IMG/VR virus record: IMGVR_UViG_2627853983_000001 | Direction: 5' to 3' (one strand) | Origin: a virus | Lineage: Duplodnaviria > Heunggongvirae > Uroviricota > Caudoviricetes | Length of the DNA stretch: 30,082 bases | In this document: one piece after another, positions 1 through 30,082 of the stretch | How the letters are laid out: each line of letters opens with the position of its first letter | Position numbering within the stretch: position 1 is the first letter of the stretch | Position numbers and translations under genes: made by a program | The notes under the pieces: generated by a model | What the model saw: the letters and a program-made list of their open reading frames with translations, nothing else | What the model was told of the DNA's origin: nothing | The model's database searches: none

Positions 1-202
1 AATCCCTCTAGAATCATCCAGCCACGAATAAACTCACCACGTAAATCAGGCAATTTATTTGTCGGGTAAGCCTTTGCCAGTTCCGGGTATTCTTCAGCAG
101 AAAAAGCTGCTCCGTTGCATTTCAGCCAGCCTGTTGGAGGTGTCTCTGAAGGCCACGGAACAGGTGCACCAACAGGTAATGCTGAACCTTCTCCCAAACC
201 AA
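1..202 (-). repeat. Left inverted-repeat copy: reverse complement of 29880..30082 (single 1-bp indel); 5' end of a silent tail-fibre variable cassette reading out of the window
   Basis: Direct comparison: reverse complement of 1..202 equals the last ~203 nt of the window except one extra G in the right copy. On the minus strand it encodes the same peptide as the end of H (...PSETPPTGWLKCNGAAFSAEEYPELAKAYPTNKLPDLRGEFIRGW...). Confidence 0.85.
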
Positions 203-214
203 CGTTTATGAAAA
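189..214. other. Serine-invertase crossover site (hix/gix/cix-like), left: TTCTCCCAAACC-AA-CGTTTATGAAAA
   Basis: 26-bp imperfect palindrome (12-2-12) resembling recalled Hin-family half-site TTATCAAAAACC. The inverted-repeat homology with the other window end stops exactly at the central dinucleotide 201..202. Lies about 50 bp upstream of the invertase gene. Confidence 0.7.
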
Positions 215-263
215 TGCAGAGATAACGGGCAACTGGCATCATCTCCGGTTTTTATTCAGGGGG

Positions 264-863
264 ATGCTCATGCTTATTGGCTATGTACGCGTGTCAACAA
301 ATGACCAGAACACGGAATTGCAGCGTAACGCGCTGGAGTGTGCAGGATGTGAGCTTATTTTTGAGGATAAAATCAGCGGCACGAAGTCCGACCGACCGGG
401 ACTGAAAAAACTGCTCAGGACATTATCGGAGGGGGATACACTGGTGGTCTGGAAGCTGGACCGGCTGGGGCGTAGTATGCGGCATCTGGTCATTCTGGTT
501 GAGGAACTGCGCGAACGCGGTGTTAATTTTCGCAGTCTGACGGATGCTATTGATACCAGCACGCCGATGGGGCGTTTTTTCTTTCATGTGATGGGTGCCC
601 TGGCTGAAATGGAGCGAGAACTCATTGTCGAGCGGACACGCGCCGGACTGGAAGCGGCCAGAGCCAAAGGTCGTATTGGTGGCAGACGTCCGAAACTCAC
701 CGCGAGTGAGTGGGAGCAGGTCGGACGGTTGCTGGCTGCGGGGGAATCTCGTCAACGTGTGGCGCTGATTTTTGATATTGGCCTGTCCACGCTCTATAAA
801 AAATTTCCCTCATCAGCGACAAAGAATAAATTGTGTCATCCCTTAGCCAACCGGGACAAATAG
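264..863 (+). CDS. Site-specific DNA invertase, Hin/Gin/Cin/Pin family serine recombinase (likely true start at ATG 270)
   Basis: ORF translation MLIGYVRVSTNDQNTELQRNALECAGCELIFEDKISG...GRIGGRRPKL...LSTLYKK is collinear with recalled Gin/Hin sequences (catalytic Ser in YVRVST, C-terminal HTH). GGGGG Shine-Dalgarno about 8 nt before ATG 270. Confidence 0.93.
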   Translation: MLMLIGYVRVSTNDQNTELQRNALECAGCELIFEDKISGTKSDRPGLKKLLRTLSEGDTLVVWKLDRLGRSMRHLVILVEELRERGVNFRSLTDAIDTSTPMGRFFFHVMGALAEMERELIVERTRAGLEAARAKGRIGGRRPKLTASEWEQVGRLLAAGESRQRVALIFDIGLSTLYKKFPSSATKNKLCHPLANRDK

Positions 864-922
864 CCTGACATCTCCGGCACAACTGAAAATACCACTCACC
901 CATTAACCACGGAGTTAAACGG

Positions 923-2113
923 ATGAGTGACTATCATCACGGCGTGCAGGTGCTGGAGATTAACGACGGCACCCGCGTCATTTCCACCGTATCCACTGCC
1001 ATTGTCGGCATGGTCTGCACGGCCAGCGATGCGGATGCGGAAACCTTCCCCCTCAATAAACCTGTGCTGATTACCAATGTGCAGAGCGCAATTGCAAAGG
1101 CCGGTAAAAAAGGCACGCTGGCGGCATCGTTGCAGGCCATCGCTGACCAGTCAAAACCGGTCACCGTTGTCGTGCGCGTGGAAGACGGCACCGGTGATGA
1201 CGAGGAAACGAAACTCGCGCAGACCGTTTCCAATATCATCGGCACCACCGACGAAAACGGTCAGTATACCGGACTAAAAGCCCTGCTGGCGGCGGAGTCG
1301 GTAACCGGTGTTAAACCGCGTATTCTCGGTGTGCCGGGGCTGGATACCAAAGAGGTGGCTGTTGCACTGGCATCCGTCTGTCAGAAGCTGCGCGCTTTCG
1401 GATATATCAGCGCATGGGGCTGTAAGACCATTTCCGAGGTGAAAGCCTACCGCCAGAATTTCAGCCAGCGTGAGCTGATGGTCATCTGGCCGGATTTCCT
1501 CGCATGGGATACGGTCACCAGTACCACCGCCACCGCGTATGCCACCGCCCGTGCGCTGGGGCTGCGTGCCAAAATCGACCAGGAGCAGGGCTGGCATAAA
1601 ACGCTGTCCAACGTCGGGGTGAACGGTGTTACCGGCATCAGCGCATCTGTATTCTGGGATTTGCAGGAGTCCGGCACCGATGCTGACCTGCTTAATGAGT
1701 CAGGCGTCACAACGCTGATTCGCCGCGACGGTTTCCGATTCTGGGGTAACCGTACCTGCTCTGATGACCCGCTGTTCCTCTTTGAAAACTACACCCGCAC
1801 CGCACAGGTGCTGGCCGACACGATGGCTGAGGCGCACATGTGGGCGGTGGACAAGCCCATCACCGCAACGCTGATTCGCGACATCGTTGACGGCATCAAT
1901 GCCAAATTCCGTGAGCTGAAAACAAACGGCTATATCGTGGATGCGACCTGCTGGTTCAGCGAAGAATCCAACGATGCGGAAACCCTCAAGGCCGGAAAAC
2001 TGTATATCGACTACGACTATACCCCGGTGCCTCCTCTTGAAAACCTGACCCTGCGCCAGCGTATTACCGATAAATACCTGGCAAATCTGGTCACCTCGGT
2101 TAACAGCAATTAA
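923..2113 (+). CDS. FI: Contractile tail sheath protein
   Basis: 396-aa ORF, same length and near-identical sequence to recalled P2 FI; GGAG Shine-Dalgarno 8 nt upstream. Confidence 0.93.
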   Translation: MSDYHHGVQVLEINDGTRVISTVSTAIVGMVCTASDADAETFPLNKPVLITNVQSAIAKAGKKGTLAASLQAIADQSKPVTVVVRVEDGTGDDEETKLAQTVSNIIGTTDENGQYTGLKALLAAESVTGVKPRILGVPGLDTKEVAVALASVCQKLRAFGYISAWGCKTISEVKAYRQNFSQRELMVIWPDFLAWDTVTSTTATAYATARALGLRAKIDQEQGWHKTLSNVGVNGVTGISASVFWDLQESGTDADLLNESGVTTLIRRDGFRFWGNRTCSDDPLFLFENYTRTAQVLADTMAEAHMWAVDKPITATLIRDIVDGINAKFRELKTNGYIVDATCWFSEESNDAETLKAGKLYIDYDYTPVPPLENLTLRQRITDKYLANLVTSVNSN

Positions 2114-2125
2114 GGAGCCTGACCG

Positions 2126-2644
2126 ATGGCAATGCCGCGCAAACTCAAGTTAATGAACGTCTTTCTGAACGGCTACAGCTATCAGGGCGTCGCGAAGTCC
2201 GTCACGCTACCAAAACTGACCCGTAAGCTCGAAAACTATCGCGGTGCGGGAATGAACGGCAGCGCACCGGTAGACCTCGGCCTTGATGACGATGCGCTGT
2301 CAATGGAGTGGTCGCTCGGTGGCTTCCCGGATTCGGTTATCTGGGAGCTTTACGCCGCAACCGGTGTGGATGCCGTACCGATTCGTTTTGCAGGCTCTTA
2401 CCAGCGCGACGATACCGGCGAAACGGTGGCCGTCGAGGTGGTCATGCGTGGACGTCAGAAAGAAATCGACACCGGCGAGGGCAAACAGGGAGAAGACACC
2501 GAGTCGAAAATCTCCGTGGTCTGCACCTATTTCCGGCTGACGATGGACGGTAAGGAGCTGGTCGAAATTGACACCATCAACATGATTGAGAAGGTGAACG
2601 GCGTCGACCGGCTGGAGCAACACCGCCGCAATATCGGCCTGTGA
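2126..2644 (+). CDS. FII: Tail tube protein
   Basis: 172-aa ORF immediately after FI, AAGGAG Shine-Dalgarno; matches P2 FII length and position. Confidence 0.92.
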   Translation: MAMPRKLKLMNVFLNGYSYQGVAKSVTLPKLTRKLENYRGAGMNGSAPVDLGLDDDALSMEWSLGGFPDSVIWELYAATGVDAVPIRFAGSYQRDDTGETVAVEVVMRGRQKEIDTGEGKQGEDTESKISVVCTYFRLTMDGKELVEIDTINMIEKVNGVDRLEQHRRNIGL

Positions 2645-2700
2645 TTTTCATCCGGTCAGCCTGGCTGACCGGTTAACCCCGATTCATAAGTGAGAAAACC

Positions 2701-2976
2701 ATGAACAAAGAAAATGTGATTACCCTGGACAATCCGGTCAAGCGTGGTGAGCAGGTCATCGAACAGGTCACGCTGATGAAACCCAGTGCGGGGACGCTGC
2801 GCGGTGTCAGTCTGGCTGCGGTCGCAAACTCCGAAGTCGATGCACTGATTAAAGTGCTGCCGCGCATGACGGCACCGATGCTGACCGAGCAGGAGGTCGC
2901 CGCACTGGAACTGCCTGACCTTGTGGCGCTGGCCGGTAAGGTGGTCGGTTTTTTGTCGCCGAACTCGGTGCAGTGA
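2701..2976 (+). CDS. E: Tail assembly chaperone E (frame-0 product)
   Basis: 91-aa ORF between tube and tape-measure genes, same length as P2 E. Confidence 0.88.
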   Translation: MNKENVITLDNPVKRGEQVIEQVTLMKPSAGTLRGVSLAAVANSEVDALIKVLPRMTAPMLTEQEVAALELPDLVALAGKVVGFLSPNSVQ

Positions 2977-3128
2977 CGTTCCCGAAAAATCTCTCGGTCG
3001 ATGACCTGATGGCGGATGTGGCAGTGATATTTCACTGGCCGCCATCAGAACTGTATCCCATGAGCCTGACCGAACTCATCACATGGCGCGAAAAGGCGCT
3101 CCGGCGAAGCGGAAACACGAATGAGTAA
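2701..3128 (+). CDS. E': Tail assembly chaperone E+E' made by programmed -1 ribosomal frameshift at slippery heptamer T_TTT_TTG (2949..2955)
   Basis: Slippery run GGTTTTTTG near the 3' end of E. The -1 frame stays open to TAA at 3126..3128, giving about 142 aa as in P2 E+E'. The extension overlaps the start of T. Confidence 0.75.
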
Positions 3129-5568
3129 CAATGTAAAATTACAGGTATTGCTCAGGGCTGTTGACCAGGCATCCCGCCCGTTTAAATCCATCCGCACAGC
3201 GAGTAAGTCGCTGTCGGGGGATATCCGGGAAACACAAAAATCACTGCGCGAACTGAACGGTCAGGCATCCCGTATTGAGGGATTCCGCAAGACCAGCGCA
3301 CAGCTCGCCGTGACTGGTCATGCACTTGAAAAGGCACGGCAGGAGGCCGAAGCCCTTGCCACACAGTTTAAAAACACCGAACGTCCGACTCGTGCTCAGG
3401 CGAAAGTGCTGGAATCCGCAAAGCGTGCGGCGGAGGACTTACAGGCGAAATATAACCGCCTGACGGATTCCGTTAAGCGCCAGCAGCGGGAACTGGCCGC
3501 TGTGGGAATTAATACCCGCAATCTTGCACATGATGAGCAGGGGCTGAAAAACCGTATCAGTGAAACCACCGCACAGCTTAACCGTCAGCGCGACGCACTG
3601 GCGCGTGTCAGTGCACAACAGGCAAAACTTAACGCAGTCAAACAGCGTTATCAGGCCGGCAAGGAACTGGCCGGAAATATGGCCTCAGTGGGCGCTGCCG
3701 GTGTGGGGATTGCGGCGGCGGGAACGATGGCCGGAGTTAAGCTGCTGATGCCCGGTTATGAGTTTGCGCAGAAAAACTCAGAATTACAGGCTGTGCTCGG
3801 AGTGGCAAAAGACTCCGCCGAAATGGCCGCGCTCCGCAAACAGGCGCGCCAGCTCGGCGACAACACCGCCGCCTCGGCGGATGATGCGGCCGGTGCACAG
3901 ATAATCATCGCGAAAGCGGGTGGGGATGTTGATGCCATTCAGGCGGCAACGCCGGTCACGCTGAATATGGCGCTGGCGAACCGCCGCACGATGGAAGAAA
4001 ACGCCGCCCTGCTGATGGGGATGAAATCCGCCTTTCAGCTTTCAAACGATAAGGTCGCTCATATCGGGGATGTTCTCTCCATGACGATGAACAAAACCGC
4101 CGCCGATTTTGACGGTATGAGCGATGCGCTGACCTATGCCGCACCTGTGGCAAAAAATGCCGGTGTCAGCATTGAAGAAACCGCCGCAATGGTCGGGGCG
4201 CTGCATGATGCAAAAATCACAGGCTCAATGGCGGGGACGGGAAGCCGTGCCGTGTTAAGCCGCCTGCAGGCACCGACGGGAAAAGCATGGGATGCACTCA
4301 AAGAGCTTGGAGTGAAAACCTCAGACAGCAAGGGAAACACCCGGCCAATATTTACCATTCTGAAAGAAATGCAGGCCAGTTTTGAGAAAAACCGGCTCGG
4401 TACTGCCCAGCAGGCTGAATACATGAAAACTATTTTCGGGGAGGAGGCCAGCTCAGCCGCCGCCGTGCTGATGACTGCCGCCTCAACCGGAAAGCTGGAC
4501 AAACTGACCGCTGCGTTTAAAGCCTCAGACGGGAAGACCGCCGAGCTGGTAAATATCATGCAGGACAACCTAGGCGGTGACTTTAAAGAGTTTCAGTCCG
4601 CTTATGAGGCGGTGGGGACTGACCTGTTTGACCAGCAGGAAGGCGCACTGCGTAAGCTCACGCAGACGGCCACAAAGTATGTGTTAAAACTCGACGGCTG
4701 GATCCAGAAAAACAAATCACTGGCGTCAACCATCGGACTTATTGTCGGTGGTGCACTGGCACTGATTGGTGTCATCGGTGCCATTGGCCTCGTAGCCTGG
4801 CCGGTTATCACCGGCATCAATGCCATCATCGCGGCAGCAGGCGCAATGGGGGCAATCTTCACGACGGTTGGCAGTGCTGTTATGACCGCCATCGGAGCGA
4901 TTAGCTGGCCGGTTGTGGCCGTGGTGGCCGCCATTGTCGCCGGGGCGTTGCTTATCCGTAAATACTGGGAGCCTGTCAGCGCATTCTTTGGCGGTGTGGT
5001 GGAAGGGCTGAAAGCGGCATTTGCGCCGGTGGGGGAACTGTTCACGCCACTTAAGCCGGTGTTTGACTGGCTGGGTGAAAAGTTACAGGCCGCGTGGCAG
5101 TGGTTTAAAAACCTGATTGCCCCGGTCAAAGCCACTCAGGACACCCTGAACAGTTGCCGTGACACGGGGGTCATGTTCGGGCAGGCACTGGCTGACGCGC
5201 TGATGCTGCCGCTTAATGCGTTCAACAAACTGCGCAGCGGTATTGACTGGGTACTGGAAAAACTCGGTGTTATCAACAAAGAGTCAGACACACTTGACCA
5301 GACCGCCGCCAGAACTCAAGCCGCCACGTATGGCAGCGGTAGTTATATTCCGGCGACCAGCTCTTATGCAGGCTATCAGGCTTATCAGCCGGTCACGGCA
5401 CCGGCTGGCCGCTCTTATGTAGACCAGAGTAAAAACGAATATCACATCAGCCTGACGGGTGGTACTGCGCCGGGGACACAGCTTGACCGCCAGTTACAGG
5501 ATGCGCTCGAAAAATACGAGCGGGATAAACGTGCGCGCGCCCGTGCCAGCATGATGCATGACGGTTAA
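3121..5568 (+). CDS. T: Tail tape measure protein
   Basis: 815-aa ORF, coiled-coil N-terminus and Gly/Ala-rich hydrophobic segment; same length and position as P2 T. Confidence 0.92.
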   Translation: MSNNVKLQVLLRAVDQASRPFKSIRTASKSLSGDIRETQKSLRELNGQASRIEGFRKTSAQLAVTGHALEKARQEAEALATQFKNTERPTRAQAKVLESAKRAAEDLQAKYNRLTDSVKRQQRELAAVGINTRNLAHDEQGLKNRISETTAQLNRQRDALARVSAQQAKLNAVKQRYQAGKELAGNMASVGAAGVGIAAAGTMAGVKLLMPGYEFAQKNSELQAVLGVAKDSAEMAALRKQARQLGDNTAASADDAAGAQIIIAKAGGDVDAIQAATPVTLNMALANRRTMEENAALLMGMKSAFQLSNDKVAHIGDVLSMTMNKTAADFDGMSDALTYAAPVAKNAGVSIEETAAMVGALHDAKITGSMAGTGSRAVLSRLQAPTGKAWDALKELGVKTSDSKGNTRPIFTILKEMQASFEKNRLGTAQQAEYMKTIFGEEASSAAAVLMTAASTGKLDKLTAAFKASDGKTAELVNIMQDNLGGDFKEFQSAYEAVGTDLFDQQEGALRKLTQTATKYVLKLDGWIQKNKSLASTIGLIVGGALALIGVIGAIGLVAWPVITGINAIIAAAGAMGAIFTTVGSAVMTAIGAISWPVVAVVAAIVAGALLIRKYWEPVSAFFGGVVEGLKAAFAPVGELFTPLKPVFDWLGEKLQAAWQWFKNLIAPVKATQDTLNSCRDTGVMFGQALADALMLPLNAFNKLRSGIDWVLEKLGVINKESDTLDQTAARTQAATYGSGSYIPATSSYAGYQAYQPVTAPAGRSYVDQSKNEYHISLTGGTAPGTQLDRQLQDALEKYERDKRARARASMMHDG

Positions 5569-5582
5569 GGAGGTGACGAAAA

Positions 5583-6062
5583 ATGATGCTCGCGTTAGGT
5601 ATGTTTGTTTTTATGCGCCAGACGCTGCCACACCAGACCATGCAGCGTGAATCAGATTATCGCTGGCCGTCAAATTCCCGTATCGGTAAACGGGATGCCT
5701 TTCAGTTTCTCGGTGTTGGCGAGGAAAACATCACGCTTGCCGGTGTGCTTTATCCCGAACTGACCGGCGGCAAGCTGACGATGACCACGCTCAGACTGAT
5801 GGCAGAGGAAGGCCGGGCGTGGCCGTTGCTGGATGGCACCGGCATGATTTACGGCATGTATGTCATCAGCAGGGTGAGTGAAACAGGGAGTATTTTCTTT
5901 GCAGACGGCACACCACGGAAAATTGATTTTACGCTGTCGCTCACCCGCGTTGATGAGTCACTGGCCGCGCTTTATGGCGATATCGGTAAACAGGCAGAAT
6001 CGCTCATCGGTAAGGCTGGCAGTATGGCGACTAAATTCACGGGTATGACGGGGGCGGGATAA
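5583..6062 (+). CDS. U: Tail protein U
   Basis: 159-aa ORF, AAGGAGG Shine-Dalgarno upstream; P2 U length and position. Confidence 0.9.
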   Translation: MMLALGMFVFMRQTLPHQTMQRESDYRWPSNSRIGKRDAFQFLGVGEENITLAGVLYPELTGGKLTMTTLRLMAEEGRAWPLLDGTGMIYGMYVISRVSETGSIFFADGTPRKIDFTLSLTRVDESLAALYGDIGKQAESLIGKAGSMATKFTGMTGAG

Positions 6063-7225
6063 TGCTGGATGCGCTGACATTTGATGCAGGCAGTACGCTG
6101 ACACCGGATTACATGCTGATGCTCGACAGCAGGGATATTACCGGTAATATCAGTGACCGTCTGATGAGCATGACCCTGACGGATAACCGGGGCTTTGAGG
6201 CTGACCAGCTTGATATTGAGCTGAACGATGCCGACGGGCAGGTCGGGCTGCCGGTTCGTGGCGCTGTCCTGACGGTGTATATCGGCTGGAAAGGTTTTGC
6301 CCTGGTATGCAAAGGGAAATTCACCGTTGATGAGGTTGAACACCGGGGTGCGCCGGATGTGGTTACCATCCGCGCCCGGAGTGCAGATTTCCGCGGGACG
6401 CTCAATTCCCGCCGTGAAGGCTCCTGGCATGACACCACGCTCGGTGCGATTGTTGAGGCGATAGCCTCCCGTAACAGGCTGGAAGCCAGTGTTGCTCCGT
6501 CACTGGCCGGAATAAAAATTCCACACATCGACCAGTCGCAGGAGTCCGATGCGAAATTCCTGACCCGCCTTGCTGAACGCAACGGCGGTGAGGTGTCGGT
6601 AAAAATGGGAAAACTGTTGTTTCTCAAAGCGGGGCAGGGGGTGACGGCCAGCGGTAAAAAAATCCCGCAGATTACCATCACCCGCAGCGACGGCGACCGT
6701 CATCATTTTGCGATTGCTGATCGTGGAGCCTACACCGGCGTAACTGCAAAGTGGTTACACACCAAAGACCCGAAGCCGCAAAAGCAGAAGGTAAAACTGA
6801 AACGCAAAAAGAAAGAGAAACACCTGCGCGCACTGGAGCACCCGAAAGCGAAACTGGTCACGCAGAAGAAAGCGCCAAAAGTACCGGAAGCGCGCGAAGG
6901 TGAATACATGGCCGGTGAGGCTGATAACGTTTTTGCCCTGACCACGGTATATGCCACGAAAGCGCAGGCCATGCGCGCCGCTCAGGCGAAGTGGGACAAA
7001 CTGCAACGGGGCGTCGCGGAGTTTTCCATCAGCCTGGCTACCGGTCGGGCAGATATTTACACGGAAACACCGGTTAAAGTGTCAGGCTTTAAGCGCGTCA
7101 TAGACGAGCAGGACTGGACAATCACTAAGGTGACACATTTTCTGAATAATAGCGGCTTCACGACGTCCCTGGAGCTTGAGGTCAGGCTTTCTGATGTGGA
7201 GTACGAAACAGAAGATGATGAATGA
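6062..7225 (+). CDS. D: Tail protein D (late tail assembly, Lys-rich central tract)
   Basis: 387-aa ORF overlapping the U stop; P2 D length and position. Confidence 0.9.
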   Translation: MLDALTFDAGSTLTPDYMLMLDSRDITGNISDRLMSMTLTDNRGFEADQLDIELNDADGQVGLPVRGAVLTVYIGWKGFALVCKGKFTVDEVEHRGAPDVVTIRARSADFRGTLNSRREGSWHDTTLGAIVEAIASRNRLEASVAPSLAGIKIPHIDQSQESDAKFLTRLAERNGGEVSVKMGKLLFLKAGQGVTASGKKIPQITITRSDGDRHHFAIADRGAYTGVTAKWLHTKDPKPQKQKVKLKRKKKEKHLRALEHPKAKLVTQKKAPKVPEAREGEYMAGEADNVFALTTVYATKAQAMRAAQAKWDKLQRGVAEFSISLATGRADIYTETPVKVSGFKRVIDEQDWTITKVTHFLNNSGFTTSLELEVRLSDVEYETEDDE

Positions 7226-7306
7226 TGTGTTTTATTTATCTGTTTGTTTTATAAGGATAAATTAACTAAAATGGCACCATCAACAAAACCGGAAGAGGTG
7301 CTCGCG

Positions 7307-7525
7307 ATGTTTCATTGTCCTTTATGCCAGCATGCCGCACATGCGCGTACAAGCCGCTATATCACTGACACGACAAAAGAGCGTTATCACCAGTGTCAGA
7401 ACGTGAATTGCAGCGCCACGTTCATCACTTATGAGTCGGTACAGCGATACATCGTGAAGCCGGGAGAAGTCCACGCCGTAAGGCCGCACCCGTTGCCGTC
7501 AGGGCAGCAAATTATGTGGATGTGA
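7307..7525 (+). CDS. ogr: Late-gene transcription activator Ogr (Cys4 zinc finger)
   Basis: 72-aa product MFHCPLCQHAAHARTSRYITDTTKERYHQCQNVNCSATF... with CxxC-N22-CxxxxC. The tracked ORF from 7244 is an upstream extension; the internal ATG gives the P2 Ogr length. Confidence 0.9.
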   Translation: MFHCPLCQHAAHARTSRYITDTTKERYHQCQNVNCSATFITYESVQRYIVKPGEVHAVRPHPLPSGQQIMWM

Positions 7526-7535
7526 TCACAAAAAT

Positions 7536-7563
7536 AGCCCCTCAGTTGAGGGGCTTTATTTAT
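7536..7563 (+). terminator. Rho-independent terminator after ogr
   Basis: Stem AGCCCCTC / GAGGGGCT with AGTT loop followed by TTATTTAT. Confidence 0.7.
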
Positions 7564-7799
7564 GGTCGATGTGGACGCTATGTGGACAGTGCTTGATATA
7601 AATCCATTTATATCATCAGGTTAGGTGCTTTTTTGTGACACCATCCCTGTCTTCCCCCACATGATGTGGGGGTTTTTTTTATCAATTACTTACATGCAAT
7701 CAAAAGTAAAAACAGGTACTTATCGAAAGCTGTAAGGGTTTGGAGCGGTTTCAAAATTTCTTGAGTGTGGACACTATGTGGACACTCAGAGGGGGAAAT
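7564..7799. other. attP: attP region with integrase arm-type sites
   Basis: Direct repeats TGTGGAC(G)C-TATGTGGACA at 7570..7588 and TGTGGACAC-TATGTGGACAC at 7766..7785 match the recalled P2 Int arm-site motif TGTGGACA. A terminator-like hairpin CCCCCAC-ATGAT-GTGGGGG plus T8 at 7654..7680 may be the core. Region lies between ogr and int as in P2. Confidence 0.7.
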
Positions 7800-8780
7800 T
7801 TATAACGTCACTCCGCCTTTTAGTGGATTCAGAGCGACGGCATTTTGCAGATAGTCAGGCGCAAGGTGCGCATAGGCCATCGTCTGCTGAATGCTCGCAT
7901 GTCCCAGAATCTGTTGCAGTGCGATTATATTGCCCCCATTCATCATGAAATGGCTTGCGAATGTATGCCGCAGGATGTGGGTTGCCTGATTGGGTGGTAT
8001 ATCAGGTTTCACTCTGCGTAAAATCCCGCAAAATTTCTCATAATCAACTTTGAATAATTTGGCGCTGGCCTCCTCTTTAACTTTTTTCTCCAGTTCCTCA
8101 GAAATCGGCACGGTTCGCTTTTTACCGTTTTTGGTTTTCAGGAAGGTAACCCTGCAATTTGTAATCTGTGCTGGTTTTAGCGTGGCAACTTCCGTCCATC
8201 TTCCTCCGGTGCTCAGACATAAAAGCGCGACAAGTAAGTCATCACCAGCCAAAACATTTAACAGTTTTTCGATTTCTGCTTTTTCCAGGAACGTCATTTC
8301 AGGGTTGGCCTCCGCCAGTGGCGGCAGTCCGTGAATTGGGTGTTGCCCGGAAAATTCATCCAATTGAATTAATTTTGTGAACATGCCGGATAATCGGTAC
8401 ATGTCACGGTTTATCGTTGCGGCACTGATACCATCACGTAGTCGCATGGAACGATAATCCATCAAAGCCCTTTTGCTCATCCTGCTCACTGGTATATCAC
8501 CTATGCCGCTGATGGTTTTGAGTAGATGATTAAACTCTTTTGTTCCATGCTCGTGGTTTTGCCCGTGATATTTCCACCAGATGTCCAGCAACTCACTCAA
8601 AGTCCGGCGGTCTGCTCGCTGGCCTCCCCATTCTTTCTGACTGGCATTGGCGATTGTGTATCGCTCAAATGCTAGTGCTTCAGCTTTTCTTTCGAATTTC
8701 CTGCGGATGCGTTTTCCGTCGCGACCGCGAGGTCTAATGTCCACTTCATAGCGACCATCATCGAGCTTCTTAATTGCCAT
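7800..8780 (-). CDS. int: Tyrosine integrase
   Basis: Start chosen at MAIKKLDDGRYEVDIRP... with GGAGG Shine-Dalgarno 8 nt upstream (tracked ORF begins 10 codons earlier). C-terminal HxLRHT...Y catalytic region; collinear with recalled P2 Int. Confidence 0.9.
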   Translation of the reverse strand: MAIKKLDDGRYEVDIRPRGRDGKRIRRKFERKAEALAFERYTIANASQKEWGGQRADRRTLSELLDIWWKYHGQNHEHGTKEFNHLLKTISGIGDIPVSRMSKRALMDYRSMRLRDGISAATINRDMYRLSGMFTKLIQLDEFSGQHPIHGLPPLAEANPEMTFLEKAEIEKLLNVLAGDDLLVALLCLSTGGRWTEVATLKPAQITNCRVTFLKTKNGKKRTVPISEELEKKVKEEASAKLFKVDYEKFCGILRRVKPDIPPNQATHILRHTFASHFMMNGGNIIALQQILGHASIQQTMAYAHLAPDYLQNAVALNPLKGGVTL

Positions 8781-8849
8781 AAGAAAGCCCTCCGGCGCTG
8801 TATTCACCATCTTGGTAGCAAATGGTGAAAATGTAATCTTTATATAGAG

Positions 8850-9143
8850 TTAGCCAATCCTTTTCGCGGAGTGGTTGGACTCTGTTGACTCTGGCCCAAT
8901 GTGCGCGAGAGCCGGTGCGATTTGTCCTGCGTCCGGCGCGGTTTTATCTGTCATAAGCCATAGAGCATATTTTTGGAATGTGGGATGCATAGTGATTTTT
9001 AGCAAAGCTGTGCCACCGGGTTCAAAGTTTCCTCCTTCATATTTTTTAAGTGTGCTTAGCGGTAACTCTATGATTTCACAGAATTTTGATTGGCTTAGCC
9101 CTTCAGCCTCACGCAAGGCCTTAATCTTTTCGCTTAATTTCAT
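8850..9143 (-). CDS. C: Immunity repressor C (P2 C-type HTH repressor)
   Basis: 97-aa ORF upstream of int on the same strand, with C-terminal ...GQIAPALAH... similar to recalled P2 C; divergent from cox. Confidence 0.85.
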   Translation of the reverse strand: MKLSEKIKALREAEGLSQSKFCEIIELPLSTLKKYEGGNFEPGGTALLKITMHPTFQKYALWLMTDKTAPDAGQIAPALAHIGPESTESNHSAKRIG

Positions 9144-9264
9144 TTGACATGGTGCCTATATAGGGACTAAATTCCCTCAAAACTGGAACCTATATAGGTT
9201 CCATTGATTTGAGAATAAACCAGCATCTAAACGGTTTTGAGTGGTTTAGAAAGGGCTGGATCCT
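9144..9264. promoter_or_regulatory. Divergent Pc/Pe switch region with operator repeats
   Basis: Between divergent C and cox. Contains direct repeats of CCTATATAGG (9154..9167 and within palindrome GGAACCTATATAGGTTCC at 9185..9202) and a TTGACA hexamer at 9145..9150. Confidence 0.6.
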
Positions 9265-9552
9265 ATGAGGGTACCATATATGGACGCTGAAAATTATGTG
9301 ATTCAGTATCCGCTTGATGCGGTTCATGTGGATAAATTTGCTGATTTATTAGGGAAGCCAAAGACAGCCGTCAGTGAAATGGTGAAGGCAAATAAATTAC
9401 CAATTATTGAATTGCGTGATCCTTGCAAACCGAAGGCTCGTGCCGGTGAAAAATGGGTTTTCATTCCTGAGTTTAATCGCGCTGTACGTGAGGCGTTTTA
9501 TAACCGACCGGTTGAACAGCGTGATGCATGGCTTTTGTGGATGGGGTTGTGA
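9265..9552 (+). CDS. cox: Cox (excisionase / transcriptional switch protein); alternative start at ATG 9280
   Basis: About 90-95 aa ORF divergent from C, similar in length and sequence character to P2 Cox (...LWMGL C-terminus). Confidence 0.85.
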   Translation: MRVPYMDAENYVIQYPLDAVHVDKFADLLGKPKTAVSEMVKANKLPIIELRDPCKPKARAGEKWVFIPEFNRAVREAFYNRPVEQRDAWLLWMGL

Positions 9553-9554
9553 TT

Positions 9555-9725
9555 ATGAATGAGCCGCGTTGTATTGCTCAGTTATTGCGTAACGAAAGCC
9601 CCAGGGCGATTGACTTCACCATCACCCACGGTAAGGGGCGTAAGGGAATCATTATCCGCACCAAAAAACAGAGTCCGTTAAAAAAGGCTCTGACCTTTCT
9701 GAAAAGCCGGAGGGTATGGAAATGA
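9555..9725 (+). CDS. Small early-operon protein (P2 orf78 position)
   Basis: Small ORF between cox and B; ATG immediately after the cox stop; basic product. Confidence 0.45.
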   Translation: MNEPRCIAQLLRNESPRAIDFTITHGKGRKGIIIRTKKQSPLKKALTFLKSRRVWK

Positions 9726-10222
9726 CAGTGATGACGCTCAATCTCGTTGAAAAACAGCCAGCAGCTATGCGCCGGATAATTGGCAAGCATCTTGCCGTCC
9801 CTCGCTGGCAGGATACATGTGATTATTATAATCAGATGATGGAGCGCGAACGGCTAACGGTTTGCTTTCATGCACAGTTAAAACAGCGTCACGCAACGAT
9901 GCGTTTTGAAGAAATGAACGACGTCGAACGTGAACGACTGGTTTGTGCAATTGATGAATTGCGTGGCGCATTCTCAAAACGCCGTCAGGTCGGCGCAAGT
10001 GAGTATGCATATATTAGTTTTTTAACAGTCAGTCAGCGTCGTACTTTATTTATGCATGCGGGATTGACAGAAAAAGAATTCAATCAGCCGTACTGGCGAA
10101 TTAATGAAGAATCATGTTACTGGCGTGATGCTTTATTCCGTGCATTACGTGAATTATTCAGTCTGTTTGAGTATGCACCGACAATTCTGACGTCGGTAAA
10201 ACCAGAGCAATATCTGCATTAA
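9722..10222 (+). CDS. B: Replication protein B (helicase-loader partner)
   Basis: 166 aa from the ATG at 9722 (GGAGGG 7 nt upstream); matches recalled P2 B (MTVMTLNLVEKQPAAMRRIIGKHLAVPRWQ...). Confidence 0.88.
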   Translation: MTVMTLNLVEKQPAAMRRIIGKHLAVPRWQDTCDYYNQMMERERLTVCFHAQLKQRHATMRFEEMNDVERERLVCAIDELRGAFSKRRQVGASEYAYISFLTVSQRRTLFMHAGLTEKEFNQPYWRINEESCYWRDALFRALRELFSLFEYAPTILTSVKPEQYLH

Positions 10223-10285
10223 ATAATTAACCAGAGTTTTTAACGCACTTAATCGTGCGGGGCTTCTTTTTGCCTGGAGAAAGTC

Positions 10286-10510
10286 ATGCATACAGTTTCT
10301 GAAAATCAGTGCGGTAAATACGCATTACTGCTGCAACAGGCCAGAACCGAAGCACAGGCCGACGCTGCGACGCGCTTTTCTTCTCATCTTGACGCCATGA
10401 TTCGCCACATCACAAAGGCGGAGTTATCCCGCGTGGAGATAGTTGAGCTGCTCAGTCAGGAGTCGGAAAAATTTCACAATATCGGATTGTCTCGCGGGGA
10501 GGTGCTTTGA
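10286..10510 (+). CDS. Small early protein (P2 orf80-region)
   Basis: 74-aa ORF with GGAG Shine-Dalgarno; position as in the P2 early operon. Confidence 0.65.
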
Positions 10511-10812
10511 TGTCCTGTTCTCGTTCGGTTGTATTACTGAATAACGCCTTAAAAATCGCCGTTATGAAAAATGGTGATTTGTCTCTTATTCAACTTGGTA
10601 TTGATAAAGAGAAGCGCGAAATAACTGAATCTGTTATCGCAATTTATCAGAGTGAATTAAACCTCCTGTCTGATGTGGTCAATTTACTTGTTAAACGCGC
10701 TGTATTCCACAAGCAAATTTCCTCAGTGGATGAACTGACAAAATTAACGACAGAACTCGCCAGTTATTGCGCTGATGAATTTAAGAAGCTGAACGACAAA
10801 AGGAGCTGGTAA
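10510..10812 (+). CDS. Small early protein (P2 orf81-region)
   Basis: ATG at 10510 overlaps the previous stop; GGAGG 7 nt upstream. Confidence 0.65.
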   Translation: MSCSRSVVLLNNALKIAVMKNGDLSLIQLGIDKEKREITESVIAIYQSELNLLSDVVNLLVKRAVFHKQISSVDELTKLTTELASYCADEFKKLNDKRSW

Positions 10813-11036
10813 TGCCGGACAACGTGGATTTTATTCAGGAACAACAGGCTGAATTACTGGAGCGCCAGATTAACGCGGCAAGGGTAAAACATTGCGGTGT
10901 TTCTGCGCTGGTTTGCGAAGAGTGTGACGCGCCAATACCTGCTGCCCGTCGTGCGGCTTATCCGTCAGCCACGCGTTGTGTTTCCTGTCAGTCAGTCTTT
11001 GAAGCAAAAAACAAACATTACCGGAGAACGGCATGA
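10812..11036 (+). CDS. TraR/DksA-type C4 zinc-finger protein (P2 orf82-region)
   Basis: 74 aa with CEECDAPIP...N18...CVSCQ four-cysteine motif. Confidence 0.7.
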   Translation: MPDNVDFIQEQQAELLERQINAARVKHCGVSALVCEECDAPIPAARRAAYPSATRCVSCQSVFEAKNKHYRRTA

Positions 11037-11308
11037 GTATTCGTATTGAAATTGGCGAACGTTATGTCGTTACCAGTGACAGCTTTCAGTTTATTCTCCA
11101 CGAGAAAAAGAGAGCGGAAAGCGGTAAAAACGCCGGTCAGGAATGGCTGGCGGTGGTTGGTTATTACCCGAAATTAGGCCAGCTCGTTTCCGGCCTGATG
11201 CATCACGATATTCTGACCGGAAGCGCAAAATCTTTTGCTGATTTAAACGCGCAGGTTGAGCAACTCAGCAAGCGTTGTTCAGAGGCTTTTGGCTCATATG
11301 GCCGTTAA
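11033..11308 (+). CDS. Small early protein (P2 orf83-region)
   Basis: 91-aa ORF overlapping neighbours by 4 nt; operon context. Confidence 0.65.
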   Translation: MSIRIEIGERYVVTSDSFQFILHEKKRAESGKNAGQEWLAVVGYYPKLGQLVSGLMHHDILTGSAKSFADLNAQVEQLSKRCSEAFGSYGR

Positions 11309-13574
11309 AGCCTCCGGGCGTTTTGTCCCTCCGTCAGCATTTACCGCAGGCACCGGTAAGGCGTTTACCGGTGCTTATGCATGGAACGCGCCACGCGAGG
11401 CTGTCGGGCGCGAAAGACCTCTTACACGTGACGAGATGCGTCAGGTGCAAGGTGTTTTATCCACGATTAACCGCCTGCCTTACTTTTTGCGCTCGCTGTT
11501 TACTTCACGCTATGACTACATCCGGCGCAATAAAAGCCCGGTGCACGGGTTTTATTTCCTCACATCTACTTTTCAGCGTCGTTTATGGCCGCGCATTGAG
11601 CGTGTGAATCAGCGCCATGAAATGAACACCGACGCGTCGTTGCTGTTTCTGGCAGAGCGTGACCACTATGCGCGCCTGCCGGGAATGAATGACAAGGAGC
11701 TGAAAAAGTTTGCCGCCCGTATCTCATCGCAGCTTTTCATGATGTATGAGGAACTCTGCGATGCATGGGTGGATGCGCATGGTGAAAAAGAATCGCTGTT
11801 TACGGATGAGGCGCAGGCTCACCTGTATGGTCATGTTGCTGGCGCTGCACGTGCTTTCAATATTTCCCCGCTCTACTGGAAAAAATACCGTAAAGGACAG
11901 ATGACCACGAGGCAGGCATATTCTGCCATTGCCCGCCTGTTTAACGATGAGTGGTGGACTCATCAGCTTAAAGGCCAGCGTATGCGCTGGCATGAGGCGT
12001 TACTGATAGCTGTCGGGGAGGTCAATAAAGACCGTTCTCCTTATGCCAGTAAACACGCCATTCGTGATGTGCGTGCGCGCCGCCAGGCAAATCTGGAATT
12101 TCTTAAATCGTGTGACCTTGAAAACAGGGAAACCGGCGAGCGCATCGACCTTATCAGTAAGGTGATGGGCAGTATTTCTAATCCTGAAATTCGCCGGATG
12201 GAGCTGATGAACACCATTGCCGGTATTGAGCGTTACGCCGCCGCAGAGGGTGATGTGGGGATGTTTATCACGCTGACCGCGCCGTCAAAGTATCACCCGA
12301 CACGTCAGGTCGGAAAAGGCGAAAGTAAAACCGTTCAGCTTAATCACGGCTGGAACGATGAGGCATTTAATCCAAAGGATGCGCAGCGTTATCTCTGCCG
12401 TATCTGGAGCCTGATGCGCACGGCATTCAAGGATAATGATTTACAGGTCTACGGTTTGCGAGTCGTCGAGCCACACCACGACGGAACGCCGCACTGGCAT
12501 ATGATGCTTTTTTGTCATCCACGCCAGCGTAACCAGATTATCGAAATCATGCGTCGCTATGCGCTCAAAGAGGATGGCGACGAAAGAGGAGCCGCGCGAA
12601 ACCGTTTTCAGGCAAAACACCTTAACCGGGGCGGTGCTGCGGGATATATCGCGAAATACATTTCAAAAAACATCGACGGCTATGCACTGGATGGTCAGCT
12701 CGATAACGACACCGGCAGGCCGCTGAAAGACACTGCAGCGGCTGTTACCGCATGGGCGTCAACGTGGCGCATTCCGCAATTTAAAACGGTTGGCCTGCCG
12801 ACAATGGGGGCTTACCGTGAACTACGCAAATTGCCTCGCGGCGTCAGCATTGCTGATGAGTTTGACGAGCGCGTCGAGGCTGCACGCGCCGCCGCAGACA
12901 GTGGTGATTTTGCGCTGTATATCAGCGCGCAGGGTGGGGCAAATGTCCCGCGCGATTGTCAGACTGTCAGGGTCGCCCGTAGTCTGTCGGATGACGTTAA
13001 CGAGTACGAGGAAGAAGTCGAGAGAGTGGTCGGCATTTACGCGCCGCATCTCGGCGCGCGTCATATTCATATCACCAGAACGACGGACTGGCGCATTGTG
13101 CCGAAAGTTCCGGTCGTTGAGCCTTTGACTTTAAAAAGCGGCATCGCCGCGCCTCGGAGTCCTGTCAATAACTGTGGAAAGCTCACCGGTGGTGATACTT
13201 CGTTACCGGCTCCCACACCTTCTGAGCACGCCGCAGCAGTGCTTAATCTGGTTGATGACGATGTTATCGAATGGAATGACCCGGAGGTCGTGAGGGCGCT
13301 CAGGGGCGCATTAAAACACGACCGGAGAACGCCAAACCGTCAGCAAAGAAACGGAAGCCCGTTAAAACCGCATGAAATTGCACCATCGGCCAGACTGACC
13401 CGGTCGGAACGATTGCAAATTACCCGTATCCGCGTTGATCTCGCTCAGAACGGTATCAGGCCGCAACGATGGGAGCTTGAGGCGCTGGCGCGTGGCGCGA
13501 CCGTAAATTATGACGGGAAACCTTTCACTTATCAGGTCGCTGATGATTGGCCGGGATTTTTGTTACCCATTTGA
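11298..13574 (+). CDS. A: Rolling-circle replication initiator A (HUH endonuclease)
   Basis: Start set at MAVKASGRF... (tracked ORF starts 14 codons earlier). Contains HUH-type motif PHWHMMLF and tyrosine motif GYIAKYISK; collinear with recalled P2 A. Confidence 0.92.
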   Translation: MAVKASGRFVPPSAFTAGTGKAFTGAYAWNAPREAVGRERPLTRDEMRQVQGVLSTINRLPYFLRSLFTSRYDYIRRNKSPVHGFYFLTSTFQRRLWPRIERVNQRHEMNTDASLLFLAERDHYARLPGMNDKELKKFAARISSQLFMMYEELCDAWVDAHGEKESLFTDEAQAHLYGHVAGAARAFNISPLYWKKYRKGQMTTRQAYSAIARLFNDEWWTHQLKGQRMRWHEALLIAVGEVNKDRSPYASKHAIRDVRARRQANLEFLKSCDLENRETGERIDLISKVMGSISNPEIRRMELMNTIAGIERYAAAEGDVGMFITLTAPSKYHPTRQVGKGESKTVQLNHGWNDEAFNPKDAQRYLCRIWSLMRTAFKDNDLQVYGLRVVEPHHDGTPHWHMMLFCHPRQRNQIIEIMRRYALKEDGDERGAARNRFQAKHLNRGGAAGYIAKYISKNIDGYALDGQLDNDTGRPLKDTAAAVTAWASTWRIPQFKTVGLPTMGAYRELRKLPRGVSIADEFDERVEAARAAADSGDFALYISAQGGANVPRDCQTVRVARSLSDDVNEYEEEVERVVGIYAPHLGARHIHITRTTDWRIVPKVPVVEPLTLKSGIAAPRSPVNNCGKLTGGDTSLPAPTPSEHAAAVLNLVDDDVIEWNDPEVVRALRGALKHDRRTPNRQQRNGSPLKPHEIAPSARLTRSERLQITRIRVDLAQNGIRPQRWELEALARGATVNYDGKPFTYQVADDWPGFLLPI

Positions 13575-13832
13575 GTAAAAATACAGCGTGATTTTATATG
13601 TCTTTGAATGGATTATGCGAAACACCTCTAAGGTAGATGAGGAGCAATAGCGTGTTGAATCAGAAGGCTAAATTGTATTGAATCGTTAGCATGTAATTGA
13701 AGGCAGCTATTTGATTCGAGTCATAAAAGAGCATCTATTTCGGTTAATAAAACCATTGCGAGTGACTTTATGTCGAAGCATAATTCATCTCGAGCGAAGT
13801 CTTGCTAGTCTTTCATCGGATTGATGACGGGC

Positions 13833-13869
13833 GCAAAAAAACCACCCTGGCAGGTGGTTTTTTTGTTTG
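13833..13869. terminator. Bidirectional rho-independent terminator (A-run, ACCACC-loop-GGTGGT stem, T-run)
   Basis: AAAAAAACCACCCTGGCAGGTGGTTTTTTTG; it can terminate the early operon from the left and the minus-strand small ORF from the right. Confidence 0.65.
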
Positions 13870-13876
13870 AAGCATA

Positions 13877-13990
13877 CTAAAGAAAAATACTTACATGGAT
13901 ATTACTGACGTTTACTGACAAACCACTCGGACTACCATATGGATAGCCAAAGAGGGCCAGAACGAGAATGCAGTAATAGCACTTCTTCAT
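13877..13990 (-). CDS. Candidate small protein, 37 aa (MKKCYYCILVLALFGYPYGSPSGLSVNVSNIHVSIFL), hydrophobic N-terminal half
   Basis: Not in the ORF track because it is under 60 aa. AGGAGG Shine-Dalgarno 4 nt before the ATG; stop codon 7 nt from the bidirectional terminator. Coding status unproven. Confidence 0.35.
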   Translation of the reverse strand: MKKCYYCILVLALFGYPYGSPSGLSVNVSNIHVSIFL

Positions 13991-14646
13991 ATCGCCTCCT
14001 GTAAGCAGAGGGCAATTTCCGCCGATATATGCGCTTCTAAGGCGGAGTGACTATTGAGCGAAGTCTTGCCCTGAAATAATGCTCTGTTTAAACGCAAAGT
14101 GATCTGGCATATCACCGAACAGAGGACCTGAACAACACAACATATAGTATGTCGTTGTTTCTGGTTGCATTTTATGTTGTGTAATACTGGTTTTGCATCA
14201 AGGATGTTTGAGCTTTTTTTGATATAGCTCAAAGTAAAAAGCAGAGACTACGGATGATAAGGTCTTGAAAGCAATGTAAATTTTTTAAAGTTGTGAGTGG
14301 CTAGAAATGCACAGTTTCAATATGGCGGATTTAAACAAGTAATTAAAAATAGCGACATAAATTCCAATAAAATCATTAAGTTGCGTTTTCTGTGGAAACT
14401 TCGGTGACTCTGAAATTTTCTTTTAGTATCGCTGAGGTTTAACAACTCGCTGCGCAAGTAGTTAGTGTTTTTTTAACTCAATATTCTGATTTATAAGGTT
14501 TTTTATAAAACGTGGGCTGGTTGCGCGTATTCATCTCGTGTTATCAGCAAAGATAAGCTCTATATGCAGAACTGAATGCATATATGATGTCGAAAATGTT
14601 ATGGGAAAACGTGGATTAGTGTTATAGTAATGGCTGAAAAACAGCC

Positions 14647-14675
14647 TTGACATAAAATAACAGCTGTGATATGGC
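14647..14675 (+). promoter_or_regulatory. Sigma70-type promoter for the ImmA-like gene (TTGACA, 17-bp spacer, TGaTATGGC extended -10)
   Basis: Perfect -35 hexamer at 14647..14652, TGn plus TATGGC at 14667..14675, about 35 nt upstream of the AGGAGG Shine-Dalgarno and ATG 14712. Confidence 0.5.
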
Positions 14676-14711
14676 TGTGCATACTTAACTTTTTTAACGT
14701 AGGAGGCAACC

Positions 14712-15197
14712 ATGAGCTATGCAGCTAAAAAACTGCTTGACCGCTATTGGGATCGCCGACTACCTGTCGATCCGTTTAAGCTTGCTAAAGCGTGGGGTGC
14801 TCGTGTTGAAGCACTTGAGGAATCGGCTTATAACAACGATGGGTTAAGCGGTCTGGCTGTCATCAAAAAGGGTGTCCATAGGATTTATTTTGATTCTAGT
14901 GAACATTCTAATCGTCAACGTTTTACTGTTGCACACGAGTTAGGTCATCATGTGCTGGGGCATACCCAGGACGGAGAGTACCATCGGGATAATGTCGGGA
15001 ATTATTCAACAGGTGCTCGTGATTACCGTGAGGTTGAAGCAAACAAGTTTGCTGCTGAGTTGTTAATGCCTGAGTCTGCTATACGTCAATTGGTATCCAG
15101 AGAAGGTATTGATAGCACTTTGAGATTAGCAAGCATCTTTAATGTATCAGAAGCCGCTATGCATTGGCGCTTAAAGAGCTTAGGAATGGCTTATTAA
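14712..15197 (+). CDS. ImmA/IrrE-family zinc metallopeptidase (COG2856 / DUF955-like), HEXXH motif
   Basis: 161 aa with FTVAHELGHHVLGH (HEXXH) and downstream EANKFAAELLMPE, the pattern of ImmA/IrrE peptidases. Strong Shine-Dalgarno GTAGGAGG. No adjacent HTH partner ORF. Confidence 0.75.
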   Translation: MSYAAKKLLDRYWDRRLPVDPFKLAKAWGARVEALEESAYNNDGLSGLAVIKKGVHRIYFDSSEHSNRQRFTVAHELGHHVLGHTQDGEYHRDNVGNYSTGARDYREVEANKFAAELLMPESAIRQLVSREGIDSTLRLASIFNVSEAAMHWRLKSLGMAY

Positions 15198-15222
15198 TTA
15201 GCCTTTAACTTTTAACCTGTTT

Positions 15223-15263
15223 AAAATCACCTTTACGTTTGTACATGTAAGGGTGATTTTTTT
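15223..15263 (+). terminator. Terminator-like hairpin (AAAATCACCTTTAC / GTAAGGGTGATTTT) with T-run, overlapping the RBS of the next gene
   Basis: 13-14 bp stem with one mismatch, loop GTTTGTACAT, followed by TTTTTTT ending 1 nt before ATG 15264. Confidence 0.55.
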
Positions 15264-15863
15264 ATGGCTGATATTGATTTATCTGGACAGTCCCCAGAGC
15301 AAGGAACCACTCCTAAGGGCGATTTAGATCCTGATATCCTTATAAGGCGAGATAGACGGGATGGTATAGAGCGTAGAAGTATGCGATTAGTGCTCTCTGC
15401 CGTTGTGCTTTGTTTTGCTTGTACATTTCTATGGCAGGGGCTTAACTTTGCTTTGGCTGTTGGAAATGGCTTGCTGGAAGCGAAAAGCAGTATTGCCGCA
15501 GCGATAACACAAAAAGTAGATACACAAACTTGTGTTTCAGCAGAAAAATGTTCTGCTTTATCTTCGGATCCGAAGATGGCTGATGAGAGGATAACACCAT
15601 CTTCAGACACTAATAAAGTTAGAAAATCTATTTCTGGTTTATCCACCGATTGGTTATCGGCCAGTTCTCTAATAGCTATTGTTGCATTCATCCTTGGTGT
15701 GGGTTTAACTTTGCTTTTGACTCTTCTTAAATCAGCATTTCAACACCCGACAGATAAAGACTTTAGAACAAAGTCGACATCTAATACTATTGAGTTGGCC
15801 ACGCCAATCAGTGAATTAATAATTGGTGTTCTGAATATAATTAAAGACAAACTATCTAAGTAA
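15264..15863 (+). CDS. Predicted two-pass membrane protein of unknown function
   Basis: 199-aa ORF with two hydrophobic segments (LVLSAVVLCFACTFLWQGLNFALAV and LIAIVAFILGVGLTLLLTLL) flanking a Ser/Thr-rich loop; convergent terminator downstream. The overlapping minus-strand ORF 15233..15691 is the alternative reading. Confidence 0.55.
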   Translation: MADIDLSGQSPEQGTTPKGDLDPDILIRRDRRDGIERRSMRLVLSAVVLCFACTFLWQGLNFALAVGNGLLEAKSSIAAAITQKVDTQTCVSAEKCSALSSDPKMADERITPSSDTNKVRKSISGLSTDWLSASSLIAIVAFILGVGLTLLLTLLKSAFQHPTDKDFRTKSTSNTIELATPISELIIGVLNIIKDKLSK

Positions 15864-15904
15864 AGCATTAGTTGTGATTTTTTATTGGTTTTAGTGATAA
15901 TACA

Positions 15905-15938
15905 TCTCCAGTACTTATTGTTACTGGAGAGTATTTTT
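15905..15938. terminator. Convergent terminator between the membrane-protein gene and the 313-aa minus-strand gene
   Basis: Stem TCTCCAGTA / TACTGGAGA, loop CTTATTGT, followed by GTATTTTT; 15 nt from the minus-strand gene stop. Confidence 0.6.
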
Positions 15939-15945
15939 AGTCGTT

Positions 15946-16887
15946 TTATATTTTTAATGTTAGTGAATGATATTCACGAGAGTTCACGTTCGATGTGATG
16001 TAATCGGGGGCGTTAACACCAAGAATCGCAACGAGTAATCGGCAAATTAAAGCCTGCATTTGTTGTAATATGTCATCTCCATATTGATAATTGTTAATAG
16101 TGGTAAAGCCAAGTGGTTGACCATGAAACATAGCTTCATGAAAGTTTTCATTGCGGATGTTTGTAATGTTTTTTTTGCCTGTAACCCATGATGGTCGTGG
16201 TATTCCATAAGTTTTGCAGATCCACTTCAAGCGCCTGGAGTGATTTAGAGTCTTTTCTGTACACTTGTTCTTTTCTGCCCATGTTAAAGCAAAGCAACTA
16301 TCCAGTGCCATGTAAAGATACTGGAATTTTTCGAAGCTAAGGTATTGTGGGTTTTGGGATAAAAATAGTGCATGCACTATTGCTGCTATATTTATTGGTG
16401 CGTGTTTGGTTTTTGTCTCGCTAGACATGTATTTGAGTGCTAATTCTATAACCTCTTTTTCAGAGCACTTGACCAGAATAAAGTCAGTTAATTTGCTGGG
16501 TTTTATTGGGGTTGCGTCTAAAAAACCGGCATCAGTAGTTGTTAATCTTATCCCTTTGAAAAAAGACAGACACCACACAGCAAAATTGAGAGTTTCTAGT
16601 GAAGATGTATTTTTTAATTTTAGTGAGTGTGTTTTGGGTAAGCCAAATACTCGTTGGCTAAAAGGCATTGTGGATATGCCTCCATTGAGGTTATATACTT
16701 CTTGGTTTCCTGGGTATATCCAACCGTTAATAACATTTCTGTGATTGTTTATAAGATTTGTTTTTTCCGCCAGACCGGGTAAAGTAAGTAAAGAAAAATC
16801 ATCAGTTTCAACGTTAACTTCTACTGGATAGTATCCAAACTCAGCTTCAATATCATTGGATTGCTGTTCGTCAACTTTACCTTGCAT
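15946..16887 (-). CDS. Hypothetical 313-aa protein with HEPN-like RNxxxH motif (RNENFH, residues 245..250); candidate abortive-infection RNase
   Basis: Long ORF in the AT-rich island with GGAG Shine-Dalgarno 6 nt upstream. The RNENFH motif was verified on the DNA (minus strand of 16138..16155). The fold assignment is inferred from the motif only. Confidence 0.7.
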   Translation of the reverse strand: MQGKVDEQQSNDIEAEFGYYPVEVNVETDDFSLLTLPGLAEKTNLINNHRNVINGWIYPGNQEVYNLNGGISTMPFSQRVFGLPKTHSLKLKNTSSLETLNFAVWCLSFFKGIRLTTTDAGFLDATPIKPSKLTDFILVKCSEKEVIELALKYMSSETKTKHAPINIAAIVHALFLSQNPQYLSFEKFQYLYMALDSCFALTWAEKNKCTEKTLNHSRRLKWICKTYGIPRPSWVTGKKNITNIRNENFHEAMFHGQPLGFTTINNYQYGDDILQQMQALICRLLVAILGVNAPDYITSNVNSREYHSLTLKI

Positions 16888-16905
16888 ACATTGCTCCGGT
16901 CAAAA

Positions 16906-16933
16906 ATAGGCTCGATAATTCTCGTAAGCCTAT
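16906..16933 (-). promoter_or_regulatory. Leader hairpin plus U5 tract (terminator/attenuator-like) immediately upstream of the RBS of the 313-aa gene
   Basis: On the minus strand: ATAGGCTTACGA-GAATTA-TCGAGCCTAT followed by TTTTT, then GACCGGAGCAATGT-ATG. Confidence 0.45.
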
Positions 16934-17124
16934 CATGTTCGCAAAGTATCCATACCTGTGGATTTTGTAAATTTAAGTTGATTTGTCATTAAATAAGCCG
17001 TTGCATGCAACAAGTGAATGTTTTTGCATGCGTCGGGGATGTCCGTTCAGGCTGCGTGCGGTCAGGACTGGTGCGGATCCATAGTATCTATGCAACTGCA
17101 TTAAAACCGCCCCATGAAGCGGGC

Positions 17125-17143
17125 GGGCGAGGCGGGGAAAGCA
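17125..17143. other. cos: cos site (19-nt cohesive end sequence GGCGAGGCGGGGAAAGCAC)
   Basis: Exact match to the P2 cohesive-end sequence as I recall it, in the expected position just beyond the portal gene Q. Confidence 0.75.
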
Positions 17144-17284
17144 CTGCGCGCTGGCGGTGGTGCTGATTTTATTTTTTCAGCGTCTGAGCGCGTCGTGATG
17201 GCGTTTAGATTGTGCGCCGGGGCGTTGGTGTGTCTGCGGGCTGTTTTGTGCGGTGGTGAGTGTGTGAGGGCGTGATGACGGGCT

Positions 17285-17308
17285 GTAAAAAAGCCGCCCG
17301 CAGGCGGC
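17285..17308 (-). terminator. Rho-independent terminator downstream of Q (minus strand)
   Basis: GCCGCC-CGCA-GGCGGC stem followed on the minus strand by TTTTTT. Confidence 0.6.
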
Positions 17309-17313
17309 GATGT

Positions 17314-18348
17314 TCAGCCGTTGTCAGTGTCCAGTGAGTAGTTTTTAAAGCGGATGACCTCCTGACCGAGCCAGCCGTTTATCTCGCGGATCCTGTCCTG
17401 TAACGGGATAAGCTCATTGCGGACAAAGACCTTTGCCACTTTCTCAATATCACCCAGCGACCCGACGTTCTCCGGCTTGCCGCCCATCAACTGAAAGGGG
17501 ATGCGGTGCGCGTCCAGCAGGTCTGCGGCACTGGCTTTTTTGATATTAAAAAAATCGTCCTTCGTCGCCACTTCACTGAGCGGGATAATTTTAATGCCGT
17601 CGGCTTTTCCCTGTGGGGCATAGAGAAACAGGTTTTTAAAGTTGTTGCGGCCTTTTGACTTAACCATGTTTTCGCGGAGCATTTCGATATCGTTGCGATC
17701 CTGCACGGCATCAGTGACGTACATGATGTATCCGGCATGAGCGCCGTTTTCGTAATACTTGCGGCGGAACAGCGTGGCTGATTCATTCAGCCAGGCAGAG
17801 TTAAGGGCGCTGAGATATTCCGGCAGACCGTACAGCTCCTGATTAATATCCGGCTCCAGCAGGTGAAACACGGAGCCGGGCGCGAAAGGTGTCGGCTCAT
17901 GGAAGGACGGCACCCACCAGTAAACATCCTCTTCCACGCCACGGCGGGTATATTTTGCCGGTGAGGTTTCCAGTCTGATGACCTTACCGGTGGTGCTGTA
18001 ACGCTTTTCCAGAAACGCATTACCGAACACCAGAAAATCCAGCACAAAGCGGCTGAAATCCTGCTGGGAAAGCCACGGATGCGGGATAAATGTCGAGGCC
18101 AGAATATTGCGTTTGACGTAAATCGGTGAGCTGTGATGCACGGCAGCACGCAGGCTTTTTGCCAGACCGGTAAAGCTGACCGGTGGCTCATACCATCTGC
18201 CGTTACTGATGCACTCGACGTAATCCAGAATGTCACGGCGGTCGAGTACCGGCACCGGCTCACCAAAGGTGAATGCCTCCATTTTCGGGGCGCTGGCGGT
18301 CATTTTTTTTGCCGCAGGTTGCGGTGTTTTCCCTTTTTTCTTGCTCAT
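17314..18348 (-). CDS. Q: Portal protein
   Basis: 344-aa ORF; P2 Q length and position next to cos. Confidence 0.92.
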   Translation of the reverse strand: MSKKKGKTPQPAAKKMTASAPKMEAFTFGEPVPVLDRRDILDYVECISNGRWYEPPVSFTGLAKSLRAAVHHSSPIYVKRNILASTFIPHPWLSQQDFSRFVLDFLVFGNAFLEKRYSTTGKVIRLETSPAKYTRRGVEEDVYWWVPSFHEPTPFAPGSVFHLLEPDINQELYGLPEYLSALNSAWLNESATLFRRKYYENGAHAGYIMYVTDAVQDRNDIEMLRENMVKSKGRNNFKNLFLYAPQGKADGIKIIPLSEVATKDDFFNIKKASAADLLDAHRIPFQLMGGKPENVGSLGDIEKVAKVFVRNELIPLQDRIREINGWLGQEVIRFKNYSLDTDNG

Positions 18349-20120
18349 CAGTAAAACTCCAGAATGGTGGATGTCAGCGGGGTGCTGATACCGGCGGTGA
18401 GTGGCTCATTTAACAGGGCGTGCATGGTCGCCCAGGCGAGGTCGGCGTGGCTGGCTTCCTCGCTGCGGCTGGCCTCATACGTGGCGCTGCGTCCGCTGCT
18501 GGTCATGGTCTTGCGGATAGCCATAAACGAGCTGGTGATGTCGGTGGCGCTGACGTCATATTCCAGACAGCCACGGCGGATGACGTCTTTTGCCTTGAGC
18601 ACCATTGCGGTTTTCATTTCCGGTGTGTAGCGGATATCGCGCGCGGCGGGATAGAACGAGCGCACGAGCTGGAACACGCCGACACCGAGGCCGGTGGCAT
18701 CAATACCGATGTATTCGACGTTGTATTTTTCGGTGAGTTTGCGGATGGATTCCGCCTGAGTGGCAAAGTCCATGCCTTTCCACTGGTGACGCTCAAGTAT
18801 TCTGAATTTGCCACCGGCCACCACCGGCGGTGCCAGTACCACGCATCCGGCGCTGTCGCCACGGTGTGACGGGTCGTAACCAATCCATACCGGGCGGGAG
18901 CCGAACGGATTCGCGGCAAACGGCGCATAGTCTTCCCATTCTTCCAGCGTGTCGACCATGCAGCGTTGCAGCTCCTCGAACGGGAACACCGACGCCTTGT
19001 CGTCAACAAATTCACACATGAACAGGTTTTTAAAATCGTCGGCGCTGTTTTCACGTTTGAGCTGCTCAATGTCGAACAGCGTGCAGCCGCCTTTCAACGC
19101 GTCCTCAATGGTGACAATCTGCCGCCACTGGCCGTCTGCACAGAGAAGCCCACCGGCAAGGGCGTTATGACTGACGTCGATTTCCACGCGTTCGGCGGCG
19201 CTGGCGCGTCCCCGGTTGAACAGTTCACCCGACCAGAACGGGTAGGCGTCGTGCGCCAGCGTGGACGGGGTGGAGAAATAGGTCGAACGCAGGTGACTCT
19301 GTGAGGCCATACCTGATGCCACCTTACGCAGTACCTGAAAATTCGGGATCCAGAAAATCTCGTCGACGTACAGGTCGCCGTTATGGCTCTGCGCGGTGTT
19401 GGAGTTGGTGCCGAGAAAAATCAGTTTTGCGCCGTTATTGCCCAGGACAATCGGGTCACCGGTCAGGTCAACGTCAACCAGCCGGGCAAAGGCGATGATG
19501 TATTCGCGGAACACATACGCCTGCGTTTTACTGGCCGACAGAAAAATCTGGTTATGACCGGTTTTCAGGGCGCGCAGCAGCGCCTCGCGGGAAAAATAAA
19601 ACGTCGCGCCAATCTGGCGGGATTTCAGGATATCGCGGATGCGGTGCTCAAGCCCGGCGCGATACCAGTGCAACTGATATTCGAAAGACTGCTCAAAGAA
19701 AATCTGCTCCAGCTTTTTGATGGCCTCGTCACTGAAAAAATTCTTTTTCGGTTTGCGGCGCCCGCCTTTGTTGCGGTTAGCGACGTTCGGATTAAGGTCT
19801 GCCTCGTTGCCGGTCTGACTGTAACGGTTGACCCGTGCCAGTCGTTCAATCTGGCGTCCGAGCAGGTCAATTTCCTTGAAGTCACCGCCGGTTTTCTGCG
19901 GTTTTATGATGAGCTGGGTCAGCCGCGCTTCCAGACTCATTTCGACACGGCTGATGGGGGCAACGCTGTCCCAGCCGTCGCGCTGTTTCCAGCTCTGCAC
20001 CGTCGGGCGTTTCATCTGCAACATGGCGGCAATCTGCGGCACGGAAAATCCCTGCCAGTACAGCAGCGCCGCCTGACGACGCGGGTCGTGTAAAAGAGTG
20101 GTGTCTGTGGTGATGGTCAT
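18348..20120 (-). CDS. P: Terminase large subunit (ATPase/nuclease)
   Basis: 590 aa from MTITTDTTLLHDPRRQAALLYWQGFSVPQIA... (tracked ORF extends 10 codons upstream); P2 P length; overlaps the Q start. Confidence 0.92.
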   Translation of the reverse strand: MTITTDTTLLHDPRRQAALLYWQGFSVPQIAAMLQMKRPTVQSWKQRDGWDSVAPISRVEMSLEARLTQLIIKPQKTGGDFKEIDLLGRQIERLARVNRYSQTGNEADLNPNVANRNKGGRRKPKKNFFSDEAIKKLEQIFFEQSFEYQLHWYRAGLEHRIRDILKSRQIGATFYFSREALLRALKTGHNQIFLSASKTQAYVFREYIIAFARLVDVDLTGDPIVLGNNGAKLIFLGTNSNTAQSHNGDLYVDEIFWIPNFQVLRKVASGMASQSHLRSTYFSTPSTLAHDAYPFWSGELFNRGRASAAERVEIDVSHNALAGGLLCADGQWRQIVTIEDALKGGCTLFDIEQLKRENSADDFKNLFMCEFVDDKASVFPFEELQRCMVDTLEEWEDYAPFAANPFGSRPVWIGYDPSHRGDSAGCVVLAPPVVAGGKFRILERHQWKGMDFATQAESIRKLTEKYNVEYIGIDATGLGVGVFQLVRSFYPAARDIRYTPEMKTAMVLKAKDVIRRGCLEYDVSATDITSSFMAIRKTMTSSGRSATYEASRSEEASHADLAWATMHALLNEPLTAGISTPLTSTILEFY

Positions 20121-20293
20121 GAATACCTCGCCGTGATGAATACACGGCAAGGCTACTGAGTCGCGCCCCGCGATTCGCTAAGGTGCTGTTGTGTCAGTGA
20201 TAAGCCATCCGGGACTGATGGCGGAGGATGCGCATCGTCGGGAAACTGATGCCGACATGTGACTCCTCTAATCACTATTCAGGACTCCTGACA
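20121..20293. promoter_or_regulatory. Divergent late promoter region (P_P / P_O), expected Ogr-dependent
   Basis: Intergenic region between divergent P and O, as in P2. Specific Ogr binding dyads were not confidently located by eye. Confidence 0.45.
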
Positions 20294-21148
20294 ATGGCAA
20301 AAAAAGTCTCAAAATTCTTTCGTATCGGCGTTGAGGGTGACACCTGTGACGGGCGTGTCATCAGTGCGCAGGATATTCAGGAAATGGCCGAAACCTTTGA
20401 CCCGCGTGTCTATGGTTGCCGCATTAACCTGGAACATCTGCGCGGCATCCTGCCTGACGGTATTTTTAAACGTTATGGCGATGTGGCCGAACTGAAGGCC
20501 GAAAAGATTGACGATGATTCGGCGCTGAAAGGCAAATGGGCGCTGTTTGCGAAAATCACCCCGACCGATGACCTTATCGCGATGAACAAGGCCGCGCAGA
20601 AGGTCTATACCTCAATGGAAATTCAGCCGAACTTTGCCAATACAGGCAAATGTTATCTGGTGGGTCTGGCCGTCACCGATGACCCGGCAAGCCTCGGCAC
20701 GGAATACCTGGAATTCTGCCGCACGGCAAAACACAACCCCCTGAACCGCTTCAAATTAAGCCCTGAAAACCTGATTTCAGTGGCAACGCCTGTTGAGCTG
20801 GAATTTGAAGACCTGCCTGAAACCGTGTTCACCGCCCTGACCGAAAAGGTGAAATCCATTTTTGGCCGCAAACAGGCCAGCGATGACGCCCGTCTGAATG
20901 ACGTGCATGAAGCGGTGACCGCTGTCGCTGAGCATGTGCAGGAAAAACTGAGCGCCACTGAGCAGCGCCTTGCTGAGATGGAAACCGCCTTTTCCGCACT
21001 TAAGCAGGATATGACTGACAGGGCGGATGAAACCAGTCAGGCATTCACCCGCCTGAAAAACAGTCTCGACCACACCGAAAGTCTGACCCAGCAGCGCCGC
21101 AGCAAAGCCACCGGCGGTGGCGGTGACGCCCTGATGACGAACTGCTGA
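20294..21148 (+). CDS. O: Capsid scaffolding protein
   Basis: 284 aa from MAKKVSKFFRIGVEGDTCDGRV...; P2 O length and position. Confidence 0.92.
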   Translation: MAKKVSKFFRIGVEGDTCDGRVISAQDIQEMAETFDPRVYGCRINLEHLRGILPDGIFKRYGDVAELKAEKIDDDSALKGKWALFAKITPTDDLIAMNKAAQKVYTSMEIQPNFANTGKCYLVGLAVTDDPASLGTEYLEFCRTAKHNPLNRFKLSPENLISVATPVELEFEDLPETVFTALTEKVKSIFGRKQASDDARLNDVHEAVTAVAEHVQEKLSATEQRLAEMETAFSALKQDMTDRADETSQAFTRLKNSLDHTESLTQQRRSKATGGGGDALMTNC

Positions 21149-21206
21149 CCGGCGTCAGTCAGTCCGGGAAAACCTTCACGATTAACCCTTAATTTCAGGA
21201 AAAACT

Positions 21207-22280
21207 ATGCGCCAGGAAACCCGCTTTAAATTTAATGCCTACCTGTCCCGTGTTGCCGAACTGAACGGCATCGACGCCGGTGATGTGTCGAAAAAATTCA
21301 CCGTTGAACCGTCGGTCACCCAGACCCTGATGAACACCATGCAGGAGTCCTCTGACTTTCTGACCCGCATCAACATTGTGCCGGTCAGCGAAATGAAAGG
21401 GGAAAAAATTGGTATTGGTGTCACCGGCTCCATCGCCAGCACCACCGACACCGCCGGTGGCACCGAGCGTCAGCCGAAGGACTTCTCGAAGCTGGCGTCA
21501 AACAAGTACGAATGCGACCAGATTAACTTCGATTTTTATATCCGCTACAAAACGCTGGACCTGTGGGCGCGTTATCAGGATTTCCAGCTCCGTATCCGTA
21601 ACGCCATTATCAAACGCCAGTCCCTTGATTTAATCATGGCCGGTTTTAACGGCGTGAGGCGTGCCGAAACCTCTGACCGCAGCAGCAATCCGATGCTGCA
21701 GGATGTGGCGGTCGGCTGGCTGCAGAAATACCGCAATGAAGCCCCGGCGCGCGTGATGAGCAAGGTCACTGACGAGGAAGGGCACACCACCTCTGAGGTC
21801 ATCCGCGTGGGTAAGGGCGGTGATTATGCCAGCCTTGATGCACTGGTGATGGATGCGACCAACAACCTGATTGAACCGTGGTATCAGGAAGACCCTGACC
21901 TTGTGGTGATTGTGGGGCGTCAGCTACTGGCGGACAAGTATTTTCCCATCGTCAACAAGGAGCAGGACAACAGCGAAATGCTGGCCGCTGACGTCATCAT
22001 CAGCCAGAAACGCATCGGCAACCTGCCGGCGGTACGCGTCCCGTACTTCCCGGCGGATGCGATGCTCATCACGAAGCTGGAAAACCTGTCCATCTACTAC
22101 ATGGATGACAGCCATCGCCGCGTGATTGTGGAAAACCCGAAACTCGACCGCGTGGAGAACTACGAGTCAATGAACATTGATTACGTGGTGGAAGACTACG
22201 CCGCCGGTTGTCTGGTGGAAAAAATTAAGGTCGGTGATTTCTCCACACCGGCTAAGGCGACCGCAGAGCCGGGAGCGTAA
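21207..22280 (+). CDS. N: Major capsid protein
   Basis: 357-aa ORF; P2 N length and position. Confidence 0.93.
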   Translation: MRQETRFKFNAYLSRVAELNGIDAGDVSKKFTVEPSVTQTLMNTMQESSDFLTRINIVPVSEMKGEKIGIGVTGSIASTTDTAGGTERQPKDFSKLASNKYECDQINFDFYIRYKTLDLWARYQDFQLRIRNAIIKRQSLDLIMAGFNGVRRAETSDRSSNPMLQDVAVGWLQKYRNEAPARVMSKVTDEEGHTTSEVIRVGKGGDYASLDALVMDATNNLIEPWYQEDPDLVVIVGRQLLADKYFPIVNKEQDNSEMLAADVIISQKRIGNLPAVRVPYFPADAMLITKLENLSIYYMDDSHRRVIVENPKLDRVENYESMNIDYVVEDYAAGCLVEKIKVGDFSTPAKATAEPGA

Positions 22281-22283
22281 CCG

Positions 22284-23027
22284 ATGACGAGTCCCGCACA
22301 GCGCCACATGATGCGGGTCTCGGCAGCGATGACCGCGCAGCGGGAAGCCGCCCCGCTGCGACATGCAACTGTCTATGAGCAGATGCTGGTCAAGCTGGCC
22401 GCAGACCAGCGCACACTGAAAGCGATTTATTCAAAAGAGCTGAAGGCCGCGAAAAAACGCGAACTGCTGCCGTTCTGGTTGCCGTGGGTGAACGGCGTGC
22501 TGGACCAGGGCAAAGGTGCACAGGATGACATTCTGATGACGGTCATGCTGTGGCGTCTGGATACCGGCGATATTGCCGGTGCGCTGGAGATTGCCCGTTA
22601 TGCCCTGAAGTACGGTCTGACCATGCCGGGTAAACACCGCCGCACCCCGCCGTACATGTTCACCGAGGAGGTGGCGCTCGCGGCCATGCGCGCTCACGCT
22701 GCCGGTGAGTCTGTGGATCCCCGCCTGCTGACGGAGACCCTTGAACTGACCGCCACGGCTGACATGCCTGATGAAGTGCGCGCAAAGCTGCACAAAATCA
22801 CCGGTCTGCTTCTGCGTGATGGTGGTGATGCCGCCGGTGCGCTGGCTCACCTGCAACGTGCGACACAGCTCGACTGTCAGGCAGGTGTCAAAAAAGAGAT
22901 TGAACGACTGGAGCGGGAGCTGAAACCGAAGCCGGAGCCGCAGCCCAAAGCGGCCACCCGCGCCCCGCGTAAGACCCGGAGCGTGACACCGGCAAAACGT
23001 GGACGCCCGAAAAAGAATGCCAGTTAA
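22284..23027 (+). CDS. M: Terminase small subunit (endonuclease subunit)
   Basis: 247-aa ORF with basic C-terminus; P2 M length and position. Confidence 0.9.
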   Translation: MTSPAQRHMMRVSAAMTAQREAAPLRHATVYEQMLVKLAADQRTLKAIYSKELKAAKKRELLPFWLPWVNGVLDQGKGAQDDILMTVMLWRLDTGDIAGALEIARYALKYGLTMPGKHRRTPPYMFTEEVALAAMRAHAAGESVDPRLLTETLELTATADMPDEVRAKLHKITGLLLRDGGDAAGALAHLQRATQLDCQAGVKKEIERLERELKPKPEPQPKAATRAPRKTRSVTPAKRGRPKKNAS

Positions 23028-23126
23028 CAACCGAATGCGCCCCGCGCCAGGGCGGCACGCCGGTCAGTGTGGGTGAATCACCTGACACTGTACCGGCGTC
23101 CACCGCCCGACTTTTCTGAGGTAGTC

Positions 23127-23636
23127 ATGATGACGCTGATTATTCCGCGAAAGGAGGCTCCCGTGTCCGGTGAGGGTACGGTGGTCATCCCGCAACCGGC
23201 AGGCGACGAGCCGGTGATTAAAAACACGTTCTTTTTTCCCGATATCGACCCGAAGCGCGTCCGGGAACGTATGCGCCTTGAGCAGACCGTCGCCCCCGCC
23301 CGTCTGCGTGAGGCCATCAAGTCAGGCATGGCGGAGACGAATGCGGAGCTGTACGAGTACCGCGAACAGAAAATTGCCGCCGGTTTTACGCGTCTGGCTG
23401 ACGTCCCGGCAGACGATATCGACGGTGAAAGCATCAAAGTTTTTTACTACGAGCGCGCCGTGTGTGCGATGGCGACCGCGTCACTTTATGAACGTTATCG
23501 CGGTGTGGATGCCAGTGCGAAAGGCGACAAGAAGGCCGACAGCATTGACAGCACCATTGATGAGCTGTGGCGGGATATGCGCTGGGCAGTGGCGCGCATC
23601 CAGGACAAGCCGCGCTGCATCGTGAGTCAAATCTGA
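23127..23636 (+). CDS. L: Head completion / stabilisation protein
   Basis: 169 aa from MMTLIIPRKEAP... with GAGG Shine-Dalgarno; P2 L length. Confidence 0.9.
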   Translation: MMTLIIPRKEAPVSGEGTVVIPQPAGDEPVIKNTFFFPDIDPKRVRERMRLEQTVAPARLREAIKSGMAETNAELYEYREQKIAAGFTRLADVPADDIDGESIKVFYYERAVCAMATASLYERYRGVDASAKGDKKADSIDSTIDELWRDMRWAVARIQDKPRCIVSQI

Positions 23637-23839
23637 TGAAGACCTTTGCGCTACAGGGCGACACGCTCGACGCCATTTGTGTCCGGTATTACGGGCGCAC
23701 TGAGGGCGTGGTTGAGACTGTGCTCGCCGCAAATCCGGGACTGGCTGAACTGGGGGCGGTGCTGCCACACGGCACCGCCGTCGAACTGCCCGACGTTCAG
23801 ACCGCGCCCGTGGCTGAAACTGTCAATCTGTGGGAGTAA
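23636..23839 (+). CDS. X: Tail protein X (LysM-like)
   Basis: 67 aa, MKTFALQGDTLDAICVRYYGRTEGVVE...; ATGA overlap with the L stop. Confidence 0.88.
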   Translation: MKTFALQGDTLDAICVRYYGRTEGVVETVLAANPGLAELGAVLPHGTAVELPDVQTAPVAETVNLWE

Positions 23840-23842
23840 CGC

Positions 23843-24124
23843 ATGACAGCAGAAGAAAAAAGCGTCCTGTCGCTTTTCATGATTGGGGTGCTGATTGTTG
23901 TCGGCAAGGTGCTTGCCGGTGGTGAACCCATCACCCCGCGTCTGTTTATCGGGCGCATGTTGCTCGGTGGTTTTGTCTCGATGGTTGCCGGTGTTGTTCT
24001 GGTGCAGTTTCCTGACCTGTCACTGCCTGCGGTGTGCGGCATCGGCTCCATGCTGGGTATCGCCGGTTATCAGGTGATTGAGATTGCCATTCAGCGCCGC
24101 TTTAAGGGCAGGGGGAAACCGTAA
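23843..24124 (+). CDS. Y: Holin
   Basis: 93-aa ORF with hydrophobic transmembrane segments directly upstream of the endolysin. Confidence 0.88.
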   Translation: MTAEEKSVLSLFMIGVLIVVGKVLAGGEPITPRLFIGRMLLGGFVSMVAGVVLVQFPDLSLPAVCGIGSMLGIAGYQVIEIAIQRRFKGRGKP

Positions 24125-24621
24125 TGCCGGTAATTAACACGCATCAGAATATCGCCGCCTTTCTCGACATGCTGGCGGTATCCGAAGGGACGGCGAATCA
24201 TCCGCTGACGAAAAACCGGGGCTATGACGTGATAGTCACCGGACTGGACGGGAAGCCGGAAATTTTCACCGACTACAGTGACCACCCGTTCGCACATGGC
24301 CGACCGGCGAAGGTGTTTAACCGTCGCGGTGAAAAATCCACGGCCTCCGGTCGCTATCAGCAGCTTTACCTGTTCTGGCCGCATTACCGCAAACAGCTTG
24401 CCCTGCCGGATTTCAGTCCGTTGTCACAGGACAGGCTCGCCATTCAGTTGATCCGCGAACGCGGTGCACTGGATGACATCCGGGCGGGACGCATTGAGCG
24501 CGCCATTTCACGCTGTCGCAATATCTGGGCGTCCCTGCCGGGTGCCGGTTACGGTCAGCGTGAGCATTCACTGGAAAAACTGGTCACCGTCTGGCGTACC
24601 GCCGGCGGCGTACCGGCTTAA
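24124..24621 (+). CDS. K: Endolysin (lysozyme-like)
   Basis: 165-aa ORF; P2 K length and position in the lysis cassette. Confidence 0.9.
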   Translation: MPVINTHQNIAAFLDMLAVSEGTANHPLTKNRGYDVIVTGLDGKPEIFTDYSDHPFAHGRPAKVFNRRGEKSTASGRYQQLYLFWPHYRKQLALPDFSPLSQDRLAIQLIRERGALDDIRAGRIERAISRCRNIWASLPGAGYGQREHSLEKLVTVWRTAGGVPA

Positions 24622-24635
24622 ACGGAGTAAACACC

Positions 24636-25061
24636 ATGAAGAAATTATCCCTTTCACTGATGCTGAACGTGTCGCTGGCGCTGATGCTGGCACTGTCCCT
24701 GATTTACCCGCAGAGCGTGGCCGTCAATTTTGTCGCCGCCTGGGCGATTCTGGCGACGGTTATCTGTGTGGTTGCCGGTGGTGTCGGCGTGTATGCCACT
24801 GAGTATGTGCTGGAACGCTACGGGCGGGAGCTGCCGCCGGAATCGCTGGCCGTGAAGATTGTCGCGTCGCTGTTTTTGCAGCCGGTGCCGTGGCGCAGAC
24901 GGGCGGCGGCTCTGGTGGTGATGGTGGCGACGTTTATCTCGCTGGTCGCTGCCGGGTGGATTTTTACCGCGCTGATTTACCTCGTGGCGTCGGTGTTCTT
25001 CCGGCTGATACGTAAGGCCTGCCGTCAGCGTCTTGAGGGGCGGGAACCATGTCAAAGCTGA
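24636..25061 (+). CDS. lysA: Lysis timing membrane protein LysA
   Basis: 141-aa multi-transmembrane ORF following K. Confidence 0.85.
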   Translation: MKKLSLSLMLNVSLALMLALSLIYPQSVAVNFVAAWAILATVICVVAGGVGVYATEYVLERYGRELPPESLAVKIVASLFLQPVPWRRRAAALVVMVATFISLVAAGWIFTALIYLVASVFFRLIRKACRQRLEGREPCQS

Positions 25062-25474
25062 TGATTGTGATGGTTGTGTTGTTATCGCTGGCGGTGGTGG
25101 GGCTGTTTCTGGCGAAGCATGAAAACGCCAGCCTGCGCGCCTCGCTGGACAGGGTGAACAACGTCGCCAGTGAACAGCAGACGACCATCACCATGCTGAA
25201 AAATCAGCTTCATGTTGCCCTCACCAGGGCAGACAAAAACGAGCTGGCGCAGGTGGCACTGCGTCAGGAACTGGAGAACGCCGCGAAGCGTGAAGCACAG
25301 CGCGAGAAAACCATCACGAGGTTACTGAATGAAAACGAAGATTTTCGCCGCTGGTACGGTGCTGACCTGCCTGATGCTGTGCGCCGGTTGCACCAGCGCC
25401 CGGCCTGCGCCGACGCCAGTGATTGTCCACAACGCCTGCCCGAAAGTGAGTCTTTGCCCGATGCCGGGCAGTGA
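25049..25474 (+). CDS. lysB: LysB, Rz-like inner-membrane spanin
   Basis: 141 aa with N-terminal transmembrane segment and coiled-coil periplasmic part. Confidence 0.85.
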   Translation: MSKLMIVMVVLLSLAVVGLFLAKHENASLRASLDRVNNVASEQQTTITMLKNQLHVALTRADKNELAQVALRQELENAAKREAQREKTITRLLNENEDFRRWYGADLPDAVRRLHQRPACADASDCPQRLPESESLPDAGQ

Positions 25475-25619
25475 CCCGGAGACGAACGGCGATTTAAGTG
25501 CCGATATCCGGCAGCTTGAGAACGCGCTGGCACGCTGTGCCAGCCAGGTAAAAATGATTAAACACTGTCAGGACGAAAACGATGCTCAAACCCGACAGCC
25601 TGCGCAGGGCGCTGACTGA
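25329..25619 (+). CDS. lysC: LysC, Rz1-like outer-membrane lipoprotein spanin, out of frame within the 3' part of lysB
   Basis: 96 aa starting MKTKIFAAGTVLTCLMLCAGC (signal peptide plus lipobox LCAGC), Pro-rich; starts inside lysB and extends into R. Confidence 0.8.
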   Translation: MKTKIFAAGTVLTCLMLCAGCTSARPAPTPVIVHNACPKVSLCPMPGSDPETNGDLSADIRQLENALARCASQVKMIKHCQDENDAQTRQPAQGAD

Positions 25620-26049
25620 TGCCGTCACGGTGCTGAAAACCAGTCCAGAGATGCTTCGGATATTCGTGGATAACGGGAGTATTGCCTCCACGCTGGCGAC
25701 GTCGCTGTCGTTCGAAAAGCGTTACACGCTCAATGTGATTGTGACCGACTTTACCGGTGATTTTGACCTGCTCATCGTGCCGGTGCTGGCGTGGCTGCGG
25801 GAAAATCAGCCCGACATCATGACCACTGACGAAGGCCAGAAAAAGGGCTTCACGTTTTATGCAGACATCAACAATGACAGCAGCTTTGATATCAGCATCA
25901 GCCTGATGCTGACCGAGCGCACGCTGGTCAGTGAGGTGGACGGCGCGCTGCATGTGAAGAATATCCCGGAACCCACGCCGCCGGAACCGGTCACCCGCCC
26001 GGTGGAGCTTTATATCAATGGCGAACTGGTGAGCAAGTGGGATGAATGA
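25582..26049 (+). CDS. R: Tail completion protein R
   Basis: 155-aa ORF; P2 R length and position. Confidence 0.88.
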   Translation: MLKPDSLRRALTDAVTVLKTSPEMLRIFVDNGSIASTLATSLSFEKRYTLNVIVTDFTGDFDLLIVPVLAWLRENQPDIMTTDEGQKKGFTFYADINNDSSFDISISLMLTERTLVSEVDGALHVKNIPEPTPPEPVTRPVELYINGELVSKWDE

Positions 26050-26494
26050 GTTTAAGCGTTTTGAAGACCGGCTGGCCGGACTGATTGAATCGCTGTCACC
26101 GTCAGGGCGTCGGCGACTGAGTGCCGAACTGGCGAAACGCCTGCGGCAGAGTCAGCAGCGTCGGGTGATGGCACAGAAAGCCCCGGACGGCACACCCTAC
26201 GTGCCACGCCAGCAGCAGAGCGCCAGAAAAAAGACCGGTCGCGTTAAGCGAAAAATGTTTGCGAAACTTATCACCAGTCGTTTTTTGCATATCCGCGCCA
26301 GCCCTGAACAGGCATCAATGGAGTTTTACGGCGGGAAGTCACCGAAAATCGCCAGTGTGCATCAGTTCGGTCTGTCGGAAGAAACCCGGAAAGACGGTAA
26401 GAAAATTGATTATCCGGCGCGTCCTCTGCTCGGCTTTACCGGTGAGGATGTGCAGATGATTGAAGAGATTATCCTGGCTCACCTCGACCGTTAG
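26042..26494 (+). CDS. S: Tail completion protein S
   Basis: 150-aa ORF; P2 S length and position. Confidence 0.88.
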   Translation: MNEFKRFEDRLAGLIESLSPSGRRRLSAELAKRLRQSQQRRVMAQKAPDGTPYVPRQQQSARKKTGRVKRKMFAKLITSRFLHIRASPEQASMEFYGGKSPKIASVHQFGLSEETRKDGKKIDYPARPLLGFTGEDVQMIEEIILAHLDR

Positions 26495-26560
26495 TTGTGC
26501 CATTCCCGACACCTCATCGTCACATTGCCGCCGGTATGACCCGGCGGCATCCTTCCCGTT

Positions 26561-27196
26561 ATGAACACTCTCGCAAATATCCAGGAACTCGCGCGCGCAC
26601 TGCGCAACATGATCCGCACCGGCCTTGTCGTCGAAACCAACCTTAAAGCCGGTCGCTGCCGTGTGCAGACCGGCGGCATGTGCACCGACTGGCTTCAGTG
26701 GCTGACCTGTCGTGCCGGGCGTTCGCGCACATGGTGGGCACCTTCCGTGGGGGAGCAGGTGCTGATTCTGGCCGTGGGCGGTGAACTTGACACGGCGTTT
26801 GTTCTGCCGGGGATTTATTCCGGCGATAACCCCGCGCCGTCTGCGTCGGCGGATGCCCTGCATATCCGTTTCCCTGACGGGGCGGTGATTGAGTATGAAC
26901 CCGAAACCAGTGCACTCACGGTAAGCGGAATTAAAACGGCCAGCGTGACGGCTTCTGATTCTGTTACTGCCACGGTGCCGGTGGTCATGGTGAAAGCATC
27001 AACCCGCATCACCATGGACGCACCGGAGGTGGTCTGCACCAACAGGCTGATTACCGGCACGCTGGAAGTGCAGAAGGGCGGGACGATGCGCGGCAACATT
27101 GAACACACCGGCGGTGAACTCTCATCAAACGGTAAGGTACTGCATACCCATAAACACCCCGGCGACAGCGGCGGCACAACCGGGAGTCCTCTATGA
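26561..27196 (+). CDS. V: Baseplate spike / assembly protein V
   Basis: 211-aa ORF; P2 V length and position. Confidence 0.9.
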   Translation: MNTLANIQELARALRNMIRTGLVVETNLKAGRCRVQTGGMCTDWLQWLTCRAGRSRTWWAPSVGEQVLILAVGGELDTAFVLPGIYSGDNPAPSASADALHIRFPDGAVIEYEPETSALTVSGIKTASVTASDSVTATVPVVMVKASTRITMDAPEVVCTNRLITGTLEVQKGGTMRGNIEHTGGELSSNGKVLHTHKHPGDSGGTTGSPL

Positions 27197-27540
27197 CAGC
27201 GCGTTATCTCGGAATGAATCGCAGTGATGGCCTGACTGTCACTGACCTTGAGCATATCAGCCAGAGTATCGGCGATATCCTGCGCACACCGGTCGGCTCA
27301 CGGGTGATGCGTCGTGATTACGGCTCGTTGCTGGCGTCAATGATTGACCAGCCGCAGACCCCGGCGCTTGAGTTGCAGATTAAGGTCGCCTGTTACATGG
27401 CCGTGCTGAAATGGGAACCCCGCGTCACCCTGTCATCCGTCACCACGGCGCGCAGTTTTGACGGGCGAATGACGGTCACGTTAACCGGCCAGCACAACGA
27501 CACCGGCCAGCCACTTTCGTTAACCATCCCTGTGAGTTGA
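27193..27540 (+). CDS. W: Baseplate protein W (gp25-like)
   Basis: 115-aa ORF overlapping the V stop. Confidence 0.9.
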   Translation: MTARYLGMNRSDGLTVTDLEHISQSIGDILRTPVGSRVMRRDYGSLLASMIDQPQTPALELQIKVACYMAVLKWEPRVTLSSVTTARSFDGRMTVTLTGQHNDTGQPLSLTIPVS

Positions 27541-27544
27541 AACC

Positions 27545-28453
27545 ATGCCGATTATCGACCTGAACCAGCTACCCGCACCGGATGTGGTCGAGGAGCTGGA
27601 CTTTGAAACCATTCTCGCCGAACGCAAGGCGACACTGATTTCCCTTTACCCGGAAGACCAGCAGGAGGCGGTCGCCCGTACCCTGACGCTGGAATCCGAG
27701 CCTCTCGTCAAACTGCTGGAGGAAAATGCTTATCGTGAGCTTATCTGGCGTCAGCGTGTGAATGAGGCCGCACGGGCGGTAATGCTGGCCTGTGCCGCCG
27801 GTAATGACCTTGATGTGATTGGTGCCAATTACAACACCACGCGCCTGACTATCACCCCGGCAGATGATTCGACCATCCCGCCGACACCGGCAGTGATGGA
27901 ATCTGACACCGATTATCGTCTGCGTATTCAGCAGGCGTTTGAGGGCTTAAGCGTCGCCGGGTCGGTGGGAGCCTATCAGTATCATGGCCGCAGTGCCGAC
28001 GGGCGTGTCGCGGATATCTCTGTCACCAGTCCGTCTCCGGCCTGCGTCACCATCTCCGTGCTGTCACGTGAAAATAACGGTGTCGCATCCGAAGACCTGC
28101 TGGCCGTGGTGCGTAACGCCCTGAATGGTGAGGACGTCAGACCGGTGGCCGACCGCGTGACCGTGCAGTCTGCCGCCATTGTTGAATACCAGATAAACGC
28201 CACGCTTTACCTTTACCCTGGTCCCGAAAGCGAACCCATCCGCGCTGCTGCCGTGAAAAAACTGGAAGCGTACATCACGGCACAGCACCGGCTGGGGCGC
28301 GACATCCGTCTGTCTGCCATTTATGCCGCTTTGCATGTGGAAGGCGTGCAGCGTGTCGAGCTGGCCGCACCACTGGCCGACATTGTGCTCAACAGTACGC
28401 AGGCGTCTTTCTGCACCGAATACAGCGTCGTGACCGGAGGCTCGGATGAGTGA
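27545..28453 (+). CDS. J: Baseplate protein J
   Basis: 302-aa ORF; P2 J length and position. Confidence 0.9.
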   Translation: MPIIDLNQLPAPDVVEELDFETILAERKATLISLYPEDQQEAVARTLTLESEPLVKLLEENAYRELIWRQRVNEAARAVMLACAAGNDLDVIGANYNTTRLTITPADDSTIPPTPAVMESDTDYRLRIQQAFEGLSVAGSVGAYQYHGRSADGRVADISVTSPSPACVTISVLSRENNGVASEDLLAVVRNALNGEDVRPVADRVTVQSAAIVEYQINATLYLYPGPESEPIRAAAVKKLEAYITAQHRLGRDIRLSAIYAALHVEGVQRVELAAPLADIVLNSTQASFCTEYSVVTGGSDE

Positions 28454-29057
28454 TTCGCGCCTGCTGCCGACCGGCTCATCACCGCTTGAAGTCGCCGCCG
28501 CAAAAGCCTGTGCGGAAATTGAAAAAACGCCGGTCAGTATTCGTGAGCTGTGGAACCCGGATACCTGTCCGGCAAATCTGCTGCCGTGGCTGGCGTGGTC
28601 ATTTTCGGTTGACCGCTGGGATGATAAGTGGCCGGAAGCGACAAAACGCGCTGTTATCCGCGATGCGTATTTCATTCACTGCCATAAGGGCACTATAGGC
28701 GCAATCCGGCGTGTGGTGGAGCCGCTCGGCTATCTGATTGAGGTGAGGGAGTGGTGGCAGCTCAACGAGGAGCCGGGGACGTTCCGCATCGTTGTTGGCG
28801 TGCTTGAGCAGGGTATTACCGAGGAAATGTATCAGGAGCTGGAGCGCCTCGTTGCTGATGCAAAACCGGCAAGCCGCCATCTGACGGGACTGGCTATCAG
28901 CTTAAGTACAACCGGCAACATTTTTGCCGGTGCGGGATGCTATCACGGCGACGCCCTGACGGTTTATCCCTACACCCCGGAGGCCATTATTGTCGGAGGG
29001 GATTATTTCCCGGCCTCGGCCATTCATTTAATTGATAACCTGAGAGTAAACGCATGA
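28446..29057 (+). CDS. I: Baseplate protein I
   Basis: 203-aa ORF overlapping the J stop and the H start. Confidence 0.85.
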   Translation: MSDSRLLPTGSSPLEVAAAKACAEIEKTPVSIRELWNPDTCPANLLPWLAWSFSVDRWDDKWPEATKRAVIRDAYFIHCHKGTIGAIRRVVEPLGYLIEVREWWQLNEEPGTFRIVVGVLEQGITEEMYQELERLVADAKPASRHLTGLAISLSTTGNIFAGAGCYHGDALTVYPYTPEAIIVGGDYFPASAIHLIDNLRVNA

Positions 29058-30082
29058 CAGTGAAATACTACGCCATTCTGACTAATCAGGGCGCAGCACG
29101 GCTGGCTAACGCGACGATGCTCGGCAGTAAGCTGAATCTGACGCAAATGGCCGTTGGTGATGCGAATGGTGTCTTGCCGACACCAGACCCGGCACAGACA
29201 AAACTGATTAATCAGAAACGCATTGCACCGCTGAATCTTCTGAGTGTTGACCCGAACAACCAGAGCCAGATTATTGCGGAGCAAATCATCCCTGAGAACG
29301 AGGGCGGATTCTGGATCCGTGAGATTGGGCTTTATGATGATGAAGGCGTACTCATTGCGGTGGCGAACTGCCCGGAAACGTACAAACCGCAGTTACAGGA
29401 AGGCAGCGGTCGTACCCAGACTATCCGCATGATTCTGGTTGTCACGAATACCGAAGCTATCACGCTGAAAATCGACCCGTCGGTGGTACTGGCGACCCGT
29501 AAATACGTGGATGATGAAGTCCTGGAATTAAGGCTGTATGTGGATGACCAGATGAGAAACCACATTGCCGCACAGGACCCTCATACCCAGTATGCACAGA
29601 AACATAATCCGACATTTACCGGAGAACCAAAAGCGCCGACGCCTGCCGCAGGAAATAACACCACGCGGATTGCGACCACTGCGTTTGTACAGGCCGCTAT
29701 TACCGCTCTGATTAACGGTGCCCCTGACACGCTGGACACACTGAAAGAAATTGCCGCAGCTATCAACAATGACCCGAAATTCAGCGCCACCATTAACAAT
29801 GCGCTGTCAGGTAAGCAGCCACTGGATGAGACGCTGACTCATTTGAGTGGAAAGGATGTAGCTGGTCTTCTCGCATACCTTGGTTTGGGAGAAGGTTCAG
29901 CATTACCTGTTGGTGCACCTGTTCCGTGGCCTTCAGAGACACCTCCAACAGGCTGGCTGAAATGCAACGGAGCAGCTTTTTCTGCTGAAGAATACCCGGA
30001 ACTGGCAAAGGCTTACCCGACAAATAAATTGCCTGATTTACGTGGTGAGTTTATTCGTGGCTGGGATGATTCTAGAGGGATT
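29054..30082 (+). CDS. H: Tail fibre protein H, constant N-terminal part (partial: open at the window end, continues into the invertible segment)
   Basis: ATG at 29054 overlaps the I stop (ATGA). The frame stays open for 343 codons to the last base (MTVKYYAILTNQGAARLANATMLGSKLNLTQMAVGD...RGEFIRGWDDSRGI). Absent from the ORF track only because it has no stop in the window. Confidence 0.88.
   Translation, partial: MTVKYYAILTNQGAARLANATMLGSKLNLTQMAVGDANGVLPTPDPAQTKLINQKRIAPLNLLSVDPNNQSQIIAEQIIPENEGGFWIREIGLYDDEGVLIAVANCPETYKPQLQEGSGRTQTIRMILVVTNTEAITLKIDPSVVLATRKYVDDEVLELRLYVDDQMRNHIAAQDPHTQYAQKHNPTFTGEPKAPTPAAGNNTTRIATTAFVQAAITALINGAPDTLDTLKEIAAAINNDPKFSATINNALSGKQPLDETLTHLSGKDVAGLLAYLGLGEGSALPVGAPVPWPSETPPTGWLKCNGAAFSAEEYPELAKAYPTNKLPDLRGEFIRGWDDSRGI
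29868..29893. other. Serine-invertase crossover site, right: TTCTCGCATACC-TT-GGTTTGGGAGAA, inside H
   Basis: 26-bp imperfect palindrome. Its inner half and centre are identical (inverted) to site 189..214; the outer halves differ. The inverted-repeat homology begins exactly at the central dinucleotide 29880..29881. Confidence 0.7.
29880..30082 (+). repeat. Right inverted-repeat copy (partner of 1..202), coding the first ~67 aa of the tail-fibre variable part
   Basis: Reverse-complement identity with 1..202 apart from one extra G (CTGGG versus CTGG) about 20 nt from the window edge. Confidence 0.85.

Follow-up and report, generated by a model that had tools for sequence, protein, structure and literature searches.

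Tail-fibre switches driven by DNA invertases are known from the Mu, P1 and e14 elements and from P2-like prophages. In the G segment of Mu, the constant part of S is followed by a gix site, by the alternative arrangements Sv U and U′ Sv′, by a second gix site and by the gin gene. The segment spans about 3 kb, and the gix pair forms a 34-bp repeat in which both halves are identical and the centre is TC. The C segment of P1, inverted by Cin, is a fibre switch of the same family, with inverted repeats of about 0.6 kb lying just inside its crossover sites. A switch of this type acts as a bet-hedging device, the lysogen releasing particles with two fibre tips and thereby gaining a wider host range.

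The Hin system of Salmonella belongs to the same family. Its two crossover sites, hixL and hixR, have only one half-site and the centre in common. The sites are 26 bp long with a central AA, and the 5′ end of the hin gene contains a 65-bp Fis-dependent enhancer, about 100 bp from hixL, the nearest site. Members of the family require Fis on an enhancer of this kind, with a Fis site at either end, and in hin the AT-rich tracts ATTTA and TAATG have been placed between the two Fis sites (PMC3798978).

The cryptic prophage e14 of E. coli K-12 carries the P segment, 1797 bp in length, with the published repeat TTGGTTTGGGAGAAGG (PMC12529663). Its layout consists of the constant part of the fibre gene, a cassette with tfa opposed to tfaE with a Collar cassette, and the invertase gene, which encodes PinE. 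The e14 element is a defective lambdoid remnant in which stfE is a pseudogene. PinQ and StfE2 have recently been reported to provide a recombinase-activated block to the adsorption of other phages.

Among the P2-like elements, Fels-2 carries an inverted tail-fibre segment together with the fin invertase (PMC7953296). In P2-like prophages of EPEC, both orientations were detected within one culture by read mapping and PCR, and one of these prophages has three repeats and three alternative C-termini (PMC4272514).

The locus described here lies at the two ends of a stretch of viral DNA of 30,082 nucleotides (IMG/VR record IMGVR_UViG_2627853983_000001), the whole of which was analysed and is referred to below as the window. 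It is compared with the systems above, with finished relatives in E. coli and with a preliminary description made from the sequence alone.

Genome organization

The gene content and order of the window, assigned by Pfam, are those of P2-like phages, the Peduoviridae (ogr, int, a C-type repressor and gpA). The portal gene Q and the terminase gene P are divergent from the capsid genes, the tail genes follow the order V, W, J, I, H, and FI and FII come after the fibre gene. Reading from the left end, the invertase gene is followed by the sheath, tube and tape measure genes, ogr and the integrase gene (Table 1). The remaining genes include an HTH repressor, the replication protein gpA, a small cargo region, the portal and the large terminase, then the capsid, lysis and baseplate genes, and finally the fibre gene H from 29054. 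The window and annotated P2-like prophages are collinear, as are the window and Peduovirus pro483.

The match to the integrated prophage of E. coli 736 breaks off at position 7683 of the window, between ogr and the integrase gene, and in the 736 lysogen the chromosome (fieF) starts at the point matching this position. With the homology to the integrated form ending here, the window thus contains attP in its joined form. It follows that the genome is excised and circularly permuted, with its only discontinuity between H and the invertase gene. Very probably, the window is the complete genome, in this form, of an E. coli P2-like temperate phage, without the interior of an invertible tail-fibre segment of about 1.9 kb that is flipped by a Pin/Gin-family invertase.

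Table 1. Positions of the switch components and of the flanking phage genes in the window
Feature	Position	Strand	Sequence or basis	Remarks
Start of cassette B (Collar-domain type)	1-188	-		Adjoins invertase; cut by contig end
Crossover site, invertase-proximal, 26 bp	189-214		TTCTCCCAAACC AA CGTTTATGAAAA	Central AA 201-202
Serine DNA invertase, 197 aa, Gin/Pin/Cin/Hin family	270-863	+	Pfam, Gin structure match, PinE identity	
Candidate Fis-dependent recombinational enhancer, 64 bp	291-354		Homology	In 5′ end of invertase gene
G-N13-C 15-mer bounding candidate enhancer	291-305		GTGTCAACAAATGAC	
G-N13-C 15-mer bounding candidate enhancer	340-354		GTGCAGGATGTGAGC	
Sheath FI	923-2113			Then tube and tape measure
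ogr	7244-7525			
Tyrosine integrase	7800-8810	-		
Constant N-terminal part of P2 H-type tail-fibre gene, to crossover site	29054-29867	+	Pfam Phage_tail_fib	
Crossover site within fibre gene, 26 bp	29868-29893		TTCTCGCATACC TT GGTTTGGGAGAA	Central TT 29880-29881; encodes ...LAYLGLGE
Start of variable cassette B, in frame with H ('B-on')	29894-30082	+	Pfam Collar	Runs off contig end

Terminal inverted repeat and crossover sites

Global alignment of 260 nt from each end shows that positions 1-202 of the window are the reverse complement of 29880-30082. The sole mismatch is a 1-nt indel, at which the left arm reads CC (18-19) and the right arm CCC. The same inverted pair was returned by a repeat search, with arms at 18-214 and 29868-30064 that are 97% complementary. 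An inverted identity of 200 nt cannot arise by chance. It breaks off right after a central dinucleotide, AA on the left and TT on the right, and at each junction lies a 26-bp site. The two sites are inverted with respect to each other, and each is made up of 12-bp imperfect inverted half-sites around a common 2-bp core, as in the known members of the family. The half-sites of both fit the pattern TTcTCnnAaACC, and AA and TT on the plus strand represent one core in inverted orientation. The inner half-sites are the same in both, and the outer half-sites agree at 7 of 12 positions.

The preliminary description had recognized the window ends as inverted copies, which the alignment confirms apart from the missing C at 18-19. 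It had also placed both sites correctly and noted their common inner half and centre and their unlike outer halves. The further point that it stressed, a homology breaking exactly at the central dinucleotide, is true but not special, as the mechanism predicts such a break and the 16-bp repeat of e14 has the same sequence. The homology stops at the core because the strands are exchanged at the central 2 bp, so that the inner halves move with the segment and the outer halves need only bind the enzyme.

The left 26-mer, or a variant of it at one or two bases, is found 80-81 nt 5′ of the invertase start in about 70 relatives from IMG/VR and genomes. The partner site of these relatives has the same inner half and core and lies within the fibre gene, a further 1.5-2.5 kb upstream, its commonest form being the one at 29868-29893. 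A scan for a third site in the window, allowing up to two mismatches, returned none, as did 100 shuffles, although the scan is partly circular since its degenerate pattern was derived from the two sites themselves.

The invertase gene

The invertase gene begins with an ATG at 270, 56 bp beyond the end of the left crossover site, a distance given as about 50 bp in the preliminary description. The product is built like a small serine recombinase, its catalytic domain being N-terminal (Pfam Resolvase, 1.9e-52) and its helix-turn-helix C-terminal (HTH_7, 5.4e-13), and the catalytic Ser9 motif YVRVSTNDQ is present. Residues 1-182 align with the Mu Gin crystal-structure sequences 3UJ3 and 4M6F (E=6e-94), and the protein shares about 80% of its residues with Mu Gin and 86% with PinE of e14. 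The earlier assignment to a Gin/Cin/Pin-type system is thus borne out by the Pfam domains, by the match to Gin and by 26-bp sites that fit the family. The exact protein is RefSeq WP_000905101.1 and is found in the public assembly index in 345 blocks. The gene already appears in GenBank and RefSeq as that of a DNA invertase or recombinase. A simple scan of window positions 1-1000 for sigma-70-like promoters returned none for the gene.

Candidate Fis enhancer

The 5′ end of the invertase gene contains a segment that is probably the Fis enhancer, on the evidence of homology and of a position as in hin. It is bounded by two G-N13-C 15-mers, both of which are found at identical offsets in Mu gin, and the centre of the proximal one is about 97 bp from the crossover centre. 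The G1 and C15 of both 15-mers are retained in all 66 distinct relatives compared. The stretch between them presumably corresponds to the ATTTA...TAATG tracts of hin. Synonymous variation in invertase codons 1-35 is below that downstream by sliding synonymous entropy, a weakly informative measure that is only suggestive here. From the homology with hin and gin, the switch would be expected to depend on Fis and on the enhancer.

Other Fis-like 15-mers, at +45 and +93, were the first candidates for the enhancer and were dropped, their terminal C often being a T in relatives. The ATTTA and TAATG tracts of hin, which lie between its Fis sites, map onto the +45 region.

Fibre gene and variable cassettes

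The constant part of H matches Pfam Phage_tail_fib over residues 1-150 (9.2e-63) and is collinear with H of the prophages of E. coli 736 and Ecol_656. The crossover site is in frame inside H, and the frame remains open, without a stop, to the end of the window. A Pfam Collar domain is found at residues 287-334 of this open frame. Positions 29400-30082 are 100% identical to Ecol_656, in which H bears the same cassette, termed B.

At the opposite end, window positions 1-1300 are 99.9% identical to the 736 prophage. The start of cassette B present here (GLGEGSALPVG...GEFIRGW) ends in a frameshift caused by the 1-nt deletion at 18-19, which affects the last 6 codons. It corresponds to the invertase-proximal cassette of 736 and differs from it only by this indel.

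The composition of the segment can be read from these relatives. In the 736 prophage, H continues into a gp53-like C-terminal cassette, termed A, and is followed by a 146-aa chaperone. On the opposite strand lie a 200-aa TfaE chaperone and the Collar cassette B, which abuts the invertase gene. In Ecol_656, H is joined to cassette B and TfaE, and cassette A and its chaperone abut the invertase gene. The segments of relatives accordingly encode two pairs, a Gp53-like_C cassette with one Caudo_TAP chaperone and a Collar cassette with another Caudo_TAP chaperone, TfaE. The alternative C-termini of H, as seen in the relatives, are therefore each provided with a chaperone.

The interior of the invertible segment is absent from the window, about 1.5 kb being missing, including the receptor-binding domains. 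By comparison with the relatives, the segment of this phage would have the same cassette content. The preliminary description had predicted that the DNA between the repeats holds two fibre C-terminal cassettes and probably a chaperone, and in finished relatives there are two cassettes and two chaperones. Its view that the contig was broken at the switch also holds.

Inversion in related prophages

The prophages of E. coli 736 and Ecol_656 are 100% identical in the flanks of the segment, over 5495 and 3316 bp. The sole difference between them is an exact reverse complement between the sites, seen as an inverted alignment of 1905 bp that overlaps the flanks by 15 and 18 bp. Both states are common in finished E. 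coli genomes, where H runs directly into cassette A in 27 genomes and into cassette B in 38. Near-identical prophages are thus found in two states, and the switch operates in nature. All ten loci that encode the exact invertase pair a gp53-like cassette with a Collar cassette, either of which may come first. An IS21 insertion inside the segment is the same in two related assemblies, in which the segment has opposite orientations.

Proposed mechanism

By analogy with the systems above, dimers of the invertase would bind the two inverted 26-bp sites, one in H and the other upstream of their own gene. The host protein Fis would assist, bound to the enhancer inside the invertase gene, which is probably the segment at 291-354. 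Both sites would be cut at the central 2 bp, half of the complex would rotate by 180 degrees, and religation would follow. With each flip, the 276 constant codons of H are predicted to be joined to one or the other of two C-terminal cassettes for receptor binding, both of which are followed by a fibre-assembly chaperone of their own. A change in host range may be the effect of the switch, judging from homology.

Interpretation of the 203-nt repeat

In the window, the first 63 codons of cassette B are joined to both crossover sites, in frame with H on the right and adjoining the invertase gene on the left. At least 188 nt of cassette B lie inside both sites. The arrangement may reflect two physical copies in the phage, a mixture of orientations in the population or some other cause, and the weights given to these below come from reasoning on assembler behaviour.

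The reading that is slightly favoured is that this phage has two physical copies of the start of cassette B, in the form of a long perfect inverted repeat within one molecule as in P1, and that the assembler stopped at its inner edge. A contig that runs from repeat′ through unique sequence to repeat would be expected from path-extending assemblers at a true inverted repeat, the middle being placeable either way, and two copies would account for the common end point of the arms. One finished genome, E. coli Z0117EC0148, has a perfect inverted repeat of 282 bp for this type of cassette, and repeats of 253 bp occur in two IMG/VR prophages (94% identity, in a different module). The evidence from the nearest relatives, however, runs against two copies. 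A 4-kb query joining the two window ends was compared with finished genomes, and the best 60 relatives were taken. Of these E. coli genomes, 59 cover 95% of the query, with the start of cassette B on one side only, whereas Z0117EC0148 covers 99%. In Z0117EC0148, the cassette beside the invertase gene is annotated as a pseudogene and joins the start of B, out of frame, to the end of a gp53-like cassette. A few other relatives have repeats of 70-80 bp. The ten exact-invertase loci, with their pairs of unlike cassettes, also speak against two copies, and the sites of the nearest relatives have just 15 bp in common. In addition, a 1-nt indel between the arms would be unexpected if both ends represented one collapsed edge of the assembly graph.

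A credible alternative, although held at somewhat less than an even chance, is that the phage has one A and one B cassette with a 15-bp repeat, and that the population was of mixed orientation. The contig would then have joined cassette B to the H side from the B-on state and to the invertase side from the A-on state. The rarity of long repeats among finished genomes favours mixed orientations. The nearest finished relatives, which are 99.4% identical over the 4-kb junction query, have A and B with the 15-bp repeat, and this form accounts for the same 59 of the best 60 relatives and for all ten exact-invertase loci. B of Ecol_656 and the right arm are 100% identical, and B of 736 differs from the left arm by the 1-nt indel only. 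Both states are also known to coexist in cultures of P2-like lysogens (PMC4272514).

The behaviour of draft contigs bears on mixed orientations in both directions. Such contigs often stop at the crossover sites or at module borders in B (L005, L072, L097 and L100), as a mixture would allow. Contigs of A/B prophages typically end at the crossover site itself (L005, L030 and L072), and independent contigs ending inside B do so at the equivalent of 30070 (L097) and at B+290 (L100). Homology to the window is lost at 30069-30070 in many genomes. These contig ends and this loss of homology indicate that assembly graphs commonly branch at the far edge of the conserved B module. Against a mixture, the junction of H with B and that of A′ with the invertase gene would have one abundance, and the junctions of H with A and of B′ with the invertase gene the other. 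A coverage-led assembler should therefore not take B at both ends. The usual end of a contig would moreover be the crossover site itself, as the workings of assemblers suggest, but here both arms terminate at exactly the same base. No repeat that could account for a break at B+189 was found in the one reference segment examined.

Neither two copies nor mixed orientations account neatly for the 1-nt deletion at 18-19. The deletion falls within a run of C residues, 18 nt from the contig end, and the simplest explanation is a consensus error. The left-end variant with this deletion had no exact match in IMG/VR or in the JGI metagenomes. If the deletion were real, the invertase-side cassette would be frameshifted. 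Causes of the repeat other than two copies or mixed orientations are given only a small share of the probability.

It is very unlikely that the locus is a decayed remnant resembling e14, with a dead switch and a frameshifted pseudogene as the invertase-side cassette. The missing C at 18-19 does shift the frame in the left copy, and L084, the single finished genome found to have a long repeat, has a hybrid pseudogene, out of frame, as its cassette beside the invertase gene. The ORF of the invertase is intact, however, and encodes the same protein as in prophages seen in both orientations. Both crossover sites are likewise intact, the remaining phage genome looks complete, and the indel is in a C run near a contig end, a typical place for a consensus error, in a variant not found in IMG/VR or in the JGI metagenomes.

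That a linear phage genome ends here in genuine inverted terminal repeats, with no connection to inversion, agrees with arms that extend exactly to both contig termini but is in practice refuted. The repeat is in-frame tail-fibre coding sequence that runs off the end without a stop, and its inner ends coincide with two crossover sites typical of the family. The cos ends of P2-like phages lie near the portal gene, and within the window no break separates the cos region from that of attP. Relatives, moreover, run on past the contig ends into about 1.5 kb more genes.

Significance

Assemblies of short reads break at invertible segments, either at the crossover sites or at repeats. The perfect 'inverted terminal repeats' that result may fool completeness tools into calling a finished linear genome. 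In the present contig such repeats mark an invertible segment, and the roughly 1.5 kb that is missing there holds the receptor-binding domains.

Cross-talk with the Pin invertases of the host would be likely wherever an E. coli strain has both this element and e14, because the crossover sites match those of e14, the invertase-proximal site at all 26 positions. An extended form of this idea is that host Pin invertases flip the switch in trans, that the invertase of the phage flips e14 and that the switch, beyond its role in the host range of the phage, doubles in the lysogen through the gp53-like cassette as an adsorption block to other phages, as in the report on PinQ and StfE2; this is considered unlikely. 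A more modest alternative, to which the slight preference for two copies applies, is a perfect inverted repeat of at least 203 bp with two Collar-type cassettes, which would be a P1-like arrangement on a P2 chassis.

Comparison with known systems

On the evidence of its sequence, the system belongs to the Gin/Cin/Pin/Hin family, is of the fibre-switch type and is closest to the Pin/P-segment module of e14. The PinE-proximal site of e14 is identical to the left site of the window (26/26), and the 16-bp repeat TTGGTTTGGGAGAAGG of e14 is the one shared by the two window sites. The segments are similar in size, at about 1.8-1.9 kb, the layout is alike, and the module at the start of cassette B is 93% identical. 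Cassette A of the relatives has the same gp53-like C-terminal domain as StfE2 of e14. The outer half-site on the fibre side differs, being CTCTCGAAAACC in e14 and TTCTCGCATACC here. Whereas e14 is a defective lambdoid remnant, the module described here lies between H and the sheath gene FI in an apparently complete P2-like genome.

The G segment of Mu has the same architecture, and gix and the window sites have a half-site consensus in common. The segment is longer in Mu than the approximately 1.9 kb found in the relatives of this phage, and the halves that are identical in the gix pair contrast with the differing outer halves here, as does the central TC with TT/AA. Long repeats of the P1 Cin type match the proposal made for the 203-nt repeat in the preliminary description, but the nearest relatives are without such repeats. 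The hix sites, with one half-site and the centre in common, follow the same pattern as the window sites. Hin, however, flips a promoter and sits inside its own segment, whereas coding cassettes are swapped here and the invertase gene is outside the segment.

The nearest systems by phage type are fin of Fels-2, the P2-like prophages of EPEC E2348/69 and pro483, in which the switch is in the same place and nothing essential is different. That these segments invert is known from comparisons of genomes or from mapped reads and PCR. The system is thus one already known from e14, Fels-2 and the P2-like prophages of EPEC, and it makes no departure from the known kind.

Genome form and contig breaks

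The homology of the window to the integrated, near-identical prophage of the finished genome of E. coli 736 ends at position 7683, between ogr and the integrase gene. As the homology stops at this point, the window carries the joined attP and is an excised, circularly permuted genome. No break other than the invertible segment was found within the window, the expected cos region near 17000-17300 included.

Invertible fibre segments systematically break contigs and give rise to spurious inverted terminal repeats. Many prophage contigs from draft genomes stop exactly at a crossover site or at module borders of the Collar-type cassette (relatives L005, L030, L072, L097 and L100). The borders inside this cassette at which draft contigs stop are the equivalents of window position 30070 and of B+290, the latter counted into the Collar-type cassette B.

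The inverted arms and the invertase upstream region

The left arm contains CC at window 18-19, whereas the right arm (30063-30065) and all relatives have CCC. If the CC at 18-19 is real, the cassette on the invertase side would, as read from the sequence, be frameshifted after ...GEFIRGW. The exact left-arm variant lacking the one C had no match in IMG/VR or in the JGI metagenomes.

In the stretch that separates the crossover site from the start of the invertase gene, the plus strand has a weak terminator-like hairpin with a T run behind it (231-250). A scan of window 1-1000 gave no sigma-70-like promoter for the invertase.

The cargo region

The features between the replication gene gpA and the portal gene are listed in the table. 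The exact 313-aa product of the last ORF in the table is contained in 9378 blocks of the public index. Possibly the region as a whole is a P2 variable locus occupied by a regulated module of defence or cargo genes.

Features of the cargo region (window coordinates)
Feature	Position	Strand	Remarks
Cargo region	14531-16887		Between gpA and portal gene
Small divergent ORF	14531-14713	minus	
M78 peptidase, 161 aa	14712-15197		Match to PADLOC capP model, 1.1e-30
ORF	15264-15863		No match in Pfam or PADLOC
ORF, 313-aa product	15946-16887	minus	No match in Pfam or PADLOC

Long repeats and variant switches in relatives

A perfect 282-bp inverted repeat lies between the two crossover sites, on their inner side, at one locus (L084, 2295-4236) in the finished genome of E. 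coli Z0117EC0148 (NZ_CP098178.1), the sole case with such a repeat among the 60 best relatives. Its invertase-side cassette consists of a Collar-type start, to which the final ~40 codons of a gp53-like cassette are joined out of frame. Two further P2-like prophages (L018 and L021) have the same invertase at 98% identity and a 2.5-kb segment that contains 253-bp inverted repeats of 94% identity at 3426-3678 and 5684-5936, in a different cassette module. These 253-bp repeats show that long repeats do occur in P2-like prophages with an invertase like that of the window.

Within the invertible segment, two related assemblies (L089 and L094) carry an IS21 insertion (istA/istB) between the Collar-type cassette and tfaE, and the fact that their enlarged segments are found in opposite orientations indicates that the enlarged segment still inverts. 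A contig of 6037 nt in all (IMGVR_UViG_2693429728_000004; L077, identical to L099) encodes two invertase-like genes. It also has a perfect 782-bp inverted repeat, one arm of which reaches the end of the contig, and represents either an assembly fold-back or a switch of tandem or complex type. In the relative L074, the invertase-proximal site has the outer half of the fibre-side site, resulting in a perfect 27-bp inverted repeat. In several others (L014, L028, L045, L050 and L060) it is an upstream partner site that has the invertase-side outer half instead. Such cases may reflect fold-back assemblies, or extra sites in a shufflon-like arrangement.

Follow-up and report, generated by a model that had tools for sequence, protein, structure and literature searches.

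What occupies the AT-rich DNA that separates gene A from cos in this P2-like virus genome, and is it one new defense system or several? The gpA–cos locus is an experimentally established defense hotspot (PMC9122126; PMC9519451), and a preliminary description, based on the sequence alone, took the DNA found there to be a single, horizontally acquired and undescribed defense or abortive-infection module of three proteins. We found this interpretation to be correct only in part: the island breaks up into three separable cassettes and is thus a mosaic. Within the window (the entire 30,082-nt stretch that was analyzed), the gene A ORF, named replication endonuclease in RefSeq, has its last nucleotide at 13574. 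GC content is 0.33–0.44 over positions 13600–16999, versus 0.51–0.57 upstream of the island and 0.51–0.59 downstream. The landmarks are as follows:

13575..17124, no strand assigned: AT-rich cargo island of ~3.5 kb, a mosaic of three cassettes extending from gene A to cos
17126-17107, minus strand: third hairpin of the region, from the terminator scan
17126..17144, plus strand: P2 cos core GGCGAGGCGGGGAAAGCAC, an exact 19-nt match (0 chance matches expected), part of the backbone and outside the cargo
17314-18348, minus strand: portal gene Q (RefSeq and ORF list)

Similarity to P2-like phages restarts at ~17083–17091 and the cos core lies at 17126–17144, so the right edge initially placed at 17124 is accurate to within ~40 nt. 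The GC profile and the mapped boundaries confirm an AT-rich insert between gene A and cos, and the view that this cargo was acquired horizontally, at the P2 gpA–cos/Q hotspot already known, is supported. The ORF list gives the three ORFs, in mixed orientation, at the positions and on the strands first described, and all three proposed terminators were recovered as hairpins (13834–13865 and 15905–15930, both bidirectional, and 17126–17107 on the minus strand). The domain calls (an ImmA/IrrE peptidase, a two-transmembrane-helix or 2TM protein, and a HEPN-like protein) were right, and, as was claimed for the combination of the three proteins, none of the three cassettes matches a named system in PADLOC, Pfam, or NCBIfam. 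The island was also said to have its own promoter. This rests on a TTGACA at 14647–14652, read by eye from the sequence, and lacks statistical support, as a promoter consensus scan of the island gives 13 sites versus 10.7 expected from shuffled sequence, i.e., no excess.

The single three-protein module is not supported, given that the HEPN-like gene and the gene pair encoding the peptidase and 2TM protein each occur apart, and the first 0.8 kb of the island is separate from both. Near-identical copies belonging to one haplotype place cassette 2 in 47 genomes, cassette 3 in 47, and the complete island in 46 of 5426 complete E. coli genomes, and diverged copies of every cassette exist without the other two. 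We consider it probable, if well short of certain, that three independently mobile cassettes have been stacked in the P2 gpA–cos hotspot, and that each serves phage exclusion or maintenance of the element that carries it.

The island is also less new than first described. In Table S5B of Rousset et al. 2022 (PMC9122126), the authors enter the 313-amino-acid protein of cassette 3 as system #11 (218 occurrences) and the combination of Peptidase_M78 and 2TM protein as system #21 (148 occurrences), and DefensePredictor (2026, Table S10) flags an identical 313-amino-acid protein, WP_001161722.1, as a “predicted novel defense gene” with 9.68 log-odds. All of these entries are identical or near-identical to the island proteins. 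Cassettes 2 and 3 are thus already catalogued, as separate P2-hotspot “systems,” and cassette 1 is absent from both catalogues. The entries amount to a listing or a score, with no domain analysis of the 313-amino-acid protein and no mention of cassette 1, and the proteins of #11 and #21 are absent from the available parts of the lists of tested systems from both published screens.

Cassette 1 carries no RefSeq-annotated gene, and its proposed anatomy is as follows:

13580..14340, no strand assigned: cassette 1, a conserved element of ~760–830 bp
13756-13784: promoter-like TTGCGA/CATAAT, from which the start of the candidate sRNA is inferred
13791..13866, plus strand: candidate antitoxin sRNA of ~75 nt
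13792..13805, plus strand: seed GAGCGAAGTCTTGC in the candidate sRNA, an exact 14-nt direct repeat of 14056-14069
13834..13865, both strands: intrinsic terminator, a perfect 13-nt inverted repeat with A and T runs at its sides
13877..13990, minus strand: candidate type I toxin gene, a hydrophobic 37-amino-acid ORF MKKCYYCILVLALFGYPYGSPSGLSVNVSNIHVSIFL preceded by the Shine-Dalgarno GGAGG
14056..14069, minus strand: predicted pairing site for the sRNA in the small-ORF 5′ leader, 66–79 nt upstream of the AUG

The element was found in 150 of the 5426 E. coli genomes, in each case with no RefSeq annotation. It is the sole sequence from A to Q in the L006 and L007 prophages, it sits before PD-T4-4 in E. 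coli W, and it has homologues on 392 Klebsiella/Enterobacter plasmids. The 37-amino-acid gene tentatively proposed at the outset turns out to be one of two ORFs of that length. The minus-strand ORF (13990..13877) stands as coding because of the codon-position bias of its variable sites (10 of 13 at codon position 3, with three amino acid changes across 11 distinct sequences), and the same comparison does not support coding by the plus-strand ORF (13711–13824). In the 392 plasmid homologues, the peptide is full length at 60%–65% identity, and its start, stop, and Shine-Dalgarno sequence are unchanged. An 81-amino-acid ORF upstream of the small ORF is disrupted in two relatives.

The mRNA of the small ORF and the candidate sRNA would share this terminator, which is near-identical in the plasmid homologues. 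The candidate sRNA has a predicted fold of −31.9 kcal/mol (z −4.3), and in diverged plasmid copies its promoter-like hexamers and seed are kept, with the flanks changed. Allowing up to two mismatches, the seed matches just two sites in the window (mean 0.26 in shuffles, with two reached in 1 of 100). In four aligned relatives both copies are unchanged, except for a C-to-T change of copy 1 in two of them, for which a G–U pair is still possible. The best predicted sRNA–mRNA duplex, anchored at 14056..14069, has an energy of −40.1 kcal/mol versus −29.7 ± 3.2 for shuffles, 2 of 500 of which equal it. The plasmid homologues have a 17-nt version of seed and target at equivalent positions and retain the ORF, Shine-Dalgarno, terminator, sRNA hexamers, and both seed copies; the rest has diverged. 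Because the seed is identical among homologues, there is no compensatory change that could serve as proof of pairing. The only sigma-70 promoter that can be read for the small-ORF mRNA has a 15-nt spacer. One plasmid copy has lost the leader/promoter side to an IS element and retains the sRNA side, which fits selection against an unrepressed toxin.

Overall, the layout of cassette 1, with a candidate toxin ORF and a convergent candidate sRNA, resembles that of a type I toxin–antitoxin locus. By analogy, a long, structured minus-strand mRNA would encode a 37-amino-acid membrane-targeting peptide, and the 14-nt seed of the convergent ~75-nt sRNA would bind the leader at a site ~70 nt before the start codon. 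This position is that of standby-site repressors such as IstR-1. Pairing at the leader would keep the peptide silent; once the unstable RNA was lost, the peptide would be freed, presumably to toxic effect. Several features resemble those of known loci. The small ORF is like TimP (~37–41 amino acids, with an N-terminal signal-like hydrophobic stretch) (PMC7667032). TimP/TimR, TisB/IstR-1, ZorO/OrzO, and RalR/RalA have a neighboring sRNA with its own promoter and terminator, to which the candidate in cassette 1, with its promoter-like site and terminator, would correspond, and the short predicted complementarity (14–17 nt) to the toxin 5′ leader rather than to the ORF is as in trans-acting type I systems. 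The candidate sRNA of cassette 1 is convergent and downstream, however, unlike the divergent/upstream arrangement of TimP/TimR, and cassette 1 resides on P2-like prophages and large plasmids, whereas the TimP/TimR type is at a fixed chromosomal site. BLASTP of the 37-amino-acid peptide against K-12 TimP gave no alignment, and the RyfA covariance model (RF00126) found no match at E values up to 1.

Cassette 2 consists of two genes and is followed by the terminator that it meets convergently with cassette 3:

14712..15197, plus strand: M78 (ImmA/IrrE-type) zinc metallopeptidase, 161 amino acids, with no HTH and no sensor domain
15264..15863, plus strand: 2TM membrane protein, 199 amino acids, with two long helices in an alignment of 27 homologues
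15905..15930, both strands: hairpin terminator between convergent cassettes 2 and 3 (both-strand terminator scan)

The peptidase matches Pfam PF06114 (E 3.8e-21, 75.6 bits versus a cut-off of 22), and its zinc site, read from the translation and aligned to CapP, comprises H75-E76-L-G-H79 and E109-A-N-K-F-A-A-E-L-L-M-P. Its best PADLOC match is the capP model (E 1.1e-30), and among solved structures CapP and IrrE come closest to it, CapP 7t5t being the nearest (E 7.6e-7). It shares the M78 zinc protease family with the proteases of CapH–CapP, ImmR–ImmA, and DdrO–IrrE, but has 161 amino acids versus 291–301 in the solved CapP and IrrE chains. Unlike CapH–CapP, cassette 2 lacks an adjoining HTH substrate gene and a regulated defense operon downstream; the ORF list and Pfam reveal no HTH ORF in the island, and the ORFs upstream are not conserved as coding. 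RosmerTA and PD-lambda-2 are also M78-peptidase-based defense systems, with toxin–antitoxin-like behavior. RmrA and PD-lambda-2B are HTH–M78 fusions with the toxin gene upstream, whereas cassette 2 has no HTH and its second gene is downstream and encodes a membrane protein. RmrA models match the peptidase domain only (E down to 6e-17, at model positions ~146–292), and the 2TM protein has no match to the RmrT models of PADLOC; against this library, a genuine Serratia RmrT/RmrA pair gives 8.5e-59 and 2.7e-145.

The 2TM protein begins with a disordered tail and ends with an amphipathic helix, and its second transmembrane segment (AFILGVGLTL..LK) is invariant in the 27 homologues. An AF2 model predicts a helical hairpin with moderate confidence (pLDDT 65), and the protein has no Pfam, PADLOC, or NCBIfam match. 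In each case examined, its gene lies directly 3′ of a 161–164-amino-acid M78 gene. The pair is intact in all seven contexts (Enterobacterales, Vibrio, and Acinetobacter), all of them mobile elements or variable regions, and one copy is 1.8 kb from a RosmerTA system. The HEPN-like gene does not accompany the pair in E. coli P2 prophages, in Serratia, Vibrio, Acinetobacter, or Pectobacterium, or on an Enterobacter plasmid. Because these seven contexts contain no neighboring HTH gene but always the 2TM gene, the protease has the membrane protein, rather than a repressor, as its constant partner. Cassette 2 is a two-gene operon that joins a two-helix membrane protein to a zinc protease lacking the HTH repressor with which such proteases are usually paired. 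We infer that the protease would process or control the 2TM protein, most likely at the disordered cytoplasmic tail, and that the conserved second helix would then permeabilize the membrane and abort infection. That the 2TM protein is the protease substrate is a guess.

Cassette 3 is a single gene:

15946..16887, minus strand: stand-alone 313-amino-acid protein, made up of an alpha/beta domain at the N terminus and a HEPN-like domain, with R245-N-x3-H250, at the C terminus

Across 32 sequences, with identity down to 26%, R245 and H250 never vary and N246 hardly does, which fits the HEPN R-x4-6-H motif. We assign the C-terminal domain as HEPN-like, with putative RNase activity. HEPN family sequence models do not match the 313-amino-acid protein, and the HEPN_Apea profile of Pfam matched neither it nor 40 close or 10 distant homologues. 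One UniRef entry bears a HEPN_Apea-like name, and that match was not reproduced. The N-terminal domain (~140 amino acids, conserved, with invariant H87) has no recognizable relative. PADLOC v2 profiles, a library that includes PD-lambda, PD-T4, HEC, and PDC models, returned no families for the 2TM and 313-amino-acid proteins at E values up to 1. The closest known proteins are stand-alone HEPN abortive-infection proteins (AbiV and the AbiD/F class, and the HEPN domains of Csm6 and AbiA), from which the 313-amino-acid protein differs in its conserved N-terminal domain. The family is spread across Gammaproteobacteria, often beside known defense genes: homologues occur near Gabija and directly after a gene for DUF4238, a validated defense domain (PMC9122126), and solitary ones adjoin other defense genes in Pseudomonas and Acinetobacter. 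Cassette 3 would be a single-protein system in which the N-terminal domain senses infection and activates a C-terminal HEPN-type RNase (RNxxxH), which would cut RNA and stop growth.

These readings must be weighed against others. The peptidase, 2TM, and HEPN-like proteins could act jointly as one integrated system, for example a protease-activated RNase plus a pore, and near-identical E. coli alleles of both gene sets do occur together in 46 of 47 genomes. However, this linkage reflects one clonal haplotype of at least 99% identity. Diverged 313-amino-acid homologues are found without the peptidase in P2 hotspots, accompanied by DinI-like, DUF3850, or ORF226, and are solitary in Pseudomonas, Aeromonas, and Acinetobacter, and the peptidase–2TM pair lacks the 313-amino-acid gene in all other contexts examined. 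The two gene sets are also convergent, with a bidirectional terminator in between, and were curated as two systems by Rousset et al., and we judge integration to be highly improbable. It is similarly improbable that the cargo is unrelated to mobile-element conflict, being host-physiology or virulence morons or decaying remnants. About one quarter of P2 hotspots do hold non-defense cargo (PMC9122126), and Rousset et al. report partition systems and cytolethal distending toxin there (PMC9122126), but every ORF is intact and kept across genera under apparent purifying selection, the neighborhoods at other locations are defense-rich, and HEPN-like, M78, and small membrane proteins are typical abortive-infection domain content.

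The alternatives for individual cassettes deserve more weight. The peptidase–2TM pair may not be anti-phage but instead serve as a toxin–antitoxin or addiction module, or may control lysogeny through an ImmA-like anti-repressor that cuts a repressor encoded elsewhere. Characterized ImmA, IrrE, and CapP proteases cleave HTH repressors, M78 domains are common in toxin–antitoxin-like pairs (e.g., RosmerTA, PD-lambda-2), and many types of mobile element carry the pair. We nevertheless consider this unlikely, if a serious contender, as an HTH gene is beside the pair in 0 of 7 contexts and the membrane protein in all; it should be noted that toxin–antitoxin and defense roles are compatible. Unlikely too is the proposal that cassette 1 encodes a harmless membrane or exported peptide (for example, one for superinfection exclusion or signaling) and that the repeat is a cis element, protein-binding or otherwise. 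In its favor, the peptide has just a short hydrophobic stretch (~13 residues) that is signal-sequence-like, neither Rfam models nor the known families of type I toxins match cassette 1, and the seed lacks compensatory variation. Against this, the entire layout is that of a trans-acting type I locus (a small ORF with a strong Shine-Dalgarno and a long conserved leader bearing the seed, and a convergent promoter and terminator unit), it is kept in prophage and plasmid copies, and the IS element removed the leader/promoter side of one plasmid copy and spared the sRNA.

Defense or abortive infection is still the most plausible role for the island. What lies between gene A and cos is three independent candidate defense or addiction cassettes side by side, rather than one new three-gene system, and the least expected part is the unannotated cassette 1.

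The AT-rich island (13575-17124) occupies the P2 gpA-cos/Q hotspot, and its surroundings are fixed by the following features:

up to 13574, gene A ORF, labelled replication endonuclease in RefSeq at an identical locus
17126-17144, P2 cos core of 19 nt, exact match
17314-18348, minus strand, portal gene Q, followed by the terminase gene, also on the minus strand

GC content is 0.33-0.44 from A to cos versus 0.51-0.59 in both flanks, and the match to other P2-like phages ends just past A and restarts at ~17083-17091. The cargo island recognized in the preliminary description, on the basis of a GC drop between A and cos within a P2-like backbone, is real. The ORFs named there are all present (a 161-aa M78 peptidase, a 199-aa membrane protein, a 313-aa protein with an RNxxxH motif, and small ORFs), and their domains had been read correctly. 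The assertion that the island has its own promoter is weak, because shuffled sequence yields promoter-like sites at a similar frequency. We found no tandem-repeat, retron-like or ToxI-like arrays in the island, a permissive Rfam search yielded sub-threshold matches only, driven by a terminator, and PHROGs returned unnamed families only. Just left of cos (17047-17076), a 15-nt unit (TCAGGCTGCGTGCGG) occurs twice in tandem, in or near the conserved P2-like stretch that restarts at ~17083; it may be part of an extended cos/terminase recognition region.

The peptidase, membrane protein and HEPN-like protein had been proposed to form a single novel module. The whole island is found in 46 of 5426 complete E. 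coli genomes, and at ≥99% identity the peptidase plus membrane-protein pair and the 313-aa gene each occur in 47. This co-occurrence of near-identical copies is that of one clonal haplotype. Diverged copies of the parts occur separately, so the single module is not supported. At ~78% nucleotide identity, the 313-aa gene is present in ~50 further genomes, in P2 hotspots with different neighbors (DinI-like and small hypothetical genes in one hotspot, DUF3850 in another), and in the P2-EC67 record it is paired with ORF73 and ORF226. Conversely, a 56%-diverged membrane protein and its 88%-identical peptidase fill P2 hotspots that have no 313-aa gene. What looks like a three-gene unit is a set of separable cassettes, stacked clonally: cassette 1 (~13580-14340), with a 37-aa small ORF and a candidate sRNA; cassette 2, the M78 peptidase and the 199-aa two-transmembrane (2TM) protein; and cassette 3, the stand-alone 313-aa gene.

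Novelty, as claimed in the preliminary description, stands only in the sense that these genes are uncharacterized; as candidates, both the 313-aa protein and the M78 plus 2TM pair were already catalogued. The survey that defined the hotspot curated 169 “systems” (Rousset et al. 2022; PMC9122126), among which the 313-aa protein is system #11 (218 occurrences) and Peptidase_M78 with “2 TM in protein 2” is system #21 (148 occurrences; Table S5B), and Table S5A includes loci with exactly these accessions. Neither system is among the cloned systems in the accessible portion of Table S2, and Rst_3HP, a three-hypothetical-protein system of the P2 hotspot, was rejected as a candidate, given that its cloned sequences in that portion lack the island proteins. 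The identical protein WP_001161722.1 is listed by DefensePredictor as a “Predicted novel defense gene” with a mean log-odds of 9.68 (PMC13092281, in the available part of Table S10). Within the available part of that source, DS-40 was rejected as unrelated in sequence, and the HEPN-bearing DS systems were rejected as well, since motifs of the 313-aa family appear in no tested Table S8 sequence.

None of the cassettes departs from known themes altogether: they are variants of a single-protein HEPN effector, an M78-protease system and a type I toxin-antitoxin. What is not standard is the new N-terminal domain of the HEPN-like protein, a protease without a repressor partner, and a toxin-antitoxin-like family that is unannotated and common to prophages and plasmids.

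The 313-aa family is large: a word-indexed search gave 603 matches, and an exhaustive search 652 clusters at 50% identity. Nearly all members are ~300 aa long, with matches that span the whole length, and they come from Enterobacterales, Aeromonas, Acinetobacter, Pseudomonas and Stenotrophomonas. Pfam, NCBIfam and PADLOC gave no match for the query, and no model matched 40 close and 10 distant relatives (Pfam HEPN_Apea was not recovered). Homologues as distant as 26% identity all have R245 and H250, and nearly all have N246 (the R-N-x3-H motif); H87, E186, Y192 and R283 are invariant as well. The AF2 model (pLDDT 82) has an alpha/beta N-terminal domain and a helical C-terminal domain. The designation “HEPN-like” is only probable, because Foldseek finds no significant match in PDB or BFVD and model confidence is lowest in the motif region. 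Ribonucleotide-reductase matches, the only ones obtained with the family profile against PDB sequences, were dismissed as spurious. In P. aeruginosa, homologues lie within an ICE-like island that has Gabija a few kb away, and an Acinetobacter homologue directly follows a gene for DUF4238, a domain validated as defense in the P2 hotspot (PMC9122126). In Aeromonas veronii (comparison loci L039-L041:4684-6963), a 403-aa AlkZ-like (PF06224) gene always precedes the homologue by ~105 nt in otherwise housekeeping surroundings; the two may make up a two-gene version of the system.

In cassette 2, the peptidase is clearly an M78 enzyme (PF06114, E 3.8e-21) with HExxH and downstream Glu motifs, and is closest to CapP among both PADLOC models and solved structures. 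It is only 161 aa long, with no HTH domain and no extra sensor domain. The 2TM protein, which has no match in Pfam, PADLOC or NCBIfam, begins with a variable Pro/Gln/Ser-rich tail, followed by a conserved ERRxMR motif ahead of the first helix; it has two conserved loop cysteines, an invariant second helix (AFILGVGLTL..LK) and an amphipathic helix at the C terminus. The two genes adjoin in constant order, ~30-75 nt apart, in seven of seven contexts inspected:

two E. coli P2 variants
a chromosomal islet of Serratia, with a RosmerTA system 1.8 kb away
a Vibrio element between serine recombinases
an Acinetobacter element, after a DUF927 primase
a Pectobacterium prophage end
an Enterobacter plasmid region that also carries DprA-like, Zeta-toxin and HNH genes

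We infer that the pair is a protease-controlled membrane effector. The main rival is that it is a toxin-antitoxin or lysogeny-control device. None of the seven contexts has an HTH gene beside the pair, which therefore lacks what defines CapH-CapP and ImmR-ImmA; the architecture also differs from that of RosmerTA. A missed upstream HTH gene or pseudogene was considered and rejected, as upstream ORFs are broken or nonconserved and the leader is unconserved outside E. coli. Upstream of the peptidase gene (14647-14690), a perfect TTGACA precedes an imperfect palindrome (ACAGCTGTGATATGGCTGT) that overlaps the presumed -10 region; the diverged E. coli variant conserves this palindrome in part. The palindrome may be an operator; the island encodes no repressor. 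The Serratia islet, with phn genes on one side and a radical-SAM gene on the other, contains a complete RosmerTA (L018:6463-8246; RmrT 8.5e-59, RmrA 2.7e-145) downstream of the pair, and thus two different M78-based modules share one small islet.

Cassette 1 is the least expected and most testable element of the island. The island's initial 760-830 bp occur in 150 genomes, in none of which does RefSeq annotate a gene there, and in strains EC2641 and BroCaecum-55 cassette 1 is the sole cargo between A and Q. In the E. coli W prophage (L005:5658-7656), it is followed by PD-T4-4 (A 2.1e-112, B 1.2e-15), a validated defense system; the unannotated cassette therefore combines with differing downstream defense cargo. 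Its parts are as follows:

13990..13877, minus strand, 37-aa small ORF with Shine-Dalgarno GGAGG
13834-13865, perfect bidirectional terminator at the end of the small ORF unit
13756-13784, promoter-like site TTGCGA-17-CATAAT on the strand opposite the small ORF

Judged from an alignment of 11 distinct copies, the minus-strand ORF is a real gene, because its changes concentrate at codon position 3 (10 of 13 variable sites, with three amino-acid changes), while the alternatives are either broken (an upstream 81-aa ORF, in two relatives) or gather replacements (a plus-strand 37-aa ORF). The peptide has no match in Pfam, PADLOC or NCBIfam, and a literature search, including by peptide sequence, found no publication on the cassette.

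An RNA of ~75 nt would run from the promoter-like site to the shared terminator. It contains GAGCGAAGTCTTGC, repeated exactly at 14056-14069, and the candidate sRNA is therefore complementary to a stretch of the small-ORF leader that lies 66-79 nt ahead of the AUG. This 14-nt seed is the anchor of the best predicted duplex, which is better than those of 498 of 500 shuffles. Full-length homologues of the peptide (tblastn, 60-65% identity), none of them annotated, occur in 392 Klebsiella/Enterobacter plasmids. Of three plasmid loci examined, two have retained the Shine-Dalgarno, the terminator, both promoter hexamers and the seed at both sites, there 17 nt long in both places in otherwise diverged sequence; at the third, an IS element replaces the leader side and the RNA side is retained. 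On K. pneumoniae plasmid CP137446.1 (L045:1284-2404, 2501-2611), the end of ISKpn34 lies ~97 nt upstream of the small ORF; the seed-target leader is replaced and the downstream sRNA-side copy is intact, which looks like inactivation of the toxin side. K. pneumoniae plasmid NZ_CP065834.1 has, ~850 nt upstream of its homologue of the 37-aa ORF, a match to Rfam AgrB, the sRNA that serves as antitoxin in the DinQ type I system (L043:1569-1656; 45.1 bits versus a gathering score of 40); two small-RNA/toxin modules may be clustered there.

By analogy, the layout of cassette 1 is that of trans-acting type I toxin-antitoxins, from which expression, toxicity and pairing would follow. Its nearest analogue is TimP/TimR, in which TimP (38 aa, with a signal-like N-terminal stretch) is repressed by a neighboring sRNA acting on its 5′ leader (PMC7667032), although the RNA gene is convergent in cassette 1 and divergent in TimP/TimR. 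The 37-aa family and the E. coli K-12 timP product (L046:2002-2127) have in common an N-terminal M-x-x-x-C-x-C-I-(V/L)-(L/V), and plasmid homologues have both cysteines at the TimP positions. This pattern is only a lead, because BLASTP of the peptide against K-12 TimP gives no alignment. The RyfA Rfam model has no match in cassette 1, and TimP homology, which would rest on the visual CxCI(L/V) likeness, was rejected.

A reading of cassettes 1 and 2 together, which we consider rather unlikely, is that the pair represents a new class of protease-gated membrane effector and cassette 1 a hitherto unrecognized type I toxin-antitoxin family. A minimal ImmA/IrrE-type protease, freed of its repressor substrate, would then sense infection directly and cut the disordered tail of its membrane partner, leading to membrane collapse. 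The cassette 1 family, common to P2-like prophages and hundreds of Klebsiella plasmids, would itself act against phages or competitors, as a minimal unannotated module that can fill a defense hotspot alone.

It should be noted that neighboring hotspot genes are not to be taken as one system. If the proposed roles of the three cassettes are correct, there is a widespread HEPN effector family with a new sensor domain in Gammaproteobacteria, and an M78 protease is used without a repressor, with a membrane protein as its constant partner. A small-ORF/sRNA module missed by standard annotation would be common on clinically important Klebsiella plasmids and could be the sole cargo of a defense hotspot. 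Gene-based hotspot surveys would score such loci as empty, so defense or addiction content may be under-counted.

What the first reader, a model, noticed from the sequence alone, without database searches (positions are those of the whole stretch)
14647..15197. Orphan ImmA/IrrE-type HEXXH metallopeptidase with its own promoter and no cognate HTH repressor gene
Seen in sequence: 161-aa ORF with HELGHHVLGH and the downstream glutamate-containing EANKFAAELLMPE segment typical of ImmA/IrrE (COG2856) peptidases. It is preceded by a TTGACA-17-TGaTATGGC promoter and an AGGAGG Shine-Dalgarno. Established knowledge: these peptidases normally sit next to an XRE-type HTH repressor that they cleave (ImmR/ImmA, IrrE/DdrO) or form two-gene toxin-antitoxin-like pairs. 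Here the upstream 1.1 kb has no HTH-sized ORF and the phage repressor C is P2-type and 5 kb away. Inference: the peptidase either acts on a non-adjacent or host target, or works with the downstream membrane protein as a new two-gene module.
Basis: partly seen in the sequence, partly recalled or inferred. Interest (0 to 1): 0.7.

Follow-up and report, generated by a model that had tools for sequence, protein, structure and literature searches.

The report
Peptidase plus membrane-toxin pair in prophage
The "orphan" zinc peptidase is real, but it is the first gene of a conserved two-gene unit with the membrane protein downstream, a relative of a tested phage toxin-antitoxin defence pair (RosmerTA of Gordonia phage Kita), sitting in the known defence-gene hotspot of a P2-like prophage.

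Summary
ORF 14712-15197 is an intact M78 (ImmA/IrrE) zinc peptidase with no adjacent HTH gene.

It is not a loner. It forms one unit, bracketed by terminators, with the 199-aa two-transmembrane protein at 15264-15863. The unit is cargo in the hotspot between genes A and Q of a P2-like prophage.

The peptidase-plus-small-2-TM pair recurs widely:
- other P2-like phages
- Mu-like and lambdoid prophages
- genomic islands
- 91 of 175 surveyed loci

The peptidase is a full-length homologue (38% identity) of RmrA(D25) of Gordonia phage Kita. That antitoxin's overlapping partner, RmrT(D5), is a small 2-TM protein shown experimentally to depolarise membranes and to give narrow anti-phage defence.

A close variant of this very locus was already catalogued and cloned as "Peptidase + TM" (Rousset 2022, Table S2B). 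It is listed there among the additional tested systems, not the validated ones.

Two details are new here:
- a conserved D-L-S-x-G motif in the partner's cytoplasmic N-terminal tail
- a conserved terminator hairpin, then a U-run, then the AUG, directly before the membrane-protein gene

Verdict: a new member of a known kind (Rosmer-type toxin-antitoxin/abortive-infection module). Its function is inferred, not shown.

The parts
13833..13866 (.). Bidirectional intrinsic terminator (A7-CCACC...GGTGG-T7). It insulates the peptidase unit from gene A and marks the upstream boundary; it belongs to the neighbouring small-ORF element.
   Evidence: Folds at -31.9 kcal/mol within the 85-nt + strand stretch 13786-13870, which also holds two upstream hairpins, and at -19.1 kcal/mol on the - strand. 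No shuffle folds as well. 100% conserved in four prophage variants.
14620..14628 (+). Candidate extended -10 promoter element, TGtTATAGT.
   Evidence: Read from the sequence. It lies in a block that is identical in P2_DC1. Not tested.
14647..14675 (+).
   Evidence: The sequence is present. The -10 matches 3 of 6 positions and the consensus scan did not call it. Partly conserved in P2_DC1.
14701..14706 (+). Shine-Dalgarno AGGAGG, 5 nt before the ATG.
   Evidence: conserved in P2_DC1.
14712..15197 (+). Short ImmA/IrrE-type M78 zinc peptidase, 161 aa. It has the peptidase core plus a C-terminal helical HTH-like subdomain, with no GAF domain and no fused N-terminal HTH. HEXXH is at residues 75-79 (14934-14948); the third zinc ligand E107 is at 15030-15032.
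   Evidence: Pfam E 3.8e-21. Invariant catalytic residues. Fold matches to CapP and IrrE. 38% identical over residues 4-160 to Kita RmrA(D25).
15223..15263 (+). Intergenic attenuator: a 16-bp hairpin (15223-15260) whose 3' arm holds the SD-like AAGGGUGA (15249-15256), then U7 (15257-15263) running straight into the AUG of the next gene.
   Evidence: The 86-nt stretch 15190-15275 that holds the hairpin folds at -25.1 kcal/mol, z -6.1; the 72-nt spacer from the ImmA stop codon to the AUG folds at -18.4 kcal/mol. The same hairpin-U6-8-AUG layout, with different compensating stem sequences, occurs in the P2_DC1, L108, Salmonella, Aeromonas and Klebsiella loci.
15264..15863 (+). Partner gene, a 199-aa inner-membrane protein. 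It has a cytoplasmic acidic N-tail with D5-L-S-G8 (15276-15287), the basic stretch RRDRRDGIERRSMR, TM1 (about residues 38-62), a variable periplasmic loop with two Cys, TM2 (about 126-154, AFILGVGLTLLLTLLK) and a C-terminal amphipathic helix. It is the predicted toxin/effector.
   Evidence: No Pfam or PADLOC hit. PHROG 8096, function unknown. Homologues lie downstream of ImmA in all related loci. AlphaFold2 topology. The motif is enriched: 29 of 78 partners against 1.1% background.
15905..15930 (.). Bidirectional terminator between the membrane-protein gene and the convergent ORF313. It marks the downstream boundary of the unit.
   Evidence: Scan hit on both strands. Folds at -17.6 and -17.0 kcal/mol, z about -6.

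Best explanation
ORF 14712-15197 and ORF 15264-15863 form one two-gene operon. It is a Rosmer-type toxin-antitoxin / abortive-infection module carried as swappable cargo in the A-Q (TO) hotspot of a P2-like prophage.

Proposed working:
1. The 2-TM protein is the dangerous component, a membrane-depolarising or pore-forming effector.
2. The short ImmA-type zinc peptidase is its cognate neutraliser or gatekeeper.
3. In enterobacterial copies the peptidase is made in excess. An intrinsic terminator sits between the genes, and its 3' arm also buries the ribosome-binding site of the membrane-protein gene.
4. The peptidase most likely acts directly on the partner's cytoplasmic N-terminal tail, which carries the conserved D-L-S-x-G motif, by binding or cleaving it.
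5. Infection by particular phages upsets this control. The membrane effector then collapses the membrane potential before the invader completes its cycle.

What is shown here: the peptidase family and its intact active site, the operon anatomy, the conserved pairing, and the homology to the validated Kita antitoxin.

What is inferred: toxicity of this partner, which protein is the substrate, whether cleavage activates or inactivates, and the trigger.
For: - Family and active site.
- Location: between replication gene A (Pfam Phage_GPA) and the portal gene Q. This is the P2 defence hotspot of Rousset 2022.
- Conserved pairing in unrelated contexts: P2_DC1 (88% / 56% identity); Salmonella islands; Aeromonas Mu-like prophages between mor and the lysis genes; P. 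aeruginosa prophages directly after the S24 repressor; a Klebsiella prophage end; Cupriavidus; Pseudoalteromonas phage ACA1 and Burkholderia phage Carl1.
- Survey of 175 loci: 91 have a small protein with at least 2 TM helices directly downstream, often overlapping.
- Both genes always occur together in 50 E. coli genomes.
- Kita RmrA(D25) (YP_009301393) is 38% identical over the full length (E 2e-29). Its overlapping partner RmrT(D5) (YP_009301394) has an acidic tail plus 2 TM helices. It is toxic, depolarises E. coli membranes, and gives defence against the phages Bas54 and Bas59.
- Conserved attenuator before the partner gene.
- Conserved N-tail motif.
- Short ImmA homologues pair with swapped partners (Beta_protein, an SbcB-like exonuclease). 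This is the hub behaviour described for ImmA-type antitoxins.
Against: - A close variant (pFR104, E. coli TA280, proteins identical to P2_DC1) was cloned with its native promoter. It is listed only among 'additional tested systems', not among the validated ones, after challenge with 8 coliphages.
- The paper singles out only the lysogen of a different isolate, AC1, as protecting its host, so no protection by the P2_DC1 lysogen is on record.
- The membrane partner has no detectable sequence similarity to Kita RmrT(D5) (hhalign probability 0.4%) or to any PADLOC RmrT model.
- The PADLOC RmrA models match only the peptidase core.
- No toxicity, cleavage or expression data exist for this pair.
- In another ImmA-containing system (PD-lambda-2) the peptidase protein itself was the toxic part.
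Confidence: 0.62

Rival explanations
1. Trans-acting anti-repressor. The peptidase cleaves an XRE-type repressor encoded elsewhere, either the prophage's own C protein or the repressor of another resident or invading phage. It would then control induction or interfere with competitors, with the membrane protein as an accessory.
For: All characterised family members (ImmA, IrrE, CapP) cleave HTH repressors. The C repressor of this prophage is XRE-type by Pfam (HTH_3, E 2.3e-5). The unit sits where phage 186 carries its anti-repressor tum, and the annotators of Pseudoalteromonas phage ACA1 called the homologue an antirepressor.
Against: The pair occurs with very different immunity systems: S24 self-cleaving repressors in Pseudomonas, Mu-like prophages, and islands without a phage repressor. 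The only constant neighbour is the 2-TM protein. No HTH gene is adjacent in 21 inspected loci. There is no LexA box at the promoter. The GAF domain that forms the ssDNA-sensing groove of IrrE and CapP is absent.
Confidence: 0.1
2. Roles reversed. The peptidase is the toxic effector, cutting an essential host or phage protein as the Lit protease of prophage e14 cuts EF-Tu. The membrane protein is then its inhibitor, anchor or sensor, holding the peptidase through the D-L-S-x-G tail until the membrane is disturbed.
For: In PD-lambda-2 the HTH-peptidase component alone is toxic. The catalytic site is strictly conserved. The partner's tail motif could be a docking or pseudo-substrate site.
Against: The validated homologue Kita gp32 is the antitoxin and its TM partner the toxin. 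The terminator and buried ribosome-binding site before the TM gene predict less TM protein than peptidase, the wrong ratio for an inhibitor.
Confidence: 0.1
3. Not abortive infection. The pair is either a membrane-level superinfection-exclusion or lysogenic-conversion function, with the TM protein blocking DNA entry or altering the envelope and the peptidase maturing it, or a purely selfish addiction cassette that stabilises the hotspot cargo.
For: It sits in moron-like positions that are expressed in lysogens, next to the repressor in Pseudomonas prophages as rexAB and sieB are in lambda (my own knowledge). No defence was recorded on the 8-phage panel.
Against: The homologous Kita pair behaves as a toxin-antitoxin system with narrow defence. 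The attenuated expression of the TM gene fits a toxin better than a constitutively needed exclusion protein.
Confidence: 0.12

Closest known systems
RosmerTA of Gordonia phage Kita: RmrA(D25) gp32 / RmrT(D5) gp33 (Ernits et al. 2023, PMC10440598)
   Same: The short M78 peptidase has no fused HTH and is 38% identical over the full length. The peptidase gene comes first, and the partner lies immediately downstream. The partner is a small protein with an acidic N-tail and two C-terminal TM helices. The pair is carried by a temperate phage.
   Different: The partner proteins share no detectable sequence similarity. The window partner is longer (199 against 119 aa) and has a roughly 60-residue periplasmic loop and a C-terminal helix. 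The genes are separated by a terminator hairpin here, whereas they overlap by 4 nt in Kita. The host phylum differs. No experiment exists for the window pair.
Canonical RosmerTA (Millman et al. 2022; PADLOC RmrA models of 357-400 profile positions)
   Same: A two-gene toxin-antitoxin-like defence system in which an ImmA/IrrE Zn-peptidase protein is the antitoxin and the toxins are diverse. The PADLOC RmrA models hit the window peptidase down to E 6e-17.
   Different: The PADLOC RmrA models are 357-400 positions long, and the window protein matches only about positions 141-304 of them. RmrA-node proteins often carry a small N-terminal HTH; the window protein has none. No RmrT model matches the partner, so annotation tools would not call the system.
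'Peptidase + TM' P2-hotspot locus, pFR104 from E. coli TA280 / phage P2_DC1 (Rousset et al. 2022, Tables S2B and S5)
   Same: The same module in the same hotspot. This exact peptidase (WP_000119270) is listed 23 times in their P2 table. The cloned variant is 88% / 56% identical.
   Different: The cloned allele lacks ORF313. Its partner was annotated from an internal Met; the long form with the D-L-S-G tail is conserved. It is listed among the additional tested systems rather than the validated ones.
ImmA/ImmR (ICEBs1), IrrE/DdrO (Deinococcus), CapP/CapH (CBASS regulators)
   Same: The same peptidase family and fold. The shared logic is that the peptidase acts on the product of the neighbouring gene. 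The length is like that of ImmA (about 170 aa, my own knowledge).
   Different: There is no adjacent HTH repressor. There is no GAF domain or ssDNA groove, and no cysteine switch, since the protein has no Cys at all. The neighbour is a membrane protein.
Type III toxin-antitoxin loci such as ToxIN (my own knowledge)
   Same: An intrinsic terminator between the antitoxin and the toxin gene sets an antitoxin excess.
   Different: The antitoxin here is a protein enzyme, not an RNA. The terminator also buries the toxin's ribosome-binding site.

Membership tests
Peptidase family M78 (ImmA/IrrE, COG2856) | Match to the family profile above the curated threshold | tested here: met
   PF06114, 75.6 bits against a cut-off of 22, E 3.8e-21.
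Peptidase family M78 (ImmA/IrrE, COG2856) | HEXXH plus a downstream Glu as third zinc ligand, conserved among homologues | tested here: met
   H75, E76, H79 and E107 are invariant in 24 sequences. They align with CapP H97/E98/H101/E128 as described.
Peptidase family M78 (ImmA/IrrE, COG2856) | Fold of the peptidase plus helical subdomain | tested here: met
   AlphaFold2 pLDDT 86.8. Best PDB matches are CapP 7t5t and IrrE 3dti, TM-score 0.62.
Protease-repressor pairs (ImmA/ImmR, IrrE/DdrO, CapP/CapH) | Adjacent gene for an XRE-type HTH repressor that is the substrate | tested here: not met
   No HTH ORF in 13575-17313, and none next to homologues in 21 loci. The nearest HTH protein is C, 5.5 kb away.
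Protease-repressor pairs (IrrE/CapP subtype) | C-terminal GAF domain forming the ssDNA-binding groove | tested here: not met
   The protein ends at residue 161. The targets are 240-278 residues long and only their N-terminal part aligns. The groove is described.
Protease-repressor pairs | Signal-dependent site-specific cleavage of the partner | not testable with these tools
   Needs biochemistry.
RosmerTA | Two adjacent co-oriented genes, one encoding an ImmA/IrrE Zn-peptidase protein | tested here: met
   14712-15197 and 15264-15863, bracketed by terminators.
RosmerTA | Peptidase component homologous to a validated RmrA | tested here: met
   38% identity over residues 4-160 to Kita RmrA(D25), YP_009301393, E 2e-29. 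PADLOC RmrA hits reach E 6e-17 but cover only the peptidase core.
RosmerTA | N-terminal HTH fused to the peptidase, as proteins of the ImmA/RmrA node often have | tested here: not met
   161 aa with no N-terminal extension; it aligns to about positions 141-304 of the RmrA profiles. Proteins of that node often carry a small N-terminal HTH. The validated Kita RmrA (178 aa) lacks one too.
RosmerTA | Partner matches a known RmrT toxin family | tested here: not met
   No PADLOC hit. hhalign against Kita RmrT(D5) gives probability 0.4%. Only the architecture is shared: acidic tail plus 2 TM helices.
RosmerTA | Partner is toxic and is neutralised by the peptidase protein | not testable with these tools
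   Indirect only: the attenuator predicts a low toxin-to-peptidase ratio.
RosmerTA | Protects against phage | not testable with these tools
   Literature only. The variant pFR104 is listed among the additional tested systems, not the validated ones, after an 8-phage challenge. The Kita system protects against only 2 BASEL phages.
P2-like phage hotspot cargo (TO region) | Variable genes between replication gene A and portal gene Q | tested here: met
   A at 11256-13574 (Phage_GPA). Q at 17314-18348 (annotated portal protein). AT-rich island of 33-45% GC against 51-59% in the flanks. Alternative cargo sits at the same site in other genomes.

The most novel reading that the evidence does not exclude
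The peptidase's substrate is not a repressor but the cytoplasmic N-terminal tail of its own membrane-protein partner, recognised through the conserved D-L-S-x-G motif. This would be the first M78/ImmA-family protease shown to gate a membrane pore by proteolysis. The terminator placed exactly before the toxin's AUG would make toxin synthesis depend on read-through, so phage antitermination or a transcription takeover could be the trigger.
Probability: 0.22. Interest if true: 0.65.

Novelty: new member of a known kind. Interest (0 to 1): 0.4.

Why it matters
If the model holds, this is an E. coli / P2 example of a short ImmA-type peptidase controlling a membrane toxin. It would be genetically tractable, unlike most relatives. 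How Rosmer-type antitoxins neutralise their toxins is unknown, and all characterised ImmA/IrrE/CapP enzymes cut HTH repressors. The conserved D-L-S-x-G tail and the terminator-AUG junction give two concrete, mutable handles for testing direct proteolytic control and expression gating. The result also explains an unannotated cargo class present in about 1% of complete E. coli genomes and in many prophages of Proteobacteria. Annotation tools currently miss it because the partner matches no model.

Tried and rejected
- Scan of genome contigs with the membrane-protein alignment: 26 pattern matches, none confirmed by tblastn. I used the peptidase alignment instead.
- Rfam on 13400-17400: only sub-threshold hits.
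- PADLOC, Pfam and NCBIfam for the membrane protein: nothing.
- LexA box near the promoter: none. SOS control like that of 186 tum is therefore not supported.
- The upstream 1.1 kb as part of the module: rejected. It is not conserved next to homologues outside P2-like phages. Its conserved 600-bp core also occurs with other cargo or alone.
- ORF313 as a third component: rejected. It occurs without the peptidase in P2-EC67 and other phages, and the pair occurs without it in TA280 / P2_DC1.
- IS insertion in strain CUWW10 as a natural knock-out: it lies outside both genes, so it is uninformative.
- Sequence homology between the window partner and Kita RmrT(D5): none.
- Literature searches for a named system of this composition, or for the protein accessions in paper text: none. 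The 2026 P2/P4 hotspot paper does not mention peptidases.

Full report
**Setting.** The window is a P2-like prophage. Its genes include integrase (7800-8810, -), the C repressor (8850-9143, -; Pfam HTH_3), Cox (9265-9552), replication gene A (11256-13574; Phage_GPA), portal Q (17314-18348, -), terminase and capsid genes. The 3.7 kb between A and Q is AT-rich, 33-45% GC against 51-59% in the flanks. This is the variable 'TO' region, which Rousset et al. 2022 defined as the P2 defence hotspot. The whole 3.7-kb cargo is found at 99.5% identity or more in 46 complete E. coli genomes and in Salmonella phage MET_P1_103_31.

**The observation.** It is correct.
- ORF 14712-15197 encodes 161 aa and matches Peptidase_M78 far above threshold.
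- The HEXXH motif (H75, E76, H79), the third ligand E107, and H84, R92 and N111 are invariant in 24 homologues.
- The AlphaFold2 model is confident (pLDDT 86.8). It superposes on the peptidase-plus-HTH part of CapP and IrrE/PprI. The C-terminal GAF domain, which forms their ssDNA groove, is missing.
- AGGAGG precedes the ATG by 5 nt.
- The promoter letters are present, but the -10 (TATGGC) is weak, the scan does not call it, and it is only partly conserved. A fully conserved TGtTATAGT at 14620-14628 is an alternative.
- An own promoter is required in any case, because a strong bidirectional terminator (13833-13866) lies between gene A and the peptidase gene.
- No HTH-like ORF exists anywhere in the cargo.

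**What the peptidase belongs to.** The only neighbour that stays constant is the gene immediately downstream, 15264-15863. It encodes 199 aa and has no family match apart from PHROG 8096, of unknown function.

Homologous pairs occur in many settings:
- P2_DC1 / E. coli TA280 (88% and 56% identity)
- Salmonella diarizonae islands
- Aeromonas Mu-like prophages, between mor and the lysis genes
- P. aeruginosa prophages, directly after the S24 repressor
- the end of a Klebsiella prophage
- Cupriavidus
- Pseudoalteromonas phage ACA1 and Burkholderia phage Carl1, next to cos

Scanning species-representative genomes and IMG/VR with the peptidase alignment brought the survey to 175 loci. Of these, 91 carry a protein of 270 aa or fewer with at least two predicted TM helices directly downstream, often overlapping by 1-14 nt. 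Another 11 carry a one-TM protein. Sixteen carry a 300-500 aa soluble partner instead, including Beta_protein (PF14350) and an SbcB-like exonuclease. Among loci at least 45% identical to the window peptidase and with sequence downstream, all but one (L023) have the TM partner. In complete E. coli genomes the pair is present in 50 of 5426, always with both genes.

**The partner.** The alignment and the model (pLDDT 63.6) give this layout:
- a disordered acidic N-tail
- a basic juxtamembrane stretch (RRDRRDGIERRSMR)
- TM1
- a variable loop with two conserved Cys
- TM2 (AFILGVGLTLLLTLLK, nearly invariant)
- a C-terminal amphipathic helix

The charge distribution puts both ends in the cytoplasm (inference from the positive-inside rule). 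The family that sequence can detect is small: 57 clusters among 1.84 billion representatives.

Even where partners cannot be aligned, the N-tail keeps a short motif, D-[LFI]-[SA]-x0-1-G. Examples are DIDLSG here, DDLSQG in Pseudomonas and DLSAG in Betaproteobacteria. It is present in 29 of 78 distinct partners, mostly at residues 3-16, against 1.1% of control ORFs.

**A conserved expression gate.** The 66-nt spacer between the genes folds into a 16-bp hairpin followed by U7 and then directly the AUG. The 86-nt stretch around it folds at -25.1 kcal/mol, z -6.1, and the spacer from the ImmA stop codon to the AUG at -18.4 kcal/mol. The SD-like GGUGA lies in the 3' arm. The same hairpin-U6-8-AUG arrangement occurs in the P2_DC1, L108, Salmonella, Aeromonas and Klebsiella loci, with different, compensating stem sequences. 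This predicts termination after the peptidase gene and poor translation of read-through RNA. The result would be much less membrane protein than peptidase, as expected if the membrane protein is harmful. A second bidirectional terminator (15905-15930) closes the unit.

**Link to a tested system.** tblastn against cultured phages finds Gordonia phage Kita gp32 and its relatives. Kita gp32 (178 aa, no extra domain) is 38% identical to the window peptidase over residues 4-160 (E 2e-29). The overlapping gp33 (119 aa) has an acidic tail (EDDSGANFDE) and two TM helices. These are exactly RmrA(D25) and RmrT(D5) of Ernits et al. 2023 (accessions confirmed). In that study the toxin stops growth and rapidly depolarises and permeabilises E. 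coli membranes. The peptidase protein partly neutralises it. The pair protects against only two BASEL phages. The same study describes the ImmA domain as a hub antitoxin with many swapped toxins, which matches the partner swapping seen here. The window partner itself is not detectably homologous to RmrT(D5).

**Prior record of this locus.** Rousset et al. 2022 list this exact peptidase (WP_000119270) 23 times among P2 hotspot loci. They cloned the TA280 allele as pFR104, 'Peptidase + TM'. It appears in Table S2B ('additional tested systems'), not among the validated systems, after challenge with eight coliphages. Their isolate P2_DC1 carries the same allele. The paper singles out only the lysogen of another isolate, AC1, as protective. 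Given the narrow range of the Kita system, this absence of a recorded effect is weak evidence against a defence role.

**Most likely mechanism.** The unit is a Rosmer-type toxin-antitoxin / abortive-infection module. The 2-TM protein is the membrane effector. The short ImmA-type peptidase is made in excess and keeps it harmless. It probably does this by acting on the cytoplasmic D-L-S-x-G tail, since in every characterised member of the family the peptidase acts on the product of the neighbouring gene. Some infections would break this control. The anatomy and the homology are shown. Toxicity, the substrate, the direction of control and the trigger are inferred.

**Rivals:**
- trans cleavage of an XRE repressor such as C, weakened by the variety of immunity systems next to the pair and by the missing LexA box
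- reversed roles, as in PD-lambda-2, weakened by the Kita data and by the attenuator
- exclusion, conversion or addiction without abortive infection

**Other content of the cargo.**
- 13675-14275 is a separate, highly conserved, unannotated element that looks like a type I toxin-antitoxin locus.
- ORF313 (15946-16887, -) is a separate single-gene candidate with an invariant HEPN R-N-x3-H motif.

**Verdict.** The thing is a new member of a known kind, already catalogued but functionally untested beyond one small screen. It is moderately interesting, mainly for the two new handles: the tail motif and the terminator-AUG gate.

Noticed in passing
window 13675-14275: An unannotated 600-bp element directly after gene A. 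It is 97% identical in P2_DC1, more conserved than the peptidase gene, and is present in 150 complete E. coli genomes, with other hotspot cargo or alone. On the minus strand it has a 37-aa hydrophobic ORF (13990-13877, MKKCYYCILVLALFGYPYG...) with an AGGAGG SD. A promoter-like site on the + strand (13756-13784) leads to a roughly 75-nt transcript that ends at the shared bidirectional terminator. The 5' part of that transcript (GAGCGAAGTCTTGC, 13793-13806) is repeated at about 14055-14068, so it is complementary to the 5' UTR of the small-ORF mRNA. Both copies are conserved in four variants. It looks like a type I toxin-antitoxin locus. There is no Rfam match.
   Followed up: partly
window 15946-16887 (-): ORF313 (PHROG 5937, no Pfam or PADLOC hit) is a separate cargo gene. 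It is also found without the peptidase, for example in P2-EC67. Its family is large: 728 database proteins at E <= 0.001. It has an invariant R244-N-x3-H249 motif, the HEPN Rx4H signature, and one source names a homologue 'Apea-like HEPN domain-containing protein'. It is a candidate single-gene RNase defence.
   Followed up: partly
L167, L169, L171, L172, L180, L052, L053, L088; L041-L043, L046, L060, L062: More distant short ImmA homologues are followed not by a TM protein but by a roughly 340-370 aa Beta_protein (PF14350, E 7e-38; the family of the beta protein of satellite P4) or by a roughly 450-470 aa SbcB-like exonuclease (RNase_T plus Exonuc_X-T_C). The short peptidase thus behaves as a hub with swapped partners.
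   Followed up: partly
L004/L005/L006 6250-6679: In Salmonella diarizonae islands the peptidase-TM pair is followed by a conserved 142-aa gene with no Pfam match. It is a possible third component in that lineage and is absent from the window.
   Followed up: no
window 8850-9143 (-): The P2-type C repressor of this prophage passes the Pfam HTH_3 (XRE) threshold (24.7 bits against 23). In family terms it could therefore be a substrate type for ImmA-like peptidases. This is worth one in vitro test.
   Followed up: no
L001 4690-5312 / Rousset 2022 Table S2B: The partner gene of the P2_DC1 / TA280 allele is annotated from an internal Met (159-161 aa). The conserved 207-aa form starts 48 codons upstream, at MAEIDLSG. 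Public annotation therefore omits the tail that carries the conserved motif.
   Followed up: yes
L182 3951-5159 (E. coli CUWW10): An IS4-like ISVsa5 element has inserted between ORF313 and the portal gene in one strain. All three cargo genes remain intact.
   Followed up: yes

Follow-up and report, generated by a model that had tools for sequence, protein, structure and literature searches.

Why should the only Shine-Dalgarno (SD)-like element of a small membrane-protein gene be built into the stem of a terminator-like hairpin, directly behind a peptidase gene and directly in front of its own start codon? The question is raised by a stretch of DNA of 30,082 nt, referred to here as the window, which is an E. 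coli P2-like prophage. We interpret the hairpin as an intercistronic attenuator combined with an SD lock, which would hold the membrane protein, a putative toxic effector, far below the peptidase, its putative antitoxin or gatekeeper, and we assign this reading a probability of roughly 0.55.

The gene pair and its genomic setting

The first gene of the pair (14712..15197, plus strand; RefSeq WP_000119270.1) encodes a stand-alone M78 (ImmA/IrrE) zinc peptidase of 161 aa, which belongs to PHROG 87 (metallo-protease). PF06114 is its only Pfam match (3.8e-21, residues 54-155 of the 161 aa), and there is no HTH domain. PADLOC matches were obtained to capP (1.1e-30) and to the peptidase part of RmrA (6e-17); the RmrA profiles concerned are 357-400 positions long and align over this part only, e.g., at positions 146-267 of 363. 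Matches in the PDB are CapP (7t5t, 7.6e-7) and IrrE (3dte). The HExxH motif is intact, and HELGHH together with the downstream E..N.FA..LLMP is kept in all homologues printed. The SD of the gene, AGGAGG (14702..14707, plus strand), lies 4 nt 5' of its ATG, and GTAGGAGGCAACC-ATG or a close variant is present in all nine enterobacterial loci printed.

The second gene (15264..15863, plus strand; RefSeq WP_000763338.1) encodes a membrane protein of 199 aa with two TM helices, which has 53 homologues and falls into PHROG 8096, a group of unknown function. From the N-terminus onwards the protein consists of a conserved motif, a variable linker, TM1, a loop with two conserved Cys, the highly conserved TM2 (AFILGVGLTLLLTLLK) and a C-terminal amphipathic helix. 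The two strong hydrophobic helices for which it had first attracted attention are borne out by Kyte-Doolittle hydropathy, which has maxima around residues 47-57 and 135-151, and by helices at residues 23-88 and 116-159 of an AF2 model, which is of low confidence (pLDDT 62.5, pTM 0.38). Pfam, NCBIfam and PADLOC assign no family to the window protein, Pfam and PADLOC none to any of 45 members of its family, and no known toxin or defence profile matching it was found.

Comparison among homologues, which share the N-terminal MAD.DLSG, and the same CDS called by PGAP identify the 199-aa plus-strand ORF starting at ATG 15264 as the true gene of a conserved family. The earlier note on this DNA had favoured this start, and had kept the overlapping minus-strand ORF 15233..15691 as an alternative. 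The latter is broken in 8 of 18 homologues, where it is reduced to pieces of 61-75 codons, while the sense ORF is intact. We consequently discard it as an antisense shadow frame, the third codon positions of which coincide with those of the real gene.

Both genes are located between gpA (replication endonuclease, 11256-13574) and the portal gene gpQ (17314-18348), that is, by the location criterion of Rousset 2022, in the P2 gpA-gpQ hotspot. This interval is a documented defence hotspot, and the peptidase accession WP_000119270 is listed as cargo in the hotspot table, while the M78/membrane-protein cassette is absent from the systems reported there as validated (PMC9122126). That the membrane-protein gene is the downstream half of an M78-peptidase/membrane-protein cassette in this P2 defence hotspot had escaped the earlier note. 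A hidden HTH partner upstream of the peptidase was considered and rejected: no HTH ORF exists between gpA and gpQ, and the small ORFs of 13575-14711 are without a Pfam match. CBASS genes are not present, and a search of the whole window against Rfam at gathering thresholds gave no match.

A candidate promoter of the cassette, a consensus match only, is found at 14647..14675 on the plus strand (TTGACA, 17 nt, TATGGC, with a TG two bases upstream), and is restricted to cassettes of the P2 type and of Pectobacterium. DNA homology to these loci starts at about 14590 and to other loci only at 14696, which places the candidate promoter outside the universally conserved unit. At the other end, homology stops exactly at the stop codon (15863). 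Beyond the conserved cassette, in the interval between the membrane-protein gene and a convergent gene of 313 aa, a consensus scan detects a terminator-like inverted repeat on both strands (15905..15930), at which the cassette transcript of this prophage probably ends.

The loci used for context were collected by exact-protein look-ups and from viral contigs; a family-profile scan of species-representative genomes found nothing. In every locus inspected the M78 gene is directly upstream of the membrane-protein gene, i.e., the order is fixed with the peptidase first. The pair is hosted by P2-like prophages, another prophage, a P1-like element, plasmid-type loci and chromosomal islands, and ranges over Enterobacterales, Vibrio and Acinetobacter. 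The pair is a mobile two-gene cargo of prophages and plasmids, and it most likely represents a toxin/antitoxin-like or anti-phage module of which the dangerous half is held very low. In Pseudomonas, an M78 gene and a gene for a 2-TM protein of 135 aa stand beside an S24 repressor in an immunity region; this 2-TM partner was not accepted as a family member, as its homology is not demonstrable (hhalign probability 14.5%).

A conserved hairpin at the gene junction

The stop codon of the peptidase gene and the start codon of the membrane-protein gene are 66 nt apart in the window (67-74 nt in the other hairpin-bearing loci). On the plus strand, a spacer with a sequence that varies among the aligned loci (15198..15222) is followed by the hairpin (15223..15260), which consists of the 5' arm AAAATCACCTTTACGT (15223-15238), the loop TTGTAC (15239-15244) and the 3' arm ATGTAAGGGTGATTTT (15245-15260), and the stem of which comprises 16 pairs, two of them G.U. 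The sole SD-like element, AAGGGTGA (15249-15256, plus strand), is situated wholly inside the 3' arm, in agreement with the earlier description of the right arm of the stem as the only such element. In the 5' arm, AUCACC agrees letter for letter with the 16S anti-SD. A run of seven T (15257..15263, plus strand) leads directly to ATG 15264 and is at once the U-tract of the predicted terminator and the SD-to-AUG spacer. The succession of hairpin, T7 run and ATG had thus been described correctly, while the statement that the start codon is inside the hairpin does not hold, as the ATG begins 3 nt past the extended stem.

Folding of positions 15195-15290 with RNAfold yields -25.1 kcal/mol (z = -3.94), and none of 200 dinucleotide shuffles folds as well. 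The predicted unpaired probability of the SD (GGGUGA) is at most 0.002. Opening of the ribosome-binding site of the membrane-protein gene is calculated to cost about 19-20 kcal/mol, the second highest value among 30 genes of the window, although this energy alone is unexceptional since other GC-rich P2 genes have high opening costs, too. The idea that the SD is simply weak was rejected, because its duplex with the anti-SD (-10.2 kcal/mol) equals that of the peptidase gene. Translational coupling to the peptidase stop codon is likewise unlikely, given that this codon is at least 25 nt before the stem. RNA thermometers of the fourU or ROSE type are weak, mismatch-containing SD hairpins that melt near 37-42 C; the stem in question, with 13-16 bp, a predicted -17 to -25 kcal/mol at 37 C and a fully paired SD, is too stable for this type.

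Among homologous intergenic regions, 17 distinct ones share the hairpin and its position, and it displays compensatory changes. Its arms fall into four unrelated sequence classes, namely ATCACC../..GGTGAT, GCCACC/GGTGGC (L036, L038), GCCACU/GGGUGGC (L037) and GCCCUCA/UGAGGGC (Vibrio); the element has been re-invented at one and the same junction from unrelated sequence. The SD is part of the 3' arm throughout the 17 hairpin loci, at a distance of 4-7 nt from the AUG, and is occluded by the hairpin in every locus of Enterobacterales and Vibrio that was inspected. The arms are fixed in the alignment, and loop and spacer are variable. In the covariation alignment (A3), the register of which was set by a search for complementary hexamers and therefore favours pairing, 89.7% of the cells are paired as opposed to 32-48% with the partner slid, both sides have changed in 8 of 14 pairs, and the covariation score is 0.385 as opposed to 0.02-0.10 for slid partners, a value reached by none of 500 shuffles. 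RNAalifold recovers the hairpin as the only substantial consensus helix (its pair 71-86, for instance, is UA in seven sequences and CG in six), and detects neither an antiterminator nor any further conserved structure in the spacer. Outer helices that appear when the window, L020/L021 or L011 is folded singly are unconserved and were dismissed. On the strength of these comparisons, the hairpin is more than a product of chance and is a selected structure.

An SD-occluding hairpin is absent in Acinetobacter, where the spacer is 30 nt long, and likewise from the Pseudomonas pair, which has a spacer of 13 nt and a membrane protein of unproven homology. The lock is therefore inessential to the pair.

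Being a near-perfect palindrome whose outer half-sites (ATCACC/GGTGAT) are conserved, the repeat might alternatively work as DNA, either as a recombination site or as the operator of a dimeric DNA-binding protein. We consider this most improbable: the loop ranges from 4 to 10 nt among the loci, the inner stem covaries, the half-sites are swapped for unrelated complementary sequences in the other classes, and G.U pairs have a function in RNA only. Moreover, the cassette does not encode a DNA-binding protein.

Termination and translational repression

For 13 of 16 loci the terminator discriminant is above zero and the hairpin resembles an intrinsic terminator; core stems have dG values of -7.4 to -16.5 kcal/mol. 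The discriminant, which combines the formula of d'Aubenton-Carafa 1990 with modern energies, is a heuristic, and termination itself is a prediction. The spacer that follows the SD hexamer consists of 5-7 T in 14 of 17 loci (T5-T8 if the U-run is counted), and the long run is present on the sense side of the palindrome only. The classes differ in the composition of the stem. In class 1 it is AT-rich, with A:U pairs at the base that are followed by CACC/GGUG, and in classes 2-4 (L036, L037, L038, Vibrio) the base is GCC.../...GGC; the class 2 and Vibrio hairpins have the appearance of textbook GC-rich terminators. The discriminant is negative in L015 (tail TTTAATG), L037 (tail TTATTATG) and L032 (weaker stem), and termination consequently appears to be less conserved than SD occlusion. 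The hairpin is also not listed by the simple consensus terminator scan of the window. We attribute this to the A4:U4 extension of the stem, which consumes some T residues of the run; if ATCACC/GGTGAT is taken as the core of the stem, the tail reads TTTTTTAT.

These differences bear on the possibility that the element is a translational repressor only, in which the U-run is kept as an A/U-rich spacer between SD and AUG, and both genes are fully co-transcribed with little or no termination. An SD in the 3' arm of all 17 loci, compared with a terminator score that fails in 3 of 16, would be expected of such a lock, as would the AT-rich base of the class 1 stem and its omission by the consensus scan. 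However, an SD lock alone has no need of a stem that abuts a U-run, and neither the T-runs after the SD hexamer, with their restriction to the sense side, nor the independent GC-rich classes (L036, L038, Vibrio) with the look of canonical terminators are in its favour. We judge it rather unlikely that repression is solely translational.

A second alternative is a switch between two transcripts, similar to that of phage T4 lysozyme. The hairpin would silence read-through transcripts, while a promoter with a -10 element overlapping the base of the 5' arm would start an mRNA inside the hairpin, without the 5' arm and with the SD free. The proposed -10 element is TAAAAT at 15222-15227 (TATAAA in other loci), and most loci have a -10-like hexamer (TAAAAT, TAGAAT, TATAAA, TACAAT) within the 5' arm or immediately before it, but AT-rich DNA gives such hexamers by chance, and the promoter scan of the window finds none at the hairpin. 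Combinations of TTCCCA or TTCCCT, 17 nt and TATAAA can be seen by eye in several loci; nevertheless the best matches agree with the consensus at 7-9 of 12 positions, their -35 elements are poor (3-4 of 6) and their positions are inconsistent between loci. Such a switch seems quite unlikely to us.

With the preferred combination of attenuator and SD lock, most transcripts from the peptidase gene would end in the U-run just before the AUG. In transcripts that read through, the SD would be paired to the anti-SD-like 5' arm (AUCACC) and ribosomes would rarely load, in addition to which the peptidase gene would be served by its strong AGGAGG ribosome-binding site. Both levels combined would result in much peptidase and very little membrane protein, and one element of 38 nt would act twice, in transcription termination and in occlusion of the ribosome-binding site.

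Possible function of the gene pair

The cassette context points to a high ratio of peptidase to membrane protein as the likely purpose of the hairpin. Such a low production is to be expected if the membrane protein is harmful and the peptidase is its antitoxin or gatekeeper. We therefore envisage the membrane protein as a potentially harmful effector of the inner membrane, such as a membrane-depolarising toxin or an abortive-infection effector, on the cytoplasmic N-terminal tail of which, with its conserved short motif on a variable linker, the cytoplasmic peptidase may act. A fixed low set-point of the membrane protein fits the data as well as a condition-specific release.

A more specific version of such a release may be conceived, in which the pair is an undescribed protease-gated membrane effector, related to RosmerTA but lacking the HTH. 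The peptidase would hold or cleave the N-terminal motif, and the hairpin would be a true switch that is opened by a specific cue, so that the effector is made only in infected cells. Candidate cues are phage-induced read-through, an RNA-binding factor and a start site inside the hairpin. This version is a tentative one, and we are rather doubtful of it.

Small membrane exclusion proteins are frequent prophage cargo, and the membrane protein may be non-toxic, i.e., a constitutive superinfection-exclusion or accessory protein whose low level is set by the hairpin and for which the peptidase is a regulator or processing enzyme. The missing match to toxin profiles and the position of the Pseudomonas M78 and 2-TM pair next to an S24 repressor in an immunity region would be compatible with a harmless product. 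However, the protein is strictly accompanied by the peptidase, be it on plasmids, on islands or on different phages, which fits an addiction or defence pair better than a phage-specific exclusion protein, and a double lock seems excessive for a harmless protein. We hence regard this reading as unlikely.

If the membrane protein is indeed harmful, the cassette provides a testable example of how mobile elements safely carry a potentially lethal membrane protein. In any case it is a widespread and uncharacterised cassette in an anti-phage-rich hotspot, which has been catalogued only as 'Peptidase_M78 + hypothetical'.

Comparison with known systems

Hairpins that sequester the SD silence toxic or lytic genes in several systems, such as the fold-back of hok/mok, the early transcript of the phage T4 lysozyme gene and the lysis gene of MS2, where release comes about through processing of the 3' end, through a late promoter that lies within the hairpin or through translation terminating upstream. 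The likeness to the window is that the ribosome-binding site of a membrane-damaging gene (putative here) is base-paired, by which full-length transcripts are (here, would be) translationally silent. In contrast to the defined release steps of these systems, none was identified in the window, where an internal promoter is weakly suggested.

In colicin E operons such as ColE7 cea-cei-cel, the intercistronic terminator T1 limits the expression of the lethal lysis gene cel (PMC2896534). As in the window, a Rho-independent terminator hairpin (predicted here) separates two genes of one operon, of which the first is protective and the second lethal and membrane-acting (both roles putative here). Read-through at T1 is reduced and keeps the lethal product below the toxic dose, and the downstream gene is also translationally repressed at its SD (PMC2896534). 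The genes are unrelated, however, and termination is experimentally demonstrated in ColE7 and predicted in the window. Furthermore, the SD of ColE7 is downstream of the T1 stem, and CsrA binds the loop and the SD, whereas the SD in the window itself forms the 3' arm, so that no protein factor would be needed.

RosmerTA (RmrT/RmrA; Millman 2022 preprint 10.1101/2022.05.11.491447; Ernits 2023, PMC10440598) is likewise a two-gene mobile module, composed of an ImmA/M78 zinc-peptidase partner and a variable protein without recognisable domains. Its ImmA-peptidase antitoxins pair with varied toxins, some of which are membrane-depolarising (PMC10440598); depolarisation has been reported for at least one RmrT, and the modules occur on phages as well as in defence settings (PMC10440598; 10.1101/2022.05.11.491447). 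RmrA often has an N-terminal HTH (PMC10440598), which is lacking in the 161-aa peptidase of the window, but the wording 'often' in the source makes the HTH a typical rather than a strict feature of RmrA. No profile of PADLOC, a library that includes Rosmer models, matched the window protein or any of the 45 family members, which is a weak test for an RmrT given that RmrT is very diverse. The cassette also differs from RosmerTA in its fixed order with the peptidase first, and the antitoxin role of the latter is putative.

The closest match of the protease domain is to the M78 proteases of CapP/CapH, ImmA/ImmR and IrrE/DdrO, which share with the pair the principle that a small protease has the product of an adjacent gene as its target (in the window, a putative relationship). 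These proteases cleave an adjacently encoded Xre-type HTH repressor, whereas no HTH gene is near the peptidase of the window, and the constant neighbour of M78 peptidases of the window type is a 2-TM membrane protein instead of the HTH repressor of the CapP, ImmA and IrrE systems. If the peptidase targets this membrane protein rather than an HTH repressor, the ImmA/IrrE/CapP protease family would follow a wider substrate logic.

Hairpin structure at the gene junction

The junction ahead of the gene for a 199-aa membrane protein carries a hairpin of 16 base pairs, two of them G.U, in which the 5' arm (AAAATCACCTTTACGT, 15223-15238) and the 3' arm (ATGTAAGGGTGATTTT, 15245-15260) enclose the loop TTGTAC (15239-15244), all on the + strand; a T7 run (15257-15263, +) directly abuts the ATG at 15264. 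An earlier note had read the same arms, loop and T-run from the sequence. RNAfold predicts -25.1 kcal/mol for 15195-15290 (z-score -3.94), a stability that none of 200 dinucleotide shuffles matches. The only Shine-Dalgarno (SD)-like element ahead of the ATG, AAGGGTGA (15249-15256), lies within the 3' arm, as the note had observed, and the unpaired probability of its bases in the ensemble is at most 0.002. The start codon, which had been placed inside the hairpin, begins right after the T-run and lies outside the stem. The feature is real. A simple terminator scan of the window does not list the site, in our reading because some of the T-run is taken into the stem by its A4:U4 extension.

An outer helix is formed around the hairpin in some loci, where the stop region of the upstream peptidase gene pairs with codons 1-4 of the membrane-protein gene. 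It is AUUAGCC/GGCUGAU in the window (15197-15203 with 15267-15273) and GAUCGGUC/GGCCGAUC in the homologous locus L020 (L020/L021, around 2912-3012), and is not conserved over the locus set.

Conservation and covariation

Thirteen distinct enterobacterial junctions with ATCACC../..GGTGAT arms (class 1) have near-invariant arms (AAATCACCAT[C/T]AT / AT[G/A]ATGGTGATTT), and their loops and upstream spacers vary freely. The hairpin is the sole substantial consensus structure that RNAalifold finds in these 13 junctions, its inner pair being U-A in seven sequences and C-G in six. The AUCACC of the 5' arm is identical in its letters to the 16S anti-SD, and this explains the inability of the class 1 arms to drift. 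Unrelated hairpins occupy the same junction position in distant homologues: AAAGCCACC..GGTGGCTTT followed by TTT(T)ATG in L036 and L038, AAGCCACU..GGGUGGCUU followed by AUUAUG in L037, and AAGCCCTCA-AAAAA-TGAGGGCTT followed by TTTAATG in Vibrio. All of them alike hold the SD (GGUGG or GAGGG) within the 3' arm. The Acinetobacter junction, a spacer of 30 nt, lacks an SD-occluding hairpin.

Nine distinct arm pairs were aligned in a register that we set ourselves through complementary hexamers and fixed with constant anchors as padding; in this alignment 89.7% of cells pair, against 32-48% with the partner slid. Both sides have changed at 8 of its 14 pairs, and its covariation score is reached by none of 500 shuffles. 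Single-sequence MFE folds recover the same hairpins independently of the register that we set. We interpret the junction as being under selection as a structure. The covariation, the G.U pairs and the varying loop length make it highly improbable that the inverted repeat is a DNA operator.

The two-gene unit and its distribution

Directly upstream lies the gene of a stand-alone M78 (ImmA/IrrE) peptidase of 161 aa (14712-15197), which matches Pfam PF06114 at 3.8e-21, the PADLOC profiles capP at 1.1e-30 and RmrA (peptidase part) at 6e-17, and CapP in the PDB (7t5t) at 7.6e-7; its HELGHH is intact and it has no helix-turn-helix (HTH) domain. An M78 peptidase of 161-164 aa precedes the membrane-protein homologue in every locus inspected. 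These loci include P2-like prophages of E. coli and Salmonella (L002-L007), the end of a different prophage on contigs with a protein annotated from Pectobacterium (L008-L010), a chromosomal island with a Serratia protein (L011), contigs with an Enterobacter plasmid protein or adjoining ParA/ParB-type genes (L013-L015), a P1-like element (L016), Vibrio (L017/L018), Acinetobacter (L019), viral contigs (L022-L037) and a locus reached from the peptidase side with a protein annotated from Klebsiella (L038). DNA homology begins at about 14590 in P2-type loci, a TTGACA promoter-like site at 14647 included; in the remaining loci it does not begin until 14696, where the peptidase gene has its SD. It stops exactly at the stop codon, 15863. 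The conserved unit, or cassette, is therefore peptidase, junction and membrane gene. The small ORFs checked near the cassette yielded no HTH partner.

The Serratia-protein locus (L011/L012, 5463-6660) has, about 1.8 kb downstream, a 223-aa ORF followed by a 371-aa HTH_3 + Peptidase_M78 fusion, a canonical RosmerTA-like arrangement, so that HTH-less and HTH-fused M78 modules share one island. Prophages of Pseudomonas aeruginosa (L042-L045, 2501-3434) encode a 170-aa M78 peptidase, 46% identical to that of the window, just after an S24 CI-like repressor, and 13 nt behind it a 135-aa protein that has two hydrophobic segments and a motif, ..PVGLTLLL.., similar to the window's. This 13-nt spacer contains no hairpin, and homology of the 135-aa protein to the window's membrane protein is not demonstrable.

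The window is an E. coli P2-like prophage, with the replication endonuclease gene gpA at 11256-13574 and the portal gene (17314-18348), like the terminase gene, on the minus strand. Among 5,426 complete E. coli genomes, 46 cover at least 80% of the 4 kb at 13400-17400; 45 records reach an identity of 99% or more. Rousset 2022 (PMC9122126) documents the gpA-gpQ interval of P2 as a hotspot of anti-phage cargo, and the supplementary table of that paper lists 'Peptidase_M78 + hypothetical (+ hypothetical)' as WP_000119270 with the neighbour WP_001161722. The first is the window's own peptidase accession; the second, co-listed with it, is a 313-aa ORF convergent with the cassette (15946-16887, minus strand; PHROG 5937, unknown function). 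This ORF has no Pfam, NCBIfam or PADLOC match, is not found in other cassette loci and lies outside the conserved unit; it is probably hotspot cargo in its own right. The cassette is absent from the systems described as validated in PMC9122126 and seems to be cargo that has been catalogued without being characterised.

No gene is annotated in the AT-rich stretch of about 1 kb that follows gpA (13575-14590), and its ORFs are all short. The stretch is shared, at about 85% identity, with L005, another P2-like prophage of E. coli and one with a membrane protein only 56% identical; the other cassette loci all lack it, and it has no Rfam match. A 37-aa ORF within it (13877-13990, minus strand; MKKCYYCILVLALFGYPYGSPSGLSVNVSNIHVSIFL), with an AGGAGG SD a few bases upstream, has no Pfam match, is not annotated by RefSeq and could encode a small peptide, hydrophobic or secreted. 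Behind it lies a hairpin that resembles a strong terminator in both directions, AAAAAAACCACCCTGGCAGGTGGTTTTTTT (inverted repeat and T-run at about 13838-13866).

The membrane protein

The ORF at 15264-15863 (+), called identically by RefSeq (WP_000763338.1), has 53 homologues with identities from 97% down to about 27%. Conserved in this family are the first residues (M-A/S-..-D-L-S-G), two hydrophobic segments and two Cys in the loop between them, and the second helix, AFILGVGLTL.LTLLK, is near-invariant. The two strong hydrophobic helices previously described agree with hydropathy peaks centred on residues 47-57 and 135-151; AF2 places helices at 23-88, 116-159 and 180-198 with low confidence (pLDDT 62.5). 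Alignment and hydropathy suggest an N-in/C-in topology, because a positive stretch precedes TM1, the loop Cys are paired and both termini fall on the same side; the conserved N-terminal motif would then be within reach of a cytoplasmic protease.

The minus-strand ORF 15233..15691, formerly offered as the alternative gene, is open for 158 codons in the window and falls into pieces of 61-75 codons in 8 of 18 homologues, the sense ORF being intact throughout. It was rejected as a shadow ORF, an antisense frame whose third codon positions are common with the real gene, and we regard the + strand ORF as the gene. The earlier interpretation is partly supported: its hairpin, predicted SD occlusion and + strand gene stand, and its minus-strand alternative falls.

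The extreme N-terminus (window 15264-15390, residues 1-42) carries a conserved motif, [IVLF]-D-[LFY]-[SP]-[GAQ] (alignments A1 and A4), with a Pro/Ser/Thr/Gln-rich linker between it and a juxtamembrane ERRxMR; the linker differs in length by tens of residues from homologue to homologue. A tethered docking or cleavage motif typically has this layout. Seven homologues (P0016, P0018, P0019, P0024, P0038, P0040 and P0041) are called at 144-168 aa, with a start near the nearly invariant Met40, and L039/L040 are called at 3287-3769 against 3059-3769 in L038; other homologues are called full length. The short calls may be mis-calls or reflect an alternative internal start giving a tail-less isoform.

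Predicted termination and SD occlusion

In 14 of 17 loci the spacer 3' of the SD hexamer consists of 5-7 consecutive T, and the long T-run is restricted to the sense side of the palindrome. A d'Aubenton-Carafa-type discriminant, a heuristic here because its formula was used with modern energies, scores above zero in 13 of 16 loci; L015, L032 and L037 score below it. Judged from sequence, every locus with the hairpin has its SD occluded, and many of them, not all, look like terminators. This difference speaks for an SD lock without termination, a possible but not a probable reading. Freeing the membrane-gene RBS would cost 19-20 kcal/mol, second highest among 30 window genes; the figure for the peptidase gene is 12-17 kcal/mol, and certain P2 genes of high GC content also come close. 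The SD strength of the membrane gene (-10.2 kcal/mol) equals that of the peptidase AGGAGG and is not low. The -10-like hexamers at the 5' arm would fit a promoter starting inside the hairpin, as with T4 lysozyme, but they match at just 7-9 of 12 positions and are inconsistently placed, and we consider such a promoter quite unlikely.

We propose that transcripts from the peptidase gene would mostly stop in the U-run and that the SD would stay paired on those that read through, leaving the peptidase plentiful and the membrane protein scarce. The membrane protein may be read as an effector that harms the cell, with the peptidase as its antitoxin or gatekeeper, because ImmA-type peptidases are the antitoxins of RosmerTA, in which the toxins are varied and one depolarises the membrane. 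That the protein is instead a non-toxic exclusion protein at a low set-point seems unlikely.

Comparison with known systems

In RosmerTA defence an ImmA-type peptidase is the antitoxin of varied toxins, one of them membrane-depolarising (PMC10440598; Millman 2022 preprint). Although similar to RosmerTA and CapP/ImmA systems, the cassette differs from both in having no HTH on or beside the peptidase, from RosmerTA in a membrane protein that matches no PADLOC profile, and from CapP in the lack of CBASS genes. The proposed high peptidase level parallels the high antitoxin-to-toxin ratios of TA modules, and the proposed low membrane-protein level, with a terminator before a harmful gene, recalls ColE7, where the T1 terminator holds the lethal lysis gene under its toxic dose (PMC2896534). 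The regulatory principle is already known, both from intercistronic attenuators and from SD-sequestering hairpins before toxic genes. The variation here is that one element merges the two, its 3' arm being the SD and its U-tract the SD-AUG spacer, and we interpret this merged element as conserved by convergence across sequence classes.

Follow-up and report, generated by a model that had tools for sequence, protein, structure and literature searches.

A 313-aa protein from the gpA-portal hotspot of P2-like prophages is a candidate solo HEPN defence nuclease

What is the function of a 313-aa hypothetical protein that carries a single RNxxxH motif and is encoded near the cos end of a phage genome? 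The question arose from a first-pass annotation of a viral DNA stretch of 30,082 nucleotides (IMG/VR record IMGVR_UViG_2627853983_000001, hereafter the window), in which the protein was read as a possible HEPN-type toxin with abortive-infection RNase activity. The product is identical to RefSeq WP_001161722.1, carries the label "hypothetical protein" in E. coli genomes and matches phrog_5937 ("unknown function") over its full length (3e-205). The minus-strand ORF and its good Shine-Dalgarno sequence were both confirmed: an ATG start is preceded by GGAG 6 nt upstream, and an RBS is annotated at the same place for ORF313 in the P2-EC67 record. As had also been stated, the gene is convergent with a membrane-protein gene, a 199-aa two-TM ORF (15264..15863, plus strand). 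The gene and its local signals are as follows.

15946..16887, minus strand: CDS of 313 aa with ATG start (ORF list and sequence)
16468..16887, minus strand: N-terminal beta-rich domain, about aa 1-140, without recognisable relative
15949..16467, minus strand: C-terminal helical domain, about aa 141-313, with predicted HEPN fold
16155..16138, minus strand: RNENFH codons (R245-N-E-N-F-H250), an Rx4H (RNxxxH) catalytic-type HEPN motif (sequence read)
16894..16897, minus strand: Shine-Dalgarno GGAG, 6 nt before the ATG at 16887 (sequence read)
15905..15930, no strand assigned: hairpin with 9-bp stem and 8-nt loop between the convergent membrane gene and the 313-aa gene, terminator-like on both strands
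16962..16989, minus strand: weak sigma-70-like promoter candidate, ATGACA-16-CAAAAT (consensus scan only, 9/12 matches)

Promoter-like sites are not in excess of the shuffle expectation, and the candidate at 16962..16989 is not evidence of function.

The motif was read at the predicted position, R245 to H250. The Rx4-6H pattern is found in 50% of shuffles of the 313-aa protein and is by itself worthless as evidence. The stricter RNxxxH form is found in 1.7% of shuffles and once among all window ORFs of at least 100 aa; taken alone, its presence is weak evidence. Judging from the alignments, the real support for the motif is its conservation across relatives, not its presence. Homology searches yielded 603 clusters at the 90% identity level and, at 50%, 664 representatives. 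Family members are nearly all about 300 aa long and all unnamed; one UniRef cluster bears the name "Apea-like HEPN". The named hosts are Gamma- and Betaproteobacteria and include Salmonella, Klebsiella, Enterobacter, Aeromonas, Acinetobacter, Pseudomonas, Xanthomonas, Stenotrophomonas, Comamonas, Thauera and others. Across 96 aligned relatives (25 to 73% identity), neither R245 nor H250 varies, and conservation of N246 and E251 reaches at least 90%. G112, E186, G260 and R283 are also invariant, and H87, R114, D135, H216 and R219 reach at least 90% conservation. Of the 95 full-length representatives, 93 have an R-x4-H at the equivalent position, and in 88 of them it is RNxxxH. It could be argued that motif and fold match are coincidental and that the protein has an unrelated function. 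The exact motif turns up in 1.7% of shuffles, yet here it is fixed in position and invariant over a 664-cluster family, and we consider coincidence very unlikely. We also looked for domain-swapped relatives. Members of odd length turned out to look like frameshift products of no value: their tails are rich in Arg and Pro, and they contain no Pfam domain. Because these are artefacts, the N-terminal and HEPN domains always travel together.

The proposed HEPN identity stood in part: motif invariance and predicted fold speak for it, and the profile and structure searches gave no significant match. The profile check against the HEPN clan was negative, as the 313-aa protein has no match in Pfam (including every HEPN-clan family), NCBIfam or PADLOC. 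No significant match to these three collections was found among the 36 and 96 relatives scanned, and in PHROGs only "unknown function" families were matched. About 12 sub-threshold Pfam matches were seen among the 96 members, two of them to HEPN-clan families (HEPN_RiboL-PSP, 0.074; HEPN_Apea, PF18739, 0.15). Two such matches would be unlikely by chance, but the signal is weak. An hhalign comparison with the alignment of the validated DS-11 HEPN family gave a probability of only 4.8%, with the motif and a helix-1 glutamate in register; comparison with three single sequences (DS-11, GNAT-system HEPN and DS-28 HEPN) gave nothing. A PDB sequence search with the single 313-aa protein likewise found nothing, and the structure search (Foldseek against PDB) returned no significant match (best E 0.64). 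When the family profile was compared with PDB sequences, residues 1-59 were marginally similar to an RyR domain. The best score (6uhi, E 0.0018) is the sum of two weak copies (domain E 1.3 and 18), and chains with a single copy gave 0.07 to 0.28. An RyR domain in the N-terminal 60 aa was not accepted, since PF02026 is matched by 0 of 96 members and the score came from a duplicated chimera.

A structure model of the monomer built from the 96-sequence alignment has a pLDDT of 93.7 and a pTM of 0.92; a first, shallower monomer model had a pLDDT below 50 exactly at the motif. In the deeper model the first 140 residues fold into a beta-rich domain that includes two helices. From 141 to 300 the model is helical, with helices at 143-155, 163-176, 184-206, 216-227, 241-250 and 273-288. 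R245 and H250 sit on the short helix 241-250, which is followed by a beta-hairpin and loop insertion and then by helix 273-288. The HEPN-like four-helix fold that was to be looked for around the motif is thus present in the predicted structure, with the motif on a core helix. The same model corrects the size of the front part, given as about 240 aa by the first-pass annotation, to about 140 aa, the HEPN region of the model covering about residues 141-300. We conclude that residues ~141-300 are very probably a divergent HEPN domain. The assignment is based on predicted structure and motif and not on sequence profiles; by sequence, the protein would represent a new HEPN family.

The whole window is a P2-like E. 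coli prophage, in which the position of the 313-aa gene can be read from four landmarks.

11256..13574, plus strand: gpA replication endonuclease
17126..17144, plus strand: P2-type cos core GGCGAGGCGGGGAAAGCAC, 19 nt (exact single match, none in shuffles)
17314..18348, minus strand: portal
18348..20150, minus strand: terminase ATPase

We take GGCGAGGCGGGGAAAGCAC to be the P2/P4 cos sequence. It lies ~240 bp upstream of the start codon of the 313-aa gene, which presumably places the gene at the right end of the phage, in the slot of "old" on the P2 map. The GC content falls to 34-43% between 13500 and 17000, compared with 51-58% in the phage backbone. Its position relative to gpA, cos and portal and this drop in GC mark the 313-aa gene as foreign cargo of the gpA-portal ("tin/old") hotspot, a variable gene between gpA and portal/cos of a P2-like phage. 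The GGCGAGGCGGGGAAAGCAC string is also present in the P4 fragments cloned by Rousset et al. That the gpA-portal hotspot of P2 serves as a store of anti-phage systems was shown by Rousset et al. (2022; PMC9122126). Table S5 of that study lists WP_001161722 as "hypothetical" in the P2 hotspot, in a locus given as "Peptidase_M78 + hypothetical + hypothetical". ORF313 of prophage P2-EC67 (AM157369) is 74% identical and has the same locus and orientation. The "Putative HEPN" from a P2 hotspot that Rousset et al. tested (pFR103, PMC9122126) is an unrelated protein.

The hotspot also contains a 1.1-kb gap from the gpA stop to the ImmA start (13575-14711), in which no feature is annotated in any of the 150 complete E. 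coli genomes having the stretch. Its first ~765 bp (13575-14340) are conserved: ~86% (locally >90%) is kept even in prophages with an otherwise empty hotspot. One such empty hotspot is found in NZ_CP119008, where gpA and portal are 1.08 kb apart and no gene is called. The 13575-14340 segment looks like an unannotated backbone element of the P2-like lineage. It encodes a 37-aa hydrophobic ORF, MKKCYYCILVLALFGYPYGSPSGLSVNVSNIHVSIFL (13874-13987, minus strand), with a strong GGAGG Shine-Dalgarno sequence and followed by a bidirectional GC-rich terminator hairpin at ~13838-13866. Only three amino-acid changes separate it from its counterpart in L039, a prophage with an empty hotspot. Positions 13793 and 14055 carry copies of a 14-nt direct repeat, GAGCGAAGTCTTGC, and Rfam gave only a sub-threshold RNAI-like match at this locus (E 0.029). 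The locus may encode a small membrane peptide or resemble a type I toxin. Other hotspot cargo was seen elsewhere. Some 186-like or P2-like prophages, with E. coli MS15052 (NZ_CP082097; locus L036, 5315-6319) as an example, have a 334-aa hypothetical gene between the 313-aa homologue and portal, and two viral contigs (L057 and L058) carry it as well.

Two cargo genes are adjacent to the 313-aa gene in the window.

14712..15197, plus strand: ImmA/IrrE M78 peptidase (PF06114, 3.8e-21; PADLOC capP, 1e-30)
15264..15863, plus strand: 199-aa two-TM protein, PHROG 8096 (two hydrophobic segments)

The 313-aa protein could be the effector of a three-gene system that also comprises the ImmA/IrrE peptidase and the membrane protein, one of which would regulate it, serve as its antitoxin or act as its sensor. 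In the window the three genes lie side by side and they move together in 46-47 complete E. coli genomes, Table S5 of Rousset et al. (PMC9122126) gives all three as one locus, and the ImmA protein resembles CapP, a regulator of CBASS defence (PADLOC 1e-30). The co-occurrence, however, is limited to one near-clonal cassette. The family gene is present in ~1.8% of complete E. coli genomes. The ImmA and membrane genes accompany only the allele of at least 99% identity (46-47 of 5426 genomes). The 52 further genomes (52 of 99 carriers) have 74-78% alleles in the same slot and lack the pair; their co-cargo is DinI plus small ORFs, DUF3850 plus IS2, or DUF2158 plus a 226-aa protein. In 41 of 42 IMG/VR contigs the gene lies in the order portal-target-...-gpA, with at least five neighbour sets or none, and the M78 peptidase is absent from 34 of the 42. 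In three contigs (L078-L080) no other sizeable cargo accompanies the 313-aa gene, and there is at most a single additional ORF of 60-89 aa. Conversely, the M78 peptidase is listed in Table S5 (PMC9122126) in P2 hotspots without the 313-aa gene, where it is paired with another hypothetical. The convergent orientation and the terminator-like hairpin between the genes also argue against one system, and no neighbour is common to 33 loci. A three-gene system is in our estimate very improbable. The 313-aa gene is a self-contained module, and the ImmA and membrane genes are separate cargo. No HTH or Xre partner gene is visible beside the stand-alone ImmA/IrrE (14712-15863), and this gene and the two-TM protein may form a separate two-gene cargo. 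In one viral contig (L076, IMGVR_UViG_2871639894_000008, ~4001-4768 and upstream) the family gene is split into 62-aa and 239-aa pieces by an insertion encoding 87-aa and 277-aa ORFs, probably an IS element inactivating the gene.

The neighbourhoods were also compared beyond P2-like phages. Genomes were scanned with a 36-sequence alignment of the family, the 96-sequence one being too diverse. Clustering of neighbours in the 33 loci from Gamma- and Betaproteobacteria revealed no shared family beyond the 313-aa gene. In an ICE of P. aeruginosa the homologue adjoins Gabija-like genes. In these loci (L002-L005, 9984-12960) a Gabija-like pair, an OLD-family ATPase/TOPRIM and a UvrD helicase, is located ~3 kb from the homologue, and the element also carries DUF932 and ParB-like genes, a defence-island setting. 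In an Acinetobacter prophage the homologue is a reverse-oriented moron. In Aeromonas chromosomes it stands alone between housekeeping genes, with an upstream gap of ~105 bp. Other homologues are found in elements with T4SS genes, integrases and resolvases.

The earlier reading as a toxin found no support; no antitoxin or partner gene is conserved across loci. A variant of this reading is a toxin-antitoxin pair in which the antitoxin is an adjacent small unannotated protein or RNA, as in type III AbiF-like or type VII HepT/MntA-like systems. Small ORFs do occur beside the 313-aa gene; they belong to different families in different phages. No MNT or other nucleotidyltransferase is present among the Pfam matches of neighbours in the 33 loci. 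Between 13500 and 17400 no tandem repeat was detected except a two-copy 15-mer near cos, and Rfam found no RNA near the 313-aa gene. The Aeromonas gap of only ~105 bp upstream also speaks against an antitoxin there, and the protein, with its own extra domain, is more than twice the size of a minimal HEPN toxin. A toxin-antitoxin pair is thus very unlikely. Because no antitoxin or partner is conserved, a self-restrained enzyme is suggested rather than a toxin-antitoxin toxin.

Is the gene a defence gene? The defence setting proposed earlier was borne out by the P2 gpA-portal hotspot, the ICEs and the prophage morons. In the DefensePredictor supplement WP_001161722.1 has a mean log-odds of 9.68 (strict cut-off, log-odds 4) and is labelled "Predicted novel defense gene". 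This score is independent computational support for a defence role. The HHblits analysis of that study gave no link from WP_001161722.1 to known defence proteins, and the 313-aa family is not among the units tested there. Our literature search found no experiment on the family, no recognition of it as HEPN and no paper naming WP_001161722.1 in its main text. Earlier notice of the protein consists of catalogue entries (Rousset Table S5; P2-EC67 ORF313) and the machine-learning prediction. A different possibility must be weighed here. Some HEPN-fold domains are not nucleases, and the protein could have a HEPN fold and act, for example, as a nucleotide or ligand binder, as a factor in the phage lifecycle or in lysogenic conversion, or as a protein that counters defences. 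The invariant R-N-x3-H with the conserved E after it is a catalytic signature, which HEPN domains without catalytic activity have reportedly lost in most cases (Anantharaman and co-workers, 2013). The presence of the gene in ICEs and chromosomes, outside phages, argues against a phage lifecycle function, and the high DefensePredictor score argues against a non-defence role. We consider this alternative unlikely, and a defence function of the 313-aa gene probable.

We favour, with moderate confidence, a HEPN RNase that acts in abortive infection as a single protein and has a new sensor domain; the full mechanism, drawn largely by analogy, would be as follows. In the divergent HEPN domain (~aa 141-300) R245 and H250, together with N246, would cut RNA. 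The HEPN domains would dimerise and form a composite active site, as inferred from ApeA, HepS, DARNA and DS-11. By analogy with ApeA, HepS, DARNA and PrrC, the enzyme would probably act on the anticodon loops of tRNAs or on other RNAs that the cell needs. The beta-rich N domain (~140 aa), which has near-invariant polar residues of its own (R79, H87, R114 and D135), would pack on the HEPN domain and keep the nuclease inactive in uninfected cells; such an inactive state fits the lack of a conserved antitoxin gene. Upon infection the N domain would sense a cue, which may be a phage protein, a nucleic acid or a small molecule, and the nuclease would be switched on. RNA cleavage would then stop translation and the phage could not multiply. 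A more specific version is put forward tentatively, at somewhat less than even chance: the N domain may be a receptor of a kind not described before, which recognises a phage protein or, as in ApeA, a nucleotide derived from the infection and allosterically opens the HEPN site, and the gene may have spread as a one-gene cassette in P2-like phages, ICEs and chromosomes of Gamma- and Betaproteobacteria.

How does the 313-aa protein compare with the known HEPN systems? It is none of DARNA/PD-T7-3, HepS, ApeA, the pFR103 "Putative HEPN" of Rousset et al. or DS-40 of DefensePredictor, all of which were considered as possible identities. The minimal HEPN proteins (AF0298/UPF0332, HepT of HepT-MntA, YutE) differ in being stand-alone domains of 120-150 aa, usually paired with an MNT gene, and sequence similarity to them is not detectable. 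HepT-MntA (type VII TA) has an adjacent MNT nucleotidyltransferase antitoxin gene, which was not found in the 33 loci, and the type III AbiF-like HEPN systems have an upstream tandem-repeat RNA antitoxin, which was not found either. A consistent co-occurrence with the M78 peptidase, as in an ImmA/IrrE-controlled module, was also not observed. DS-11 (CBS + HEPN) and DARNA/PD-T7-3 (HEPN + helical domain), both validated by catalytic mutants, are one-protein combinations of a HEPN nuclease and a sensor, as the 313-aa protein would be. The motif context of DS-11 is similar (IRNDVMH versus IRNENFH), but its hhalign probability is only 4.8% and its CBS sensor is unrelated. In DARNA the HEPN domain is N-terminal and the Pds5-like helical sensor domain is unrelated.

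ApeA and HepS are the closest in working principle. ApeA is a single-protein defence without a conserved partner (Gao et al., 2020), and the 313-aa gene likewise has none. Both proteins have a C-terminal HEPN domain (a predicted one in the 313-aa protein), with the motif on one helix, an insertion and then the last core helix, and N-terminal region(s) of no traced ancestry that pack on the HEPN domain. ApeA is also present in P2/P4 hotspots. The N-terminal regions of ApeA form a ligand pocket that switches on anticodon cleavage (bioRxiv 10.64898/2026.01.26.701840). In contrast to the 313-aa protein, with its one beta-rich N domain and HEPN, ApeA is ~550-600 aa long and consists of an alpha-helical N domain, a Mid domain and a split HEPN. 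Moreover, the 313-aa protein has no HEPN_Apea (PF18739) or PADLOC match (one of 96 relatives matches at E = 0.15), and the DefensePredictor HHblits analysis gave no link to ApeA. HepS of the Gifsy-1 prophage is a constitutively inactive solo HEPN that is activated by a phage product and cleaves tRNA anticodon loops, leading to abortive infection (Nature 2026, PMC13043305). As a prophage solo HEPN without partner or antitoxin, it provides the working model for the 313-aa protein. It differs in consisting of a single HEPN domain shorter than 250 aa, whose motif is R100-H105, an architecture that the 313-aa protein does not share, and in being located in another prophage type and locus. The 313-aa gene is outside both ApeA and HepS by size, architecture and profile match, and is best described, by analogy with them, as a putative sensor-plus-HEPN one-gene defence with a distinct sensor domain. 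We regard the family as a solid, testable candidate for solo HEPN defence and not as a surprise to the specialist. If this is true, a recurrent P2-hotspot "hypothetical" missed by PGAP, Pfam and PADLOC would receive a name, and a genetically tractable phage locus would offer a small new model for how a single protein senses infection. A compact, widespread family of 313-aa proteins would then join the solo HEPN abortive-infection nucleases ApeA, HepS, DARNA and DS-11.
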